Positions 1 through 64,000 of a DNA stretch of 64,000 bases are shown piece after piece (position 1 is the first letter of the stretch; every line of letters begins with the position of its first letter). Position numbers and translations under genes: made by a program. The notes beneath the pieces are model-generated. The model did not search any database and was not told the origin of the DNA. It saw nothing but the letters and a program-made list of their open reading frames with translations. The DNA lies in NCBI GenBank assembly GCA_965237905.1, contig OZ250172.1, positions 2,656,001 to 2,720,000 of the forward strand, given 5' to 3'. Source of the DNA: Nitrospinaceae bacterium. Its GTDB lineage: Bacteria; Nitrospinota; Nitrospinia; Nitrospinales; Nitrospinaceae.

Positions 1-328
1 GAAAATAAAGGATTATTTTAAGTCGATTCAAAAATCATATAATCAAAAAACGGCAAGGCATTATATGGTGCTCTTTAAGGACGGTTCATTCAGATTTATT
101 AGGCCAGGTTTTAGGGATCCGAAAATATATGTGACTATGACAACTCCTTTAATAAATCTTGATTTTTCCCGCCTTTAGATCAAGTTAAATCCTCTATGAT
201 CTATTCTTTTTTTGGCCTGATATTATGGGTTACTCCAAAACGAATCTTCTTTTAATCCAAGATAATCAAATCATACATGGTAGGCACATGTGCCACGAAT
301 CTTAGGAGATTAAATCAAACCTAACAAC

Positions 329-398
329 AGCTGGTCTGGTAGTAGTAGCTAGTCTGGTAGTAGTAGCTGGTCTGGTAGTGGTAGCTGGTCTGGTAGTA
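329..398. repeat. 18-bp tandem repeat, ~3.9 copies (AGCTGGTCTGGTAGTAGT)
   Basis: Units at 329-346, 347-364, 365-382 and partial 383-398, each with at most one mismatch; intergenic. Confidence 0.9.
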
Positions 399-625
399 CC
401 AAATGGTAAGGTAATAACATCCAGTTTGTTAGGAGTGGGAATACCTATTTTTACCCTTTTTGTCCTTTTAATTTAAATTACAAGTGGCACACGTTCCATT
501 GTTATATAATCTGGGTAATTATGCCCTCGTCGATGATAGCATTTAGAGCTGTTAGCAGAAAAGAGGTAATGGTCAAAGGCAGAAGGTCTAACTTTATGTA
601 GGGTGCAGCTTAAAGGGGCAGGTTA

Positions 626-1015
626 TTAGTTGCGATTATATTTTTTTATGATTCTTCTTACCCCGGTTTTAGTCCATCTTTTCCCCCTAATAGTTGGAAT
701 ACAAGCTTCGGCATCTAACCAATCAGCAATCCTCTCTAAGCTAAACTCTTTCTCCAATAATGGCTCCATTTCTTTCCATACTTTTTTTTGATACTCTTCC
801 GCTTTTTTAATTTTTGCTTTCCTTGCAGCAGAGGTATCTTTATTCCTGACTTGGTCTAGATTAGGGTTCCCTAGTTTGATCCCCCTTTTTTTCCTCTCTT
901 CTAAAGCAGCCTTGGTGCGCTGAGAGATTAATATTCGTTCTTCTTCCGACTTCCTAGCCATTCCGGTTAATACCCTATAAGGTAATTTATCAAATTTCTG
1001 GATACCCTTTAGCAC
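626..1015 (-). pseudogene. C-terminal half of a serine recombinase/resolvase (helix E plus DNA-binding region); catalytic domain absent
   Basis: EERILISQRTKAALEERKKRGIKLGNP matches the resolvase helix-E signature; SLERIADWL..IPTIRGKRWTKTGVRRI is a recombinase-type DNA-binding tail; no Y.R.S catalytic motif. Confidence 0.7.
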
Positions 1016-1104
1016 AATGATACCCCATGGATTATAAATTATACTGGGAAAACCAAAACCTCAGAAGGAAAATAAATTCTTAACCTTTTAGCACAATGAT
1101 ACCC
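1008..1104. repeat. Perfect 18-bp direct repeat TTTAGCACAATGATACCC (1008-1025, 1087-1104), each followed by TTATAAAT
   Basis: Read directly; lies at the 5' end of the resolvase remnant, upstream of the divergent Rep-like gene. Confidence 0.85.
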
Positions 1105-1176
1105 TTGATCTTATAAATATAATTAAGGGGTTTTCAGAGTTGAATTTTGGGTGTCACTAATCGAAAGGGTATTTGA

Positions 1177-1788
1177 ATGAATTATTCGGTATTAAAAAAC
1201 CCGGAAAAGAGGAGTTTTTTCCGCCGTCAAATGGAGGAAAGATCTGAAAAATGGTTTAGAAATTACACCAAAAACCCAAAGCATCTTCTCGCCAACATGT
1301 TGCGGGGCAAGAAGTTTGATTATTTTGTCACTCCAACATTGAAAGGCTTCCGAAAGCATAACTCTATCTGTCAAACGATGGATAAACAAGATCTAACCAG
1401 AGATCAGGTGGAGCGAGTTGTTGGGCATTTTAGAAATATCCTAAAGAAGAAATTATATGGTCGTGGTCCATTCCGTATAAATTTCGTTGCAATCATTCAT
1501 ATGGAAACTGACCACCCGAATGTTCATATATTGATGGGTGAGCCGGATCAAAATTCGAACTTTAAAGGAAATGTACCGTTTGAAGTACTTATTCGAGAAT
1601 GCTGGAATAAGATCAAAATAGCGGGAAAAATTATTGACGTTAAAAGGATTTGGGAAGATGAAGATTTGGATGGCTGTTTACTCTCTTCAGAAGAAACAGT
1701 TTTTTATTATATGATGAAGGAAATTAAAGCCTGGAATGGAAATTTGGATAACGTCTGCTTTCTGAGTATGAATTTAGTGGAAAACTGA
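1177..1788 (+). CDS. HUH-superfamily (rolling-circle Rep-like) endonuclease, putative
   Basis: Ordered motifs: I FVTPTL, II HPNVHILM (HUH-like, first His replaced by Asn), III YYMMKE (YxxK). Confidence 0.55.
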   Translation: MNYSVLKNPEKRSFFRRQMEERSEKWFRNYTKNPKHLLANMLRGKKFDYFVTPTLKGFRKHNSICQTMDKQDLTRDQVERVVGHFRNILKKKLYGRGPFRINFVAIIHMETDHPNVHILMGEPDQNSNFKGNVPFEVLIRECWNKIKIAGKIIDVKRIWEDEDLDGCLLSSEETVFYYMMKEIKAWNGNLDNVCFLSMNLVEN

Positions 1789-2105
1789 AACTGAGAACCT
1801 TTGTGTGCGATGCACCATTTGGAAACGGAGTTAAAGCTCCAAATTCTGGTTCCTTTAAATATTGGGTACGATTTGAAGAGTATTTAATAATGCTCTTGTT
1901 AAAATACCTACGTCTAAATTAGGTTCATAAGAACTACATTTCCCCAGTTTCCTAAATCACAAATCTCTAAAACCTTTTTAAATATATAAAACCACATGTT
2001 TCTTTTAATAATAATGAGTTAGAACAATTTGGACCTTGAGTTCTGAAAATAAATATTTTAATTTATTTAAAACCTAAGAATTTAAAAATATTTTTGAGGG
2101 TTAAA

Positions 2106-2702
2106 ATGGCCAAACAAGGTAAAGCTAAAGTTCTTAGTGAGCAGGAATTCAAGAGGGTGGTTCGTCATCAAATTACCGCAAAACATGGGCTCAGAAATGT
2201 TGCACTTTTGCACATCTCCTTTTATCTAGGCCTACGAGCCAAGGAAATGGCTTCCCTAAAAATTTGTGATGTCGTTGACTCCACCGGGAATTTAAAGGAG
2301 GAGCTTACCCTCACAAGAGAAATGACAAAGGGTAATCAAAGCAGAGCTATTTATCTCACAAATCCAAAAGTAAGAAAGGCCCTCCAGGAATACATTGAGC
2401 ATAGGAAAAATATCGAAGGAACCTATTTTCATGAAGCCTCATTATTTCGAAGTCAAATTTCAGGAAAGTTCTCTCCAAATACAATGCAACTGCTTTTCTC
2501 AAATATGTATAAAGACGTGGGCCTTGAGGGCGCATCAAGTCACAGTGGACGAAGAAGTTTCGCAACCAAGTTATTGGAGCAGGGTGTGAATATTAAATCG
2601 GTTCAAACTCTACTTGGTCATTCCAGTATCATGACCACATCCATTTACGTAGAGGACAATCCTTATTTATTGGCGAACATCTCACGGAATTTGAAAATAT
2701 GA
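2106..2702 (+). CDS. Short tyrosine recombinase/integrase (catalytic domain only, ~198 aa)
   Basis: GLRAKE (R), TKG (K), SHSGRR (HxxR), LLGH (H), TSIY (Y); GAGG before the ATG at 2106. Confidence 0.92.
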   Translation: MAKQGKAKVLSEQEFKRVVRHQITAKHGLRNVALLHISFYLGLRAKEMASLKICDVVDSTGNLKEELTLTREMTKGNQSRAIYLTNPKVRKALQEYIEHRKNIEGTYFHEASLFRSQISGKFSPNTMQLLFSNMYKDVGLEGASSHSGRRSFATKLLEQGVNIKSVQTLLGHSSIMTTSIYVEDNPYLLANISRNLKI

Positions 2703-2720
2703 TAATTTAATTAGGCCTAA

Positions 2721-2975
2721 ATGTATTGTGTCACAAAAACCTATGGTCATTATGTGAGAGATAGAATTGAACCCGCCCTCCATGACTGGTTGAGAACAAA
2801 AATAAAAGGAAACTATGAGATTAAGGAAAACGAACTTGATCCCAAAACAATGACTCGAACCATAACGGTTGGTTTTGAGGAAAAAAATGATTGTCAAAAA
2901 TTTTCACTTTTAAGAATACCAGTCGATTTATTCAAAGAGAAGTGGGGTTATGGAGAAATGGGGAGTTCATTATGA
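2721..2975 (+). CDS. Small hypothetical protein downstream of the integrase
   Basis: 84-aa ATG ORF starting 18 bp after the integrase stop; no recognisable motif. Confidence 0.45.
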   Translation: MYCVTKTYGHYVRDRIEPALHDWLRTKIKGNYEIKENELDPKTMTRTITVGFEEKNDCQKFSLLRIPVDLFKEKWGYGEMGSSL

Positions 2976-3078
2976 ACGAGTTTCTTAGCGACTATGCATT
3001 TGTGCCCGATCTTAACATTAACTCTGGGCCCGTGTTTAGGGGGAAGGTCAATACTAAAATAATTCAGACACCAAAGGC

Positions 3079-3561
3079 TTATGGTTTGCTTTCGTATGCC
3101 TCTTTGACCTTAGGGACTGCTTCCCTGACAGCAGAGAGGATTACCAGGCTATGACATAATAAAGGTTCACTCCGTTGGGGCGCGAACCAATAGTTGTTGA
3201 ATTTACCGCCATGGAAAAGATTATTGCGGATACGGCGAATATACAATAGAAGTTTTTCGGAAGGAGAATTTGTATTTGGTTCAGATATCTCCCAATCTAA
3301 TTTACCACCAATAATTACTTGTTTTTTTGGCGGATCAGCCAAAATAAACTTAATCGCTTCATCTAATTCTAAAGTGGTTGGATTAACGAATAGTTTTTTA
3401 ACTTCAGGTTTACGCGAAAACTTTGTCCAGTCTGCTTCGACAAAACCCCTAACAATTTTGTAATAAGGATTAACTTTTAAGGCATATTCGGTTCGGGAGA
3501 ATTCTTTAAAGAATCGAAATGCTAATTTATCAAGGTGTTGGTCTTGTGTCATTTCATGCAA
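3079..3561 (-). CDS. Stand-alone HEPN-domain protein (putative RNase)
   Basis: RNNLFH = HEPN Rx4H motif, in the context YIRRIRNNLFHGGK; N-terminal FSRTEYALK helix. Confidence 0.65.
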   Translation of the reverse strand: MHEMTQDQHLDKLAFRFFKEFSRTEYALKVNPYYKIVRGFVEADWTKFSRKPEVKKLFVNPTTLELDEAIKFILADPPKKQVIIGGKLDWEISEPNTNSPSEKLLLYIRRIRNNLFHGGKFNNYWFAPQRSEPLLCHSLVILSAVREAVPKVKEAYESKP

Positions 3562-3838
3562 TATGAATGAGGCTGGGGCGCATTTTTCATGTTAGGAGAA
3601 CCTCCCTAAACCTGAATTCCATATGTTATAGAAAATGGAAGTAATAATCTACTCCGTCTGATACCTTTTCCTGCCCATAATCCCCTACTTAATCATCCTA
3701 GGTTTTAGGTCCGAATCCTACCCTTACTTTTGGACCACTTTGCGGGGGGCAGGTCACAATTGCAAAACCACCTAAATCATGCTAACTCTATGTTTGTAAA
3801 AATATTACATCCAATATCTACATGTATTTTGGTGAAAT

Positions 3839-5119
3839 ATGAGAAGACTTGCTGTCCAAAAACGGGATGATGGATATTCCTCCAACAAAGACTATCAACA
3901 ATTTCACAGTAAGGTATCTCAACGTATAGTCCCGGGAGAAAAGGAAAATCGTATAGTATTTACCACAGAACTACAAAAATTGGATGTAAGTAGTGATTTT
4001 GTAGGATTTGGTGGATTTATTTTAGCAGAAGATCCGATCGTACTAAAACTGACTATCCAGATTGATTCTTATGAAGATTCGAAAGAGTTTCAAATTGGAA
4101 CAATTTGGAACCGAATTGGGATAGCTATACCAGCAACTAAAGATGAACGTGCAACTCTAATTATGGAATGGGAAAATGTTACAAGTATAAATGTATGGGG
4201 TTTTGATTTAGGTTATCTTAACCTTCCTGAAAGTATTAGAAATAAGAAACCGGATATTGATGTTCTTAATGAATCACATTTATGCCCTGAAACTTTTTAT
4301 CTACCAAATCAAAATGCAATAGACTTAGATATAGAGGAATCTTCATCTACCCATTTTTCGATTGTTAACGGGTCAGAGATAATATTAAAGAAATGTTCAT
4401 ATTGTCAAAGAATGTTGCCAGTTAATCCAGAATTGCTTGGATCGCTATCTTTCCATAAACATAACGCAAAATTAACTAAACACCAAAATGAATGTAGATC
4501 ATGTAAGAAATGGCGTATAAATAATAGTTTTAATCCTTTAAGAACCACCGATCAATTACATGAGTCATCTGTCATTACACGTGAGCGTAAGATTTTACTT
4601 AAGGAACCAAAGATTCTACAAGAAATAAAGGATAGAACAGGGGCTGGATTAAAATCTCAAATCTGGAAAAAATTTGGGCGCAAATGTTTTTTCTGTAATG
4701 AACCAATTGAGCTAGATGGATTTCAGCTAGACCACACACGACCACTTTCTTACTTATGGCCAATTGACGAACATGCCACCTGTTTGTGCCCTGAACACAA
4801 CAACCAAAAGAAAGATAAATTTCCTATCGAATTCTACACAGAAGATCAATTAAAATCTTTATCAGAAATAACTGGACTAAGTTATGAAGAGTTAACAATT
4901 AAAGATGTGAACCAAAAAGAATTAGATCGAATCATTTCTAATATATCTACTTTTGCAAAAGAATGGGACCCACGTACTTTTGCAGCAATTGCAAGAAAAA
5001 TAAAAGAGTTGAGAAAAAATACAGATCTCTTTATAATTTTAAATGAAGCTGACGAAGAGACATATACTGAATTAGTACAACAACTGGAAGACCGTCCAGA
5101 TCCTGTCGTAAATGAATAG
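3839..5119 (+). CDS. Zn-finger HNH endonuclease, probable restriction endonuclease
   Basis: CFFC..LDHTRP..CLCPEHNNQK HNH/Zn core, plus additional CSYC and CRSC pairs; convergent with the MTase gene. Confidence 0.8.
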   Translation: MRRLAVQKRDDGYSSNKDYQQFHSKVSQRIVPGEKENRIVFTTELQKLDVSSDFVGFGGFILAEDPIVLKLTIQIDSYEDSKEFQIGTIWNRIGIAIPATKDERATLIMEWENVTSINVWGFDLGYLNLPESIRNKKPDIDVLNESHLCPETFYLPNQNAIDLDIEESSSTHFSIVNGSEIILKKCSYCQRMLPVNPELLGSLSFHKHNAKLTKHQNECRSCKKWRINNSFNPLRTTDQLHESSVITRERKILLKEPKILQEIKDRTGAGLKSQIWKKFGRKCFFCNEPIELDGFQLDHTRPLSYLWPIDEHATCLCPEHNNQKKDKFPIEFYTEDQLKSLSEITGLSYEELTIKDVNQKELDRIISNISTFAKEWDPRTFAAIARKIKELRKNTDLFIILNEADEETYTELVQQLEDRPDPVVNE

Positions 5120-5124
5120 GTTTA

Positions 5125-7851
5125 TTATTTTGACGGTTTAAAAAATAATAGTGAATGTGTCGTCGTTAATCCTTTATCCTTTATCCCATGTTTAGCAACT
5201 GTCTGCACATTTTCAATCACTTCACCTTCTAGGGTGAAATATTCAAGAGCTATTGCTTTTAATTCATTAACCATGTCTTTTCTACCTCCGCCACCGAGGT
5301 GAAGAATTAGCAATCCATTCTTTTTTATCATACTCTTGCATAGTGAGAAGAATTCCCTATAAACAGAAATATTCTTTATTTGCTGCCTTTCCAAAAACTC
5401 TAAACTATCTTCTTTAAAATTGCTTTCACTCCAGCCACAAAACCAAAGTCTTAACCAATTAGGACGATCAAACCTCATACCATAAAATGGCGGTGATGTT
5501 ATTATTGCATCAAATTTATGATTGATATGGTTTTTTATATCTCTAAAGTCACCATGAATCCCTAACCCTTTTTGAAATTCTTTTGACAAGGGTTTTGATA
5601 AAGCTCTCTCGGCTCGTTCATATATTTTTTTGTATACATCTTTATATACTTTTGGACCCGAAGGAGAGAAGGGTGTTATAGGGTGTGATGTACATGATAG
5701 CGCATACGGTCTATTGCCATGTAAAACATGCAACAACGAGGCCCAAACAAAATTCTCGGAATCTGACCTTTGATCTAATTTCTTTTTAAGAAAGATCTTT
5801 CTAAGTTTTAGGATCTCCTTTAGTGTTTTTTTGTGGTAATAATCCTTAACCGATGAATTTAAACCAAATTCTGCAAAATTAAAATCATTTTTAGTAAGGT
5901 TGACTTTTGATGCTTCCTTTTGGAGTTTTTGAATGGATTTTCTAACGTTCGACAGAAATGGTGGACGTAACTTTGCCCGTCCTATTAAAGCCGCAAATGG
6001 ACTTTTATCATTGGTGACAACATTTACACCTTGCATAGCCCCCTCAAAAGGTATTGTTCCAACACCTCCTAGGGGATCTAAAAGACTTCCTCCTTTCGGG
6101 ACGAAATACTTAACAAGCCAATGAGACATTGATGGTTTTAGTTTGCCTTGATATGAACAAAGAGAATGTAGAGGATGACCCCAAGTTTTTTTTGAGTATG
6201 GTTGATTCTTGTAAGGTAATTCTCGCTGAAATTGCTTAATTCTTCCCCCTAAAGAGTCACATTTTTTGCTTAATGCTTTTATATGTCTTACGTTCTTGGG
6301 CTTCTCAAAGATTATTTCTGCTTGAACAAGCTCACTTTTATCCCGAGACATTCTTTTTGCTAATATATGTTCGTTTTTTACATTAAAACCAGCTTCTCTA
6401 GCAACATCAATAAGTAGCTTATTTGTAGGAACATGTACACCATAAAACTTAGAGTCTCCTATGTCTAAAACGAAATCACCGCCGGGTTTCATACTGTTAA
6501 AGACACCTTTAAATACTTCATACATATCAGAGAAATAATGACGAGCCATTGTGGGAATTCGTTTGTCTTTTGATTCTAAATCTAGTTGTTTTGCTATCTT
6601 TTCAACTTTTTTAAAATCAAAATAAGATTCTTTTTTCGAGACATCATTTATGCCTCCAGTCACAGTTAAATTTCGGTATCCCCTAAGTTCTTTTTCAGAT
6701 TTAATAAAACCTAAAAGCCAAAGCTCAATTTTTGTATTTCTAAAGTAATTTGTACCGTTCAAATAGGGTGGTGATGTCAGAACTAGATCAAAAGCATTTC
6801 TATACTCATCCGGAATTGATTTAGAGTCTGAGGACACTTTTTTTGTATAAGCTATATTCGTTGGTGAGGATTTAACATCTTGTACCATCCTTTTTACACT
6901 ATCGGATATTAAGCCTGAAACATTGACAACTCTATTTTTGTATTCATCTGGTCTTCTGCGACGTAAGTCAGCTCGTCTAGTCATGTTTGAACATGCAACT
7001 GCATTAGATGTACATGCCAGCATTAATATATTACAAGCATGTTGGTAACCGTCTGATATATCCTCCGCAATGCTTAATGCAGCAAGTAACTCTCGAATGT
7101 GCTTATCTTCAAAATAGTCTCTTTTAGGGAATGCCTCATAATATTGTTCAAGCGATACCCTTTTTCTTGCCTTTACCAAATTATTTTTATCTATAACCTT
7201 TAAATATTCAGTTGCTATCGAATTAAACTTATTCCAATTCTTTTTTGCCCATCTTACAGATAAAATCTTTGTCTCAGCAACAAAGGACATAAACGGATTT
7301 AGCTCAGAGTAAAATGATTGAATCCCTAACATTGAAGCAGCTAGTTGTACGGTTCCTGATCCACCAAAAGGATCATATATGGTTTGGGGTCTAAGGCGGT
7401 TTCTAAGAATACTGTCTCTTGCATATGTTGCGGAGAATCCTTCTACATACGGGTACCACCCATATATACCTTGTCTTAAACTATCTTGGAATGTCAAACC
7501 AACTGATGTTTCACCTTCGTTTGTGATTTGCATATCAACAGTTCCAAAATCGAAAGACATTTGACCATTTCCATTTTTGCGTCCGTTGTTAAATCCTTTT
7601 TTTAATATAGAGACACAAATATTACTAAGACTTCTACTTTCCTCATGAGCCTTTGCTTCTAAATCTTCAACAATTGGATCGCCTAAAGCTAATCGAAAAT
7701 CACGACTATTAAGTCCTCTAAGATATGTAATAAATTCTTTGGTTATCCCATCTCTAGGCTTAGCCGGTAAGCTAATGTTGACCCTAGCGGATTTGCCAAT
7801 ACGAACACGTTCCTTAGGGAAATAAATGGTTTTGAATATATATTCTGGCAT
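5125..7851 (-). CDS. Fused double DNA amino-methyltransferase (two m4C-type domains) with putative N-terminal RHH domain
   Basis: Domain 1 DPFGGSGT...TSPPY; domain 2 DPLGGVGT...TSPPF; first ATG at 7851. Confidence 0.85.
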   Translation of the reverse strand: MPEYIFKTIYFPKERVRIGKSARVNISLPAKPRDGITKEFITYLRGLNSRDFRLALGDPIVEDLEAKAHEESRSLSNICVSILKKGFNNGRKNGNGQMSFDFGTVDMQITNEGETSVGLTFQDSLRQGIYGWYPYVEGFSATYARDSILRNRLRPQTIYDPFGGSGTVQLAASMLGIQSFYSELNPFMSFVAETKILSVRWAKKNWNKFNSIATEYLKVIDKNNLVKARKRVSLEQYYEAFPKRDYFEDKHIRELLAALSIAEDISDGYQHACNILMLACTSNAVACSNMTRRADLRRRRPDEYKNRVVNVSGLISDSVKRMVQDVKSSPTNIAYTKKVSSDSKSIPDEYRNAFDLVLTSPPYLNGTNYFRNTKIELWLLGFIKSEKELRGYRNLTVTGGINDVSKKESYFDFKKVEKIAKQLDLESKDKRIPTMARHYFSDMYEVFKGVFNSMKPGGDFVLDIGDSKFYGVHVPTNKLLIDVAREAGFNVKNEHILAKRMSRDKSELVQAEIIFEKPKNVRHIKALSKKCDSLGGRIKQFQRELPYKNQPYSKKTWGHPLHSLCSYQGKLKPSMSHWLVKYFVPKGGSLLDPLGGVGTIPFEGAMQGVNVVTNDKSPFAALIGRAKLRPPFLSNVRKSIQKLQKEASKVNLTKNDFNFAEFGLNSSVKDYYHKKTLKEILKLRKIFLKKKLDQRSDSENFVWASLLHVLHGNRPYALSCTSHPITPFSPSGPKVYKDVYKKIYERAERALSKPLSKEFQKGLGIHGDFRDIKNHINHKFDAIITSPPFYGMRFDRPNWLRLWFCGWSESNFKEDSLEFLERQQIKNISVYREFFSLCKSMIKKNGLLILHLGGGGRKDMVNELKAIALEYFTLEGEVIENVQTVAKHGIKDKGLTTTHSLLFFKPSK

Positions 7852-8049
7852 TAGGAAGTTCTCTATCACAATTATTGTGATATTATAAATTATCAACTTC
7901 AAATTCACGACAGAAATTTACGAAACCCTCTTAATTCATGAAATTTGTGTCTGTCAATAAATATGGGTTTGGCGGCCTCCGGGGCCTAAAAGCATTAAGT
8001 CCAGCCAATTTCCCCGTCTAAAACCCTGTTATCACCTTTTAAAAATGAA

Positions 8050-8083
8050 AACGGCGACCCCAACTAATAAGGTGGTCGCCGTT
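8050..8083 (-). terminator. Hairpin AACGGCGACC/GGTCGCCGTT, T-rich on the minus strand, downstream of the tRNA fragment
   Basis: Perfect 10-bp inverted repeat at 8050-8059 and 8074-8083. Confidence 0.6.
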
Positions 8084-8112
8084 AACTTATTGCCCCTAAA
8101 GGGCTTATTTGA

Positions 8113-8156
8113 TGGGCCATCACGGGATCGAACCGTGGACCTACTAGTTAAGAGCT
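8113..8156 (-). other. 3' half of a tRNA-Lys(CTT) gene, att-site-like remnant
   Basis: Minus strand AGCTCTTAACTAGTAGGTCCACGGTTCGATCCCGTGATGGCCCA: anticodon loop CT-CTT-AA, T-arm CACGG-TTCGATC-CCGTG, acceptor 3' strand; no D-arm or 5' acceptor strand upstream. Confidence 0.8.
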
Positions 8157-8245
8157 CTAACTTTGTTAATTTTGGATGGACTTTAGAAATACTGATTGTG
8201 TATCAGATGGTTGTATTTTTTTTCTTTCTTAACCTCATTGACATA

Positions 8246-9652
8246 TTACGCCAAAAGTGATTTTGCTTCTTCAGATTTTTGTTTTAGGTAATTATGTAGT
8301 TCCTTCAAGAGTTTCAACTCGTTTCCATCAGATTGCTCTATCAATTCTTCTGTTTGATTGATGGCTTGAGGTAAGGTCAACCAGGGAACTTTTCCATCAG
8401 CCTCCAAAACCCTTCTAGCGAAAGACTTATCAAGTTTTAGACGATTATTTTTTGATAAAACTTCTGGTTTTTCAGAATAAATTAAACGCATACCAAGTTT
8501 TTTTAGTCTTTTGTCTTTTATCTTGCTTAGATGGTATTCTCGATCGGCCCAATCAATTTTATGAAAAGTTTCCATTTGATCCTGATCTTCCCAAGAAGGG
8601 AAGCTATCATAAATTTGATCTTCAACATGGTCGGAGGGTTCTTTTATTTTACGAGTACCCATAAATATTGAAATTAACTTATCTTTTAATTTTGTGTTTC
8701 CATGTAAATATTTGGCCCTACGTTCTAATTCTTTCCTATCTAACTCATAGGACTTCATGTAATCAGGCGCATCATCCAAAGATAAAATTATTGGAGAAGA
8801 GTTTGTCTTTAGTATTCGAATAGGTTTTGGTTGAGAAAGTATTTTTTCCTCTAATTCATCTTCGCTCAAATCCTCAAGATCCTTCGGGTCTACTGATAGA
8901 TTAAAAACTAGCATATCTGTATTCATAGAAGGATTCAAACCTATCCCCGTTACAACCCAAGAGATTCCTTTCCTCCGAAAGAACTCTGAAAAAATAAACA
9001 GAGATTCTTCTTTAATGAATTCAATCACAGCAGCTTTATTTCCGAATTGCATAAAATTTGACCAAATATTTGGGGCGTGCTCAGAGGCTAATCTGCATAA
9101 GTGAAGGGTGGCTTCAGCATCCGCCATCGCCTCATGTGCTCCTTCATGACTAAAACCGTTTGCAGGGGCTAGTTGATCTAGTTTGAAAATACTATTCCCT
9201 TTTGCATCAGTTGGGATATTTAGAGCGTTAAGGGAAAAAATACTTATCGCTTGAACTATTTTCATACTATCAGAACGACAATTATTGTTTGTGTTTGTGA
9301 GATATGGTGGATGCAGTGTTTTGTATAAAGCTTGACGCAATAGATGTTCATCAAAACCCAAAGAATTATGGCCAATAAAAACAGATGGCGACCAAGCCAT
9401 AAGCTTTTCGCGAATAGACAGTAACATTTCGTAATGAGAAGGCAAAGATGGATCGGTAAATTGCTGAACCGAAATTTTTGTAACTTTAATTGCACCAGGA
9501 GACGGTACTACATAGGGAAGCAAGCGTGAGCGGCACTCAAATCTATCTATCTCATTAAGATCTGCATCAGTCTTGATTGCGGCAAATTGTAAGATTTGGT
9601 CAAACGAAGTATTTGTTCCAGTAGTTTCAGTATCGTAGAAAACAAAGGCCAT
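8246..9652 (-). CDS. sbcB: Exonuclease I (SbcB)-like DEDDh 3'-5' ssDNA exonuclease
   Basis: YDTETTG (ExoI), HNSLGFD (ExoII), AHEAMAD (ExoIII), C-terminal VEDQIYDSF and DKRL motifs; ~468 aa; GGAGG RBS. Confidence 0.85.
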   Translation of the reverse strand: MAFVFYDTETTGTNTSFDQILQFAAIKTDADLNEIDRFECRSRLLPYVVPSPGAIKVTKISVQQFTDPSLPSHYEMLLSIREKLMAWSPSVFIGHNSLGFDEHLLRQALYKTLHPPYLTNTNNNCRSDSMKIVQAISIFSLNALNIPTDAKGNSIFKLDQLAPANGFSHEGAHEAMADAEATLHLCRLASEHAPNIWSNFMQFGNKAAVIEFIKEESLFIFSEFFRRKGISWVVTGIGLNPSMNTDMLVFNLSVDPKDLEDLSEDELEEKILSQPKPIRILKTNSSPIILSLDDAPDYMKSYELDRKELERRAKYLHGNTKLKDKLISIFMGTRKIKEPSDHVEDQIYDSFPSWEDQDQMETFHKIDWADREYHLSKIKDKRLKKLGMRLIYSEKPEVLSKNNRLKLDKSFARRVLEADGKVPWLTLPQAINQTEELIEQSDGNELKLLKELHNYLKQKSEEAKSLLA

Positions 9653-9672
9653 AAAAACCTCCAAAAGATACT

Positions 9673-10188
9673 TTAACCTAATAAATTTCCCAAACGAAAG
9701 CGCATAGCCGATTTGCTAACCTTAAATTGGATAGCAAGTTTGTTTAATTCTTCATCCTTATCAATATCGATACCTTTTCCGCCAAGAGCTTCTTCAATAA
9801 ATTTTTTAGGCATTAGAAGTTCTGCGGCAAAAGAATTAGCTTGTATCTCTATTCCATTTATTCCCGCAGAAGATATTGAATCTCGCATAAGCATAGGAAA
9901 TTCTTTATCAACATGTATTCCGTCGGAAATTTCATTTTTGTGAAAAATCAAATGACCAATTTCATGTGAAATTGTAAATCTTTGCCTATTAGGGTGATGT
10001 AATGAATTTACTCCTATAATTGGGCAACCATTTTTAAAGAAAATCATTCCTGAAATTTCATCGTCTAGAGGAGAATATCGCAGTTTTGCTCCTAGCTTTT
10101 TTGCAATGCGATCAACAGGAACAGGACCATAAACCACATTATATTCATCTAACAATTGTTTAGCACGATTTTCGAATTTTGTGGCCAT
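9673..10188 (-). CDS. ImmA/IrrE-family Zn metallopeptidase (CapP-like)
   Basis: QRFTISHEIGH (HExxH), EIQANSFAAELLMP; follows the XRE gene, divergent from CBASS. Confidence 0.88.
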   Translation of the reverse strand: MATKFENRAKQLLDEYNVVYGPVPVDRIAKKLGAKLRYSPLDDEISGMIFFKNGCPIIGVNSLHHPNRQRFTISHEIGHLIFHKNEISDGIHVDKEFPMLMRDSISSAGINGIEIQANSFAAELLMPKKFIEEALGGKGIDIDKDEELNKLAIQFKVSKSAMRFRLGNLLG

Positions 10189-10226
10189 ATTACTCTCCTT
10201 ATACATGCTTAAGACTCAATTGCACC

Positions 10227-10556
10227 TTAAGCATCTCTAATAATTTTAAATATTGCCTGCTTCTGTTCTTCTGTTAAATCTTCGTCCTTATGCAATCGAA
10301 AGGAAGACACTGAGGATTTTGATGGTGTAAATTTTTCTATGGGGGGTAAGAGCTTGTCCAATGAATCAAGATTTAACACTTGAGCAATGCAATAAAGGCG
10401 GTGGGTCAATACATGCTGTCTCCCGGCTTCAATATTTGCTAAAGATGCCCGAGAAATTCCAATTTGATCAGCAAGTTGACCTTGTGTAATGTCCTCACTT
10501 TTACGAATTTTTTTTATTTTTTGTCCAACGAGGAGTGAAAATTTGTCAGGTTCCAT
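10227..10556 (-). CDS. XRE-family HTH repressor (CapH-like)
   Basis: IRKSEDITQGQLADQIGISRASLANIEAGRQ; divergent from the CBASS operon. Confidence 0.88.
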   Translation of the reverse strand: MEPDKFSLLVGQKIKKIRKSEDITQGQLADQIGISRASLANIEAGRQHVLTHRLYCIAQVLNLDSLDKLLPPIEKFTPSKSSVSSFRLHKDEDLTEEQKQAIFKIIRDA

Positions 10557-10561
10557 AACTC

Positions 10562-10666
10562 CTTATACTAGTAAACACAGGATATGTCAAGCAAGCAAAC
10601 AATTTGTTTGGGATACAAACATATATATTTTTTTTATATTGACATCTGGCAGCAGATTGATATGCT
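10562..10666. promoter_or_regulatory. Divergent promoter region with candidate operator palindrome CAAACAA-T-TTGTTTG (10596-10610)
   Basis: Rightward TTGACA 10639-10644 with TGnTATGCT (-10 at 10661-10666); leftward TTGACA 10590-10585 with TATAAG after 17 bp; palindrome lies between them. Confidence 0.55.
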
Positions 10667-10753
10667 CACAGATAAGTAATGGCACCACGTTTCTCGGAAT
10701 CAGCTATTTATCCTGGTTGATCCGACCTGAATCCAAAATAGGAGGCAATAATC

Positions 10754-11767
10754 TTGAAGGAAGGGGTAGAAGAAACTGGACATCCGAAGCGGCGTATCCT
10801 ATGCATCGATGGGGGCGGCATCCTCGGTACATTCCCTGCGGCCTTTTTGGCCGAACTGGAGCAGCATCTCGAACACCCGATCGGTTCGTACTTCGACCTG
10901 ATTGCGGGAACATCTACAGGCGGCATCCTCGGGATTGCCCTGTCCTTGGGTCTTCCCGCATCCGAAATTCTTGACCTTTACGAAAAACGAGGTCCAGAGA
11001 TTTTCGGCCAGGATCATGGTGCGCTTATAAGTTTGATTTTAAGGAAAATTCGCGGTTTCCGGCAGCTATACAGACGCAAATATGATTCCGATGCGCTTCG
11101 TTCCGTTCTAAAGGAAGTTTTGGGTACCAGGCGTATTGGTGAAGCTCGGACCCGACTGGTTGTTCCGGCTTGGAACCCAGTGGCTCAATCAGTTTACATT
11201 TATAAGACCGCACATCACCATCGCCTGAAAACAGATTACCGATCGTTCGCCGTCGATGCTGCACTCGCCACGTCTGCAGCGCCGACCTATTTCCAGCATC
11301 ACATCACGCAAAACGATGTTGGATTGCTTGACGGGGGAATCTGGGCGAATAACCCGATCGCCATAGCCGTAGTGGAGGCCATTGCCGTTTTGGGTTGGCC
11401 TCGGGAATCATTGCAAATTTTAAGCCTTAGCTGTTTGGATGAAGCCTACTCAATCCCGAAATGGGTGGGAGTTGGCACACTCGGATTGAAAATCCGCAAT
11501 CTATTTATGGACGGCCAGTCGAAAGGCGCTATGGGCATCGCCAAGCTACTCACAGGCCATGAACATGAACGCAAAGCCATTTACCGGATCAGCCACACAA
11601 TCCCATATAACGCCTTCAAGATGGATGACACGCGTGTGATTCAGGACCTGAAAGGTCTCGGGCATACCATGGCTCGTGATAGGAACCCTGTTCTGGAACC
11701 CGTATTTTTTGACAAACCGGCGAAAGAGTTCACGCCGATTTACCAACTTAATGAGGAATCGCAATGA
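10754..11767 (+). CDS. capV: CBASS patatin-like phospholipase effector (CapV-like)
   Basis: DGGGILG, GTSTG nucleophile elbow, DGG; overlaps the CD-NTase start (ATGA); GGAGG before the TTG start. Confidence 0.88.
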   Translation: MKEGVEETGHPKRRILCIDGGGILGTFPAAFLAELEQHLEHPIGSYFDLIAGTSTGGILGIALSLGLPASEILDLYEKRGPEIFGQDHGALISLILRKIRGFRQLYRRKYDSDALRSVLKEVLGTRRIGEARTRLVVPAWNPVAQSVYIYKTAHHHRLKTDYRSFAVDAALATSAAPTYFQHHITQNDVGLLDGGIWANNPIAIAVVEAIAVLGWPRESLQILSLSCLDEAYSIPKWVGVGTLGLKIRNLFMDGQSKGAMGIAKLLTGHEHERKAIYRISHTIPYNAFKMDDTRVIQDLKGLGHTMARDRNPVLEPVFFDKPAKEFTPIYQLNEESQ

Positions 11768-12963
11768 CAATTGACACAGAAAAATACAACAGATTTTTGG
11801 ATAGCGTTGCGGAAGAAATTGATATACCGCCGAGCAAATATCAGGATGCGGTTGAGCGCTACCAGTCCGTCGGAAAGTGGCTGGAGGCAGGTGAGTACTT
11901 AGAATCTTCCGGCAAGCCAAGCATTTACCCGCAAGGCTCTTTTCGCCTGGGAACGGTGGCCAGGCCTATAAGGGGCGGCGTCGAGGCAAGCTATGACATT
12001 GATCTTGTATGTGAGTTGCCGATCGAAAAAAAACGGACCGACCCGTATTCGATCAAGACTATGGTCGGTGATCGCTTACGCGAGCACGGCACATATCGCA
12101 AATTGCTTGACAAGGAAGGTAAGCGATGCTGGACGCTCGAATACGCCGAAGAGGATGAGGTTGGCTTTCATCTGGACGTTCTGCCATCCGTCCCGGATCA
12201 AAAGGGTCTTCTAGATACCTCTATTGCCATCACCAATAAACAAGCAGGAGTCTACGATTGGTCTTCGAGCGATCCGAATGGCTTTGGGCTCTGGTTTGAT
12301 CGCCAGAATCGGGCGGCGTTCGAGGTCGCCCTGATCGAACAAAAGCGATCCATTCAGGAGCGGATGCCCAATCTTTATGGGAAAGTTGACGACGTTCCAG
12401 ACCAACTCGTCCGCACGCCCCTCCAAAGGTCGATTCAGCTCATGAAACGTCACCGTGATGTGAAGTTTAATGACGCACAGTATAATGGTTACGCGCCGAT
12501 CTCGATCATCATTACGACCTTGGCTGCGCAGTTTTATCAGGATGAGCCGGATACCTTTTCGGCGCTGACCAGAATTATCGACCAACTCCATGAGCATGCG
12601 GTTCTTGTTGAAAATGGGACCGTGAACAAAGCTCTCGCGCCCTTCAGTCCTATTAAACGCACGTCTGACGGAAAGTGGTACATAGGCAATCCGGTCAATT
12701 CAGATGAGAATTTCGCCGACCGCTGGCACGAGGATAAACATGCACGTGCGAGGGCCTTTTTCTCTTGGGTGGCTGCCTTAAAGGAGGACCTCATAAACAT
12801 TTTGGCTGAAACACGTCCTGATGTCATGCGCAAACGACTTACCGCTGTGCTTGGTGCGGCTGTTGTGTCTGGTCATCTCGACCTGATCTCACCAGCCCAG
12901 GCCGCCGTGGTCAGTGCCCCAAGTATTCATATCTCGGGAGCAGCTAAACCCTGGAGGGCATGA
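11764..12963 (+). CDS. CBASS CD-NTase (cGAS/DncV-like nucleotidyltransferase)
   Basis: QGSFRLGT..P...YDIDL, HLDVLP, QLMKRHRD, PISIIITTL, NPVNSDENFADRW; C-terminus KPWRA. Confidence 0.92.
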   Translation: MTIDTEKYNRFLDSVAEEIDIPPSKYQDAVERYQSVGKWLEAGEYLESSGKPSIYPQGSFRLGTVARPIRGGVEASYDIDLVCELPIEKKRTDPYSIKTMVGDRLREHGTYRKLLDKEGKRCWTLEYAEEDEVGFHLDVLPSVPDQKGLLDTSIAITNKQAGVYDWSSSDPNGFGLWFDRQNRAAFEVALIEQKRSIQERMPNLYGKVDDVPDQLVRTPLQRSIQLMKRHRDVKFNDAQYNGYAPISIIITTLAAQFYQDEPDTFSALTRIIDQLHEHAVLVENGTVNKALAPFSPIKRTSDGKWYIGNPVNSDENFADRWHEDKHARARAFFSWVAALKEDLINILAETRPDVMRKRLTAVLGAAVVSGHLDLISPAQAAVVSAPSIHISGAAKPWRA

Positions 12964-13713
12964 GTGAAGGAAGAACTCTCCGCCCAAATCGCCGAGCTAC
13001 AGACGGTTCATACGGGTCTGACAAAAATCGCGGAGAAGGATAACGAAACTGTCGTTTCCGGACCGTTGCCGTTCAAGGCATCGGCTGACGGGCTTAGCCC
13101 AATTACCGAATGCTTTGAGATAGAATTAATCATCCCCAATAAATACCCGAAGATCCTGCCGCGTGTTAGGGAAACCGGTGGGAAAGTCGACGGCGATTAT
13201 GACCACCTCTATAAGGATGGAACGCTCTGTCTAGCTGTCCCGATCGAGGAGCGCAGGAGATTTGGAGAACAACCCACCCTTCTAGGTTTTATAAACAAAC
13301 TGGTAATTCCCTATTTTTTTGGCTACTACTACTGGGAAAAAAACGGCAAATATCCTTTCGACGAGCAAGCCCATGGCCCCGATGGGATTGTCCGGCATTA
13401 TATGGATTCCCTCCATCTACCGGATGAAATCTCAGCTCTGGCTGTCGTTTCCTACCTTCTTGAGTATGGCTATCGCGGTCATCATTTATGTCCTTGTGGA
13501 AGCAGCGAAAAGGTTCGAAATTGCCATGGCAAAGCATTACACGACCTACATGAACAGCACAATGAAATCACTTTAAAAAATGATTTCTTGTCGGCGCTGG
13601 ATGTCTGCATCAACAAAGTAAAAGAGGACAAACTTAAAATTCCTGAATCCCTTAAAAGACAGGTTCTTCGAATTTACAATAAGATCAAAAACAAAATCTT
13701 CGATGTTGACTAA
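12964..13713 (+). CDS. Prokaryotic E2 (UBC-like) protein with C-terminal SEC-C Zn motif; CBASS ancillary protein
   Basis: IELIIPNKYPKILPRV...HLYKDGTLCL resembles the UBC active-site region with catalytic Cys; CPCGSSEKVRNCH is SEC-C; abuts the CD-NTase stop. Confidence 0.78.
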   Translation: MKEELSAQIAELQTVHTGLTKIAEKDNETVVSGPLPFKASADGLSPITECFEIELIIPNKYPKILPRVRETGGKVDGDYDHLYKDGTLCLAVPIEERRRFGEQPTLLGFINKLVIPYFFGYYYWEKNGKYPFDEQAHGPDGIVRHYMDSLHLPDEISALAVVSYLLEYGYRGHHLCPCGSSEKVRNCHGKALHDLHEQHNEITLKNDFLSALDVCINKVKEDKLKIPESLKRQVLRIYNKIKNKIFDVD

Positions 13714-13756
13714 CAGAGTTGGGTCTTATAATTAATAATATATAATATAATAATTT

Positions 13757-13954
13757 ATGGCCATCTTCATCCCCCACAGATGCCCGATATGCTTCGAGAG
13801 CGTGACGCTGATACTGCCGCAGCATAAGGGTGGTGCGTTTAAGGGTACAGCGAAGGGGCAGTGTTTAAATTGCATGGATGAGCAGGAACACGATTTAACT
13901 GTCCCCGCCAATAGGAAAGATTTAATCAAAGTCAAAGGACCAGAACGGCAGTAA
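13757..13954 (+). CDS. Small Zn-ribbon-like protein
   Basis: 65 aa with CPIC...CLNC. Confidence 0.45.
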   Translation: MAIFIPHRCPICFESVTLILPQHKGGAFKGTAKGQCLNCMDEQEHDLTVPANRKDLIKVKGPERQ

Positions 13955-14062
13955 CCGCGATCAGGAGAATTTTAGAGAGGACCAATCACCCAAAGCAGAC
14001 GTTCGCCTAACGGCTTCGACCGGCAGGAACCGGCCATAAGCGGACATTTACCCATATGCGGA

Positions 14063-14347
14063 TTATTCATCAATAAATTCATTTGCTGGAGATTTGATAA
14101 AATCACTACTCAATGGGAAATATGCTCGTAGACCTCCATCATCTATGCATCCGTGAACTCTAATATCACCATCAGGTTTATCGTCCCAATGAGTGATGAT
14201 TTCAATATGGTATTTCTTACCATCTTTTGATGTTACTTCCCTGGTAACAGGTTCTTTTTCGATATTCTTTTGTAAATCTTGATGAGAAATAGGACGGAAT
14301 AATTCTAATTCATTTTCAAGTAATTTAATTGCTTCTTGTTTATCCAT
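14063..14347 (-). CDS. Hypothetical protein (AT-rich cassette gene)
   Basis: 94-aa ATG ORF with protein-like composition (WDDKPDGDIRV...DDGG); no function assigned. Confidence 0.6.
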   Translation of the reverse strand: MDKQEAIKLLENELELFRPISHQDLQKNIEKEPVTREVTSKDGKKYHIEIITHWDDKPDGDIRVHGCIDDGGLRAYFPLSSDFIKSPANEFIDE

Positions 14348-14505
14348 AAGTTTTTCAATTTCCGCTTTAGGTCGTTTTCAGATTAAGTAATATTTCGGCC
14401 ACAAGCGGACACTTGCCCAAGCACAAGAAACCCCGCTCTAGTCGGGGCCTCATCTTGGTCCTCGGTTCTTCTTGTTATGCGCTGAGTCGAGGGGAAGGGC
14501 GGACC

Positions 14506-14994
14506 TTATCTGGACCTGTGCGCTTCCAGCTCGATCTCGATCATGAACCCGGGCAGGGCGAGCCCTTTGACCTCGAGCCAGGTTCCGGTCGGAAACTGCT
14601 TTGTGTAGATCGAGTTACGATACGAAGCGACCTCGAGAAACTTCGCCATGTTGGTCGTATAGACGTTCTCAACTATCACGTCGTCGAAGGTATAGCCGTA
14701 GTGCTTCAGAACCTTATCCAGATCGGAGTAAGCGTTTTTCATCTGCTGCTCCAAATCGCCGACAGCTGTCGGGTTGCCCTCATCATCCATGCTCACGGCG
14801 CCCGAGATCTTGATGTCATCACCGATCTTCACGGCATGCGTGTAGCCGTAGGCCTTTTCGACCTCCGGTCGCAAAAGGAAATACTCCGGCATTTCTTTCG
14901 CCAGCACGATCGTCTCGTCGGATTCCGGGCCGGGGCAGCCGGACAGGAAAGCCAGGAAGAGTGTTGCAAGGACGAGCAGTGATTTTTTGTTCAT
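14506..14994 (-). CDS. RidA/YjgF family protein with lipoprotein signal peptide
   Basis: YTHAVKIGD..ISG, FPTGTWLEVKGLALPGFMIEIELEA; N-terminal MNKK..FLSGC; GAGGAG RBS. Confidence 0.82.
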   Translation of the reverse strand: MNKKSLLVLATLFLAFLSGCPGPESDETIVLAKEMPEYFLLRPEVEKAYGYTHAVKIGDDIKISGAVSMDDEGNPTAVGDLEQQMKNAYSDLDKVLKHYGYTFDDVIVENVYTTNMAKFLEVASYRNSIYTKQFPTGTWLEVKGLALPGFMIEIELEAHRSR

Positions 14995-15160
14995 TGTTTT
15001 TCTCCTCAGATTTGTCAAACGGCCGCTTTGGGTCGTTTGCGGGCTAACGATCAGCGCGATCGAACGTCCGCTTTCCGTGCTAACTGTTATGACTCATCGT
15101 CTGTCCACAATAGGATTTCTTCTTCAAAAATCCCCCACCCGCTCCACCAACTCCGGTTGG

Positions 15161-15613
15161 TCATTCAACCGGACACCACCCCACCCTTGCTCCGCCGTGA
15201 TACTCCCTACCAAGTCCCTGCTGGATGATCTTCTCTGCCAGATTGTCCCCGCTGGTCAGCTTCACGTCCGCCACTACTCGACCGGCGTACTTCCCATGCT
15301 TGACGTTTGCCAGTAGCACCACCTCACCCAAGATCAGCCCTTTCACGAAGTCGCGTGCTTCAATGGCCTTCTGTTTCTCAGATTCACACTTTCCACGGAT
15401 TTCAGGAGTATCCACGCCATTAACCCGGACGCTGGCCTTTGCTTCCAGACCGGGCCACGGGTAGGCTTCCACCGTGAACGTGTCGCCGTCATAGACCTTT
15501 ATGACCTTGGCGGACACCGGGCCAGTAATGGCGGGATCAGCCCATGAGGTAACGGGGGCCAGGAGAAGGCATACGGCAAGAATCAGGATCGGGATTTTGT
15601 TCGGAGTATCCAT
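15161..15613 (-). CDS. Secreted thermonuclease (SNase) family protein
   Basis: VYDGDT, VRVNGVDTPE, KYAGRVVA; signal peptide. Confidence 0.85.
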   Translation of the reverse strand: MDTPNKIPILILAVCLLLAPVTSWADPAITGPVSAKVIKVYDGDTFTVEAYPWPGLEAKASVRVNGVDTPEIRGKCESEKQKAIEARDFVKGLILGEVVLLANVKHGKYAGRVVADVKLTSGDNLAEKIIQQGLGREYHGGARVGWCPVE

Positions 15614-15719
15614 ACCCGAAACTATACACCGATTGGTGATTATTCGGACACCATAAAAAGGCCAGCAGAGAGAGCCGTTTTCTGGTTGAATATACCTTTA
15701 ATTTAATACTATATAATAT

Positions 15720-16373
15720 TATGATGTTGTGCCCGCCCGCCGCGGCAATCTCCAGCGCGCGCTTCACGTGGAGCTGGCCTTTGACATCGGTGAAGTCGAT
15801 TTCGTACAGCGCTTCACGGAAAAAATCCTCACCCGTTTTTGTCGGCAGGGGATCGATCATCGACTCGCCGTTCAGGAACGCAACGGCCTGCGGCAGGTTG
15901 CTCACCGGATAGACGTTAAGACCCTCCACCACGGCGGCCTCCGCCGCATTTTCAACCGGGAGCAAAAGACCGGCAAGACCCTTCGCCTTGGCCTCCACGG
16001 CGATGGAGAGCGCACCCTTGATCGGTTTCACCCGTCCGTCCAGCGACAACTCGCCGAGGATCATGTAGTTTTCCAAGTCGTCTTTGCGGAGCACGTGGTT
16101 GGCGGCGCAGATGCCGAGGGCGATGGGCAGATCGAACGCCGAGCCTTCCTTCTTGATGTTGGCCGGGGCGAGGTTGACGGTGATGCGCTTGACCGGCAGA
16201 TCGAGATTGGTGTTCTTGATGGCGGCCATCACGCGGTCGCTCGACTCCTTCACCGCCGCGTCGGGCAGGCCGACGATGGAAAAGTTGGGCACGCCGGGCG
16301 CCAGGTTCACCTCGACCTCGACGAGGTAACCCTCGATGCCCAATACCGCTCCGCTCAATACCCGCGCGACCAT
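15720..16373 (-). pseudogene. comM: comM/yifB (Mg-chelatase-like AAA+ ATPase), 5' fragment interrupted by the island
   Basis: VGLPDAAVKES, ITVNLAPA..KEGSAFDLPIA, GELSLDG, DVKGQ..KRALEIAAAGGHN, then divergence before the expected GPPGSGK; reads through into the island to a stop at 15537. Confidence 0.9.
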
Positions 16374-16391
16374 TTGCCCTCCGCAAGTTGT

Positions 16392-17114
16392 TTACGTTGT
16401 CCACATTTTTCGGATTTTATTTTTTTCTTTCTCAATTTTCGCTCCCACCAGACGCTCCCATAGACACAGTCCGGAATAATTTTCCACCCGTGTCGTGGGA
16501 ACCTGGAAATGTTTTAAGGTTTTGTTCGACGCTTCGTTGGGAATGATAAAGGACCACATGTGCAAGGCGCCCCTGTTGTTCTCGGTGAGGATGGATTTGA
16601 AGTAGGAATGCGGAACGGGGAGGGTGACGCCGTTATCATCCTCCGATCCGATGGTTTTCACGGCTTTGTTGAAATCAAATATCGGTCCGCTGAGAACATA
16701 AGTTTCGTAGATGTTCTTTTTGGCGTTGAGTTGCCGGACGGCCTTCTCTAAATCTTTCCATATCTTGCGGTTTAAATCGGGGTGTTGCGGCGACATATTC
16801 GACAGCAAAAAAGTCTCGCTGTTTTCAAGGTCCTCTTCCCGGTGATTGGCGCTGGGGACCAGGTGACCGCGATCGAAACCCGATTTCAGGTAATCCGCCA
16901 GGTCGGCCCGGAACATTTGGGGAACGCGGTAATCCGAACGAAAATTGTCCGCTCTTTCAACCGGTGATTCGGCGGGGTCGACGATCTCCAGGGCCCATTT
17001 GGCTTGGCGGAAGTAATAGGAGTATCCGATGACGTAATGCCGGTTGAATAGAATTTGATCGGCGGCTGGCATGCCGTATCTCGTTTCACGCTTCAAGCTC
17101 GGTAAATCCAGCAT
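16392..17114 (-). CDS. DNA/RNA non-specific endonuclease (NucA/EndA family)
   Basis: DRGHLVP, TFLLSNMSPQ..LNRKIW..LE; AAGGAGG before the ATG at 17114. Confidence 0.88.
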   Translation of the reverse strand: MLDLPSLKRETRYGMPAADQILFNRHYVIGYSYYFRQAKWALEIVDPAESPVERADNFRSDYRVPQMFRADLADYLKSGFDRGHLVPSANHREEDLENSETFLLSNMSPQHPDLNRKIWKDLEKAVRQLNAKKNIYETYVLSGPIFDFNKAVKTIGSEDDNGVTLPVPHSYFKSILTENNRGALHMWSFIIPNEASNKTLKHFQVPTTRVENYSGLCLWERLVGAKIEKEKNKIRKMWTT

Positions 17115-17294
17115 GGCATCCTCCTTGAGTACAGGTGATGAGTCAACTTTGTGTGATGCTGGGATTATATTCGGAAAGTCTAAAAAATGCAAAATCGGGC
17201 GGGAGGACTGCAAAGATGGGTCTTTTTCAGGAGTATAATTGTGAGATGGGCCTGCAAGGGTCGTTGGCCAACCTTGAATAAGGAGCAAACTGTC

Positions 17295-17486
17295 ATGAAT
17301 ACCAAGAGAAAACTCCACGATGGCATCGTTGGGGCGGTTCTGACGGCGGGGTCGGCGCTCGCCTACTATGTCGATCCGCTATGGATCCTCGTGCCCGGCG
17401 CGCTGGGCGTCGTTCTTCTGCAAAGCGGATTGACGGGGTTCTGCCCGCTCTATTTCATTCTGGACAAGACGACTAAGACTGCATGA
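17295..17486 (+). CDS. DUF2892/YgaP-like small membrane protein
   Basis: Two TM segments and LLQSGLTGFCPLY; AGGAG RBS. Confidence 0.75.
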   Translation: MNTKRKLHDGIVGAVLTAGSALAYYVDPLWILVPGALGVVLLQSGLTGFCPLYFILDKTTKTA

Positions 17487-17489
17487 TAG

Positions 17490-17890
17490 AGAGCGCAGAG
17501 TCCGCCGAGAAAACCTTAAGCAGACAGGATAACAGGATGAATAGGATTGTTTCACCACAGAGGGCACAGAGTACACAGAGACCAGCGTAACGCTGGACTC
17601 AGCATAAATACTCCTCCCCTTACCAAGGGGAGGATGCAGGTGGGGCCGGGTAAGGCCCGGAGCTAACATTCTCCTCTCCCCTCATGGGGAGAGGATTAAG
17701 GTGAGGGGTGGTTTGACAGGATCACAAGATAAAGGAGGAATCCCCCCGGCCCCCTTTACAAGGGGGAGCTAAATTACCCCGGCTCCCTCCTTCGACAAGC
17801 TCAGGACAAGTTTTACAAGGAGAGCAAAATTAAAAATCCCTCTCCCCATGAGGGGAGAGGGATAGGTTGACAGGATTATGCAAAGGTCTC
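17490..17890. repeat. Cluster of REP-like palindromic repeats
   Basis: CCAGCGTAACGCTGG, CTCCTCCCCTTACCAAGGGGAGG, CCTCTCCCC..GGGGAGAGG, CCCCCTTTACAAGGGGG, CCTTCGACAAGCTCAGGACA; copies recur elsewhere in the window. Confidence 0.8.
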
Positions 17891-17894
17891 GTGA

Positions 17895-19025
17895 TTAAAA
17901 TCCGTCCAGGAACTCGCCGTATCCTTCGGCTTGCATGTTTGCCACCGAAACGAACCGTAGAGATGCGGAGTTGATGCAATACCTCAGTCCTGTCGGCTTG
18001 GGACCGTCCTCGAAGATATGACCGAGATGGGATTCCCCATGCTTCGACCGCACCTCGACCCGGACCATGAAGAAGGACTTGTCGGTTTTGCTGTAGACGT
18101 TCTCCTCGACCAGTGGCCGGGTGAATGACGGCCAGCCGGTTTTCGAATCGTATTTGTCTTTCGAACTGAACAACGGTTCGCCCGAAACGATATCGACATA
18201 TATACCCGCCTTTTTGTTGTCCCAGTGCTCATTACGGTAAGGCGGCTCCGTCCCTTCCTCCTGCGTGACCTTGTACTGGAGCGGGGTCAGCGTTTTCTTG
18301 AGTTCGGACTTGGCGGGTTTGGTAAACTTTCCACTACCCTGGCCCATGCCCGGTGGCGAGTAGTCTTTATCTGCGCCCCAGGTTTTGTCGATGAAACGAT
18401 CCCGGCCCGAACCCCCGCGATATCCCTTGTAGTGCGCCGTGCTCTTCTTATAGAAATCCTGGTGATACTCCTCGGCGGGATAAAACTCCGTGGCTTGGGT
18501 GATCTCGGTAATGATGGGCCGGCTGAACCGTTTGCTGGCTTCCAGCTTCTTTTTGGATTCGAGCGCCTGCTGTTCCTGCTCGTCGTTATGGTAAAAAATT
18601 CCCGATCGATATTGCTTACCGCGGTCGACAAACTGTCCGCCGCCGTCCGTCGGATCGATGTTCCGCCAGAACACTTCCAATAGGTCCGGGTAGGAAATCT
18701 GCTCCGGATCGTAATGCACCTGGACGGACTCGGTGTGTCCGGTCATGCCATGCGCCACCTGTTTGTAGGTGGGATTTTTTTCAGGGCCGCCGGTGTATCC
18801 GGAAATCACTTTGTAGACTCCCGGCAATTGTTCAAAGGGGGGCTCCATACACCAGAAACAACCCCCGGCTAATGTTGCGATCTCTAAATGTTCCGGCATG
18901 GGTTTGGATACCTTTTGTGTAAGATTTGCTTGTTTGTCAGAAGAACTGAAACCGTTTACAGACATCATTACGGCCCCCACAATCAGGCCGAACAGAATTA
19001 TATAGTAAGGTGTGCTGCTTTTCAT
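17895..19025 (-). CDS. msrAB: Peptide methionine sulfoxide reductase MsrA/MsrB fusion, exported
   Basis: AGGCFWC (MsrA), GWPSF and RYCINS (MsrB); N-terminal hydrophobic segment. Confidence 0.95.
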
Positions 19026-19414
19026 TAGTTACCTCCAGATATTGAATGGCCGTTCCCCGGCTCATTTTCAGTTACCAGTAAGTCGCCGTGCAGGAAAAAT
19101 CCTTACAACCGGATCGCCGTGCGGTCCCGCTGGCCAGTCCGCCGCGGGGGGCCGGAGACCCATGCCATTATCTGATTACCCCTTTAAGATACCTCTTTTG
19201 CCCCAAAAGTTTCAAGCGATGTATAATCGGTGATTCCACATCCATTGAAATGGAGCCGGTTATGAGGAAAAAAGCCAAAAAGAAATCCCCGTCCCAATCC
19301 AAATCCCGCAAGGTGGCATCGAGCGCTCAAGGAAAACCGAAGCCTGAATCCCAATCCACCGTCAAAGATAAAGAAGAATTGATCCGCATCTGGGACGAAG
19401 ACCTTTGTGAATAA

Positions 19415-19750
19415 CCAGCGTAACGCTGGATCTAATGTGCCCCTCTTTTTAAAGAGGGGTTGGGGTGATTTGGAACCACCGATGAACACAGATGGACACG
19501 GATAAAAGCGAGAGTAAAAAGCAGAGAGCAGTTGTCATTCTGAGCGAAGCGAAGAATCTGGGTTTTATTTACGACCGGGCGTTGCCCGGTTCCCCTCATG
19601 GGGAGCACCTATAGGGTGACGGATAAAGGTGAGGGGTGGTTATGACGGGATTACAAGATAAAGGAAGAATCTCCCCGGCCCCCTTTACAAGGGGGAACAA
19701 AATCAAAAATCCCTCTCCCCTCAAGGGGAGAGGGCAGGGTGAGGGGTGGA
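19415..19750. repeat. Second REP-like repeat cluster
   Basis: CCAGCGTAACGCTGG 19415-19429, GTCATTCTGAGCGAAGCGAAGAATCT, and a ~70-bp block nearly identical to ~17695-17766. Confidence 0.8.
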
Positions 19751-20268
19751 TTTGGATTGCGCTACTCGTAGTGTGGGGGATGGTAACGCTGATCGCGTCT
19801 CCCGCAGGAGCGGCCGACCCTAAAGGCTGGCGCGATTTCAAATGGGGGATGACCCATCAACAGGCGGCGCAGGTGGGCGCGGAACCGTTCGTCGACGCGG
19901 CGGGAGAAAAACAATTCGGCCTGCCCTCGGTGGAACTGTTGCCCGGCAAAGCGTTTCAGGTGCATCTGGAATTTTTCTCGCATATGGGCCTGAACGCCGT
20001 TCGGGTGAGCCTCTCCCCGCAACCTGAGTGCGCGCAGGAGGTTTACGAAACGTTTTTAAACGATTTTCGGGAACGGTACGGGAAAGAGAAGGAATCGCGG
20101 GATCTCGATTATCCCAACTCGTTTTATCGGAGCCACGACTGGATTGCCGGGGCCACCAAGATCGTATTGCATCACGGATGCCCCAAACCCGGCAAGCCCG
20201 CCGCCTCGCCACCCACTACCCATATCTGGTACGAAAAACGCAGGCACACCGAACCCTGGAATAGGTGA
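19642..20268 (+). CDS. Hypothetical exported protein (start uncertain)
   Basis: Signal-like hydrophobic stretch followed by GWRDFKWGMT; 5' end overlaps REP-like repeats. Confidence 0.55.
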   Translation: MTGLQDKGRISPAPFTRGNKIKNPSPLKGRGQGEGWIWIALLVVWGMVTLIASPAGAADPKGWRDFKWGMTHQQAAQVGAEPFVDAAGEKQFGLPSVELLPGKAFQVHLEFFSHMGLNAVRVSLSPQPECAQEVYETFLNDFRERYGKEKESRDLDYPNSFYRSHDWIAGATKIVLHHGCPKPGKPAASPPTTHIWYEKRRHTEPWNR

Positions 20269-20284
20269 GAAGCTAACGGTTTGT

Positions 20285-20614
20285 TCAAATTTGGGGCCGG
20301 GGCCCCAATAAAATAATTCCCGCGCCGATGAGGCAAATGACCGATCCCACAACATCCCATCGATCCGGACGCTGGCCTTCGACCACCCACAGCCACAGCA
20401 CCGAGGCGGCAATATAGACTCCGCCATAAGCGGCAAACGCCCTGCCCGCAAAAATGGATTCTATACGGGTGAGTAAGAGAGCAAACACCGTCAAAGAGAC
20501 CACGCCGGGGAGCACCCAGTAAACGCTTCGGCCCAATCGCAGCCAGGCCCAGAAGGCGAAGCACCCGCCAATTTCGGCAATCGCCGCGGCACTGTATAGA
20601 ATAAACGAAGGCAT
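20285..20614 (-). CDS. ynfA: YnfA (UPF0060) small membrane protein
   Basis: [28 protein letters not shown]. Confidence 0.9.
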
Positions 20615-20807
20615 GGTTTGAATAGTGAGGTCTTCCCGGTTTTAAGTCAACTAGGGATTGCCGGGTCCACCGGGATCGAACTGCACCACGCCTGCCCCAA
20701 ACCCGGCCAGCCCAAATAAATACAAAATTCTGTTAATATATAAAAAAATCGACCTTTTGTTGCCGGTTACGCATGGGGTTAAGCTGATAAAACAAGGAGG
20801 TCTTGAA

Positions 20808-21470
20808 ATGGCAAGGTTATCAACCGCATTATTTCTATCTCTGTTCTACATCGCATATATTTCCTCTATCTCGTTCGCTGACGACTGGCCTGCACCGGTA
20901 ATAAAAGAAGTTTTCAGCAAATCCAGACAATACTTGGTTCGTGTCATTCCAGGTGGAGGTATGGGCAATACTTATGGCTTTGAGGGTGCTCCAAAGGGTA
21001 AAAACGGTACGGCTGAATTATATAAACAGCAAAAAGACAGATCTTACAAGTTTCTGAAAGAGATAACCTTGGCCAACCCGGTTGCTCCGATAGATTTTTA
21101 TCTGTCTAATGACGGCTATTGGGTCACTTTGGATAATTGGCATAATGTCGGGCATGGGAGAGTTGTGGTTTTTTATAATCCGCAAGGAAAGCAAATTCAG
21201 AGCTATGAATTAAAAGATCTTTTTAACGAAACTGAAATTAAGTCATTTATGCGTTCGACCTCTTCAATTCATTGGCGCGAGGAACCCATATTTATAAGGA
21301 AGGATCAAAAAACGTTTATTGTTAAGGTTAAAAAAGGTTCATACATGCTTTTTGGCTTGGAGACCGGGTTGTACCAATATTGTGAAGACCGGAATAAAAA
21401 GTACCAGTGTAGAAATGAAAACAAAAATCGAAAGTGGGTTAACCCTAATACGGTCCAGTTAACCCGCTGA
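20808..21470 (+). CDS. Hypothetical secreted protein (AT-rich)
   Basis: AAGGAGG RBS; signal peptide ending SFA-DDW. Confidence 0.65.
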   Translation: MARLSTALFLSLFYIAYISSISFADDWPAPVIKEVFSKSRQYLVRVIPGGGMGNTYGFEGAPKGKNGTAELYKQQKDRSYKFLKEITLANPVAPIDFYLSNDGYWVTLDNWHNVGHGRVVVFYNPQGKQIQSYELKDLFNETEIKSFMRSTSSIHWREEPIFIRKDQKTFIVKVKKGSYMLFGLETGLYQYCEDRNKKYQCRNENKNRKWVNPNTVQLTR

Positions 21471-21504
21471 CCTTATTAAGGGAATAAATCTCTCTCATTA
21501 TGAA

Positions 21505-21966
21505 ATGACTTTTCTGTTTCTCAAATGGATTCACATTTTGAGTGCGGTGGTGATGTTAGGCACGGGCTTGGGAAGTGCGTTCTATCTTTACCGCGCCAAC
21601 CGTGAGGGCGACCTCCACGCCATCCGCTTCGTGCTGAAGAATGTGATTCTCGCCGACTGGCTGTTTACCGTGCCGCCGATTGCTTTGCTCCCGGTCACTG
21701 GCGTATGGATGATGCGCATCAATGGCGCCACGTTTTCCGACTTATGGATCTGGCTGTCGCTGGTGTTGTTCGTGATCGCCGGGTTGTGCTGGGTACCGGC
21801 GGCGGTCCTGCAATACAAAATGAAAGCCCTGTCCGATCATGCCCCCGATAAAGAGCGCCTGCCTGTGAGCTATTGGCATTACGAACGACTCTGGTTGGTG
21901 CTCGGCGTCTCCGCGTTCCCGGCGGTGCTCGTTATTTTTTCCCTGATGATCTTCAAACCGGTATGA
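21505..21966 (+). CDS. DUF2269 integral membrane protein
   Basis: KWIHILS..GTGLG, ADWLFT.P, LMIFKP. Confidence 0.8.
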   Translation: MTFLFLKWIHILSAVVMLGTGLGSAFYLYRANREGDLHAIRFVLKNVILADWLFTVPPIALLPVTGVWMMRINGATFSDLWIWLSLVLFVIAGLCWVPAAVLQYKMKALSDHAPDKERLPVSYWHYERLWLVLGVSAFPAVLVIFSLMIFKPV

Positions 21967-22592
21967 TATGGACCATGTCTGATAACAATACCGAACGGCA
22001 AAAAGTGGAGGCGTCAAAAAACGATTTGCAGAAGGCCAACCTGATGGGCAAACATCTGGAGAGGGTGGACCTTTCCGGCGGCGACCTCTCGTTGGCGAAC
22101 TTGAGAAAGGCCAAACTGGCGGGCGCCAATCTTCAAGGGGCGAAACTCCACAAGACGGCGCTCAGCACGGCGGATGTGTCGGGAGCCGATCTGTCCGGTG
22201 CCGACCTCTCCGGCGCGGAATGCATTGCCACCAACTTCAGCCGCGCCAACTTATCCGGAACCACATTCGACCGCGCCTCGGTGAGCAAGGCTACCATGAC
22301 CGACGCCAACCTGAAGGGCGCCGATATGAGTCATGTGATTAACCTCACCTGCCAGCAGTTGCAGTCGGCCCAAATCGACGCCACCATACGATTGCCGGAT
22401 TACATCACCCTGAAATGGCGCTCGGACACCGAGTTCGACTGCGGCGACCGCGTACAACGCATAGACGAGGGGCAACCGTCTCTGGGAGGGGGAGCAGGAC
22501 GATGCTCGAAAAAATTCTGGAAGATCATGCCCTGTGGTTTCGCACCAAGGGTAAAGAGGGCGACCGCGCTATTCTGCACGGGGTGGACTTGA
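21963..22592 (+). CDS. Pentapeptide repeat protein
   Basis: A(D/N)Lxx repeats; the 3' end overlaps the next gene. Confidence 0.75.
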   Translation: MIWTMSDNNTERQKVEASKNDLQKANLMGKHLERVDLSGGDLSLANLRKAKLAGANLQGAKLHKTALSTADVSGADLSGADLSGAECIATNFSRANLSGTTFDRASVSKATMTDANLKGADMSHVINLTCQQLQSAQIDATIRLPDYITLKWRSDTEFDCGDRVQRIDEGQPSLGGGAGRCSKKFWKIMPCGFAPRVKRATALFCTGWT

Positions 22593-22912
22593 GCCTGGCG
22601 GTGCTGAAAGATGCCTGTCTGGTGGAGGCGGAACTGATGGGCGCGCGCCTGAACGATGTCGACCTGCATGGGGCCGATCTCCGGGGCGCCAACCTGCAGG
22701 ACGCGGTTCTTGCCGGGGCGCAACTCCAGTATGCCAACCTGGAGGAGGCCGATCTCATGATGGCCGATTTCCAAGGCGCGCAACTCAAGGGGACGCGGCT
22801 CGCTGGCGCTTATCTGCACGGCGCCGACTTGAGCCAGGCCGTGGACCTGACCGCTGAGCAACTGAAAGAAACTTACTCCGACGAAAACACGCAACTCCCG
22901 CCCGGCCTGTGA
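22502..22912 (+). CDS. Pentapeptide repeat protein
   Basis: ILEDHALW..GKEGDRA then ADLRGANL-type repeats; GGAG RBS. Confidence 0.8.
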   Translation: MLEKILEDHALWFRTKGKEGDRAILHGVDLSLAVLKDACLVEAELMGARLNDVDLHGADLRGANLQDAVLAGAQLQYANLEEADLMMADFQGAQLKGTRLAGAYLHGADLSQAVDLTAEQLKETYSDENTQLPPGL

Positions 22913-23031
22913 CCCGCTCCGAGTCCTCCGAACAGGGTTTCCCCTCTATATAAATAAAGCCTTATCATTCAGGCCTCAAATTTTTCAGAAACCCTTGAAA
23001 AACCCATAATTTGCGGTTTTGTGAGAAGGGA

Positions 23032-23059
23032 TTGACAAAATCTCTAATTTTCATAAAAT
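23032..23059 (+). promoter_or_regulatory. Sigma70-type promoter of the acl operon
   Basis: TTGACA-16 bp-TAAAAT. Confidence 0.55.
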
Positions 23060-23227
23060 GGTGCGTTCCAATCTGGAGCTCCCACTCTTGAGCCGAAAAA
23101 TCAATGAGGTGGAAGTGGTCGCCACTTCCCACAGTCCTTGTTGTGTACGAATAGTCATCCGGATACGATCAGGTATTCATTAATATATAATCATTTTTCA
23201 AAGAATTTTTAAGGCAGGAGAACTGAA

Positions 23228-24496
23228 ATGCAGATTACCGGTATGTTATGGGGACGGAAGTTGCTGGACCTCGTGGAGTTCCCTCGGTCTGAAGTGCGCG
23301 GACCTGAAGCCAGCGTCGAAGATATCAAGGGAATGATCAAGAAACACAAGCAGGTGTTCATCAAGCCGTTTTTCAAGGGAGGGGTCGGGAAAAAAGGCAA
23401 GTCCGGATTGATCGGGCGGGTTGACAATCTCCACGACGCGCTCAAGGAAAAAGAGCGGTTATATTTCGCGACCCATCAGGATGGCAACCGCATCACCAAA
23501 TCCAACGGCGTCACGTTTGAAGGCGGGGTGCCCGCAGATCATGAGGTGTACTTTTCAATTACGGACAACACCGTGTACCGCGCACCCTGCATGACCATTA
23601 CCCATCACGGCGGAGTGGATATTGAAGAGTTACCGCCGGAAAAGCTGGCAGTGGTGCCGTTTGATCCATTGACCGGGCTGAAATCATTTCATGTCTCCAA
23701 CGCTCTGGACAGTCTCGGGGCTCCTACGGAAATCATCAGTCCACTGGTGCAGAACCTGCCGAAGCTGTGGGACCTGTACAACAATTACGGCATGCTGATG
23801 CTGGAACTCAACCCTATCCGCATGTTCAACAACGGCAAACGTCTCACCCCGGTGGCCTGCGATTTTAAATGCGCGTTCGATCAGGATGACCCGGCGTGGA
23901 AGCGTCTGCATCTCCCGGACGATTTGTTCGCTTCCGACGATTCGGAGTTCGAGCAGGAGATCAACCAGCTCCGGACTTATCAAGGGCAGAGTGACGTGTA
24001 TGTCATCAACGATGAGGGAACGATCACCGCGCCGACTTTCGGCGGCGGCGCCAACGCCATGGTAACGGAACTGTTGGGAGAAGACGCGACCATCTCCTCC
24101 GACTTCGGAGGCAACCCGCCCTATGTCAAGATGAACGATATCTCCAAGATCACGTTCAAATACTGGCTCCCTCAATCCAACGTGCTGTTCATCATCGGCG
24201 GTAAAGCGAACAATACGGATATTTACGAGACGTTTCGAGCGATCGGCGACGGCATCAAATGGTATTTTCAGCAACATGGGCCACAGCCCCTGTTTGTGGT
24301 GGTGGGCCGGGGGGGACCCAACCTGATCCGCGGAATGGCATATCTGCGCGACACGCTGGATTCACTGGGAATTCCGTACCGCTTCTTCGGCCACGACAGC
24401 GCCATGTCGGAAGTCATCAATTATGCGCGGGCGGTCAATCGCTGGATGAAGAACGGCGGCAAGGAAGAGATCAAGAAATCTTTGAATATCAAATAA
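23228..24496 (+). CDS. aclB: ATP citrate lyase beta subunit
   Basis: ATP-grasp GGVGKKGK, LELNP, FGGGAN, DFGGNP, IIGGKANNT, GRGGPN; precedes aclA. Confidence 0.9.
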   Translation: MQITGMLWGRKLLDLVEFPRSEVRGPEASVEDIKGMIKKHKQVFIKPFFKGGVGKKGKSGLIGRVDNLHDALKEKERLYFATHQDGNRITKSNGVTFEGGVPADHEVYFSITDNTVYRAPCMTITHHGGVDIEELPPEKLAVVPFDPLTGLKSFHVSNALDSLGAPTEIISPLVQNLPKLWDLYNNYGMLMLELNPIRMFNNGKRLTPVACDFKCAFDQDDPAWKRLHLPDDLFASDDSEFEQEINQLRTYQGQSDVYVINDEGTITAPTFGGGANAMVTELLGEDATISSDFGGNPPYVKMNDISKITFKYWLPQSNVLFIIGGKANNTDIYETFRAIGDGIKWYFQQHGPQPLFVVVGRGGPNLIRGMAYLRDTLDSLGIPYRFFGHDSAMSEVINYARAVNRWMKNGGKEEIKKSLNIK

Positions 24497-24538
24497 ACTT
24501 ACTCGAATCGCAAAGCACCATTCTGGAGGATCAGGCAC

Positions 24539-27250
24539 ATGCATAAAGAAGGAATCGCAGATTTCCCTTATTACGTAGGGGTCAATTCATTGTCCGAGCT
24601 GGCGACCAAGGATGATAAAGTCGTCGTTTTTAATATATTGGGAAAAGAGAGTTCCGGCGTCACTCCGATCAGTCATGAGTATTCCGGCGGCAATATTGTA
24701 TTCGGAACCGGACCCGGTAAATCAGGAAAATTCCTGCCGACCAAAGCTGGCAAAATTCCTGTATACAATTCCATTAAAGAAGGCATGGCCGCAGGTCATG
24801 AATTCAATACTGCTGTGGTCTATCTGCCTCCGTCCGGCGTTAAAGACGGCGTGGCGGAAGCGGTGCGCAATAATCCCAAACTGAAAAAAGTTATCGTCCT
24901 TACGGAAAAAGTTTCCGTCAAGGATTCCCGTGTCATGCGCGCCATCTGCCAGACCAATGGCGTCGATCTGTTCGGCGGCAACTGCCTGGGTGTGGCGGAT
25001 GCCTGGAATCATGTCCGTCTGGGTGGCGCGCTCGGAGGCAACCACCCGGAAGAATCTTTGATCAAGGGTTCCGTGGCGATCTTCTCCAACTCCGGAAACT
25101 TCACCACCACCATTGCCGTGTACCTGGCGACGGCAGGTTGGGGCACCACCACCTCCATTTCCAGCGGTAAGGATGTTTACATTCACTACGGCCCTCAAGA
25201 GTTTATTCATGCGTTTAATAATGACGACCGCTCCCAGGCTTCTATCGTGTACTGCGAACCCGGTGGATATTACGAACACGGTCTCAAGTCCGACAAACCG
25301 ATCATCGCTTGCGTGGTAGGACGCTGGAAAGCCAAGCTGACCAAGTCTTGCGGACATGCCGGCTCGTTGTCCGGTTCCGGCGACGATGCGGTGGCCAAGG
25401 AAAACTGGTTCAAGGACTATTTCGGAGTGAAGGATATTTATACGCCTGAAAATCCGGTGTTCTCCAAGAAGGGCGCGTTGGTCACCAACATCGCCGACAT
25501 CCCAGAAGCGCTGACCAAGGTGATGGAATTGAACGGCAAGAAGCCGGACTTTCCCTCCAAAGGGAACTTGTCCCTGAAATGCTGGTTTGGCAGTAACAAC
25601 GGCATTTCTCTTCCCAAGGAGCTGGATGTTCAGCAGGTGGAGGCCATCGATCCTTACAACGGGCAGATCGAAGCGCTCAAACAGCAGGTCGGTGCGCAGA
25701 TCAGCCGGGAAACTTTGAAAGACGCCAGCGGCGCCTCCAAGATGGATCCGAAGACTCAGGTATCCCAGATTCACAATGTTTCCATTCTGGATGCCTCCAA
25801 TAAAACGTTTGAGGACAACCTGGTGTTCGCTCTGACTCACAGTTATCCCAGTGCATCGGGAACGACGATGGCCAATGCGGTGTTGAACGCTTATGTCAAT
25901 TTGCACGGTCAACCGGCGTTGGCGGCGGCGACGGCTTCCCGCGAGGCAGGCAACTCTCCCAACACCGTACAGGCAGGGGCAGTTTCCATTATTGGTAAAA
26001 AGAAAGCGCAAAAAGCCATGGACGCGGCAGAAGCGTTGCTGGATGTTTTTAAATTAACCGAGTTGAGCGACCCGGAAGGGGAGTTCGATTACAAATCTCT
26101 CGTTAAAGGTGCTTCGGGGCATAAAGATGTTTTTCTGGATGGGGCGGCGGATACCAAAGCGGCCAAGCTTCTGGATATTTGCAAATCCAAGGGCAAATCG
26201 GTTTTCATCGGTTTTCTGGTGGATTTTGCGAAGGAACATAAAGGCAATGTTTCCATGGATGCGGTGGTGGCGGCGGTATGGACCACGCTGGCCTGGCCGA
26301 GTTTGCGGACCAAAAAGATTTCCAAGACCACGCTGGTGCGTCTACCGTGGTACAGCATAATTTACAGCACCATGGTGGGAGTGGCCGCACCGCAAGACAA
26401 GCATGGTGCCGACAAATTCTGCGGTGTAAAAAACGACGACCTGCTCGCCAACAGTTTCACCCGCACCGCGTTTCTTTCTCTGATGGGACGGGATGCCACG
26501 GAAGGGGAGTTGTTCGAGTTCCAGGTTCTCTTGGGCCTGATCATCACCAACGGTCCCGGCACCATTTCTGCCCAGGGTTCCAAAGGCGCAGTGAGCGCTG
26601 ACGGACCGGAACAGCCGAACCGGGTTCAGATCAACAAAAGCTTTATTGGTTTTCTGACCCATACCGGGTTCGCCCACGGTGGGAATGGCTACGAAGCCGC
26701 GGCGTTTCTGATCGATCAATTCAAGGACACGTCCCTGAAAGACCCGGCCGATTCCAAGCACGGCGTCGACCTGGGGAAACTGGCTACGGATTACGCCAAA
26801 TGGTATGGCGATTATAAGAAGGAGCAGAAGGGACTCGGTCATCTGGAATACGCCAAGATTCCCTGCGTTAATCATCCGGTGTTCAAGGGGAAAGATGTCA
26901 ATGTTGACCCGCGTGAGGAATATGTCAGCAAACTGTTCAAGGACAAGGGGCTGTACAATGTGTTTCTCGATTTCTACCATCACCTGGTGGAGGGCCTGTT
27001 CAAAGCCAAGGTGACGAAGAATGTGTACTGCGTCAACGTCGACGCCGTCATCGCAGTGATTCTGCTCAAGATGCTGTGGTCGGATTACAAGAAGGGGTCC
27101 ATCAAGGAGGAGGATATCGAGTGGGCCAGCTTCATGGCGTTCCTGTTCGGTCGGATGATCGGGTGCGCGGCGGAAATCGACGACCACACCAACCGGGGCA
27201 AGAACATGGATACCCGTACCCCGGCGAGCAAGGTGGCATACGTCGGGTAG
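24539..27250 (+). CDS. aclA: ATP citrate lyase alpha subunit (long form)
   Basis: CoA-binding/ligase domain (GGNCLG, SNSG, CGHAG phospho-His) plus citrate-synthase-like C-terminus (AHGG, VNHPVFK, VNVDA). Confidence 0.9.
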   Translation: MHKEGIADFPYYVGVNSLSELATKDDKVVVFNILGKESSGVTPISHEYSGGNIVFGTGPGKSGKFLPTKAGKIPVYNSIKEGMAAGHEFNTAVVYLPPSGVKDGVAEAVRNNPKLKKVIVLTEKVSVKDSRVMRAICQTNGVDLFGGNCLGVADAWNHVRLGGALGGNHPEESLIKGSVAIFSNSGNFTTTIAVYLATAGWGTTTSISSGKDVYIHYGPQEFIHAFNNDDRSQASIVYCEPGGYYEHGLKSDKPIIACVVGRWKAKLTKSCGHAGSLSGSGDDAVAKENWFKDYFGVKDIYTPENPVFSKKGALVTNIADIPEALTKVMELNGKKPDFPSKGNLSLKCWFGSNNGISLPKELDVQQVEAIDPYNGQIEALKQQVGAQISRETLKDASGASKMDPKTQVSQIHNVSILDASNKTFEDNLVFALTHSYPSASGTTMANAVLNAYVNLHGQPALAAATASREAGNSPNTVQAGAVSIIGKKKAQKAMDAAEALLDVFKLTELSDPEGEFDYKSLVKGASGHKDVFLDGAADTKAAKLLDICKSKGKSVFIGFLVDFAKEHKGNVSMDAVVAAVWTTLAWPSLRTKKISKTTLVRLPWYSIIYSTMVGVAAPQDKHGADKFCGVKNDDLLANSFTRTAFLSLMGRDATEGELFEFQVLLGLIITNGPGTISAQGSKGAVSADGPEQPNRVQINKSFIGFLTHTGFAHGGNGYEAAAFLIDQFKDTSLKDPADSKHGVDLGKLATDYAKWYGDYKKEQKGLGHLEYAKIPCVNHPVFKGKDVNVDPREEYVSKLFKDKGLYNVFLDFYHHLVEGLFKAKVTKNVYCVNVDAVIAVILLKMLWSDYKKGSIKEEDIEWASFMAFLFGRMIGCAAEIDDHTNRGKNMDTRTPASKVAYVG

Positions 27251-27272
27251 TTTGTTTTAACTTGAGTTTGGA

Positions 27273-27308
27273 TAAAGCAGGTCGGTAATTTGCCGGCCTG
27301 CTTTTTTT
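27273..27308 (+). terminator. Intrinsic terminator after aclA
   Basis: AAAGCAGGTCGGTAA/TTGCCGGCCTGCTTT stem followed by a T-run. Confidence 0.75.
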
Positions 27309-27318
27309 GTTTGGAATT

Positions 27319-27837
27319 TCAGCGGAACCGGTCGACCTTGAACCGGTACATCTCTATGGGTTCGTGACCGGGGATTTTGCCTTTGTCCCGGCAGATTTTG
27401 ATTTGTTCTTCTGTCGAGTCCACCCCTTCCAGATCGGGCAGTAACACTCCCTGTTTGCCATTGCATTTCACGACCAGACCGTAAACTTTGGGGTCCAGTT
27501 CCGACACATCGGAAATTTTCTCCAGAGGGCGCACCACGTCGATGGAATACGTCAGGTCTTGCAGTTCATCTGAGGTCACGGGAGAGAACCGTGGATCGTG
27601 CAGGGCCGCCTTGAGGGCGTTTTCAATGATCTCCATTGCCAGGTTGGGTTCGCAAGGTTCCAGTGTGCCGATGCACCCGCGTAGTTGCTGGAGTTTTTTG
27701 ATCGAAACAAAAGCGCCGGAGCGCAACTCCAGGTCTTTTGAAAGAGGATCCGGGCAGGATAATTTTTCGCTATAGTTCAGGTAATGATGAATCGATTCCT
27801 GTGCCAATGATACATAAGGGTGTTGAAACATTCCCAT
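27319..27837 (-). CDS. AMMECR1-domain protein (AmmeMemoRadiSam protein A)
   Basis: GAFVS, LRGCIGT, AALHDPRF, GVLLPDL. Confidence 0.88.
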   Translation of the reverse strand: MGMFQHPYVSLAQESIHHYLNYSEKLSCPDPLSKDLELRSGAFVSIKKLQQLRGCIGTLEPCEPNLAMEIIENALKAALHDPRFSPVTSDELQDLTYSIDVVRPLEKISDVSELDPKVYGLVVKCNGKQGVLLPDLEGVDSTEEQIKICRDKGKIPGHEPIEMYRFKVDRFR

Positions 27838-27943
27838 ACCGACCTCCGTGCAGAGGGTCTCTATATTTCTTAAGATAATCCCAATGCCCAGGCGCCGCAA
27901 CCGGCAAATCACCGGAAATTGAAGCGGGGTATAAAACAGGTGT

Positions 27944-28978
27944 TTAGAACTGGGTGCTGTTTGCCAAAGTGGCTTTGGAGAGGGTGTGGCGGTTGATGAT
28001 GTAATCGGCGACGGCCATCAGGGCGTCTTTGTATTGCGGCGCGGGGAACGAAGTGGCTTGGATCGCCTCTTTCGCGCGGGCCATGTGTTTGTGGGCTTGA
28101 TGGAGCGTGTATTCCAGAGCCTTCCCCTCACGCATGCGGTCCAGAATATAATCCAACTCCTTGTGGGTCAGTTTGTCGTTCTGGATAAACCGTTCAATCT
28201 CTTTTTGCAACACAGTGTCCGAATGATGGTACAGGTAATGGAGCGGCAAGGTGACATGCCCTTCCTGAAAATCATTGCCCGCAGGTTTTCCCAATTGCTC
28301 CAGAGTACCGTCGTAATCCATGAGGTCGTCCATCAACTGGAATGCCATCCCGAAATGATCCCCGAAAGCCACCAGGGCATCTTCCTGCTCTTGATTTGCC
28401 CCCACGATCAAGCCTCCCAATCGGCAACTCAATGACAGGATCGACGCGGTTTTCCGGTAAATCACATCCATGCAGTGTTTTTCAGTGACATGAATATCCC
28501 GCGCATTGGAAAACTCCAGCAAGCCGCCCTCCACCAGAAGTTTGGCCGCCTTGGAGAAGGCTTTGAAAATAACGGGGTCGACATCATCGGAGAGCAGGGT
28601 CAGCGATTGCGCAATCAGGTAATCCCCGACCAGGATGCTGGCATCATTGCCCCATTTGGAATTGACGGTTTGCCGGCCGCGGCGGATGGTGGTTTCGTCC
28701 ACCACATCGTCATGCAGGAGAGTCGCGGCGTGGACATTTTCGATCACGCAACAGTGCTTAATAAGCTTTTCGTTCAACTCCATGCCGCACAGGCGGGCGC
28801 CGATGAGCATGAGCAGGGGCCGGATCCGCTTGCCTCCCGAACTCAGGATATACTCCCCGATTCCAGGAACGATCGGGATATCCGAGAGGAAATTGTCTTT
28901 CAGCGCCAGCTCGACCTTTTCCAGATCGGGTCGGAAGAGTTGGGTGACCTCTTTATAATTCATAGTAGAACTCTCCAT
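27944..28978 (-). CDS. ispB: Polyprenyl diphosphate synthase (IspB-like)
   Basis: GGKRIRP, LLHDDVVD..RRG, KTA, FQLMDD, GKPAGND. Confidence 0.85.
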   Translation of the reverse strand: MESSTMNYKEVTQLFRPDLEKVELALKDNFLSDIPIVPGIGEYILSSGGKRIRPLLMLIGARLCGMELNEKLIKHCCVIENVHAATLLHDDVVDETTIRRGRQTVNSKWGNDASILVGDYLIAQSLTLLSDDVDPVIFKAFSKAAKLLVEGGLLEFSNARDIHVTEKHCMDVIYRKTASILSLSCRLGGLIVGANQEQEDALVAFGDHFGMAFQLMDDLMDYDGTLEQLGKPAGNDFQEGHVTLPLHYLYHHSDTVLQKEIERFIQNDKLTHKELDYILDRMREGKALEYTLHQAHKHMARAKEAIQATSFPAPQYKDALMAVADYIINRHTLSKATLANSTQF

Positions 28979-29232
28979 GGGTGCCCCCTCTTTTGCGAAA
29001 ATGTTTGACCATGGGCTCCACAGGCGACCGGAACCAAGGTGGCGACTAGCCTTAATTCAACCACATTTTGGTCGCAAAGGTGTTACTAATATGGGAAAAT
29101 CGCTACTTTGTCAAGGGTTTTATAACCGGCAGCGGGTACCGGCAAACCCTTGTAAAATCAACTGATTATACACTATTTCAGAAGTTCTGGTACCCCCTGG
29201 ATGCCGCCGAAACCTTTGAATTTTATAATCCA

Positions 29233-30159
29233 ATGGAAACCACCCAAAAATCTGAAAATCCAGCAGTTTCTGTCATTATTCCTGCATTTAACCGGGCCTG
29301 GTGTCTGAAGAAGACTTTACAGTCCGTTTGGGGTCAAACTTTCAAAAATTTCGAGGTGATCGTGGTGGATGACGGTTCGACCGATGGCACTGCCACTTTG
29401 ATGCGTCAGTTTCCGCAGGTCCGGGTCCATCGCCGGGAGGATAACCAGGGCGTTTCCGCCGCCCGGAATCGGGGCACTCAGATGGCCCGGGGGAAGTGGA
29501 TCTGTTTTCTGGATTCGGATGACCAATGGCTCGAAAACAAACTGCAGGTGCAAGTGGATTGGATGCAGGCTCACCCCGAATGCCCGGCCTGCTACACCGA
29601 CGAAATCTGGATTCGCAACGGCGTCCGGGTGAACCCGAAAAACAAGCATCGCAAATATTCGGGTGATATTTTTCAGCACTGTCTACCCTTGTGTATCGTC
29701 AGTCCATCGTCCATCATGATGCGTGCCTCGGTGCTTGAAGCGATCGGTGGATTCGATACTGATCTTGCCGCCTGTGAGGATTACGATTTATGGTTGCGCC
29801 TGGCATCGCGTTACCCGGTGGATTTCATTCCCGAAAAACTTATCATTAAAACCGGTGGTCATGTCGACCAGTTGTCGCAAAAATTCCGGGGCATGGATCG
29901 CTTCCGTGTTTACGCTCTGGAAAAAATTTTGAAACAGAGTACCCTCAGTCCACAACAACGTACCTGGGTGCTGGAGGCTCTTATCGAAAAATGCTCGATT
30001 CTGCATGCCGGTTACAGCAACCGGGGCAAACATGAAGAAGCCCGACTCTATGAGCAGGCGGCTGAACAATACCGCCTACTGCTGGACCGGAAAGGGAACG
30101 AAGTGCGCGAGACTCAACCTTTTGAGAAAGAGATGCTACTGCATGCGTTGGAAGATTAA
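29233..30159 (+). CDS. Glycosyltransferase family 2
   Basis: SVIIPAFNR, VDDGSTD, SAARNRG, FLDSDD, EDYDLWLR. Confidence 0.9.
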   Translation: METTQKSENPAVSVIIPAFNRAWCLKKTLQSVWGQTFKNFEVIVVDDGSTDGTATLMRQFPQVRVHRREDNQGVSAARNRGTQMARGKWICFLDSDDQWLENKLQVQVDWMQAHPECPACYTDEIWIRNGVRVNPKNKHRKYSGDIFQHCLPLCIVSPSSIMMRASVLEAIGGFDTDLAACEDYDLWLRLASRYPVDFIPEKLIIKTGGHVDQLSQKFRGMDRFRVYALEKILKQSTLSPQQRTWVLEALIEKCSILHAGYSNRGKHEEARLYEQAAEQYRLLLDRKGNEVRETQPFEKEMLLHALED

Positions 30160-31288
30160 TCACGCATTGGCGTGGGTTTTGATTTTTATTTTCGGGTTGG
30201 TGTGCGGAGTCGTCGCCGCGGAAAAGCCACTGAAAACCGGAGAGGTGATTGCCAAAATCCGGAAGCAGTGTTACGCTATTCTTCAACAGGCCATGAAAAG
30301 CGAGGAGGCGTTTATCCGCAGTGGTGCCGCACGTGCAGTGGGGGAGTCGGAAGATCCCAACCTCATCCCGCTCCTCGAAAAAGGAACCCATGATTTTTAT
30401 CCCACCACCCGCCAGTTTGCCTTGCAGGGTATTTCCAACCTTTCCCGGAGTAAAGCCAAAATCCTCGGCCGCGAGCGGTTGGAGGATTCCAATATCTGGG
30501 TAAAAAGTACCGCGCTGGGTCTGCTGGCGGATTTGAACGATAAGGAATCCATTCCCACTATCCAACCCTTGCTCAAGGCGCCGGACCGGATGGTGCGCCT
30601 CGCTGCTGCGTATACTCTGGTTCGGTTGGGAGAGGAACAGTATTTTAGCGAACTGACCCGCGCAGTCAAAGGCGGAAATATCGTGCACCGCTTTCAGGTC
30701 ATCACCTACCTCGGTAAGATCGGCGATGAGGTTTCTCTACGCCAATTGAAAGATTTGTTGGAGTCCGACGAGGAGCAAGTGTTGTCCGCCAGTCTAAAGG
30801 CGCTCGGCGAGCGGGCGGACATGGAATTGTTCCGGCCTCTGGTGAAGCTGAGCCTTCACAGCAGTCCCACGGTGCGGCGCAACGCAGTACTGGCGTTCGG
30901 TTACCTTCCGCCCAACGCGGTAAAGAAGCAGGTGAAACTATTTTGCTCCGACCCCGACCCGCTGGTGCAACTTTCTGCCGCGCTTGCCATGCACCGGCTG
31001 AAGTCCGCCGAATGCAACGACGCCTTCGCGGAGTTGATGGGTCATAAGGATTTCGCCGTGCGCGCCTCCACCGCGCGCGTGCTGGGCAAGGTGGATATCC
31101 CTGACCGCACGCGTTTGTTGGCGAAAGCGTTGGGGGACCCCAAAGCACGTGTGCGCACCGCCGCTGTCCGCGCCTCCGGCCAGATGGGCGGGCCGGAAGG
31201 CTTTCAACTGCTGATCCAAATGCTCGACGACCCGCAGGAAGTCATTCGCGCTTACGCCGCCGGCAACCTTCTCAGGTTGATGAAATAA
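30143..31288 (+). CDS. Exported HEAT/PBS-lyase repeat protein
   Basis: Signal peptide; repeated D..VR..AA.ALG units. Confidence 0.8.
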   Translation: MRWKINHALAWVLIFIFGLVCGVVAAEKPLKTGEVIAKIRKQCYAILQQAMKSEEAFIRSGAARAVGESEDPNLIPLLEKGTHDFYPTTRQFALQGISNLSRSKAKILGRERLEDSNIWVKSTALGLLADLNDKESIPTIQPLLKAPDRMVRLAAAYTLVRLGEEQYFSELTRAVKGGNIVHRFQVITYLGKIGDEVSLRQLKDLLESDEEQVLSASLKALGERADMELFRPLVKLSLHSSPTVRRNAVLAFGYLPPNAVKKQVKLFCSDPDPLVQLSAALAMHRLKSAECNDAFAELMGHKDFAVRASTARVLGKVDIPDRTRLLAKALGDPKARVRTAAVRASGQMGGPEGFQLLIQMLDDPQEVIRAYAAGNLLRLMK

Positions 31289-31316
31289 CCGGACTACGTC
31301 CGGAGGAAGCTTTAAT

Positions 31317-31352
31317 CCTCCTCCCCTTACTAAGGGGAGGATACAGGTGGGG
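31317..31352. repeat. REP-like hairpin
   Basis: CTCCTCCCCTTACTAAGGGGAGGATACAGGTGGGG, near-identical to 17611-17645. Confidence 0.8.
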
Positions 31353-31362
31353 TTGTAGTGCA

Positions 31363-31719
31363 TTAAACAATTAACTCTATATCTGGGCCGGTAATTTGAT
31401 ACGACTCATAAGATTCATTGTTATCGAATACCTTGACAACACTTTGATCCGAGAAAACAATTTCTATATTTCCATTTCCATGATTCTCAACCCTGATTAT
31501 TTTTAACCCAATCAGTTGTAAAAGACTTGAGGCAGAATAAGGCAATTTTTTGGAGGTGATTAGGGATTTGCCATTTGAAATATGATCAAATTGGCATTCC
31601 AGATATATAGAAATATCTTTGTCAAAATTTAATTGAACCTGATAAACCCCAATCGCAACCTGACCCAGTTCTCTTTCAATTAAAAAGCTTAAATCAGTAT
31701 TTTTATCTAATCCGTGCAT
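31363..31719 (-). CDS. AT-rich hypothetical protein (DUF6188-like)
   Basis: 118 aa ending YESYQITGP..LIV; composition differs from flanks. Confidence 0.55.
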   Translation of the reverse strand: MHGLDKNTDLSFLIERELGQVAIGVYQVQLNFDKDISIYLECQFDHISNGKSLITSKKLPYSASSLLQLIGLKIIRVENHGNGNIEIVFSDQSVVKVFDNNESYESYQITGPDIELIV

Positions 31720-31730
31720 TGGTTTTAAAG

Positions 31731-33158
31731 CTAAGCCCTTCCGTATAGATCGTTGTAACGCTTGATGTCGTTTTCATCGAGAATGTCGCCGAGCTGGGTT
31801 TCGATGAGGATCAACAACTGCTTGCCGGGATTGGCCAGGCGGTGCTTCGCGCCTTTGGGGATAACGGTGGACTCGCGTGCCTTCAGAATAATTTTTTTAT
31901 CATCGCACTCCACCTCCGCTTTGCCGGAAACCACCAGCCAGTGTTCGGCGCGGTGCTTGTGCGATTGCAGGCTCAGGCTCTCGCCGGGCAGAACTTCGAT
32001 GCGCTTCAGCAGGTAGCCTTCGCGTTCGTCGAGCGTGGTGTAAGAGCCCCACGGCTTCTGCACGGTGGCGTGGAGTTTCGTTTCCGGACGTTGTTTATTT
32101 TTCAATTCCTCAACCAACTGCTTGACGTCCTGCGCCCGGTCCTTCGGGCAGATCAACAGGGCGTCCGGCGTATCCACCACGATCATGTCCTTGAGTCCCA
32201 CCGCGCCGATTATTCGTCCGTCCGCCTTGACGAGGGTGCCGGTGCAGTCGACCTGATACACGTCTTTTGACAATACGTTGCCGTCGCTGTCGGTTTTTGA
32301 GATGTCATCCAGCGCGCTCCACGCGCCAACGTCGTTCCACGGCATGGAAGTTGGCACTACCGCCGCATTTTGCGAGGGCTCCATCACCGCATAGTCGATG
32401 GAGATGGACGGCAGTGATGCGAAAATTTTCTTGCCCTTGTCGTCGAACACGCGGTAGGGAAATTTGCCTTTCGCGTTTTGGAGATGCTTCCCGATGCCTG
32501 CCAGCGGTTCGATCACCTTCGGCGCGTACTGTTGCAATTCTTTGCGGATGGCGAACACCGTCCATGCGAAGATGCCGCAGTTCCAGTAATATTTTTTCTG
32601 TTTCAGAAAATGCTCCGCCGTTTCGCGGTCGGGTTTTTCCGTGAACTGGCCGACCTCGAAGGCGTTGTCCAGCTTTTGCAGAGCGTCGCCTTTCAGGATA
32701 TAGCCATAGCCCGTTTCCGGGCGCGTCGGTTTCACGCCGAGGGTGACCAGATGGTTTTTCTCCGCCGCCGCCTCCGCCTGGCGCAGGGTGTCCTGGAACG
32801 CGTAGGAATCGCTCACCACGTGATCGGCGGGGAACACCGCCATGATTTCCTCCGGCTGGTCCTTGAAGAGTTCCGCCGCCAGAGCGACTGCCGGGGCGGT
32901 GTTGCGTCCAACAGGTTCGGCGATCAAATGGTCGGGTGAAAATCCATAGGATGCCAGTTGGCTGAGGGTTTGAAACGCGTGCTGTTCGTTGGTGATGATG
33001 TAAATTCGGTCGATTGGCGTCAACGGCAAAAGGCGCTCCACCGTCTGCTGGATGAGGCTTTGCTCGCCCGCGATATTGAGGAGTTGTTTGGGGTGGCTTT
33101 CCCGGCTGAGCGGCCAGAACCGCTCGCCACTGCCCCCGGCAAGAATGACACTGATCAT
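31731..33158 (-). CDS. manC: Mannose-1-phosphate guanylyltransferase/mannose-6-phosphate isomerase
   Basis: ILAGGSGERFWPLSR..PKQ, EPVGRNTAPA, FTEKP, SIDYAVME, cupin KPWG..LSLQSH.HRAEHW. Confidence 0.93.
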   Translation of the reverse strand: MISVILAGGSGERFWPLSRESHPKQLLNIAGEQSLIQQTVERLLPLTPIDRIYIITNEQHAFQTLSQLASYGFSPDHLIAEPVGRNTAPAVALAAELFKDQPEEIMAVFPADHVVSDSYAFQDTLRQAEAAAEKNHLVTLGVKPTRPETGYGYILKGDALQKLDNAFEVGQFTEKPDRETAEHFLKQKKYYWNCGIFAWTVFAIRKELQQYAPKVIEPLAGIGKHLQNAKGKFPYRVFDDKGKKIFASLPSISIDYAVMEPSQNAAVVPTSMPWNDVGAWSALDDISKTDSDGNVLSKDVYQVDCTGTLVKADGRIIGAVGLKDMIVVDTPDALLICPKDRAQDVKQLVEELKNKQRPETKLHATVQKPWGSYTTLDEREGYLLKRIEVLPGESLSLQSHKHRAEHWLVVSGKAEVECDDKKIILKARESTVIPKGAKHRLANPGKQLLILIETQLGDILDENDIKRYNDLYGRA

Positions 33159-33319
33159 GGAATAGGAAACGCTTGGGGTTGTCGATTAATTCCGGATTTC
33201 CCGAAATAGTGGCTTTCTAAAAGGGTAACACAGCTTTTTCTGAAATGTGAGGGATAACGATTCCGGGTAGAAGGAGAGGATATAAAGAAGAGGTTTGGGG
33301 CAATTTCAGGGTATGAAAA

Positions 33320-33553
33320 TTATTCCTCATCTTGATTTATGAGGTCTTTTGCTTCATTAATCAGTTTTTCCAGAATTTCCAAGGGGATACTTTTGGAGGC
33401 GCAACCATCATGGAATAATATGCGAAAGTCTCCGTTGTCAGATTTATAAATTCCTATCAATATTGTATCCTCTTCGTCCCATATTTCATAAAAAGGCAAC
33501 TCCAAGTTTATATCTGAGCATTTGACCAATTCATATTTTCCTATTTTTTTCAT
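33320..33553 (-). CDS. Small acidic AT-rich hypothetical protein
   Basis: 77-aa ORF in tandem with two other AT-rich genes. Confidence 0.55.
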   Translation of the reverse strand: MKKIGKYELVKCSDINLELPFYEIWDEEDTILIGIYKSDNGDFRILFHDGCASKSIPLEILEKLINEAKDLINQDEE

Positions 33554-33560
33554 AGTTTAT

Positions 33561-33782
33561 TTATTTAAAAATTGCAATGGTGGCGCGGGTTGAGTTTTTT
33601 GTCAGGATTTCGCGGTCTTCAAGATGAAGATGCTCCGGCGCTTTGCGAGTTATTAAATTCTGGCACAGTCCAATAAACTTCTCAAAGCCCTCTCTGGTGC
33701 CGTAAAGTGCAATTTCTCCATCCTGAAACCTGAATTCAATAGAACCATCTTTAAATTCAGGCTCTTTAAATTTTTGATTCAT
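33561..33782 (-). CDS. Putative Imm32-like immunity protein
   Basis: I.LYGTREG..F...EHLHL pattern recalled from Imm32; GAGG RBS. Confidence 0.5.
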   Translation of the reverse strand: MNQKFKEPEFKDGSIEFRFQDGEIALYGTREGFEKFIGLCQNLITRKAPEHLHLEDREILTKNSTRATIAIFK

Positions 33783-33809
33783 GGTTTTCCTCTTTTATTT
33801 TTATAATAA

Positions 33810-34601
33810 TTATTCATTAGTCGGAGAATTATATTTATCGAGTAATAGAACTACTCGATCATGTCCATATTCCTTCGCAAAATCCTTTGGAGTCATACCT
33901 TCATCATCTTTCAAGTTAGGGTCTGCCCCATTTTTCAAAAGGATTTCAGCCATTTCGTAATAACCATATGCACAAGCATTGTGTAGTGAGGTAGAGCCAT
34001 CAGAACGTATAAAGTTTACATCAGCGCCATTTTCAATGAGTAGTTCTGCCATTTTGGTATTCTCTTCTCCGACAGCTTGAGCTAGGGGGGTAAACCCGGA
34101 TTCATCTTTACTATCTATTTTGGCGCCAGTTTGAATCAAAAATTTCGCGACTTGGATATGCCCCTCTTGCGCGGCCCAATGCAATGGAGAGAATTCGTTT
34201 TCATTATAATCAATTATCCCATTTTTATTTGGATCTGCTCCTGCTTGAATTAGAAGTTGAATGACCTTTAAATGTCCGTGGGCAGATGCCAAGCAAAGGG
34301 GTGTGAAACGAGTTTCCTTGTGTGAAAAGTTCGCCCCATACTGGAGTAATACTTCCACCACTTTTTCGTATCCATTGGAGCAAGCATCCTCCAAGGGACG
34401 ATAACCATCAGAATTGCCGGCATTGATATCAGCACCTTTTTCACACAAAAATTTGACGGTTTCAACGTGGCCACTTCTTGAAGCCATGTGAAGGGGGGTG
34501 TCCTTATCTTTATCAGGCAAATTAATGTCGATTCCACGGTTTAACTGACTCACAATACTTTCAATGTCATTTTGGCAGGCGGCATTATGGATTTTTCTCA
34601 T
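33810..34601 (-). CDS. Ankyrin repeat protein
   Basis: Repeated TPLH.A..GH..V..L...GAD.N units. Confidence 0.92.
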   Translation of the reverse strand: MRKIHNAACQNDIESIVSQLNRGIDINLPDKDKDTPLHMASRSGHVETVKFLCEKGADINAGNSDGYRPLEDACSNGYEKVVEVLLQYGANFSHKETRFTPLCLASAHGHLKVIQLLIQAGADPNKNGIIDYNENEFSPLHWAAQEGHIQVAKFLIQTGAKIDSKDESGFTPLAQAVGEENTKMAELLIENGADVNFIRSDGSTSLHNACAYGYYEMAEILLKNGADPNLKDDEGMTPKDFAKEYGHDRVVLLLDKYNSPTNE

Positions 34602-34947
34602 AGTACTCTCATCGGTAGAATGAGGAAAATATATAACGACTAGTCCGGTCAGTCAATTTTTGGATCAAGGGAAGCGACGCGGTGCGGGTGCTGGGTGTGG
34701 AGCAATGTGCTGAAAATGTTAAAATAATTCCGGTTTTGGGTGGAAATTCGGCAACTAAATGCCGGTGAAACCATCTCAATGAGCAATAATAAATAATTCA
34801 GTCGGCGGACTAAAATGAGCTATACTGGCTCACTTTTACATAGCTGTGTCCCCCTTTCCTTCGGCAAGCTCAGGACAGGCTATTGGCTCAGGGTGACACC
34901 AATTTTAAAGAAGGGGAGGGGCAATCCCCCTCCGGTATTGAAGGTCT

Positions 34948-35673
34948 ATGGATAACGAGGTCGTCTATCTTTTTCTGATTTTTATTTTCGTCATCACCAT
35001 GGCGGGCGGGTGGATTCCTACCCTCAAACCCTGGTCGCAGAAAGCGTTCCGCATGCTCATCAGTTTTTGCGCGGGGATTCTGCTGGGGGCGGTGTTCTTC
35101 CACATGGTGCCGGAAATCTCTCCCATCCTCGGCAGGAAAATGGGCTTCCCGATCATGCTGGGGTTTCTAGGCATCTACGTGATGGAAAAATTCATCATGG
35201 TGCATCCCTGCGAGGAGGGGGCGTGCGACTATCACAAGATCGGCCTCGCCGCTTATGTCGGCATCGGATTCCACAGCATCCTGGATGGCGTGGCCATCGG
35301 CGCAGGCAATATGCTGAACATCAGTATGGTGATCCTGGTGGCGGTGACCATTCACAAGTTTCCGGCGGCGCTGGCGCTCAGCAGTATCCTGGTGAAGGGC
35401 GGCGAATATTCGCGGCAGAAAATTCTGATTTCCATGTTCATATTCGCGCTGGCGACTCCCATCGGCGCGTTGGTTTCCATGAATGTGATGGATGACCTCA
35501 GTCCCGATCCCATTGGATTTGCGCTGGGGATATCCGCGGGAACGTTCCTCTATATATCCATCGGCGATTTGTTGCCCACCGTCCATGAGGAGGACAAAAA
35601 GAAAAACCTGAATTTGATGCTCCTGTTTGTCGGAATACTGGTGATGTTTCTCTCCACGGGATTGGAGGGATAA
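34948..35673 (+). CDS. ZIP family metal transporter
   Basis: HSILDGVAIG, IHKFP, AGTFLYI. Confidence 0.88.
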   Translation: MDNEVVYLFLIFIFVITMAGGWIPTLKPWSQKAFRMLISFCAGILLGAVFFHMVPEISPILGRKMGFPIMLGFLGIYVMEKFIMVHPCEEGACDYHKIGLAAYVGIGFHSILDGVAIGAGNMLNISMVILVAVTIHKFPAALALSSILVKGGEYSRQKILISMFIFALATPIGALVSMNVMDDLSPDPIGFALGISAGTFLYISIGDLLPTVHEEDKKKNLNLMLLFVGILVMFLSTGLEG

Positions 35674-35707
35674 TCGTTTTCCGCGCTCCCTCCGGGCCAA
35701 TAGAATC

Positions 35708-37492
35708 ATGAAACGCATTCGAGCTTTTATTCCCTACCTGCTGGCCTATCGATGGGAAATATCGATAGGGATCATTGCTCTCCTGGCGACCGACCTCATC
35801 GGTCTGGCTATTCCCTGGATTCTTAAAAATTTCATCGACCTTCTGCCGCAGAAACCTTCCGGTTCCGAGTTGGCCTGGTATGCGGGATTGCTGTTTCTGG
35901 CGGCGATCGGACAAGGGGTTTCCCGATTCGGGTGGCGAAAATACCTGTTCGGCCCGTCCCGCAAAATCGAAGTCGATATTCTCAACAAATTATTCCTCCA
36001 TCTGCAATCCCTGGACAAAACATTTTTCCAGAATCAGAAAGTGGGCGACCTGATGTCGCGTGCCACCAACGACCTGCGCGCGGTGAAGGATTTTCTGGGG
36101 CTGGGCCTGCTGGTGGTTCTCGATGCGGTGGTGGTGATTATCGCCGCCGTGGGATTAATGATCACCATCAATCCACAGTTGACTTTCTATGCCTTATTGC
36201 CGCTCCCGTTGCTTTCGATTTTATTTTTTGGATTCATCAAAACGATCGGCGTTCGGCACACGGCGATTCAGGAGAACCTTGCGAAAATCACCTCCATGGT
36301 TCAGGAGAACCTGGCGGGGATTCGTGTTCTTCACGCCTTTGTTCAGGAAAAACACGAAATGAAACGGTTCGATGACTTGAACCGGGAACACATCGCCAAG
36401 AACATGGGCCTGGCAAAACTGTTCGGCATATTTACGCCTTCCCTGGTGCTGACGGTCGGTATTGCGGCGTTGATCACCTTATGGGTCGGCGGCAAGGAAG
36501 TCATCGCGCATCAGATGGCGATTCAATCGGGTGAGGTGGTGGAGAATGTGTTCTCCCTCGGTTCCTTTGTCGCCTTCAACGGATATTTGTTGATGTTGTC
36601 GTGGCCGATGATGGCTATCGGTTACGTCACCAACCTGACGCAGAAGGGCCTCGCCGCCATGGAACGTATTCAGGAAATTTTCGATTCCCGGTCGTCCCTG
36701 GTAAAGGAGGATTCCCCCACACCGACGGAACTCGTTGAGGGTGGAATCGAGTTTAAAGATTTGACGTTCAGTTATCCCGGTGAGCCCGATCCCGTACTGG
36801 AGCATATTAATTTGAAAATCGAACCGGGAAGTACGGTGGCCCTGATTGGAATGATCGGTTCCGGAAAAAGCTCGTTCGCGCAATTGATTCCCAGGGTATT
36901 TAACGCGGCGGGGGATTCGATTTTTATCGATGGCCAACCGATCCGGGAAATACCGCTGGACCGGCTACGTGGTCACATCGCTTTTGTGGATCAGGAACCG
37001 TTTTTGTTTTCGACCAGCATCCGCAACAACATCGCTGTGGGAAGGAGCGATGCGACGGATGAAGAAATCAAGGCCATGGTGCGTTGTGTCCATCTGACGC
37101 CGGATTTGGAGCGGTGGCCGCTGGGATTGGAAACGATGGTCGGTGAGCGCGGGGTTTCCCTTTCCGGCGGACAGAAACAGAGAATTGCCCTGGCACGCGC
37201 GTTGATCCGAAATCCAAAAATTCTGATTCTGGATGACGCCTTTTCCAGCCTTGATATCGAGACTGAGGCGATTATCTTGAGCAACATTCAGAAGATCACC
37301 CGGTCACTCACCACGATCCTTATCACGCATCGTTTAACGATCACCCGGCAGGTGGATCAAATTCTGGTGATGGAGCGCGGCCAGATTGTGGAACGCGGCA
37401 ATCATGAAATGCTGATGAAAAACGAAGGCCTGTATCAACGCATGTACAACAACCAGGCGTTGGCGAGGGAAATGGAGATTCTACTGCAATGA
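35708..37492 (+). CDS. ABC exporter subunit (TMD+NBD, MdlA-like)
   Basis: GMIGSGKS, LSGGQKQR, degenerate Walker B ILDD. Confidence 0.9.
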   Translation: MKRIRAFIPYLLAYRWEISIGIIALLATDLIGLAIPWILKNFIDLLPQKPSGSELAWYAGLLFLAAIGQGVSRFGWRKYLFGPSRKIEVDILNKLFLHLQSLDKTFFQNQKVGDLMSRATNDLRAVKDFLGLGLLVVLDAVVVIIAAVGLMITINPQLTFYALLPLPLLSILFFGFIKTIGVRHTAIQENLAKITSMVQENLAGIRVLHAFVQEKHEMKRFDDLNREHIAKNMGLAKLFGIFTPSLVLTVGIAALITLWVGGKEVIAHQMAIQSGEVVENVFSLGSFVAFNGYLLMLSWPMMAIGYVTNLTQKGLAAMERIQEIFDSRSSLVKEDSPTPTELVEGGIEFKDLTFSYPGEPDPVLEHINLKIEPGSTVALIGMIGSGKSSFAQLIPRVFNAAGDSIFIDGQPIREIPLDRLRGHIAFVDQEPFLFSTSIRNNIAVGRSDATDEEIKAMVRCVHLTPDLERWPLGLETMVGERGVSLSGGQKQRIALARALIRNPKILILDDAFSSLDIETEAIILSNIQKITRSLTTILITHRLTITRQVDQILVMERGQIVERGNHEMLMKNEGLYQRMYNNQALAREMEILLQ

Positions 37493-39282
37493 CGGACGGG
37501 GCGAAAGAAAACCTGGAGAACAAGTACTACGATTGGCCCTTGTTCAAACGTATCCTCGGATATCTGCGCCCGTATCGGATGTTGGTAGTGGTTTCGCTTT
37601 TGCTGTTGCTGGCGGTTTCGACGTTGAACCTGGCCGGTCCCTATCTCACTAAAATAGCGATTGACGATTACATCCGCGTCCAGCAATACGAGGGATTGGA
37701 TCAAATTGCCCTCATTTACATTGCGGTGCTGGCCGGAGCGTTTGTCTGCCAATTTTTGCAGTACATGACCATGCAGTATATCGGACAGAAGGTGATGTTC
37801 GACCTGCGGACCCAGGTGTTTGCGCATCTGCACAAGATGTCCTTCCGGTTTTTTGACCGAAACCCTATCGGTAAAATGATGACCCGCACGGTCAATGACG
37901 TCGAGGTGTTGAATGAAATGCTGACCTCAGGACTGATTCTGGTGTTCAGCGATCTTTTTACGCTGGCAGGAATTTTTCTAATGCTGGCGTGGCTGGACTG
38001 GAGATTGATGCTCATGGTGTGCGCGGTATTTCCCTTTTTATATCTGGCGACGCAGGCATACCGGATACGGGCGCGGGATGCCCTGCGCAAAAACCGCGCG
38101 CATATTACCACCCTCAATTCCACGCTGGAAGAAAACCTTTCCGGAATGACGACGGTTCAATTATTCAATCAGGAAGATGCGCAGTACCAGAAGTTCACGC
38201 AAATCAACCGGGACAAACTCAAGGAAGATTTGAGGTCCCTGCATTACAATTCCATCTATCTGCCTTCCATCGATGTCTTCAGCGCCATCGGGATTGGTTT
38301 GGTGATCTGGTACGGCGGCAGTCGATATGTGCAGGGAGAAGTGTTGCTGGGAGTCCTGGTGGCGTTTCTTATGTATTTGCAGAAGTTTTTCGAACCCATT
38401 CGCGACATGGCGGAGAAATTCAATATCATTCAAACGGCGATGGCATCTTCTGAACGGATATTCGAATTACTGGATACGCCGGAGGAGTTACCCAACCCGG
38501 AACGTCCACAAGCGGTTTCCCGGATTGTAGGCAACATCGAATTTCAAAACGTCTGGTTCGCCTACAATAAAGACGACTATGTTTTGCAAGATGTAAGCTT
38601 TTCGTTAAAACAGGGAGAGAGTTTAGCGATTGTCGGCGCTACGGGGTCTGGTAAATCGACCGTGATCAATACGCTTCTCCGGTTCTACGATATTCAAAAG
38701 GGGCGGATTAGTATCGATGGTGTTTCTCTGAAAGAGATGAACAAGCAGGATCTACGCCGTCAGATGGCGCTGGTTCAGCAGGATGTGTTCCTATTTTCTC
38801 GGAATATCATGGACAATATTCGCCTGGGCAACACGTCTTTGGGGTTGGAGGAGGTGGAATCCGTCGCTCAGTCGGTACACTCGCACCACTTCATCAACAA
38901 TCTTCCGTTTAAGTATGAGCAGGAGTTGATGGAGCGCGGGAGCAGTCTATCCATGGGGCAGAGGCAATTGCTTTCGTTCGCGCGGGCGCTGGCATCTGAT
39001 CCGAGGATTCTGATTCTCGACGAAGCCACCTCCAGTGTCGATACCGAAACGGAACGGCAGATCCAGAACGCCATTCAGGAACTGATGGAAGGGCGGACTT
39101 CGATTATCATCGCGCACCGTTTATCCACGCTGAAAACGGTGGACAAGGTTCTGGTATTGAAACAGGGCAAGGTGCAAGAGTTTGGTACCCGGCAAGAACT
39201 TCTTCGAAATAAGGGAACCTATTACAACCTGCTCAAACTTCAGATGGATCTTTCCGAGAGGAATCCCGACCCTCGTTCATAA
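37489..39282 (+). CDS. ABC exporter subunit (TMD+NBD, MdlB-like)
   Basis: GATGSGKS, LSMGQRQ, ILDEATS, AHRLST; ATGA overlap with its partner. Confidence 0.9.
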   Translation: MTDGAKENLENKYYDWPLFKRILGYLRPYRMLVVVSLLLLLAVSTLNLAGPYLTKIAIDDYIRVQQYEGLDQIALIYIAVLAGAFVCQFLQYMTMQYIGQKVMFDLRTQVFAHLHKMSFRFFDRNPIGKMMTRTVNDVEVLNEMLTSGLILVFSDLFTLAGIFLMLAWLDWRLMLMVCAVFPFLYLATQAYRIRARDALRKNRAHITTLNSTLEENLSGMTTVQLFNQEDAQYQKFTQINRDKLKEDLRSLHYNSIYLPSIDVFSAIGIGLVIWYGGSRYVQGEVLLGVLVAFLMYLQKFFEPIRDMAEKFNIIQTAMASSERIFELLDTPEELPNPERPQAVSRIVGNIEFQNVWFAYNKDDYVLQDVSFSLKQGESLAIVGATGSGKSTVINTLLRFYDIQKGRISIDGVSLKEMNKQDLRRQMALVQQDVFLFSRNIMDNIRLGNTSLGLEEVESVAQSVHSHHFINNLPFKYEQELMERGSSLSMGQRQLLSFARALASDPRILILDEATSSVDTETERQIQNAIQELMEGRTSIIIAHRLSTLKTVDKVLVLKQGKVQEFGTRQELLRNKGTYYNLLKLQMDLSERNPDPRS

Positions 39283-39360
39283 AGAAACCTACTAAAATGT
39301 TGCATCCCATTCAAAATTAGTCTACATTTTTCAGTAAGTTATAATTTTGTGGGATTTGCT

Positions 39361-40026
39361 ATGCGAAAATGGATTTGCTACCCGATATTTGTTCTTATGA
39401 GCGTATTCTCCCTGGCGGGGTGTGCCGTGATCGAGTGGACTTACGATGCGGTGGCCGGAACCGTTAAAGGGGTTTATTACGTAACCACCGGAACGGTCAA
39501 AGCCGTATACCACGTCGGCGAGTTTACCTTCAATGTTGTCAAGGCACCTATCGAATGGTCGCTGATGAACGATGACATCGAGACCATCGACGGCTTGCCG
39601 GTAAAAGAAGCCATCCAACAGGGCCGCGTTAAAAACTCTCCTTATCGGGTGAAGGGCAAAAAGTATTATCCTATGACCGTCGCCAAGGCCCAGCGGTATA
39701 AAGAAACGGGCGTGGCTTCCTGGTATGGCAACGAGACGCTCAAGCAGAAAGACGGTCACATGACCGCCAACGGGGAAGCGTTCAATCCCAACGCCCTGTC
39801 GGCGGCGCACAAACATTTGCCCCTGCCCACCAACGTGAAAGTCACCAACCTTCAAAACGGACGTTCGGTGATTGTGAGAGTGAATGATCGCGGCCCGTTC
39901 CCCAGCGACCATAACGCGGCTTCAGGACGGCGTATCATCGACCTCAGTTATGCCGCCGCCAAACAACTCGGTTTCCATGCCCAAGGCACCGCCCGTGTCA
40001 AAGTGGAAACCGTCCAGGCAGGATAA
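39361..40026 (+). CDS. rlpA: RlpA family lipoprotein (DPBB lytic transglycosylase)
   Basis: LAGC lipobox, GVASWYG, TANGE, AAHKHLP, VRVNDRGPF, RIIDLS. Confidence 0.88.
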   Translation: MRKWICYPIFVLMSVFSLAGCAVIEWTYDAVAGTVKGVYYVTTGTVKAVYHVGEFTFNVVKAPIEWSLMNDDIETIDGLPVKEAIQQGRVKNSPYRVKGKKYYPMTVAKAQRYKETGVASWYGNETLKQKDGHMTANGEAFNPNALSAAHKHLPLPTNVKVTNLQNGRSVIVRVNDRGPFPSDHNAASGRRIIDLSYAAAKQLGFHAQGTARVKVETVQAG

Positions 40027-40183
40027 AGGACTTACCTTCTATAAAAAGTGCTTTAGGTTTTTACGTTAGAGAACTCATTTGTTCTTCGGAAATCTCATGA
40101 GTAATAAATGAAAACTGTAATGTTTCCGATTGAAAAGAGACTTATAAGGGATAGAAATTAGAAAATCGAATGGAAATCTGATT

Positions 40184-40885
40184 ATGGATGAAATTCCCAA
40201 TCACCGAACGATCATTATTACCGGCATCATTGGACTTGCCGCTGCTCTTTTGGTGGGTACCGGTGAGTTCATGTTGCACTATTCGTCCGCTGGCGATTAT
40301 GCAGACGATGGGAACTATGTCTACTTGCTTCATGTCCCGGAATGGCGCTTAACGTGGGGCCATTTTCTGGCTATGTTTGGGGCGCCTTTTTACTTGATAG
40401 GGTATTGGCATATGTACCTTGGCCTCAGGTCCTATGGAAAAATATTACCTCATTTATTTTTCTTTATCAGCGCGTATGGATTTATGTTTGGAGCGGTATG
40501 GATTGGATCTCGCGCGGGGATAGCGTTATTGGCTCAGGCGAACTATGCCGCGGAAGGCCATAACAGTGAGGTATTAAGAGAGCTTATTAATTTTTATATT
40601 CTCCACAGCGAATCGCTACTGCAAGTTATAAGAGTCACCACACTAATCTCATCATTTGCTTTTATATTCATGGTTCTCACGGGAAAAACGCTTTATCCGC
40701 GCTGGATGGCGATATTTAGTCCCATTGTGCTTTTGCTTTTATCATTTGTTCTTTTTGCTGTTGCACCCGAGATCGGGAAATACACCTTACCCATTGCATT
40801 GAATATGGGATACTTCATCTTTTTCTCGCTTTCAACTATGCAACTGGCAAAAGTTTGTAAATCGCGAGAGGAAAAGGCTATATGA
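40184..40885 (+). CDS. Multi-pass membrane hypothetical protein
   Basis: About six hydrophobic segments; overlaps the next gene (ATGA). Confidence 0.7.
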   Translation: MDEIPNHRTIIITGIIGLAAALLVGTGEFMLHYSSAGDYADDGNYVYLLHVPEWRLTWGHFLAMFGAPFYLIGYWHMYLGLRSYGKILPHLFFFISAYGFMFGAVWIGSRAGIALLAQANYAAEGHNSEVLRELINFYILHSESLLQVIRVTTLISSFAFIFMVLTGKTLYPRWMAIFSPIVLLLLSFVLFAVAPEIGKYTLPIALNMGYFIFFSLSTMQLAKVCKSREEKAI

Positions 40886-42486
40886 AGAAAGTACTCATAA
40901 TTATTCCTGTTGTTCTGATTTTACTAATAATTTTTGTTGCTGTGCGGATGAAGCTGGATGCGAGCGATCCTTATCCTGAAATTGCTGTTGGGGATGTTAC
41001 CGTGCCGACTTTCAAGGAAGTGGAATTTCCTTTTGTTCATAGGCATGACAAAGATAAATCCTTACCCTTTACAGCCTCCGCTGTTATCGACATTGACAAT
41101 GATGGGGTTGAGGAAGTCTTTATCGGCGGGGGGTATCATCAGCCCGATGGCCTGTTTGCCTTTAGGGATGGCAAGTTTGTTGATATTTCCAGTGATCGAG
41201 GCCTGACCAAACAGGATAATGATACGACCTTTGGCTCTGTTGTCATTGACACCAATCATGATGGGACCTCTGACCTTATTGTTTCACGCGATAGTGGAGT
41301 TTACCTCTACACCAACAACAATGGAAAATTCATTGGTGAAAACTTAAATGTCCCTTTAGATAAAAAAACGGCTCCCTTATCCGTTGCTGTTAGCGATCTC
41401 AATCGAGACGGACATTTTGATATGTATGTTTCAGGGTACATTAAAGTCGAATTGGTAGAAGGCCAGAATATCTTCAATAAAGAAGGGTACGGAGGTACCA
41501 GCGCCCTGTTGCTGAATAATGGAGACAATACCTTCCGTAATATTACAGAAGAATCGGGTCTTTACTATCTGCACAATACTTTTCAGGCTGTTTTCATCGA
41601 CTTGGATAACGATCTTCTGGAAGATCTGGTCGTTGCCCACGATACGGGCCAGGTACGCACTTGGAAGAATATGGGGAATTTGAAATTCAAGAACATGCCC
41701 AATCCTAATTCAGAACAATCCAGCTACCCAATGGGTATTGCCGTAGCAGACTACAATAACGATGGACGAGCAGATCTGTTTTTCTCCAATGTCGGTTCCA
41801 CGCCGCCCGGTTTTCTCGTGAAAGGCGATCTGCGAGAAGATCAGGTTTTTAACCGCAAGTGGATATTGTTCCGTAATGACGGAAACTTCAAGTTCACCGA
41901 CGTGGCCGAAGAAACGAAAGTCGCGGATTTTGAGTTTTCCTGGGGAGCGATTTTTGAAGACTTTAATCTGGACGGGTTGCAGGATTTGGTGGTTTCAGAA
42001 AATTACATTGGTTTCCCGCCTCACAAAGCTCCATTCCTGCGCTTGCCGGGAAGGTTTTTATTGCAAAGGCCCGATCACATGTTTGCCGCTGCTGAAGAAA
42101 ATGCGGGTGTTACCAATGCTCTGTTCAGCATTTCCCCACTGTCGGCAGATTTCAATAACGATGGGTACCCGGACTTATTGCATGTGAATCTGAACGGTCC
42201 CGTAAAAGCGTTTATCAATAATGGTGGCAAGAGTAATTTCCTGAAATTAAAATTGCCCGATCATCTGGCCTCAATCGGGTCAACCGTTAAGGTAGTTGCC
42301 GGCTCCGGCAAAACTTATACGGCTCCTTTTATTAGCGGAGAAGGTCTTTGCTCCGATCAAAGCCACATCCTCATTTTTGGTCTTGGGGATGAAGATAAGG
42401 TTCAATCGGTGACCGTACATTATCTGTCGGGATCAAAAAAAGTCATGGAAAATCCAAAAATCAATACCACCGTCCGGGTAAACTGA
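40882..42486 (+). CDS. FG-GAP repeat/ASPIC-UnbV (CRTAC1-like) protein
   Basis: Multiple D.DNDG..DL repeats; C-terminal FGLG...V..V.V (UnbV); N-terminal anchor. Confidence 0.85.
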   Translation: MKKVLIIIPVVLILLIIFVAVRMKLDASDPYPEIAVGDVTVPTFKEVEFPFVHRHDKDKSLPFTASAVIDIDNDGVEEVFIGGGYHQPDGLFAFRDGKFVDISSDRGLTKQDNDTTFGSVVIDTNHDGTSDLIVSRDSGVYLYTNNNGKFIGENLNVPLDKKTAPLSVAVSDLNRDGHFDMYVSGYIKVELVEGQNIFNKEGYGGTSALLLNNGDNTFRNITEESGLYYLHNTFQAVFIDLDNDLLEDLVVAHDTGQVRTWKNMGNLKFKNMPNPNSEQSSYPMGIAVADYNNDGRADLFFSNVGSTPPGFLVKGDLREDQVFNRKWILFRNDGNFKFTDVAEETKVADFEFSWGAIFEDFNLDGLQDLVVSENYIGFPPHKAPFLRLPGRFLLQRPDHMFAAAEENAGVTNALFSISPLSADFNNDGYPDLLHVNLNGPVKAFINNGGKSNFLKLKLPDHLASIGSTVKVVAGSGKTYTAPFISGEGLCSDQSHILIFGLGDEDKVQSVTVHYLSGSKKVMENPKINTTVRVN

Positions 42487-42487
42487 C

Positions 42488-42865
42488 TTGCGGCTAATCA
42501 TAGCGGGTATAAGCCTGGTAGGTTTCTGGGGAGGACTTAATTTATCGATTGAGGAATGGCAGGTTGCCGGAACATGCCCTTGCATTGGCATACCTGCGTG
42601 CTATCTAGTTACGATTGCCTATTCCTTAATTCTTCTCTCATGTGTAGACCATAAGCAGGGTTTATACCGAAAACTGTTTTTTACAGGAATATCTATAGTC
42701 TTCGGTTTGGCAGCCATGGGATCTTTTATGCAAGTGGCAAGGTTGGGAGAATGCCCACAAACCGAAGCGGGCTTTCCGATGTGTTATATCTCTTTTTTAA
42801 TGTCAGCAACGATAGTAATTATTTTTTTTCTAAGTGGAAGGCGTTCTCCCCGTTTAAATGAATGA
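42488..42865 (+). CDS. Small Cys-rich membrane protein
   Basis: About four TM segments with TCPCIGIPACY and ECP...PMCY. Confidence 0.6.
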   Translation: MRLIIAGISLVGFWGGLNLSIEEWQVAGTCPCIGIPACYLVTIAYSLILLSCVDHKQGLYRKLFFTGISIVFGLAAMGSFMQVARLGECPQTEAGFPMCYISFLMSATIVIIFFLSGRRSPRLNE

Positions 42866-42875
42866 TTGAACCTTC

Positions 42876-43460
42876 TTAGATTAATTTTTGCACTCTGGAT
42901 TTTAAAGTAGGCAAAATATCTTTCTCAAACCAGGCATTCCTACGGAGCCAAATGTTATTGCGTGGGCTGGGATGCGGAAGTGGCAATAACCCCTTCTTCC
43001 AGTATTCCTTCCAGGATTTTACCGTTTCGGTGAGGTTGTTTTTCCGGGAAGTCCCTAGATGATACTTCTGCCCATATTGCCCGACCAGTAAAGTAAGTTC
43101 AATTTCAGGAAGGTTTGAAAGGAGCTTCTCACGCCAGGCATCTGCGCATTCAGGTCGAGGTGGAAGATCGCCCGACTTTCCAGTGCCCGGATAGCAAAAT
43201 CCCATAGGCAAAAGCGCAATTTTTGAATCGTTATAAAATATAGTCTTATCAATCCCCATCCAATCCCTCAGTCGGTCCCCACTCGCATCATTAAACGGAA
43301 TTCCCGTCTCATGTACTTTGCGCCCAGGAGCCTGCCCTGCAATAAGAATTTTCGCTTGAGAATTAGCCTGAAGAACAGGTCTCGGACCTAGAGGAAGATG
43401 GTCTTCGCATAATCTACAATCATTGACTTCCTTCAAAAGATGTTTTAACTCTCTGGTCAT
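42876..43460 (-). CDS. Uracil-DNA glycosylase superfamily protein
   Basis: CRLC, GQAPG, FNDASGDRLR, LPHPSPRN. Confidence 0.85.
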   Translation of the reverse strand: MTRELKHLLKEVNDCRLCEDHLPLGPRPVLQANSQAKILIAGQAPGRKVHETGIPFNDASGDRLRDWMGIDKTIFYNDSKIALLPMGFCYPGTGKSGDLPPRPECADAWREKLLSNLPEIELTLLVGQYGQKYHLGTSRKNNLTETVKSWKEYWKKGLLPLPHPSPRNNIWLRRNAWFEKDILPTLKSRVQKLI

Positions 43461-43667
43461 GAGGGTCTATTTGACAGTTTTAGAGGGTGAGCAACCAAAG
43501 TATCGCTATGATTGCAAAATATCAAATTAAAAACCCATAAAATTTTTGAAAGCGACTCTGTTAAATATTTGGCCAAGGTGTAAGGAATGGGGATATTTGC
43601 ATACTAATCGTTATGTTTTTATAAGATATCGAATACTCAAGCCTAAACAATTTAAGGAGAATCGGTC

Positions 43668-44147
43668 ATGAATTCCGTATTGAAACGTGGGTCCCTTTTT
43701 TTTGCATTGGTTTCTTTGATGGTGGTTTTGTCAGCTAATGGCGCTTCTGCAGAGATGAATAACGGAACGGAAATTTCCGCACCGGTCATGGGAGGTTATG
43801 ATCCTGTCTCATATTTTAAATCAGGAAAACCCATGCGAGGAAGCGGTTTCCATACGGCAACTTACAACGGAGGCGCGTATTTGTTTGCCACCAAAGAAAA
43901 TAAGGAAAAATTTATGGCCAACCCAGAGAAGTATGCTCCGCAATTTGGCGGGTATTGCGCCTATGGCGTGGCGGTTGGTAAAAAGTTTTACTCGGATCCA
44001 AACATCTGGAAGATTGTTGATGGCAAGCTTTATCTCAATCTCGACAAAAACATCCAGAAAAAATGGAACGAAGATATCAATGGGCATATCGCCAAAGCGG
44101 ATTCTAACTGGACAAAAATTGAACACAAAAATCCGTCGGAGCTATAA
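43668..44147 (+). CDS. Exported YHS-domain protein
   Basis: GYDPVSYF, YLFA..N..KF..NPEKYAPQFGGYCAYG; AAGGAG RBS. Confidence 0.85.
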   Translation: MNSVLKRGSLFFALVSLMVVLSANGASAEMNNGTEISAPVMGGYDPVSYFKSGKPMRGSGFHTATYNGGAYLFATKENKEKFMANPEKYAPQFGGYCAYGVAVGKKFYSDPNIWKIVDGKLYLNLDKNIQKKWNEDINGHIAKADSNWTKIEHKNPSEL

Positions 44148-44228
44148 TCTAATCCTTGCCATTGGGAAAAGGGAGTCGGGTTTCAATGTCTAAGGAAACT
44201 CGGATTCCCTTGTTCTCGTGGGGACAAA

Positions 44229-44552
44229 TTATTTTTTTTTGAATTGGATGACCAGGCGTTCGACGATGCGGCCGTTTTGGATGTGTTCGGTCAGAATTTC
44301 TTCCATGTCTTTTTTGGTTTTTGGTGAGTACCAGATGTCATCGGGGTAGACGACCAGAGTCGGTCCTTGCGCGCAAGCGTCGAGGCACCCGGCTTTGTTG
44401 ACCCGCACCTTGCCCTTGAGACCGCTGTCATGGACGCGTTGTTTCAGGTAGTCCAGCAACTCGGGCGAGCCGCGCGAAGCACAGCATCCGCGCGGGTCAT
44501 CCTCTTTGCGTTGGTTGTTACAGATGAAGATATGTTTCTGAAAGCGGCCCAT
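44229..44552 (-). CDS. Thioredoxin-like [2Fe-2S] ferredoxin
   Basis: HIFIC.N.R..CC, GCLDAC..GP..VVYP..WY. Confidence 0.88.
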   Translation of the reverse strand: MGRFQKHIFICNNQRKEDDPRGCCASRGSPELLDYLKQRVHDSGLKGKVRVNKAGCLDACAQGPTLVVYPDDIWYSPKTKKDMEEILTEHIQNGRIVERLVIQFKKK

Positions 44553-44582
44553 GAAAACCTTATCGCGAAAGGGTGCGGGGGA

Positions 44583-45581
44583 TCAGTTGTCCGCCTTCGG
44601 CAGGGCGGTCGGGGATTGGGACTCGTAATATTCCTTGAATTTATTGAAGTTGATGTAGGTGGTGTCGCAACTGTCAGGGAACACGGTAACAATGACCCCC
44701 TTTTCAATTTTTTCCGCCAGCTCCATCGCGGCAACTGTAGCGGCGGCGGAAGAGTGGCCGACCAGAATACCTTCCTCCTTTTCCAGAGTCGCCACCATAT
44801 CGTACGCGTCCTCGGTGACCACGCTGATTTTCCCGTCGAGAATCGATTCGTCGTAGATCCCCGGAACGATGGACGAGGCCATGTGCTTGAGGCCTTCCAG
44901 GCCGTGTAGTTCTTCCGCCGGTTCCATCGCGTAGCATTGAATTTTGGGATTCAACTTCCGGAACTTGCGGGTATTGCCCATGATGGTGCCGCCGGTGCCG
45001 ATGCCCGCGCAGAAATGGGTGATCTCGCCATTCGTTTGTTTCCAGATTTCCTCGGCCGTGTGCAGGTAATGGGCGCGCCAGTTGGAATCGTTGTTGTACT
45101 GGTCCGGCATGAAATACTTGTCCCGGTCCTTTTCATAAATTTCCTGTGCCAGAATAATCGCTCCGTCGGAGCCTTCGAATGGGCTGGAGGAGACGATCTC
45201 GGCGCCGTAAAAATCCGCCATCACGCCTTTGCGCTCTTTGACGGCGTTGGCGGGCATGACCAGCTTGACCCGGTAGCCCTTAATTTTTCCGATCAGGGCA
45301 TAGGCAATGCCGGTGTTGCCGGAGGTGGAATCGATGATGATCTTATCTTTGGTGAGTTGCCCGGAAGCTTCGCCGTCTTCGATCATCTGCAGGGCAGGGC
45401 GCGACTTGACGGAGCCCCCCGCGTTGCGCCATTCCGCTTTCGCGTAGATCTCGACGTTGGGGTACCGCTTGCTGATGTTTTCAAGGTGGATCAAGGGGGT
45501 ATTACCGATTTTTTTCAAAATCGATTGATCCACGATCACCGGGCAGGCCGGCGCCAGATTTTTTTGATTGATGTGACCCAT
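44583..45581 (-). CDS. cysM: PLP-dependent cysteine synthase family protein (CysM-like)
   Basis: IGNTPL, NAGGSVKSR (PLP Lys), STSGNTG, GIGTGGT. Confidence 0.75.
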   Translation of the reverse strand: MGHINQKNLAPACPVIVDQSILKKIGNTPLIHLENISKRYPNVEIYAKAEWRNAGGSVKSRPALQMIEDGEASGQLTKDKIIIDSTSGNTGIAYALIGKIKGYRVKLVMPANAVKERKGVMADFYGAEIVSSSPFEGSDGAIILAQEIYEKDRDKYFMPDQYNNDSNWRAHYLHTAEEIWKQTNGEITHFCAGIGTGGTIMGNTRKFRKLNPKIQCYAMEPAEELHGLEGLKHMASSIVPGIYDESILDGKISVVTEDAYDMVATLEKEEGILVGHSSAAATVAAMELAEKIEKGVIVTVFPDSCDTTYINFNKFKEYYESQSPTALPKADN

Positions 45582-45669
45582 ATTTGCTTAAGACATTTCC
45601 CCGTAGTGCCAAAACACATTCAAGGGATCCGTCGTTGGTCTTATAATTATAAACGGCGGAAACGGTTAA

Positions 45670-46473
45670 TCAAGCCGTTCCGCAAAACTCTTCGTAATCG
45701 ATCAACTCTTTAATGGTCGGATTATCCCCGCAGACCGGACAATTGACATCCCGCTTGAGTTTCAACTTCCGGAATTCTGTATTCAGCGCGTCATAGATGA
45801 GTAGTTTACCCGACAACGAATCGCCGATACCCAGCACCAGTTTCAGCGTTTCCACCGCCTGAATGTTGCCGATGATTCCCGCCAACACTCCCAGCACGCC
45901 GCCTTCCTGACAATTGGGTACCAGTCCCGGTGGCGGCGGTTCCGGATACAAACAGCGATAGCACGGGCCGTTCTTCGGATCAAATACCGTAGCCTGTCCT
46001 TCGAACCGGAAAATACTGCCGTGAATGTTGACTTTATTCATCAACACGCAGGCGTCGTTGATCAGAAACCGGGTCGCGAAATTATCCGAGCCGTCGACGA
46101 TGTAGTCGTATCCTTCGAACAACTCCTTAATATTTTGCGAGTTGATCCGCTCGTTGTAGGTGGTGACATTGACGTCCGGGTTCAGCGCGGCGATGGTCTT
46201 CTTGGCTGATTCGGTTTTCAACATTCCAATCCGTTCAGTGGAGTGGATGATCTGCCTCTGCAGGTTACTGAGGTCGACGGTGTCGAAATCGACGATGCCG
46301 AGATGGCCGATTCCAGCCGCCGCGAGATAATACGCCGCGGGCGAACCCAGACCGCCGGCGCCGATCATCAGTACGCGCGCGTCCAGCATTTTGCGCTGGC
46401 CCACCCCGCCCACTTCCGGCAGGATGATGTGGCGGCTGTAGCGTTCAATCTGCTCGTCGGTAAAATCGGTCAT
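45670..46473 (-). CDS. moeB: MoeB/ThiF-family sulfur-carrier adenylyltransferase
   Basis: RYSRHI, GAGGLG, SNLQRQ, CYRC, NCQEGGV, CPVC; no rhodanese tail. Confidence 0.88.
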   Translation of the reverse strand: MTDFTDEQIERYSRHIILPEVGGVGQRKMLDARVLMIGAGGLGSPAAYYLAAAGIGHLGIVDFDTVDLSNLQRQIIHSTERIGMLKTESAKKTIAALNPDVNVTTYNERINSQNIKELFEGYDYIVDGSDNFATRFLINDACVLMNKVNIHGSIFRFEGQATVFDPKNGPCYRCLYPEPPPPGLVPNCQEGGVLGVLAGIIGNIQAVETLKLVLGIGDSLSGKLLIYDALNTEFRKLKLKRDVNCPVCGDNPTIKELIDYEEFCGTA

Positions 46474-46754
46474 TAAACAGCTCCACCGGCGATGGCCGGG
46501 ATGATGGATATCTCGTCGCCATCCTTGATCTTGGTTTTTTCACCATCCAGAAACCGGATGTCTTCTTCATTGAGATAGATGTTGATGAACCGTCTCGGGG
46601 TTCCATTTTCTTCGCAAATCCGTTCCTTGATGCCCGCGAACTGGCTTTCCAAATTGTTCAATATATCGGCAATCGTTCCGCCTTCCGCCGAAATCTCCGC
46701 CTGATTGTTGGTCAGTTTCATCAGAGGCGTGGGGATTCTCACTTTGACTGGCAT
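46473..46754 (-). CDS. MoaD/ThiS/CysO-type ubiquitin-like sulfur carrier
   Basis: VRIPTPL...INIYLNEEDIRFL...IIPAIAGG-AV. Confidence 0.88.
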   Translation of the reverse strand: MPVKVRIPTPLMKLTNNQAEISAEGGTIADILNNLESQFAGIKERICEENGTPRRFINIYLNEEDIRFLDGEKTKIKDGDEISIIPAIAGGAV

Positions 46755-46767
46755 GTTACTTTCTCCT

Positions 46768-48006
46768 TTAAACCGTTAAACTGTTGGCAAATTCTTCTTC
46801 AAAACTTTGTATGTTGCACTGAATGACCGCCGGTGGAGTGAAATGGCCCGTCAACGCTTCCTGCGTTTTAAGCCCGTTGCCGGTGATGCAGATGACCGTG
46901 GTTTCGTCCGGTTTGATGCGGCCCTGCTTGATCAATTTCTGTGTGACGCCCAGGGTCACCCCGCCTGCGGTTTCCGTGAAGATGCCCTCGGTTTCCGCCA
47001 GCAGTTTCATGGCCTCCACCACCACTTCGTCCGACACATCTTCGCCCCAGCCGCCGCTTTCGTTGGCAGTTTTGATGCCGTAATAACCGTCCGCCGGGTT
47101 GCCGATGGCAATGGACTTGGCAATGGTGTTGGGTTTCACCGGCTTGATGGTGTCCCAGCCTTTTTTGATCGCCGTGGTCACCGGTGAACATCCTGTCGCC
47201 TGCGCCGCAAAAATTTTGGTGTTCACTTTGCCGATCAACCCCAACATCTCAAACTCATGAAAGGCTTTGTAGATTTTGGTGATCAGCGAACTTCCCGCGA
47301 CCGGGACCACCACGTTGTCGGGCGTTTTCCATCCCAGTTGTTCGGCGATTTCGTAGCCGTAACTTTTTGAGCCATCCCCGTAATAGGGGCGGATGTTGAT
47401 GTTGACGAATGCCCACGCATGATTCACGCCAATTTCACTGCACAGACGGTTGACGTCATCGTAACTGCCGTGCACGGTGATCAATTGTGCGCCGTAAATC
47501 TGAGTGCCCAGAATCTTCCCGGCTTCCAGCCCGTCGGGAATAATGATACAGCTTTTGAGTCCCGCTTCTGCCGCGTGTGCGGCCACCGAGTTGGCCAGGT
47601 TGCCGGTGGAGGCGCAGGAGATGGTGTCGAAACCGAATTCAATCGCCTTGGAAACGGCTACCGCCACCACACGGTCCTTGAAGGAAAACGTCGGATGATT
47701 GACCGAATCGTTTTTGATGTACAGGTTGTTCAGGCCCAGCGCTTTGCCCAGGTTCTTGGCGCGCACCAGTGGGGTGAATCCTGTATGGAGGCCGACTTTG
47801 GGTTCCTCGTCGATCGGCATGAATTCTTTATAACGCCACATGGAAGGCGGGCCGTCCTGGATGCTTTTCCGGCTGACGGCTTTGCCGATACCGGCATAAT
47901 CGTAATTGACTTCCAGTGGTCCGAAGCAGTACTCGCACACGTGGATCGGCAGTTTTTCGTAATCCTTGCCGCACTCCTTACAGCGTAAACCCTTAGCAAA
48001 TCCCAT
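46768..48006 (-). CDS. thrC: Threonine synthase(-like) PLP enzyme
   Basis: N-terminal CxxC..CxxC, HPTFSFKDR, CASTGN, TGNGLKT. Confidence 0.78.
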   Translation of the reverse strand: MGFAKGLRCKECGKDYEKLPIHVCEYCFGPLEVNYDYAGIGKAVSRKSIQDGPPSMWRYKEFMPIDEEPKVGLHTGFTPLVRAKNLGKALGLNNLYIKNDSVNHPTFSFKDRVVAVAVSKAIEFGFDTISCASTGNLANSVAAHAAEAGLKSCIIIPDGLEAGKILGTQIYGAQLITVHGSYDDVNRLCSEIGVNHAWAFVNINIRPYYGDGSKSYGYEIAEQLGWKTPDNVVVPVAGSSLITKIYKAFHEFEMLGLIGKVNTKIFAAQATGCSPVTTAIKKGWDTIKPVKPNTIAKSIAIGNPADGYYGIKTANESGGWGEDVSDEVVVEAMKLLAETEGIFTETAGGVTLGVTQKLIKQGRIKPDETTVICITGNGLKTQEALTGHFTPPAVIQCNIQSFEEEFANSLTV

Positions 48007-48018
48007 AACTTCCTTGTG

Positions 48019-48954
48019 TTAAAAATATTGATGAAAACTGAAATACCGCTCCCCGGTATCCGGCAGAATAACAACCACGTTTTTCCCCGGGCCCAGATCT
48101 TGCGCGGCCTGATGGGCGGCACACACTGCCGCACCGGAGGAGATGCCCACCAGCAAGCCCTCTTCCTTGGCCAGCCGCTGGGAATATTGAAACGCGTCTT
48201 CGTCGGACACGGGACGTATTTCGTCCACTATCGACATGTTGAGCACCTTCGGTTGAAATCCGGCGCCGATGCCTTGTATTTTATGCGGTCCGGGCGCCAT
48301 CCCCGAAAGCACCGCAGAAGTCGCCGGCTCCACGCCGATGACTTTGGTGTGACCGAAATGTTCTTTTAAAACTTCGCCGGCGCCGGTAATCGTTCCGCCG
48401 GTGCCGATGCCTGCAACGAACGCGTCGACGGTATCGCCTTCCATCGCCGAGATGATCTCGGGTCCGGTTGTCTGCCGATGGATTTCCGGATTGGCCGGAT
48501 TGTTGAACTGTTGCGGCATATAGTAATCCGGATTCGCCGCGACCAATTCTTCCGCCCGCTCGATGGTGCCCTGCATGCCGAACTCGGCCCGACTGAGCTC
48601 GACGATGGCGCCGTAACTTTCCAGCAGTACGCGGCGCTCCATGCTCATGTTCTCGGACATCACCAGGATAACTTTGTATCCTTTAAACGCTCCCACCAGG
48701 GCGAGACCGATTCCGGTATTGCCGCTGGTCGGCTCGATAATAGTCGCGCCGGGTTTGAGCAGTCCCTTGCTTTCGGCATCCTCGATCATCGCCAAAGCGA
48801 TGCGGTCCTTGACACTGCCGCCGGGATTGATCGACTCCAACTTGGCGTAGATGTTTGCCCCGTTGGAGGGAACCACACGGTTCAGCTTGACCAGCGGAGT
48901 GCCGCCGATGAGCTCCAGACTGTTTTCTGATTTTAACCTGAATTTTTCCAGCAT
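48019..48954 (-). CDS. cysK: Cysteine synthase A
   Basis: NPGGSVKDR, EPTSGNTG, QQFNNPAN, HKIQGIG, PDTGERY. Confidence 0.9.
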   Translation of the reverse strand: MLEKFRLKSENSLELIGGTPLVKLNRVVPSNGANIYAKLESINPGGSVKDRIALAMIEDAESKGLLKPGATIIEPTSGNTGIGLALVGAFKGYKVILVMSENMSMERRVLLESYGAIVELSRAEFGMQGTIERAEELVAANPDYYMPQQFNNPANPEIHRQTTGPEIISAMEGDTVDAFVAGIGTGGTITGAGEVLKEHFGHTKVIGVEPATSAVLSGMAPGPHKIQGIGAGFQPKVLNMSIVDEIRPVSDEDAFQYSQRLAKEEGLLVGISSGAAVCAAHQAAQDLGPGKNVVVILPDTGERYFSFHQYF

Positions 48955-49372
48955 AAACCGGCTGAAAGACCTCAAAATTGAACGATTTAGGTAAACCCTG
49001 AATTATACGGGAACCCGGTACGAAGTCAATAATCTACCCGTTCTTAATCCATGGATTTCCCACCTTGCGGATGAAAAGGGGCAAGTTCGGGTTAATTATA
49101 TCACGCCCGCCGACTCTCACAATAGTCCTAAACCCCTTAATTTTAAAAAAGTTATGAGATTTTTGCGAGGGGAATAAATCCTTCTCCTTTTAAAGGAAGG
49201 GCCAGGGGTGGTTGATGATTCTCTCCCTTTTTCTGTAGTTGCCCGATTTATCGGACGGTTCTGAAATGCGCCCAAGGATTTTCTCTGTCCGTTACCGGTC
49301 AGCCAGTTCCCACTCCGGGCAGGAGTGTGATATGCTCTATTCTTCCTGAATATTGAAATTGGAGCTGAAGGT

Positions 49373-49735
49373 ATGAGTGCGCAAAGCCTGTTGATCGAGA
49401 TCAAAAAACAACTACCGCTGAGGGCCTACGGCAACGGGCCGGTGGTCGAGATGATGCGCGAGTTGAGCCTGCACGCCAACAGGAAGACCCAACTCATCGT
49501 TACCGATGTATTCCGCGATAGCGAATCAGGCGAACTGGTCTGCCAGGTCAAGGCGGAGGGTGCCGACAGTTTCAGTGCCGCGCTCACCAACCTCAAGCTC
49601 GATATCACCCATCCCCTTTACCGCAAAGTGAAAAACTACCGCGACGAAGTGGCCAACACTCTGGCCCAACCAGATGCCGCCCCCAACGTCAACTCCTCCT
49701 CCTTCCGCATGGGCAGTCTCTACGGCAAGCGCTGA
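49373..49735 (+). CDS. Hypothetical protein
   Basis: 120-aa ATG ORF with host-like codon usage. Confidence 0.6.
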   Translation: MSAQSLLIEIKKQLPLRAYGNGPVVEMMRELSLHANRKTQLIVTDVFRDSESGELVCQVKAEGADSFSAALTNLKLDITHPLYRKVKNYRDEVANTLAQPDAAPNVNSSSFRMGSLYGKR

Positions 49736-49962
49736 GCCAGCGCTCCCAGATTTAAAATCAATACAAATAAACACGAATAAAATTTGCTCCGGGCCTTGCC
49801 CGGCCTGCACCCTGCCGCCTACCGAATTCCCCTTGATAACTTATTGAAATTATAGGAAGTAGGTGCGTCGGCCAGCCGATCCTACAATTAGCATTACCCA
49901 TAGATGTGCGTTTGCCTTATCCTGAGAGTTAAGCCAAATCTGACTCAGCTAAGGAACAAACG

Positions 49963-50496
49963 ATGCACATTATTCTTGGTATTCTCGGTTCGATCATCAC
50001 GATTCTGTATTTAGTGAGCGAGATTTCTGAAAAAGGGAGTAAATTGGGGAAGTTTAATCCGTTCGCCTGGTACCGGCGCAGGAAATGGCAGAAGAAGTAT
50101 TATGCCGACCCCGCCTTTTCCCTGGACAGTCCGATGGAATCCGTCGCGGGTCTGATGTATGTCATGGCCAAGTGCTCCGGCGAGATCACCCGCGAGCAGA
50201 AGGAATGCATTCTTAATCTGTTTCAAATCGAATTCCGCCTCAGTGAGGACAAGGCCCGCGAGCTGTTGTCCTCCTCCAGCTTCCTGTTGAAGGACGAAGA
50301 CCAAATCATCGACCACCTGAAAGATTTTCTGAAACCCAGCCTCGCCAAATTCGATGCCGAAAAAAGAGCCTCCGCCCTCGATCTGCTCCAGAAAGTGGCC
50401 GACTGCGAAGGCAACCGCACCGGCAAGCAGGAAGAATTCATGAACCAACTCATGCCGTTCTTCCAGGAAACCGCCGCACCGGAAAGAAAATGGTAA
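49963..50496 (+). CDS. TerB-like (tellurite resistance family) membrane-anchored protein
   Basis: MAKCSGEIT.EQ..I, VADCEG; N-terminal TM segment. Confidence 0.7.
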   Translation: MHIILGILGSIITILYLVSEISEKGSKLGKFNPFAWYRRRKWQKKYYADPAFSLDSPMESVAGLMYVMAKCSGEITREQKECILNLFQIEFRLSEDKARELLSSSSFLLKDEDQIIDHLKDFLKPSLAKFDAEKRASALDLLQKVADCEGNRTGKQEEFMNQLMPFFQETAAPERKW

Positions 50497-50525
50497 GGGC
50501 ATTAATCTGCTACTGGAAAATTAAG

Positions 50526-51467
50526 ATGAAAAAACTCATTTACAGTTTGATAGCTTTTTTGCTAATTGTCGGGATTGGTGCCTGCGGTGTGTTTGATTTT
50601 GAGGATTCCGGTGACGATCATTTTTATTCATCCAACGAAGAATATATGCAGGCTCTGAAAAAAGAACTTGATGCGAAAGGTTTCAAGTACAGTGTTGATG
50701 ACAAGGGATTTATCCGATTCTCACCGGAAGATAAAGATTTATTTTATCAAATCGAAGAAAATGTAGAAAAGCCCCTCGTCTTTACTTTTACCTGGTCTGA
50801 CGTTCCTGGTAGAGAAATTGATAGGGGTCTCGGTTTTAGGACGGCTGACAAAAAATACATGCAGACTTTAAAAAAGGAGCTGGAATCGGAGGAAATAAGT
50901 TACCGGTTGGATAAGAACGGTTTTATTCGATACTCCCCTGAAGATAAAAGTCGGTTTGGCGACGTCCAAGCCCTCGTAACCGCCATGGTTTCAGGAAAGC
51001 GGGGTATGGGGCCTGCGGCTGGGGACATCGATCATGATTTTCTGAAGTCTTTAAAGGAGGAATTAGATTCGGCGGGCGTGGGTTATTCCGTTGATGATGA
51101 GGCTGCGGTGAGATTCATGAGTGGCGACAAACAGGTATTCAAAAATATTTTGCTCAAGCTCCATAAAATGCACCACCTGGGAGATGCCGCAAGAATTTTA
51201 AATGAGGAAAAAAGGGAGCGTTTGATTCATCTGCTTGAAGAGAAGAAAGTCGATCATCTCATCTTGACAAACAGTCACGGCATTTGGGTCAGGTGGTACC
51301 CGGAAAATAAAGCGCAACGAGATGAAATATGGAGTGTGGTTAATTCTCTTGGGTGTGGTGGACCTTGGATTGATAAAAGGGAAAGCAAGGGAGTGCCTCC
51401 CTTGAAGGAGACTTCCCAGACGGTTTTGGTTCAGCAAATGTGTTCCACTTTGCCCGAAAGGAAGTAG
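50526..51467 (+). CDS. Hypothetical lipoprotein with four internal repeats
   Basis: IGAC lipobox; repeats of type YM..LKKEL....Y..D..GFIR.SPEDK. Confidence 0.7.
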   Translation: MKKLIYSLIAFLLIVGIGACGVFDFEDSGDDHFYSSNEEYMQALKKELDAKGFKYSVDDKGFIRFSPEDKDLFYQIEENVEKPLVFTFTWSDVPGREIDRGLGFRTADKKYMQTLKKELESEEISYRLDKNGFIRYSPEDKSRFGDVQALVTAMVSGKRGMGPAAGDIDHDFLKSLKEELDSAGVGYSVDDEAAVRFMSGDKQVFKNILLKLHKMHHLGDAARILNEEKRERLIHLLEEKKVDHLILTNSHGIWVRWYPENKAQRDEIWSVVNSLGCGGPWIDKRESKGVPPLKETSQTVLVQQMCSTLPERK

Positions 51468-51679
51468 TTTTAAAATATTGGCCGCGCGCCCAGCGCTCCC
51501 ACCTGCCCACGGACAAAAATCAGTCTCAAGAGAAGGGAACGATCTTGGTTTTGCCTCTCCCGAATCAAAGCTATTGAAAAAAGCCGTCTTAGGCACGGCG
51601 TTGTCGGGTAGCCCGGGAAAGCCCGTCCTTAAGCCTTCTGCCGGGGGTCAGGAAATTTGCATACCCCTTGCGAATTGAA

Positions 51680-51707
51680 TTGACTCCTAAATTTTCCCTC
51701 CTATAAT
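51680..51707 (+). promoter_or_regulatory. Sigma70-type promoter
   Basis: TTGACT-16 bp-TATAAT. Confidence 0.6.
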
Positions 51708-51841
51708 CCATCTCAAGTAACGGCCCGCAAGGGGGAGTCCCCCTGACCGAAGGCTTCCAGCGGATCATCGCAAAAGGACCCCAGGCAAGCGGCACGCCTT
51801 ACGGCTGTTCAACAAAAACCATTTTTCATAGTGAGGTGGGT

Positions 51842-52087
51842 ATGAAAAGAATCATGGCTGTAGTGGTTGCATTGATGTTCGTTTCTACGATGACGTTTAC
51901 CGGTATGGCTTTCGCCGGTGGTCCCAAGGAAAAAGGCAAAGCTCCGATGTCGGACAAAGCCAAGGACGGGAAAAAAGTTTCAGCAGATGCCAAGGCCAAA
52001 GGTAAAAGCGCCGAAGCGAAGATGGGCAAGATGGATAAGAAAGACAAGATGGATAAGATGGATAAGAAAGAAAAGAAATCTAAATAG
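51842..52087 (+). CDS. Small secreted Lys/Met/Asp-rich protein (MXKDX-repeat-like)
   Basis: Signal peptide ending AFA; KMDKKDKMDKMDKK tail; GAGGTG RBS. Confidence 0.8.
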   Translation: MKRIMAVVVALMFVSTMTFTGMAFAGGPKEKGKAPMSDKAKDGKKVSADAKAKGKSAEAKMGKMDKKDKMDKMDKKEKKSK

Positions 52088-52134
52088 AGTTGTAGCCCGG
52101 TTCGCCAGCGGGCTCAAGCCGGACCTCTTATTGG

Positions 52135-52173
52135 AATCCCATGCAGGCCATTCAGTCTGCATGGGATTTTTTT
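52135..52173 (+). terminator. Intrinsic terminator
   Basis: AATCCCATGCAG/CTGCATGGGATT stem followed by a T-run. Confidence 0.8.
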
Positions 52174-52191
52174 GGTAGAGTGGTGAGATTT

Positions 52192-52694
52192 TATCCCCCC
52201 TTCTCCGAAGGGGGTTAGGGGGCTTCTTCCTTAATCTCATTTAATAAGCTTTCCAGGCTTTCCATGATCCCGTCGATATTGTGCAAAACTTCCGGATTAG
52301 TGAACCGTATGACCCGCAAGCCTTTCGACTCCAAAAAGGCGGTCCGTTTCTGGTCTTTGATCTGTGTTTCTTTTTGACCGTGGGTATCGCCGTCGATCTC
52401 GATGACCAAGCCGTATTCATGGCAATAAAAATCTACAATATACTCTCCTACGGGTTTCTGTCTGTTGAATCGGATTTCTTTATAAAATGACATTTCCCGC
52501 AGGGTGTTCCAGAACTGCTTTTCGGGAGGAGTGAGTTGATTGCGTAATTCCCTGGCTTTTGGAAGAAGAGATTTGCTATAGGCGATATGGGGTCGCAGGT
52601 TTTTTCTGGGCATCGTGTAAAAGCCTCCAAAACCAGATTATCAAAAAAGCAAGCGGAATAAGCCCCCCGGCCCCCTTCGAAGAAGGGGGAGTAA
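52192..52694. repeat. Inverted pair of REP-like hairpins flanking DUF559
   Basis: 52192-52225 is the approximate reverse complement of 52660-52694 (AAGCCCCC..CCCCCTTCG.AGAAGGGGG). Confidence 0.75.
52215..52613 (-). CDS. DUF559 (Vsr-like) endonuclease
   Basis: ARELR..T.PE..W..L, F.RQ.P.G.YIVDFYC, IEIDG..H, D..R..FL...G..V.RF.N. Confidence 0.9.
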   Translation of the reverse strand: MPRKNLRPHIAYSKSLLPKARELRNQLTPPEKQFWNTLREMSFYKEIRFNRQKPVGEYIVDFYCHEYGLVIEIDGDTHGQKETQIKDQKRTAFLESKGLRVIRFTNPEVLHNIDGIMESLESLLNEIKEEAP

Positions 52695-52742
52695 AACAAA
52701 ACCGCAAAAAGAAGAAGTCCTAGCCCTCTTTACAAGGGGGAG

Positions 52743-54092
52743 CTACGCGTCCAGCTTTTCTGAGTTGATGAATTTTTTGAGGAAGGGGAACATGGCGCCG
52801 CGTTTGGTGATCATTTCCTCGCGTGATTTTTGCACGACCTGTTCATCGATGAGGGCGACGCCGCGTTCGGTGGCGAATTTCTCGATGCCCTGCACCACCA
52901 TGCCGCGCGCGAATGAGGGGATGCGGTCCAGCCGCGATTTCGCTTCGTCCGTCCATTTCTGACGGTACTCGACTTCCAATCCCAGCGTGTCTTCGATTTT
53001 GAGTTCGATGGCCTTGCCGCCGTGCTTGCCGGGTTCGTAGTCGCACGAGTTGTCCTCGGCCATGTAGTTGCCGGTTTCGGCGAAGGCGCGCGCCCGGCAC
53101 CCGGAACACATCGCGGAAAACTCGCAGGTTCCGCATTTGCCTTCCAGCTGTTTGCGGTCGCGCAGTTGTACCATCAACGGTGCAGTTTCCCATAGATTCT
53201 TGAAGGTATCGGTTTTGAGGTTGCCCACCGACTCCTCGATGAACGGGCAGGGGGTGAGGTTGCCCTCGGGACTGATGCGTGAATAATGCGTGCCCGCCGG
53301 ACAGCCGCCGGAGTAGGTGCGCTGGTAAACGGATTCGGGATCGTTCTCGTACACCACGCGTTTGTACTGCGGGGCGCACTTGGAATTGATCATCAGTTTG
53401 CCTTTGTACTTCATCTGCTGTTCGTACAGGATTTTCAGGGCTTCTTCGTAGTCGGCGTTGGAGATGTCGGTATTGCCCTGGCCGCGTCCGGTGCACACCA
53501 GGAAGTACAGGTTGAACGCCACCGCGCCGATTTTTTCGGCGAAGGCGATCACGTCGGGAATTTCTTTGTAGTTCATGCCGGATACCGACATCTGGATGAG
53601 GAAATCGACGCCCACTTCGTTGAGGATGTCGAACGCATCCATCGACTTCTGCCAGGCCTGGTCGACGCCGCGGAACTTGTCGTGCTTTTCGGCGATCATC
53701 GAGTCGATGCTGATGCCCACGCCGTGCGCGCCCGCTTCTTTAATTTTATGTGCGTTTTCACGATTGATGATGGTGCCATTGGTGCCGAGTACCACCATGA
53801 ACTTCCGGTCGGCGGCGTATTTGACGATATCGTAGATATCGGGACGCAGAAGCGGTTCGCCACCGGTAAGGATCAGAAACGCGTTGGGGTTGACCTCGGC
53901 GATCTGGTCGACGACGTTGAAGCATTCTTGGGTATTGAGTTCGTCGGTACGAAAACCGCCGCGGAAGTCCGCATCCAGATAGCAATGGTCGCAGTTCAGG
54001 TTGCACCGCTTGGTGAGGTTCCACGAAATGGAGTAGGCGCGGAACGGGTTTTTCTGATCTGTTGGCGGTGCTTCGGTCGCTGTCGGTTCCAT
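52743..54092 (-). CDS. Radical SAM/SPASM protein (NirJ/Ahb-like) with C-terminal PCP_red-like domain
   Basis: CNLNCDHC, TGGEPL, SPASM CPAG..PC..CGTC..C.GC; tail WTDEA..RL.RIP.FAR. Confidence 0.8.
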   Translation of the reverse strand: MEPTATEAPPTDQKNPFRAYSISWNLTKRCNLNCDHCYLDADFRGGFRTDELNTQECFNVVDQIAEVNPNAFLILTGGEPLLRPDIYDIVKYAADRKFMVVLGTNGTIINRENAHKIKEAGAHGVGISIDSMIAEKHDKFRGVDQAWQKSMDAFDILNEVGVDFLIQMSVSGMNYKEIPDVIAFAEKIGAVAFNLYFLVCTGRGQGNTDISNADYEEALKILYEQQMKYKGKLMINSKCAPQYKRVVYENDPESVYQRTYSGGCPAGTHYSRISPEGNLTPCPFIEESVGNLKTDTFKNLWETAPLMVQLRDRKQLEGKCGTCEFSAMCSGCRARAFAETGNYMAEDNSCDYEPGKHGGKAIELKIEDTLGLEVEYRQKWTDEAKSRLDRIPSFARGMVVQGIEKFATERGVALIDEQVVQKSREEMITKRGAMFPFLKKFINSEKLDA

Positions 54093-54178
54093 GATATAGT
54101 GCCCCGGTTGCAGGCGAAATCCTTGTCTTATAATCGGTTCGCGTTAATTGACAGAGAATCTTATCATATTTTTGGAGT

Positions 54179-54997
54179 GTGGAAGTGGATTTGACGGATC
54201 TTATCAGAAAAAAGTGGATCCTTTTCATCCTTTTGATTTTCATGGTGTTGGGGGCGGGGTGTTCTCACGGCAGTGGGGAGGATTCTTATCTGGAAGATTT
54301 TCCCTTCTCACGGGAGGGACGGGTCCATCCCCAAGTCTTGGAGCATCTGCGCTCGGAATGGATTGCCAGCGCTTATTTCGATCGGGGCATGCACTATGAC
54401 GGATCGCAATTTCGTGCGGTGACGTTGACGGAACTGGTGCGGAGATTCCATCCCGAGGAGCGTTGGGACGCGGTGCTTCTAAATTGCCACGACGACTATC
54501 AGGGCATCATTTCTATCGATGACATTTTGAGTTACGATCTTCGGCTGGCGCTGGAAATGAAGTTGGCGCCGAACGTGAAACGACCCGATTGGCTGAATCC
54601 GATGGTGGTGGTCGTCCCCGACTCTAACGAGGCGCCGCATCAGGAGCGATTCATGACGGCGAATATTCGAGAGCTGAGGTTCGTGCGGCTGTCGGAGTAT
54701 TACGCGCCGCTGGACGTGGTGGTATTGAAATCGATGCACGCGCATCGGGGCGGGCAGGTTTTCAAGGACAACTGCCTGTTCTGTCATTCGCTGAAAGGCA
54801 TCGGGGGCAACAAGGGAACGGATTTGCTGAAAGCTTATGATTTCGCCAAAGGGGCGGACGGTCCCAAATTCAAAAAAGATTTCACGGCCTTTCACCACAA
54901 AGACAACGCGGACAAGCAGGATATGGAGCAGTTTGTAGACACCGACACCCTGCGCAGGATTGTGGTGTTCCTGCGGGAGATGCAGGGTTCTTCATAA
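54179..54997 (+). CDS. Lipoprotein with C-terminal c-type cytochrome
   Basis: LGAGC lipobox; CLFCH heme motif. Confidence 0.7.
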   Translation: MEVDLTDLIRKKWILFILLIFMVLGAGCSHGSGEDSYLEDFPFSREGRVHPQVLEHLRSEWIASAYFDRGMHYDGSQFRAVTLTELVRRFHPEERWDAVLLNCHDDYQGIISIDDILSYDLRLALEMKLAPNVKRPDWLNPMVVVVPDSNEAPHQERFMTANIRELRFVRLSEYYAPLDVVVLKSMHAHRGGQVFKDNCLFCHSLKGIGGNKGTDLLKAYDFAKGADGPKFKKDFTAFHHKDNADKQDMEQFVDTDTLRRIVVFLREMQGSS

Positions 54998-55103
54998 ACA
55001 ATCCCAGGCCGTAAGACGAAGGCTCCCCGACGTTTGTTGAGTTTGGGGGTGAACGCGGTTAATCTGGTGAAAGGGGTATCGTCAACTCAAGAGGAATGTC
55101 TCC

Positions 55104-56528
55104 TTGCTGACCAATAAAACCGAAAGTGCCGGTTCACCGGTCCCGCCGGACACGCTAAAATCCCGCAAGTATTTTTGGATATTCCTCGGTGTCGTCCTGG
55201 TCTCCCGGTTGATGATCTGGGCGGTGATTCAGGAGCATCCGCGAAGTTTTCTGGAAAGCGACAGTCCGTCTTACATCGATCCGGCTGAGGCCTTAATCGC
55301 GGATGGACGCTATCACACGAAACCAGGAAACGATACTCCGGAAACTCTGCGTCCACCCGGATATCCGGTATGGTTGGCTTTGATTTTTCTGTTGTTCGGG
55401 AAAAGCGCGCAGGCAGTGGTGTTTTCCCAGGTCTTTTTATTTCTGGGGACGCTGATTCTGACCTATGCCCTGACTGAAAAAATGTTCGGTCCGCGTGCGG
55501 CCTGGGTTGCGGTGATTCTGCTGTCTCTGGATCCCTCCAGTTTGTCCTACACGTTTAAAATCTTGTCCGAAACATTAACGGCATTTTTGACGCTGGCGTT
55601 CGCTTATTGTATCTTTGGTTTTTACCGCTCCCGGGGAAAGTTTCATTTCGGGTTGGGCGCGGGGTTGAGTCTGGCACTAGTCACCCTGGTGCGCCCCACG
55701 ACCTATTATTTTCTGCCCGTCCTACTTTTTGCTTTTATGATTTTTCTGATCCGTGAAAAATTTAAATGGAAAACCATTCTGTCCGGTCTGTTGATCACCC
55801 TGCTCCCGTTTCTCATTTTGGTGGGCGGTTGGCAATGGCGCAATCTGGAGACAGCGGGGTTGTTCCGGTTGACCTCGGTTCAGGGATGGGCTCTCTATCT
55901 GGGAAAGGGCGCCCAGATTTATTCGGAGAAACATCAGGTTCCCCTGAAGGAAGCACAGTCCATCCTGCGTCAAGAGTTGGATCAAACCCATCCTCATTGG
56001 AATCGCATTCCTATGGAGCAGTTGGATGATATTTATCTGGCGGAAGGCTGGAAACTCGTGCGGGAGAACCCCGGTCTGGCTGTCAAAACGCACATTTTAC
56101 ATATGTCTTATTTTTTCTTTGCTCCGGGAACCACTTCGGCTTTCTTCCGCATCTTTGATCCGGACTTTAAAATGATTCGATTCAACTGGTTTCAAAAAGG
56201 AGAGTATTTTCAGGATGTTTTTAATAATCACAAGCGGTTCCTTGGGTGGATGCTGATCGGGGCGGTCTATTTGGCAACCCTGTATGTCTGGTTGGCGGCT
56301 TGGGTAGCCCAGAGTTGGCAGAGCAGGAAGGAACTGAGGTGGCAGGGAGCGCATGTCCTGATCCTCCTGTTGGTTCTGTATATTGCTGCGGTCAGCGGAA
56401 TCAACTATGGTCAGGACCGTTACCGGATTGTGGTGATGCCCTTGCTGTGTATGTACGCCGGCGCCGGGTATCCGGGATTCCTGAATTATTTGAAAACCTT
56501 GCCGTGGTGGGCGAAAAAGGCCGAATAG
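55104..56528 (+). CDS. ArnT/PMT-like (GT-C) membrane glycosyltransferase
   Basis: DSPSY, RPPGYP, ILSETL, LVRP, many TM segments, late RY..P motif. Confidence 0.8.
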   Translation: MLTNKTESAGSPVPPDTLKSRKYFWIFLGVVLVSRLMIWAVIQEHPRSFLESDSPSYIDPAEALIADGRYHTKPGNDTPETLRPPGYPVWLALIFLLFGKSAQAVVFSQVFLFLGTLILTYALTEKMFGPRAAWVAVILLSLDPSSLSYTFKILSETLTAFLTLAFAYCIFGFYRSRGKFHFGLGAGLSLALVTLVRPTTYYFLPVLLFAFMIFLIREKFKWKTILSGLLITLLPFLILVGGWQWRNLETAGLFRLTSVQGWALYLGKGAQIYSEKHQVPLKEAQSILRQELDQTHPHWNRIPMEQLDDIYLAEGWKLVRENPGLAVKTHILHMSYFFFAPGTTSAFFRIFDPDFKMIRFNWFQKGEYFQDVFNNHKRFLGWMLIGAVYLATLYVWLAAWVAQSWQSRKELRWQGAHVLILLLVLYIAAVSGINYGQDRYRIVVMPLLCMYAGAGYPGFLNYLKTLPWWAKKAE

Positions 56529-56676
56529 GGGCCGGTTATCGGGATTTTTGACCGCCGCAAAATGAGCTGGAGGGATGTCTTGAGGTTTGGCCATCCCTAT
56601 AATAGAATACCCACATCCGGAATGAACCGGCGAATGTTGGTTGTTGAAGGTCACCTCTTTATAGTGAAGCCATAAA

Positions 56677-57069
56677 ATGATCGTTGCCTATATTATTTTG
56701 ACTGTCGGTACCGCAGTAGAAATCCTCTCTTTGACCTGGCTGGGCACGCAGATCAGTGTCCTCAATACCATTTCGCTGACCATGTTCACGCTCCTGCTGG
56801 GAGTGATCAACGGCCGCAGTTACGGGGAGGAATGGTACGAAAAAATGCAGTGGCATTTGAAGTCGGGCACACTGCCGAGCGACGATGTGGTCAACGGCGC
56901 CGTCATGAACGTGGGCAGTAAACTGCTCTTGACGCCGGGACTGGTGACCGACGTGATCGGATTTTTGATCATACTTCCCCAAACGCGTTTCATCGCCAAA
57001 AATATCGCGTTGAGTTTATTCAAAAAGAAATTGAGCCGCCGGGAGCAATGGTTTTTCTTCCAGAATTAA
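56677..57069 (+). CDS. fxsA: FxsA family membrane protein
   Basis: LLLTPGLVTDVIGFL.ILP.TR. Confidence 0.8.
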   Translation: MIVAYIILTVGTAVEILSLTWLGTQISVLNTISLTMFTLLLGVINGRSYGEEWYEKMQWHLKSGTLPSDDVVNGAVMNVGSKLLLTPGLVTDVIGFLIILPQTRFIAKNIALSLFKKKLSRREQWFFFQN

Positions 57070-57111
57070 GGTCGCACCTTGCGAACTCCAGCCTAAGGGG
57101 TTTGATCCACC

Positions 57112-57825
57112 ATGATTTTTCCCGTCACTCCGCGCAACCTGCGTCCCGAATTACTTGATCTGGATGAGGCTCCCTTCGAAGAAGTCAGGGATAGCCTGCA
57201 GGATGTTCAATGGGTCAACCGCTACCTGAGCGGATACCGGGTGCTTCTGCACCATATAGGCCGGTTTTTCGACCGGCATAACTCATCGCAACCTCTGCAC
57301 ATTTTGGATGCCGCCACCGGTTCCGCCGATCAACCGATGGAAGTGGTGCGTTACGCACGGCGGCGGGGAATCCCGGTGCGGGTGACGGCCATCGACATCA
57401 ACCGCAAGATGATCCGCTTCGCGCAGGAGGAGGCCCGGGAATTTCCGGAAATCCGATTCGTGCAATGTGATGTTTTAGAGATGCCGTTCCGCGAGGACGG
57501 TTTTGACGTGGTGATCAATTCGCTTGCCCTACATCATTTTTCAAAAGAACACGCGGTGACTATGCTGAAAAGTTTTTCCAGATTGGCGAGGCGGGGGGTG
57601 ATCGTGAACGATCTGCACCGGAGCCGGGTGGCCTATACTGCGATTTATATTTTGACGCGGTTGTTGACGCAAAATCGCCTGACCCGCTACGATGCGCCGG
57701 TTTCGGTGATGAATGCCTTCACCCCGGAGGAGATGCAAGCTATGGCGCAAGAAGCGGGTTGGCAACAGTTTGAAGTGCATCGCCACTTTCCCTATCGGAT
57801 TGCATTGGTTGAGAATAAGCTATGA
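57112..57825 (+). CDS. SAM-dependent methyltransferase
   Basis: ILDAATGSAD, IDIN, SLALHHF, NDLHRS, DAPVSV..AF. Confidence 0.85.
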   Translation: MIFPVTPRNLRPELLDLDEAPFEEVRDSLQDVQWVNRYLSGYRVLLHHIGRFFDRHNSSQPLHILDAATGSADQPMEVVRYARRRGIPVRVTAIDINRKMIRFAQEEAREFPEIRFVQCDVLEMPFREDGFDVVINSLALHHFSKEHAVTMLKSFSRLARRGVIVNDLHRSRVAYTAIYILTRLLTQNRLTRYDAPVSVMNAFTPEEMQAMAQEAGWQQFEVHRHFPYRIALVENKL

Positions 57826-57865
57826 ATCGGGTTTGCAACAAAACGGCTGGAATGGGAAAAAGAGT

Positions 57866-59134
57866 ATGAACCTATACGACGTCATTATTATAGGAGCCGG
57901 ACCGGCAGGATGTGCCAGCGCCTTGTTCCTGCATCAAAAAGGACTGCGGGTGTTGGTGCTGGACCGGACCTCGTTTCCGCGCGACAAGGTGTGCGGCGAG
58001 TTCATCAGTCCCGCCGCTGATGATATTCTGGAAGAGCTCGGCGTTTTGTATGCCATTCAGGAATCCAACCCGGTACGATTGCAGGGTGTCGCCGTTTCTT
58101 CTTACGGCAAGCCGGAATTGTGCATCGATTATCCTCCGTGTCCCCGCCGGGTAAAGCCGATGACCAGCCTGTCGCTTCCCCGGTTGCAGTTGGACCATTT
58201 GCTGGTTCGGAAAGTGATGGAGCAGGGAGTGGAGGTTCGGGAGCGACACGCGGTCGATGATTTTCTGTTTGAAGATAATCGGGTCACGGGCGTTAAAGGG
58301 CGAGACGAAGCCAACCGGCCATTTATGTTTTCCGCGTCCGTCGTGGTGGATGCCAGCGGGCGCAACGGTTTGTCCCTGCGCCGGCTGGGACTCATCAAGC
58401 CCCATCAGGGGCCAGGGAAAATCGCTCTCGCCGCGCATTGGGAAAACGTTCAGTTCCCGCATGATTACTGCTACATGCATATCAGCGCGCCCGGTTACAC
58501 GGGCATGGCACCGGTAGGAAACGATTCCGTCAACGTGGTGCTGGTGGTGGAGGACCGGCATGTTAGAGGGCGAGAGTTGGACGCGTTTTATCAAGCAGTG
58601 GTATTGGGCAACGAGCGGCGTCAATCACTGCTGGCGGGAGCCCGATTAGAGGAGCGGGTGCGGTCGGTGGGATCGCTGTCTTATGATGTTCGGCCCGTTC
58701 GTTGCGGTGGTTTGGTTCTGGCCGGAGACACAACGGGGTTCATTGATCCGTTTACGGGGGAAGGCATCTATCTTTCGCTCCGGAGTGCCCAGTTAGCGGC
58801 CGGGGTTGTTCAGCAGGCGTTTGCGGCGGGGGATTTCTCAAGGGAATTTCTGGCGGAGTACGACAGGCAGAGAGAGGAGGAATTCCGTAAGAAATTTGTC
58901 CTCAGCCGGATCCTGCAGAAATTCATTTACCGGCGCCGGTGGTGTGACGCGGTGGTGGCATTGCTTCGGCGGAACCCTCAAATGGCGCAAACGCTGGTGG
59001 GCGTTATTGGTGATTACTTTCCCGCCGACCGCGTGGTGTCCTGGCCGTTTCTTTTAGAGGGGATTCGAGGTGCGATTTTGCCCAAACCTGAAGCCGCGCC
59101 ACAACCCGTGAGCGCGGCCGGTCTGGGTGAATAG
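57866..59134 (+). CDS. FAD-dependent oxidoreductase (geranylgeranyl reductase-like)
   Basis: IGAGPAG, FPRDKVCGE, DASG, GD..GFIDPFTGEGI. Confidence 0.85.
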   Translation: MNLYDVIIIGAGPAGCASALFLHQKGLRVLVLDRTSFPRDKVCGEFISPAADDILEELGVLYAIQESNPVRLQGVAVSSYGKPELCIDYPPCPRRVKPMTSLSLPRLQLDHLLVRKVMEQGVEVRERHAVDDFLFEDNRVTGVKGRDEANRPFMFSASVVVDASGRNGLSLRRLGLIKPHQGPGKIALAAHWENVQFPHDYCYMHISAPGYTGMAPVGNDSVNVVLVVEDRHVRGRELDAFYQAVVLGNERRQSLLAGARLEERVRSVGSLSYDVRPVRCGGLVLAGDTTGFIDPFTGEGIYLSLRSAQLAAGVVQQAFAAGDFSREFLAEYDRQREEEFRKKFVLSRILQKFIYRRRWCDAVVALLRRNPQMAQTLVGVIGDYFPADRVVSWPFLLEGIRGAILPKPEAAPQPVSAAGLGE

Positions 59135-59171
59135 GAGTTCCAATGAGGTCTGGCCGGGGTGAAGAACCGTT

Positions 59172-59399
59172 TTAACTTGGGCTCGCCTGATATTGTTCGA
59201 TGATTTCAATCATCCGGTCCTTGCCTTTCAGCTTTTGTTTTTGTACGGTTTTCTTTTCCAGTTCCTGTTCCGGGGTCAGGAAATTCATTTTGTTCAATGC
59301 TTCCACCCGGTGTTTCAGATCTAAATGTTCCTGGTAGAGTTTTTTAAACTCCTCATTTTCGCCTTGGACTTTTTCCAGCAATGTCGGATCAATTTCCAT
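59172..59399 (-). CDS. DUF465/YdcH coiled-coil protein
   Basis: FKKLYQEH..L...KQKLKGKD. Confidence 0.7.
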   Translation of the reverse strand: MEIDPTLLEKVQGENEEFKKLYQEHLDLKHRVEALNKMNFLTPEQELEKKTVQKQKLKGKDRMIEIIEQYQASPS

Positions 59400-60105
59400 A
59401 GTTTGATCTCCTTTCGACTGATGATCTTCCCAAACTCAATTCGGCTTCGGATTTTCGTATGTAATTAATTTTTAGTTGATTTAAATCAAACTGTTTTTGG
59501 TGGGCAAACTGCCGCGAAGCCAGCAGAGCTGCGCCTGCGGCAGTGGAAAATTTGGGTTGAGCCTCGGATTCCACAAAGCGGGCACCGAGGGATTCTTTAA
59601 AAATTTCACGGTATCTTTCCACGCCACTGCCTACAAACAAGGCGGGGACTTCAATTTTTTCGCACAACCCTTGTGGAGAAAGTGCGCTTTCTTTTATGAG
59701 TGACCGTAGACTGTCTTTTTGAGATTCAAAGACCGCCGCGTACACTTCGCTCTTGCGGGCATCCAGTGCCGTGCAGATGGGATGCTTCGGGGAATCCAGA
59801 GTGCTGGCCAATGCTTCCAGAGAATTGATCCCTACGAAAGGTTTTTCCGTGGCCAGAACGAATCCTTTGAGCAGGCTGACGCCTATTCTCAGACCGGTGA
59901 AAGAGCCCGGGCCAATGGTCACCGCAAACCCATCCACATCGTCCAGACGAGATTTCCCCTCTTTCAGAACTTGGTCCACCATCTGTAAAAGGTATTTGGA
60001 ATAGGAAGGCTGAGGGTCGCCAATTTGTTCTGCGACGACCGCATCGTTGTTCAGGAGTGCAACACTGCAACCCGGAGTGGATGAGTCGATTCCTAAAATT
60101 CTCAT
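59389..60105 (-). CDS. tsaB: tRNA t6A modification protein TsaB
   Basis: ILGIDSS, GPGSFTGLRIG, DARKSEVY, YIRKSEAE. Confidence 0.92.
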   Translation of the reverse strand: MRILGIDSSTPGCSVALLNNDAVVAEQIGDPQPSYSKYLLQMVDQVLKEGKSRLDDVDGFAVTIGPGSFTGLRIGVSLLKGFVLATEKPFVGINSLEALASTLDSPKHPICTALDARKSEVYAAVFESQKDSLRSLIKESALSPQGLCEKIEVPALFVGSGVERYREIFKESLGARFVESEAQPKFSTAAGAALLASRQFAHQKQFDLNQLKINYIRKSEAELSLGRSSVERRSNYGN

Positions 60106-60557
60106 CGTTCCCCTGTCTGTTTCGTTGAGATACTTATAAAGTTCTGGTCAGAAGCTTACAGCTATAAGCCTCTTTTATTCAAGTTATTTCATTACTGAGG
60201 AAAAGTCAATATCGAACCCGGACCATTCTCCCGGGAAAGGTTGGTTCTCAAAATATATCCAGATAAGTTTTTAGTTGTCGGGGAGTTAAGTGGGGAAGTC
60301 TTCATGGGATGGGGCCGGGTTTTTTTGTGGGGAAAGGGTCTGCCATCAATCCTGAACCTGCCCTCCGTGCCAGCTTGCTTGGTATTTATTGATTTTATTG
60401 AACTTATTCCTTGACAAAATAGGGCTTTCGATTTACTTTTACTTGGCATGCAATGTAAATTAATTGCAACTTATTGATTTTGAAACGATTAAAAATGTGA
60501 AAATCTCAACCCGTTTCATCCTATCGAAATATTCCATTAACTGGATGGAGGACTCTT

Positions 60558-60773
60558 ATGTTTTATGAAGTCAAGGTTCTGGATCAACAAGGCAAGGTAA
60601 AGAAAGTGATATCTTCCAAGCGATTGAGCAATAAGTACTGGAAACGGAACAATGAAGGGAAAGAATTCACTGGAAATATGGGAATGGAAGATGACGAACT
60701 CAATTATGAGTCCGGTTGGAGTACTCTCGGGAATTCCAAAAATAATCAGGTTAAACTGGACGAATCGGCTTAA
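60558..60773 (+). CDS. Small hypothetical protein
   Basis: GGAGG RBS; 71 aa. Confidence 0.6.
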   Translation: MFYEVKVLDQQGKVKKVISSKRLSNKYWKRNNEGKEFTGNMGMEDDELNYESGWSTLGNSKNNQVKLDESA

Positions 60774-60932
60774 CCTTCTGCCTCACCTCATTTTTCCATA
60801 GAACGATGGTATTCCTGCCTTTATAATTGAAAAATCAACTTGTATTAATCTGGAACAACCTTCAGAATCGTCATAATCTGAATCGCCAAGAACAAGAACC
60901 TGGCGTGAATATTAATCCCTGCCTCAAGTCCT

Positions 60933-62141
60933 ATGTATGTAACAAGTCCTATGTATGTAACCACAGACGAGGATCTTCCCGAGCTGATCCAAAAACTGGA
61001 AAACTGTGAAGTTCTGGCTGTGGATACCGAGTTTGTCCGGGAAAAAACCTATTTTCACCGGTTGGGCCTCATTCAGATCGGTGGCGATGGTATTTACGGC
61101 GCGGTCGATCCTATTTCCGTAAGAAACCTGGAACCGTTGCTGGAGCTCCTGAAACGCCGGGATAAAATTAAGGTGTTTCATGCGGGGAAGCAGGATTTGG
61201 AAATCTTGTTCCGCTTGACCGGAGAGGTGGTTCAGCCGATATTCGATACCCAAGTAGCCGCGTCGATGGTGGGGTGGGGTGCCCAGATCTCATTCGCGAA
61301 AATCGTAAAAAAGGTTACCGGGAAAACAATTAATAAATCCGAGACCTATACCGACTGGTGCCGGCGACCTTTGCGGCAAAGCCAAATCGATTATGCGCTG
61401 GATGATGTCCGATATCTGGTTCCTGTCTATCATAAGTTGGTGAAGCAACTCGACAAACTGAATCGCACGGAATGGGTGGAAGATGAGCATCGGGAATTGG
61501 TTGATCCCTCCCACTTCGAGTTGCCGAATCCGCAAAAGGTGTACCTGAAAGTCAAAAACTTTCGCACGCTCAAGCCCAGGAACCTGGCTGTGTTGAGGGA
61601 ATTGGCGGCGTGGCGGGAAGAGCAGGCCATGCAACGGAATTGCCTGGCCAAATCTATCATCCGGGATGAGCCCCTGCTGGAAATCGCGCGAATCCTTCCG
61701 CAGTCCCGTAAAGAAATAGCGGATATCCGCGGGGTCAACTCCCGGGAAGTCAGTTCCAACGGTGATGAAATTATTGATCTCATCAAAAAGGGAATGAGTA
61801 TTCCCGAAGATCGGTATCCCACATTTCCCGAATCCTCTCATTACTCCACCGGTCGGGGTGTGGAGGAGCTACTCGCCGCGTTTGTTCAAATTCGTTCTGA
61901 AGTCTTAAAGATCGAGCCGCACATGCTGGCGGATCGAAAAATGATCCACAGCTTTGTCGAGTTCCATGAGAAAAAAGAAGATCTCGAACAGCACCCTCTG
62001 TTTCACGGTTGGCGAAAAGGCCTGATTGGGAGTGACCTGCATCTCCTATTGGAAGGCGAACGGGGGTTGTCCATCAATCCTGACGGTAAAGTGCAATTGA
62101 TTCCTGCTCCGGCCAATAACAAGCCTCCGAAAGAATCCTGA
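60933..62141 (+). CDS. rnd: Ribonuclease D
   Basis: AVDTEF, FHAGKQD, FDTQVA, DW..RPL, YALDDV, HRDC LAAWRE; alternative start at 60951. Confidence 0.9.
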   Translation: MYVTSPMYVTTDEDLPELIQKLENCEVLAVDTEFVREKTYFHRLGLIQIGGDGIYGAVDPISVRNLEPLLELLKRRDKIKVFHAGKQDLEILFRLTGEVVQPIFDTQVAASMVGWGAQISFAKIVKKVTGKTINKSETYTDWCRRPLRQSQIDYALDDVRYLVPVYHKLVKQLDKLNRTEWVEDEHRELVDPSHFELPNPQKVYLKVKNFRTLKPRNLAVLRELAAWREEQAMQRNCLAKSIIRDEPLLEIARILPQSRKEIADIRGVNSREVSSNGDEIIDLIKKGMSIPEDRYPTFPESSHYSTGRGVEELLAAFVQIRSEVLKIEPHMLADRKMIHSFVEFHEKKEDLEQHPLFHGWRKGLIGSDLHLLLEGERGLSINPDGKVQLIPAPANNKPPKES

Positions 62142-62159
62142 ACCATTCCGGTTTTCACC

Positions 62160-62837
62160 TCACAAGGTTTTCACCCATTGTTGGAATTCAGGCGTTTGGC
62201 GAAGGTTTGCCAGATCGGGATCGGACTGTGCATCATCGCGGTTTTTGTATCCCAGGCGGATCGATTGTTGAAGCGCTTCGAGACTGGCCGCCTCCTGATG
62301 GGTCAGGGAATAATAACAGGCGAGGTTGTAATAGAGGTGTGGGTTTTCGGGAACCTGCACCTTTAATGTATCGAGCGTCCTTTTTGCCTCTTCGTACTGT
62401 TGCCCTTTCAAATAGGCATTGCTCATATTGATATAGACTTCGTTCAGCGCTTTGTCATGGTGCAGGGCCATCTTGTAGTTCCGCACGGCCTCTTTCCAAT
62501 TCCCCTTGTTTAAAGATTTGTTTCCCTCGTTGTAGTGAAAAATAGCCATCCGGTGTTCCTTCACCGGGTCGACCGGGAGGGCTCCGGGATCGGGTGCCTG
62601 GCCGAAAGCTTCATTCATGGGCTTGGATGACTCCGGAGATCCAGCGTGATCATGCGAATGACCGTGACTCTGTGAAGGGTCGGAATCGTGATCCATGGGT
62701 TTGGGAGGAGGGCGATTTTGATCGCCGACCACAGTGAGTACCAGCAATAAAACCGACAACAGGAGGATGTAGGGTTTCCATGATTCGGGAACGCGTTTCA
62801 TGCCCCTAGCATACTTGATTTGACGGAGCAATTGCAT
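62160..62837 (-). CDS. TPR-repeat membrane-anchored protein with His-rich linker
   Basis: TPR units and YYNLACYYSL..DPDLANLR tail; HDSDPSQSHGHSHDH. Confidence 0.75.
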   Translation of the reverse strand: MQLLRQIKYARGMKRVPESWKPYILLLSVLLLVLTVVGDQNRPPPKPMDHDSDPSQSHGHSHDHAGSPESSKPMNEAFGQAPDPGALPVDPVKEHRMAIFHYNEGNKSLNKGNWKEAVRNYKMALHHDKALNEVYINMSNAYLKGQQYEEAKRTLDTLKVQVPENPHLYYNLACYYSLTHQEAASLEALQQSIRLGYKNRDDAQSDPDLANLRQTPEFQQWVKTL

Positions 62838-63011
62838 CTTTCCTGTTCCTCGAAATTCCGCAACAGATTGAAAAACAATCCTAATCCATATTTCCTTCAG
62901 GGGTATCTCATATCGTTTTGGATTTGGAGAGAAATTGGTTTACAATCGACCCGACGAACTGGCTCGCCAGTTTGCTTGACCTTCAAAAACCTCCTTCCCC
63001 AAGAGAACCGG

Positions 63012-64000
63012 ATGAGTATTCAGATTCTTCCAGATGACCTAGCCAACCAGATTGCGGCCGGAGAGGTGGTCGAGCGGCCTGCCTCGATCGTCAAGGAACT
63101 GGTGGAAAACTCCATCGACGCGGGCGCGACCCGCATCAGCATCGAAATTGAAGAGGCCGGGAAGAAATCCATCCGCGTGTCCGATAACGGATCGGGAATG
63201 GAACCGGAAGATGCCCGCCTGGCTTTTGAGCGGCACGCCACCAGTAAAATCCAGAGTGCGGGTGATCTGGAGAGTATTCGGTCGCTGGGGTTCCGGGGCG
63301 AGGCGCTTCCCAGCATCGCCTCCATCTCCCGTGTGCGCATGGCTACGGGAACGGGGAAAGGCCGCAACGGAACTGAGGTCTCGATTGAGGGCGGCGGTGT
63401 TTGCCAGGTGAAGGAAATTGCTTTTTCCCAAGGAACGACGATCGAAGTCAATCAGGTTTTTTACAACACCCCCGCGCGCCAGAAATTTTTAAAGAGAGAC
63501 GGCACCGAAGCGGCGCACATTACCCAGGTGGTCCAACAGCAGGCCCTGGCGCATCCGGAAATTCAATTCAGCCTGCACCACAACGGCCGGCAATTGTTGG
63601 CCACACTGCCGACTGATCAGGGACTGTACCGGATCGCGGAATTGTTTGGCGCCGATTTATCGAAGGAGTTGATCCGAGTGGAGAAGAATGACGGGACTTA
63701 CCGCATCGAAGGGTTCCTCTCCAGTCCTGTGTATACCCGGTCCAACCGTAATACGCAGTATTGTTTCGTCAATTCGCGCTTCGTCCGCGACAAGGTTCTG
63801 CTGTCGGCGACGCAACAGGGGTACAGTCATCTTCTGCCGCGAGGCCAGCATCCGGTTCTGTTTTTGTTCATGACGATGGACCCCGGTCTGTTGGATGTAA
63901 ATGTTCATCCCGCGAAGGCGGAAGTCCGGTTTGCATTTCAGCAGGACGTGTACCGGTTTGTCAGTCACGCAGTCCAAGATGCCCTGCAGGAAAACGAAAA
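63012..64000 (+). CDS. mutL: DNA mismatch repair protein MutL (5' part, runs off the window)
   Basis: My translation from ATG 63012: MSIQILPDDLANQIAAGEVVERPASIVKELVENSIDAGA..DNGSGM..RHATSK..GFRGEAL..DVNVHPAK.EVRF; absent from the ORF track because no stop falls in the window. Confidence 0.95.
   Translation, partial: MSIQILPDDLANQIAAGEVVERPASIVKELVENSIDAGATRISIEIEEAGKKSIRVSDNGSGMEPEDARLAFERHATSKIQSAGDLESIRSLGFRGEALPSIASISRVRMATGTGKGRNGTEVSIEGGGVCQVKEIAFSQGTTIEVNQVFYNTPARQKFLKRDGTEAAHITQVVQQQALAHPEIQFSLHHNGRQLLATLPTDQGLYRIAELFGADLSKELIRVEKNDGTYRIEGFLSSPVYTRSNRNTQYCFVNSRFVRDKVLLSATQQGYSHLLPRGQHPVLFLFMTMDPGLLDVNVHPAKAEVRFAFQQDVYRFVSHAVQDALQENE

Follow-up and report, generated by a model that had tools for sequence, protein, structure and literature searches.

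A portable cassette of XRE protein, short M78 peptidase and exonuclease I faces interchangeable bacterial defence operons

The presence of an exonuclease I (ExoI, SbcB) gene in the regulatory arm of a CBASS locus raises the question of what an ssDNA-degrading enzyme does next to a predicted repressor and the peptidase whose substrate that repressor is predicted to be. The locus lies in a window of 64,000 nucleotides from a Nitrospinaceae bacterium. The original prediction described an XRE protein, an ImmA/IrrE-type peptidase and an intact SbcB-like exonuclease, co-oriented and divergent from capV, CD-NTase and E2, and profile searches confirmed these genes (Table 1). The gaps, put at about 20–40 bp, are 20 nt between the peptidase stop and the ExoI ATG, and from the XRE stop to the peptidase 20 nt if its first ATG is used or 41 nt to the second, which has the better RBS. 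No E1 or JAB gene follows E2 at this locus, and by its gene content the system reads as an E2-only (type II short) CBASS, with CD-NTase, patatin effector and stand-alone E2. The GC content of the XRE, peptidase and ExoI genes is 34–37%, similar to that of the adjoining R-M pair, compared with 45–52% for the CBASS genes and about 50% for the genome. The description of this ExoI copy as island-borne and AT-rich thus holds, and no SbcB/ExoI was found in 60 same-order relatives searched. The 3' half of a tRNA-Lys gene probably marks an attachment scar at the downstream edge of the cassette.

Table 1. Annotated and predicted features of the locus (window coordinates).
Feature	Position	Strand	Basis or remarks
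tRNA-Lys(CTT) gene, 3' half, att-like scar	8109..8154	-	42/46 nt match intact tRNA-Lys at G000:C1:1025850-1025925
ExoI gene (ExoI/SbcB-family DEDDh 3'-5' ssDNA exonuclease, 468 aa, full length)	8246..9652	-	Pfam, NCBIfam, PADLOC, structure model
Short M78 zinc metallopeptidase gene	9673..10206	-	Peptidase_M78; PADLOC capP E 1e-33; likely start 10185
XRE-family HTH gene, CapH-like, 109 aa	10227..10556	-	Pfam HTH_3; PADLOC capH E 4e-11
Cassette promoter, predicted, leaderless	10562..10590	-	-35 TTGACA 10590-10585, 17 nt spacer, -10 10567-10562, ATG 5 nt on
Candidate operator	10596..10621		perfect 7-bp-arm palindrome 10596-10610 and half-site 10616-10621, between both -35 elements
CBASS operon promoter, predicted	10639..10666	+	top match of consensus scan, 10/12, extended -10
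CapV-type patatin phospholipase effector	10754..11767	+	NCBIfam CBASS_lipase 232 bits (cut-off 200); PADLOC effector E 2e-97
CD-NTase (cyclic oligonucleotide synthase)	11764..12963	+	PADLOC cyclase E 8e-115; Pfam DncV-like, SMODS
E2 protein, stand-alone, C-terminal Cys/His cluster	12964..13713	+	PADLOC E2 E 5e-79; alignment

The three genes form a conserved portable unit with operon-like packing that faces interchangeable defence operons. The recurrence of SbcB beside XRE and ImmA pairs, on which the original prediction depended, was borne out by a genome search, in which ExoI lies immediately 3' of the peptidase in 71/80 peptidase-anchored loci from many phyla; in the reverse view, the peptidase stands immediately ahead of ExoI in 50/80 loci. 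This linkage is far above chance. The cassette spans Alpha-, Beta- and Gammaproteobacteria, Verrucomicrobiota, Planctomycetota, Acidobacteriota and others at 40–50% identity, with ExoI as third gene throughout, in most loci about 10–25 nt behind the peptidase. Gene trees of ExoI, peptidase and XRE for 88 loci are congruent: the tree distances correlate (Exo-peptidase 0.63, Exo-XRE 0.69, peptidase-XRE 0.84; shuffles at most 0.18), 24 supported splits are held in common and 7 of 47 conflict, where related loci are not independent and congruence speaks for joint inheritance, not joint function. Nine of the 80 intact repressor–peptidase pairs are without ExoI in cis, which leads to rejection of ExoI as an obligatory part; one clade of such pairs covers four distant taxa. 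The peptidase of one of them (L031) matches the cassette consensus throughout, and positions K36, D59, P72 and K101 differ where ExoI is missing, inconsistently across the losses. An apparent triple fusion in L125 was rejected as a sequence error, since four single-base indels separate it from close relatives.

The operons opposite 93 distinct cassette loci are Bil (17), multi-Ubl+ThiF (22), Bub-like (11), MBL/E2-E1-JAB (2), CBASS (6), TIR (8) and other (24), with no flank in 3; ubiquitin-like operons thus stand opposite 52/93. A CBASS-specific role of the cassette was rejected on these counts, and the proposal that ExoI belongs to the CBASS regulon did not survive them, the four closest relatives of this CBASS also being under other XRE/M78 controllers without ExoI.

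The exonuclease itself is intact. It carries the Pfam domains RNase_T and Exonuc_X-T_C and scores 227 bits with the NCBIfam exodeoxyribonuclease I model, under the housekeeping equivalog cut-off of 260; in the ExoI tree it sits on a long branch away from the housekeeping copies L176 and L177. The residues D7, E9, D101, H173 and D178 align to those of E. coli ExoI, and the DEDDh catalytic residues are conserved in 89–91 of 91 cassette copies. Foldseek comparison of the model with E. coli ExoI structures 4js4, 4rg8 and 1fxx (TM 0.74–0.76, about 480 columns) indicates a complete fold with exonuclease, SH3-like and helical domains. Position 140, an Arg in housekeeping ExoI (E. coli Arg148, which we take to be a residue of the SSB-tail pocket), is mostly Ala or Glu in the cassette. 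F203 is conserved in 88/91 cassette-linked copies and in 13/36 solo copies, R202 in 89/91 and 23/36, respectively, and both were lost in several separate clades of solo ExoI. The cassette copy is the only full-length ExoI in this genome, and given the 60 same-order genomes without SbcB, a cassette dependent on ExoI activity must carry its own. In the class sample of 201 genomes, 11 of the 14 ExoI-family genes stand outside the cassette; solo members adjoin R-M, helicase, Thoeris and RT genes, and in L016 one overlaps a reverse transcriptase gene. In a phage collection, sbcB matches were of housekeeping type only (25–30% identity). The top PADLOC match of the cassette ExoI is RTasSbcB (355 bits), a profile whose source is absent from the text and supplement of Mestre et al.

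The regulator had been called capH/capP-like, which stands as regards the divergent XRE/M78 pair and the zinc site; the peptidase, however, lacks a GAF domain and is not a CapP. It is 170–177 aa long, composed of a peptidase part and an HTH-like linker, and the zinc site (HExxH 81–85 and E120, i.e., H81, E82, H85, E120) is invariant in 99/99 cassette copies. Residues 6–177 of the model superpose on residues 6–182 of CapP 7t5t (Z 16.0, rmsd 3.1, 153 aligned) and on PprI 8sln 22–177 (Z 13.1, rmsd 2.3); the protein ends at 177, equivalent to CapP 182 and PprI 177, the boundary of the C-terminal GAF domain that forms the ssDNA groove of the three-domain CapP. Of the five ssDNA contacts tested in CapP, four come from the GAF domain (10.64898/2026.05.16.725639), and PprI without it shows neither ssDNA binding nor ssDNA stimulation (PMC10904395). 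The ssDNA stimulation that had been assumed by analogy with CapP is therefore not transferable to this peptidase. R74, the ssDNA-contact Arg seven residues ahead of HExxH, is conserved in the short peptidase. No Cys occurs between H85 and E120 in the peptidase alignment, a Cys at this place being optional in CapP; the switch loop has conserved H98, D100 and R108 in its place, and in the model the loop 101–115 has a pLDDT below 50. Among viral contigs, 62 pattern matches yielded no confirmed relative of the peptidase.

Back-to-back promoters with palindromic candidate operators are conserved across cassette loci. Since promoter and terminator scans gave counts no higher than shuffles, cross-locus conservation alone was used; the consensus scan did not list the cassette promoter. 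Four metagenome runs yielded only short contig pieces, with no information on transcription. Its -35 element lies 22–40 nt ahead of the XRE start in 107/113 loci (35–36 nt in 87), and an opposite-strand -35 at 45–64 nt was found in 83/107. Palindrome arms of at least 5 bp occur at the operator position in 64% of 107 loci and in 9% of shuffles. A residue in the recognition helix of the XRE protein and the half-site of the operator vary together: TGCGT is present with 17 of 20 XRE proteins having Gly at this residue versus 1 of 88 without it. At this locus 5 nt separate the palindrome from the cassette -35 that lies downstream of it, and from this placement the XRE protein may not repress the cassette promoter.

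It is proposed, with roughly even confidence, that ExoI serves a repressor-cleavage switch in an accessory way, as a threshold or a reset, and this is the reading of its role that we infer to be the most likely. In this model the XRE protein would bind the palindromes and keep the CBASS promoter off until, upon DNA damage or infection, the peptidase cleaves it. Because the peptidase lacks a GAF domain, the signal would reach it not by its own ssDNA binding but through a partner protein, probably, as in ImmA, one such as RecA on ssDNA; the ImmA response runs through RecA according to the discussion by Lau et al. (2022, 10.1101/2022.04.27.489752). By digesting 3' ssDNA ends, ExoI would prevent brief damage from triggering a suicidal operon, and the switch would shut once the ssDNA is removed. 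A precedent is host SbcB, which is reported to fix the activation threshold of DRT10 (10.64898/2026.04.29.721553). Two modes can be considered: ExoI co-induced with the switch would act as a reset, and ExoI made steadily would act as a threshold. A reset requires derepression of the cassette's own promoter, and with the palindrome outside the -35 element ExoI may or may not be co-induced. The nine pairs without ExoI, one clade of them across four distant taxa, indicate that it is accessory rather than essential. The threshold logic fails if the signal that activates the peptidase is other than ssDNA.

ExoI might instead be the ssDNA-sensing subunit in place of the CapP GAF domain, loading on 3' ssDNA ends, binding and activating the peptidase and digesting the signal. 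The precise termination of the peptidase at the GAF boundary is in line with such a role, as are the absence of ExoI within 1.5 kb of any of 21 full-length CapP-type loci, against its presence at 71/80 short-peptidase loci, and the altered position 140. By their pattern of conservation, F203 and R202 fit a partner-binding surface, which counts against the threshold reading. However, ExoI is missing in cis from the nine pairs, eight of whose nine genomes have no ExoI match at all (their completeness is not given), the L031 peptidase has kept the cassette consensus, GAF-less peptidases without ExoI at L254 and L255 face close relatives of this CBASS, and the sole apparent fusion is an indel artefact. 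We consider a sensing role unlikely. If true, it would be a third, self-timing class of ssDNA-responsive immune controller, which nuclease inhibitors or ssDNA-binding proteins of phages would set off; the switch could respond in this way to any phage protein by which ExoI is blocked or diverted.

The suggestion that ExoI attacks incoming or replicating foreign ssDNA or clears damage products as a co-regulated second arm, without feedback on the switch, is compatible with its intact active site, with the solo family, whose neighbours point to uses without the switch, and with the tolerance of ExoI loss. Yet ExoI keeps its third place beside the regulator even where one defence operon has been exchanged for another, and an effector would be expected to shift to the facing operon more often. 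We consider this role unlikely as well. Neutral cargo, inherited with the regulator since one ancient insertion, could account for gene order and tree congruence by a single origin, and repeated ExoI loss agrees with it; catalytic residues and tight spacing, however, are conserved across phyla while neighbouring operons turn over, and we give this explanation very little credence. The threshold or reset remains the preferred reading.

The known controllers of immune operons, CapH/P, CapW and CapK/S, have been described by how they switch on, which leaves open how an ssDNA signal is removed or kept below a threshold. The cassette joins a signal-removing enzyme to a controller whose peptidase is without the known sensing domain, and ExoI probably sets how readily the facing operons are turned on by DNA damage, a part absent from the literature searched. 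No paper found in that search pairs ExoI with CapH/CapP. The circuit is compact and testable: it has a predicted operator, natural ExoI-less variants can serve as controls, and some of its hosts are in culture (Rhizobium, Sphingobium and Pseudosulfitobacter, on plasmids and chromosomes). The cassette also offers a marker for the discovery of defence operons, 24 of the 93 facing operons being beyond the main named classes.

ImmA, too, is small in size. As described by Lau et al., ImmR and ImmA of Bacillus ICEBs1 are likewise an XRE repressor and an M78 peptidase that acts as anti-repressor. Activation there goes via RecA or another protein, a route that the cassette may share; ImmR and ImmA govern element excision, whereas the cassette faces defence operons and carries ExoI. 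As in CapH and CapP (Lau et al., 2022, 10.1101/2022.04.27.489752; Calloji et al., 2026, 10.64898/2026.05.16.725639), the XRE gene is followed by an M78 peptidase gene, and the pair lies ahead of a defence operon that runs the other way, with shared client operons (CBASS, Bil, Bub, MBL/6a, DUF2188, DUF3892), the peptidase and HTH fold and R74. In contrast, the cassette peptidase is 177 aa long without GAF, CapP being about 290 aa, its switch loop has the H98, D100 and R108 set and no cysteine, and the cassette adds ExoI as a third gene, a predicted leaderless promoter and its own candidate operator family. With DdrO and PprI/IrrE of Deinococcus it shares the fold of the first two domains, and the peptidase is a natural equivalent of PprI-NM, a form truncated before the GAF domain that is no longer bound to or stimulated by ssDNA (PMC10904395). 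Compared with E2-only CBASS with a patatin effector, the operon of effector, CD-NTase and stand-alone E2 is ordinary, and only the controller is unlike that of its four closest relatives. In the control of DRT10/UG17 by SbcB (10.64898/2026.04.29.721553), an immune response driven by ssDNA also has its threshold set by ExoI, as proposed here; the enzyme there is the housekeeping host SbcB degrading RT-made cDNA, whereas here a dedicated ExoI copy is placed in a transcription switch with no RT.

The positions of the six genes in the original prediction were confirmed by annotation and profile searches, with a minus-strand trio divergent from a CBASS trio. The minus strand encodes, in order, an XRE protein of 109 aa, an M78 peptidase of 170–177 aa, and a full-length ExoI of 468 aa, with gaps of 20–41 nt (XRE–peptidase) and 20 nt (peptidase–ExoI). 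The plus strand carries a CapV-type patatin, a CD-NTase, and a stand-alone E2, i.e., an E2-only CBASS, which is itself ordinary. The ExoI copy is AT-rich and island-borne, as had been proposed: GC is 34–37% in the cassette genes, like the adjoining R-M pair, and 45–52% in the CBASS genes. It is the only full-length ExoI in the genome, and none was found in 60 same-order relatives searched (43 at least 90% complete).

Coordinates of features in the window and at loci fetched from other genomes (L handles)
Feature	Location	Strand	Description
Cassette	window 8246–10556	minus	XRE, short M78 peptidase, ExoI
CBASS	window 10754–13713	plus	patatin, CD-NTase, E2
tRNA-Lys(CTT) 3′ half	window 8109–8154		46 nt; 90 nt past ExoI stop
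Probable type II R-M system in AT-rich island	window 3839–7908	convergent	426-aa protein (Cys/His motifs, HNH-like by eye, no family match); 927-aa double DNA methyltransferase (PADLOC MTase_II, E 1e-143)
Cys-rich ORF, 65 aa	window 13757–13954 and 3694–3757		no Pfam match; ~7 related stretches in genome
Island left part	window 626–2702		serine recombinase fragment, 203-aa ORF without family match, short tyrosine recombinase
Thoeris operon (Sir2-SLOG + TIR)	L103:8983–13747; also L104	opposite	inserted between XRE–peptidase pair and ExoI
Rearranged cassette	L154:9001–11346		ExoI convergent with peptidase–XRE pair, not 3′ of peptidase
Candidate Thoeris/CBASS hybrid	L117:4910–8002	facing cassette	TIR + E2 + SLOG-patatin; no cyclase seen
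RT–ExoI pair	L016:6376–9383		537-aa reverse transcriptase gene overlaps start of solo ExoI (outside a cassette) of the cassette-ExoI family
CD-NTase relatives, L254 and L255			faced by XRE + different short peptidase
CD-NTase relative, L256			faced by HTH–peptidase fusion
CD-NTase relative, L257			faced by XRE + long CapP-like protein

The partial tRNA-Lys looks like the scar of another element, because 1.6 Mb separate it from the intact tRNA-Lys(CTT) gene, which has a further partial copy at a distance of 16 kb. In metagenome contigs, many different sequences end at window position 13756. In one contig, 3756 is followed by 13757 and the 10-kb R-M, cassette, and CBASS block is missing, with a short side of only 26 nt; the site at 3756/13757 is a possible insertion hot spot.

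The genome search proposed in the original prediction showed that the three-gene linkage recurs. ExoI lies directly 3′ of the peptidase in 71/80 loci of a peptidase-alignment scan (best 80 of 95), the peptidase precedes ExoI in 50/80 of an ExoI-alignment scan (best 80 of 428; L125 not counted), and the XRE–peptidase pair stands in front of ExoI in 7 of the 16 loci of an ExoI-only scan. After duplicate removal, 93 cassette loci were obtained, in samples biased to their seeds and with related loci not independent; record titles name Alpha-, Beta-, and Gammaproteobacteria, Verrucomicrobiota, Planctomycetota, Acidobacteriota, Gemmatimonadota, Entotheonella, and a cyanobacterial MAG, and the cassette is also present on the three annotated plasmids examined out of 44 matches. 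The proteins are inherited jointly: across the 88 loci that have the full trio, pairwise tree-distance correlations are 0.63–0.84, and none of 500 shuffles exceeded 0.18 (FastTree), and the SbcB tree called for earlier agrees with the peptidase tree (24 supported splits common, 7/47 in conflict; FastTree). The enzymes are intact, as was claimed for the exonuclease: each of the five DEDDh residues is conserved in 89–91 of 91 cassette ExoI, the predicted structure matches E. coli ExoI over its full length, and the peptidase HExxH and E120 are invariant (99/99).

In 201 sampled genomes from the class to which a Rhodobacteraceae locus belongs, the capP profile gave 38 matches, 22 long and 16 short; in a sample of equal size, 14 genomes hold an ExoI-family gene, 3 of them in a cassette. 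No ExoI was found within 1.5 kb of the 21 long loci fetched; the short ones comprise 3 cassettes (one in the seed genome), 2 loci with XRE and without ExoI, and 11 without such XRE, 4 of which continue with a Beta-family gene. By these counts, the cassette is uncommon and ExoI accompanies one short-peptidase clade only. At four loci (L225, L229, L232, L238), another short M78 family lacks a matching upstream XRE and has a Beta-protein (PF14350) gene directly behind it.

The facing operons vary. With 140 of 612 facing-strand ORFs (cluster representatives, near singletons) scanned against Pfam and PADLOC, the 93 loci comprise multi-ubiquitin + ThiF (22), Bil (17), Bub-like with DUF6527 (11), TIR (8), CBASS (6), MBL/E2-E1-JAB (2), no flank (3), and 24 others, Pycsar, Gabija, R-M, and DUF2188/DUF3892 among them. 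ExoI occurs near none of 12 relatives of the window CD-NTase, and the controllers of the four closest (51–67%) differ from the cassette. The view of ExoI as a CBASS-regulon component is thus not supported. The unit is three genes, not CBASS, and controller and facing operon are exchanged independently of each other.

The assignment of the peptidase as CapP also has to be abandoned. In the structure model, residues 6–177 align with CapP 6–182 and PprI 22–177, so that the protein is predicted to end where the CapP GAF domain starts. Of the five ssDNA contacts tested in CapP, four (K195, W196, Y264, W280) fall in this domain, which spans 182–288 (10.64898/2026.05.16.725639), and PprI without GAF shows neither ssDNA binding nor ssDNA stimulation (PMC10904395). 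Judged by the model, the peptidase is not a CapP. A conserved clade-specific motif at residues 67–73 places two His before the RQRF motif.

TTG(A/G)C is present in 107/113 loci, 22–40 nt upstream of the XRE start as modelled (35–36 nt in 87; L008, too short, was dropped); a −35 at 35–36 nt would place the start codon on the predicted transcription start, giving a leaderless message. In 83/107 loci, a −35 on the opposite strand is located 45–64 nt away. Between the two, a palindrome with arms of at least 5 bp adjoins the cassette −35 in 64% of loci versus 9% of shuffles, ending ~5 nt upstream of it. A TGCGT half-site occurs in 17/20 loci with Gly after the recognition-helix Arg versus 1/88 otherwise, most Gly cases coming from two clades. 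This co-variation and the conserved palindrome provide good indirect evidence, at the sequence level, that XRE binds the candidate operator. At L103 and L104 the helix of the XRE is unusual and the palindrome, though perfect, is a different one. In phage lambda, cI acts from a place comparable to that of the palindrome to activate its leaderless promoter. The proposed reset would need the cassette's own promoter to be repressed by XRE, not as with cI but as with CapS, reported to repress its own gene (PMC13373217).

The likeliest reading, at even odds, is that ExoI serves as an accessory threshold or reset on the repressor–peptidase switch. Its accessory nature is suggested by the persistence of ExoI-less pairs and by other GAF-less peptidases beside CBASS without ExoI. 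The signal would reach the peptidase by another route, perhaps via RecA, as described for ImmA (Lau et al., 2022, 10.1101/2022.04.27.489752). The DRT10 threshold is reportedly set by host SbcB (10.64898/2026.04.29.721553), which, together with the reverse transcriptase overlap in L016, implies that ssDNA-driven defence has drawn on the ExoI family on several occasions, at least two; the L016 pair may be what the PADLOC RTasSbcB profile stands for.

It is rather unlikely that ExoI is the ssDNA sensor in place of CapP's GAF domain, although its absence near long CapP-type loci and its tie to one short-peptidase clade speak for it, as does the retention of F203 (88/91 cassette ExoI versus 13/36 solo ones) and R202 (89/91 versus 23/36), with loss in several solo clades. 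However, besides those other GAF-less peptidases, ExoI is missing in cis in 9/80 pairs (best 80 of 95 loci); 8 of these genomes gave no ExoI match and one a distant copy, in a search without positive control and with completeness not given. Four such loci (L031, L041, L046, L050) group in a single clade spanning distant taxa and still face ubiquitin-like operons, and the L031 peptidase matches the consensus throughout. A role of ExoI as a second defence arm is unlikely, and its presence as cargo highly improbable.

Searches of the open literature on CapH/CapP, CBASS, Bil, Bub, ImmA, DUF3892/DUF2188, and SbcB with RT defence found no paper that places ExoI in such a unit, in line with the original prediction for SbcB in a CBASS regulon. 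The accessible parts of the Bil preprint, Bub preprint, and CapK paper contain no "nuclease" or "exonuclease" in CapH/CapP context, and Bub Table S1 has no exonuclease entry. In the two preprints, XRE–peptidase pairs are counted as CapH/CapP by annotation in 25/162 Bil and 168/544 Bub operons, so the pair may be already known and the third gene not. The cassette is real and conserved, and it constitutes an apparently undescribed form of CapH/CapP, set apart by a GAF-less peptidase, a dedicated ExoI, and its own operator family; in the peptidase (98–115), the CapP switch loop is replaced by H98, D100, R108, and G115, conserved in a clade-specific manner.

Follow-up and report, generated by a model that had tools for sequence, protein, structure and literature searches.

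Two gene cassettes between 30-bp sites of two spacer classes in a Nitrospinaceae genome, probably recombined by a family of short tyrosine recombinases encoded elsewhere

In a Nitrospinaceae chromosome, comM (YifB) is interrupted by an 18.4-kb element whose right end carries an array of two gene cassettes. The element occupies positions 2653303-2671720 of the host genome (G000, a single contig of 3.09 Mb), corresponding to positions 1-15720 of the window, by which we mean the whole stretch of 64,000 bp that was analysed (G000:C1:2656001-2720000); comM is intact in genomes G008 and G001. The element encodes a large serine recombinase of 575 aa just before the window and a short tyrosine recombinase at 2106-2702, followed by a type II methyltransferase-like gene of 927 aa at 5125-7908, which has exonuclease, IrrE-like and HTH genes as neighbours, and by a CBASS operon at 10754-13713 with a patatin phospholipase effector, a CD-NTase and an E2 protein; the array itself is part of what the element carries as cargo.

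Both cassette genes lie on the minus strand. The first (14063-14347) encodes a 94-aa protein that matches no Pfam, NCBIfam or PADLOC family, and the second (14506-14994) encodes a 162-aa protein of the RidA/YjgF family, apparently with an N-terminal lipoprotein-like signal. Their interiors differ clearly in GC content, 33% for cassette 1 and 54% for cassette 2, so the contrast between two co-oriented genes that a preliminary description of this DNA had pointed out is real. That description also reported that both genes are bracketed by the same ends, and we found these motifs as it had given them, with 15 of 16 bases identical between 14031-14046 and 14396-14411 on the left and again 15 of 16 between 14362-14377 and 15023-15038 on the right. 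Such ends are in fact the inner arm plus the 6-bp spacer of a longer site of 30 bp. Four of these sites, all read on the plus strand, delimit the two cassettes: A1 (14019-14048, spacer CGGCCA at 14031-14036) and B1 (14357-14386, spacer AGGTCG at 14369-14374) around cassette 1, and A2 (14384-14413, spacer CGGCCA at 14396-14401) and B2 (15018-15047, spacer GGGTCG at 15030-15035) as the left and right boundaries of the RidA unit. In each of them the arm facing the cargo scores well (13-18 bits), and the outer one, which faces the platform in A1 and B2, scores poorly (-4 to -10 bits). Since every site of the window combines a strong arm with a strongly degenerate one (-4 to -13 bits), the copies here may be inactive or work in one direction only. 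A1 and A2 together form a 24-bp direct repeat with 88% identity.

The pair of cassettes had also been described as enclosed by an outer inverted repeat. The sequence is present (13992-14005 versus 15061-15074, 13 of 14 bases), but it does not mark the boundary of a unit or a separate pair of ends, as each arm is offset outwards from the nearest inner arm by exactly 45 bp and the same 45-bp doublet recurs at unrelated loci, where it accounts for 11 of the 14 tandem arm pairs of the phylum loci. On the left, the element at 13974-14003 (minus strand) consists of an arm at 13992-14003 and a B-like spacer, TCACCC, at 13986-13991, lacks a second arm and lies 45 bp outside A1; doublets of this type are present likewise in G014, G002 and G008. 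On the right, the element at 15063-15092 (plus strand) has its arm at 15063-15074, 45 bp outside B2, and its doublet is shared with G004, G006, G009, G029 and G052. We infer that both are accessory or vestigial half-sites.

The site consensus is AATGTCCGCTTT-N6-AAAGCGGACATT, a 30-bp arm-spacer-arm layout of the kind found in loxP or dif. Species genomes were scanned with the left 18 bases only, leaving the next 12 free, and this search returned at least 132 loci, 52 of the 132 having short flanks and serving only for the logo. Among them, the free 12 bases settle on a consensus reverse-complementary to the left arm, and information drops to zero beyond 30 bp. Moreover, arms are paired across a 6-bp spacer in 177 cases, while any other length from 3 to 11 gives at most 11 and shuffled loci give none. 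Therefore, the reverse-complementary right arm and the pairing count at 6 bp define the site as arm(12)-spacer(6)-arm(12). The tyrosine-recombinase geometry recognized earlier in the form CCGCTT-8-AAGCGG is this same 12-6-12 site.

Spacers fall into two classes: A, which reads CGGCCA to the left of the cargo (TGGCCG on the other strand), and B, which reads GGGTCG to its right. Behind 92 strong arms in the phylum loci we counted GGGTCG 34 times, TGGCCG 30 times and intermediates 6 times; in sphingomonads GGGTGG stands in for the class A spacer, and other taxa have a class with the spacer GTGCCA. Neighbouring A and B sites at least 100 bp apart are co-polar in 63 of 66 pairs, and the usual layout, the array of the window included, is A-cargo-B, a short linker and again A-cargo-B. 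The largest array has 14 sites within 4.9 kb (L045).

We compared the abundance of these motifs with chance. In the window, the enrichment of the 12-mer arm pattern is marginal, with 8 matches against 2.8 expected and 8 reached in 2 of 100 shuffles. In the complete host genome, an 18-bp profile gives 23 matches at 18 bits or more against about 2 expected under a 4th-order Markov background, an excess that is inflated because the profile was seeded from 21 of these matches. They form about eight clusters, mostly facing inwards around one to three genes. The exact 18-mer occurs in 58 of 120 genomes of the phylum, many of which are incomplete MAGs, and a reversed control pattern in 2 of 120, once in each. 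Sites are also found in Alpha-, Beta- and Gammaproteobacteria, Bacteroidota and others (at least 132 loci).

Relatives of the host differ in what lies between the sites, and comparison of these alleles shows cargo gained, lost and swapped there. G004 (contig C138) has the same platform without cassette 1: the outer arm of A1 is joined to the inner arm of A2, and from the diagnostic bases (14030/14395 and 14037/14402) the join must fall within the six bases of the A spacer. The same junction appeared in two of three marine metagenome runs from separate studies, as a joint in X6 and as a loose end in X1. This mapped A x A event takes out cassette 1 with its B site and the linker. The RidA cassette gene, for its part, has copies with 99-100% identity in G004, in G007 and at G000:245994. 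In metagenomes X5 and X6 the RidA unit assembles as exactly 14396-15035, from the first base of the A spacer to the last base of the B spacer, and in G007 the cassette is 99.5% identical from 14396 on, with different outer arms on both sides. A check proposed earlier, whether the homology of this cassette in other genomes ends at the sites, was thus run, and in G007, X5 and X6 it does. A second copy in the host (G000:C1:245894-246523, 99% identical) keeps the B site and lacks the A site, and its homology ends at about 14409-14413, at the inner edge of the arm and not in the spacer, which counts against such boundaries.

Cargo also varies at constant platforms. In metagenome contigs, position 14048 is followed by many different cargos. 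The platform before proS holds four unrelated cargos in G000, G008, G004 and G010, all of one genus; when G008 and G004 are compared with G000 at this locus, the 60-bp flanks show 83-90% identity beyond the sites and 30-42% within them, and another locus in G008 and G006 shows a like change. A site-free copy in G004 (contig C28) of the 473-aa cargo of the proS locus speaks against exchange at the sites. A homolog (79%) of the cassette 1 protein in a gammaproteobacterial MAG has a B site 9 bp before its ATG, as in the window; of the two cassette 1 homologs, L363 has merely a faint upstream remnant of a site and L362 lacks an A site downstream. No circle junction was seen in four metagenome runs, which were available as contigs and therefore say little on this point.

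We asked how the two spacer classes could be used. The preliminary description had envisaged a circle formed by joining the A end of a cassette to its B end at a shared GG, and this was not supported, as the rearrangement observed is A x A and the hybrid spacer that such a join predicts (AGGCCA/GGGCCA) stands behind none of the 92 strong arms of the phylum loci, GGGCCA-type spacers being found only in other taxa. A broader form of this model keeps the same sites and enzyme family and would let A and B recombine through heterologous or strand-biased chemistry, the two spacers being fixed left and right integration products; end joining of this kind is known from the coupling sequences of conjugative transposons. 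Cargo flanked by one A and one B (24 pairs) is far commoner than other arrangements containing A, the strong arms point towards the cargo, both spacers delimit the unit, and A and B share four of six bases in inverted register with a few intermediates in existence, all of which would fit such a chemistry. We nonetheless consider it unlikely, since the single mapped event removed cassette 1 with its B site and linker, and B-B and A-A neighbours are common. Recombination between sites with like spacers is the reading that we prefer.

A further possibility is that the motifs are MITE-like ends of non-autonomous transposons, or simply repeats that serve homology-dependent deletion or transformation. 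At many host sites an IS-like terminal repeat (GTGTCTCAGTT) does lie 8-9 bp further out, with flanks resembling target duplications, and the 24-bp repeat of A1 and A2 could delete by slippage. This explanation is, in our judgement, very unlikely: it would leave aside the symmetric 12-6-12 geometry with discrete spacer classes, the outer arms and flanks that stay constant while the cargo changes, and the recombinase family that the sites hug, and the array of the window has no IS-like repeat. Moreover, an IS256-type transposase (PF00872), the type to which we presume the IS-like ends belong, was not found in G000. We also considered terminal repeats with a target duplication around the RidA unit and discarded them, the flanks being conserved outer arms and not duplications. 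An apparent 8-9-bp target duplication at the 242-kb/G007 locus reflects one shared insertion spot and is not independent evidence.

The same IS-like repeat gives several platforms of the host the look of mini-transposons, in tandem at 242-248 kb; copies near sites lie on G000:C1 at 242024, 245089, 246552, 247605, 248181, 559212, 561991, 663008, 848078 and 1360317. At L018, L057, L073, L079 and L088, what we take to be IS ends appear to start directly after the GGGTCG spacer, which suggests that several IS families target these sites. The platform of the window adjoins other genes in G004. As platform contexts differ in this way (comM island, G004, IS-like edges), platforms seem to travel by other means while the cargo changes at the sites.

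Co-occurrence with tyrosine recombinases of about 200 aa, which the preliminary description had proposed to scan for, was examined. The expectation was borne out for a family of about 208 aa, different from the recombinase named there (2106-2702). At L032, a locus selected by its motif, a short recombinase of this family is bracketed by inverted sites. Among 78 further family loci, a count that leaves out the locus of the query itself (L163), a full site was present in 26 and a site within 300 bp in 19, with none in shuffles; the other 52 have no full site by the profile used, many of the positives come from one sphingomonad clade near the query, and kin among the loci are not independent. Half-sites were found in 22 of 77 downstream and 25 of 76 upstream windows versus 55 of 2123 distant control windows. 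In the reverse direction, only one of the 80 loci that were selected by motif and have flanks contains an intact family recombinase, so the enzyme is not adjacent to most arrays. Within the order of the host, G021 has the 208-aa gene intact, followed by an A site 27 bp past its stop, G057 has a family gene with an upstream B half-site, and in G029 and G072 C-terminal fragments of the recombinase adjoin sites, G029 also having the right-end doublet of the window. Across the phylum, 5 of 120 genomes match the family (2 at full length) as compared with the 58 that have the exact site.

Residues R59, K87, H156, R159, H182 and Y191 are invariant in the family, for which 18 hand-picked rows were aligned and a profile was built from 64 of 79 matches. 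The predicted fold is the catalytic domain of a tyrosine recombinase with no core-binding domain (pLDDT 75; best matches XerA, XerH and Cre), and together with the R-K-H-R-H-Y residues this predicted structure identifies the family as tyrosine recombinases. The family reaches no NCBIfam cut-off. Family members are present on 406 plasmid records, enterobacterial ones included, and among the 30 matches listed the plasmid copies are labelled only as integrase or recombinase, or unannotated. The datasets of PMC8138268 might place the family in a subgroup. We also noted that in one clade (L193, L207, L209, L212, L227, L236) the stop codon of the recombinase overlaps the site, which has an apparent 7-bp spacer, and that other recombinase loci have a terminator-like hairpin in place of the gene-side arm.

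A six-frame search of G000 did not find a family recombinase, and the array of the window is therefore an orphan. The best match of that search (47 bits) was the protein at 2106-2702, the candidate catalyst of the preliminary description, and we weighed whether it, or XerC and XerD, both encoded in G000, could act on the sites. The 2106-2702 protein is another catalytic-domain-only tyrosine recombinase (198 aa), the closest relative in G000 of the site-linked family at 25% identity, with the same short architecture and on the same island as the array, and 356 bp before it, at 1750, there is an arm-like 12-mer. Yet this 12-mer has no class spacer and is inside an ORF, none of 6 loci with homologs of the protein (5.7-20 kb each) has a full site, and homologs at E<=1e-25 occur in 4 of 120 phylum genomes and in none of the 10 further genomes from the genus, each of which has sites. 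No arms above 9 bits were found near XerD or two other integrases. Action of either enzyme on these sites in G000 is thus most improbable, and the family supplied from elsewhere is the better candidate.

Known cassette systems were considered for comparison. No IntI match (TIGR02249) exceeded the cut-off in G000, and the site-linked family reaches 21 bits against a cut-off of 265. The cores of attC read RYYYAAC...GTTRRRY, and no attC pair surrounds either cassette: 13900-15200 has RYYYAAC only at 14005 and 15163, and GTTRRRY is absent on the plus strand, which covers the minus strand too. Hairpin folding gave z = +0.1 to -1.7 at three ends and -2.5/-2.0 only at the junction of B1 and A2, where two inverted arms meet; a hairpin model as for attC was set aside as less likely, the folding being weak and unremarkable. 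As in integrons and CALINs, arrays have one- or two-gene cassettes with little non-coding DNA and exist as orphans without the enzyme, and the platform-side arms are degenerate, like attI. In contrast to integrons, the sites are fixed at 30 bp with two per cassette, and the enzyme has no core-binding domain.

Invertases of the FimB/FimE type share the size of about 200 aa and the catalytic domain alone, but the family scores 21 bits against their cut-off of 222, and gain, loss and exchange in co-polar arrays differ from one invertible promoter. Engineered cassette exchange (RMCE) with heterospecific lox or FRT sites flanks the cargo with two non-cross-reacting spacer variants; here the arrangement is natural and the spacers would be non-cross-reacting by inference. 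Shufflons (Rci/sfx) also combine several short sites with one tyrosine recombinase, and we take the GTGCCA spacer of other taxa to resemble the sfx core. According to PMC8138268, Rci is an enzyme of the IntP2 subgroup that reshuffles pilin segments, unlike the whole unrelated genes exchanged between genomes here. In-place inversion of the shufflon or FimBE kind was rejected, relatives differing by presence, absence and replacement, 63 of 66 pairs being co-polar and the cognate gene being absent from G000.

The closest parallel is with dif modules. The dif consensus is asymmetric, with distinct XerC and XerD arms, whereas here both arms follow one palindromic consensus; the enzyme linked to the sites is, moreover, a family of about 208 aa far below the Xer cut-offs. 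In pdif modules of Acinetobacter plasmids, as PMC9455709 describes them, diverse genes lie between short core sites of tyrosine recombinases, identical modules appear in different contexts and move by recombination, cointegration and resolution, IS-like ends adjoin the sites, and the host enzymes XerC/XerD target them. The likeness includes arm-6 bp-arm core sites flanking genes, IS-like ends near sites and a RidA unit identical in different contexts, and the difference includes chromosomal arrays in several phyla with two fixed spacer classes. The earlier proposal of a cassette system distinct from both attC integrons and dif modules is supported by the lack of IntI and attC cores and by the single consensus of both arms. 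The system, which operates as dif modules do and has a mobile enzyme of its own, is neither an integron nor a dif module. A literature search in which subscription papers were mostly out of reach found no published description of it. A structured RNA search of 1-25000 gave one sub-threshold Rfam match outside the array, and no tRNA was found in the window or in seven loci; a structured RNA and a tRNA-linked island were both rejected.

Comparison among genomes, which gives the site geometry, two spacer classes, a crossover in the A spacer, boundaries from spacer to spacer, differing platform cargo and linkage to a recombinase, points to two cassettes that lie between 30-bp sites of two classes and are probably recombined by the family of about 208 aa absent from G000. 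The small enzyme would be supplied in trans and act on double-stranded DNA, binding the two arms as a tetramer, and would recombine only sites whose 6-bp spacers match. In direct orientation, recombination of A with A or of B with B would release a circle or insert one; if both took place between two platforms, their cargo would be exchanged, as in a natural form of recombinase-mediated cassette exchange. The gene for the recombinase, itself flanked by sites, may pass through genomes transiently and leave orphan arrays behind, which may then travel inside other elements, here the 18.4-kb comM island.

On balance we lean towards a wider reading, in which this would be a third general gene-cassette system of Gram-negative bacteria, made of a self-mobile catalytic-domain-only recombinase and two heterospecific 30-bp sites that carry out natural cassette exchange, with orphan platforms in about half of the phylum genomes reloaded as the enzyme passes. 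If so, a very common unannotated repeat and an equally unannotated, very common "integrase" would be explained as one system of gene traffic, outside the reach of scanners designed for integrons and dif. The cassette 1 gene is shared across phyla together with its site. The locus contributes naturally occurring alleles that place the crossover in the spacer, along with a view of orphan arrays across the phylum; with the states before and after the event narrowing the crossover down to 6 bp, the mechanism can be tested directly. Natural 30-bp sites that do not cross-react, together with a recombinase of 208 aa, would moreover make a compact tool for engineering.

A 65-aa ORF with two CxxC motifs lies immediately outside the array (13757-13954, plus strand). 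It matches no PADLOC family. Besides this one, G000 contains five copies or fragments, of which four lie at cassette loci; many look-alikes are present in the genus, and look-alikes are very deep in marine metagenomes.
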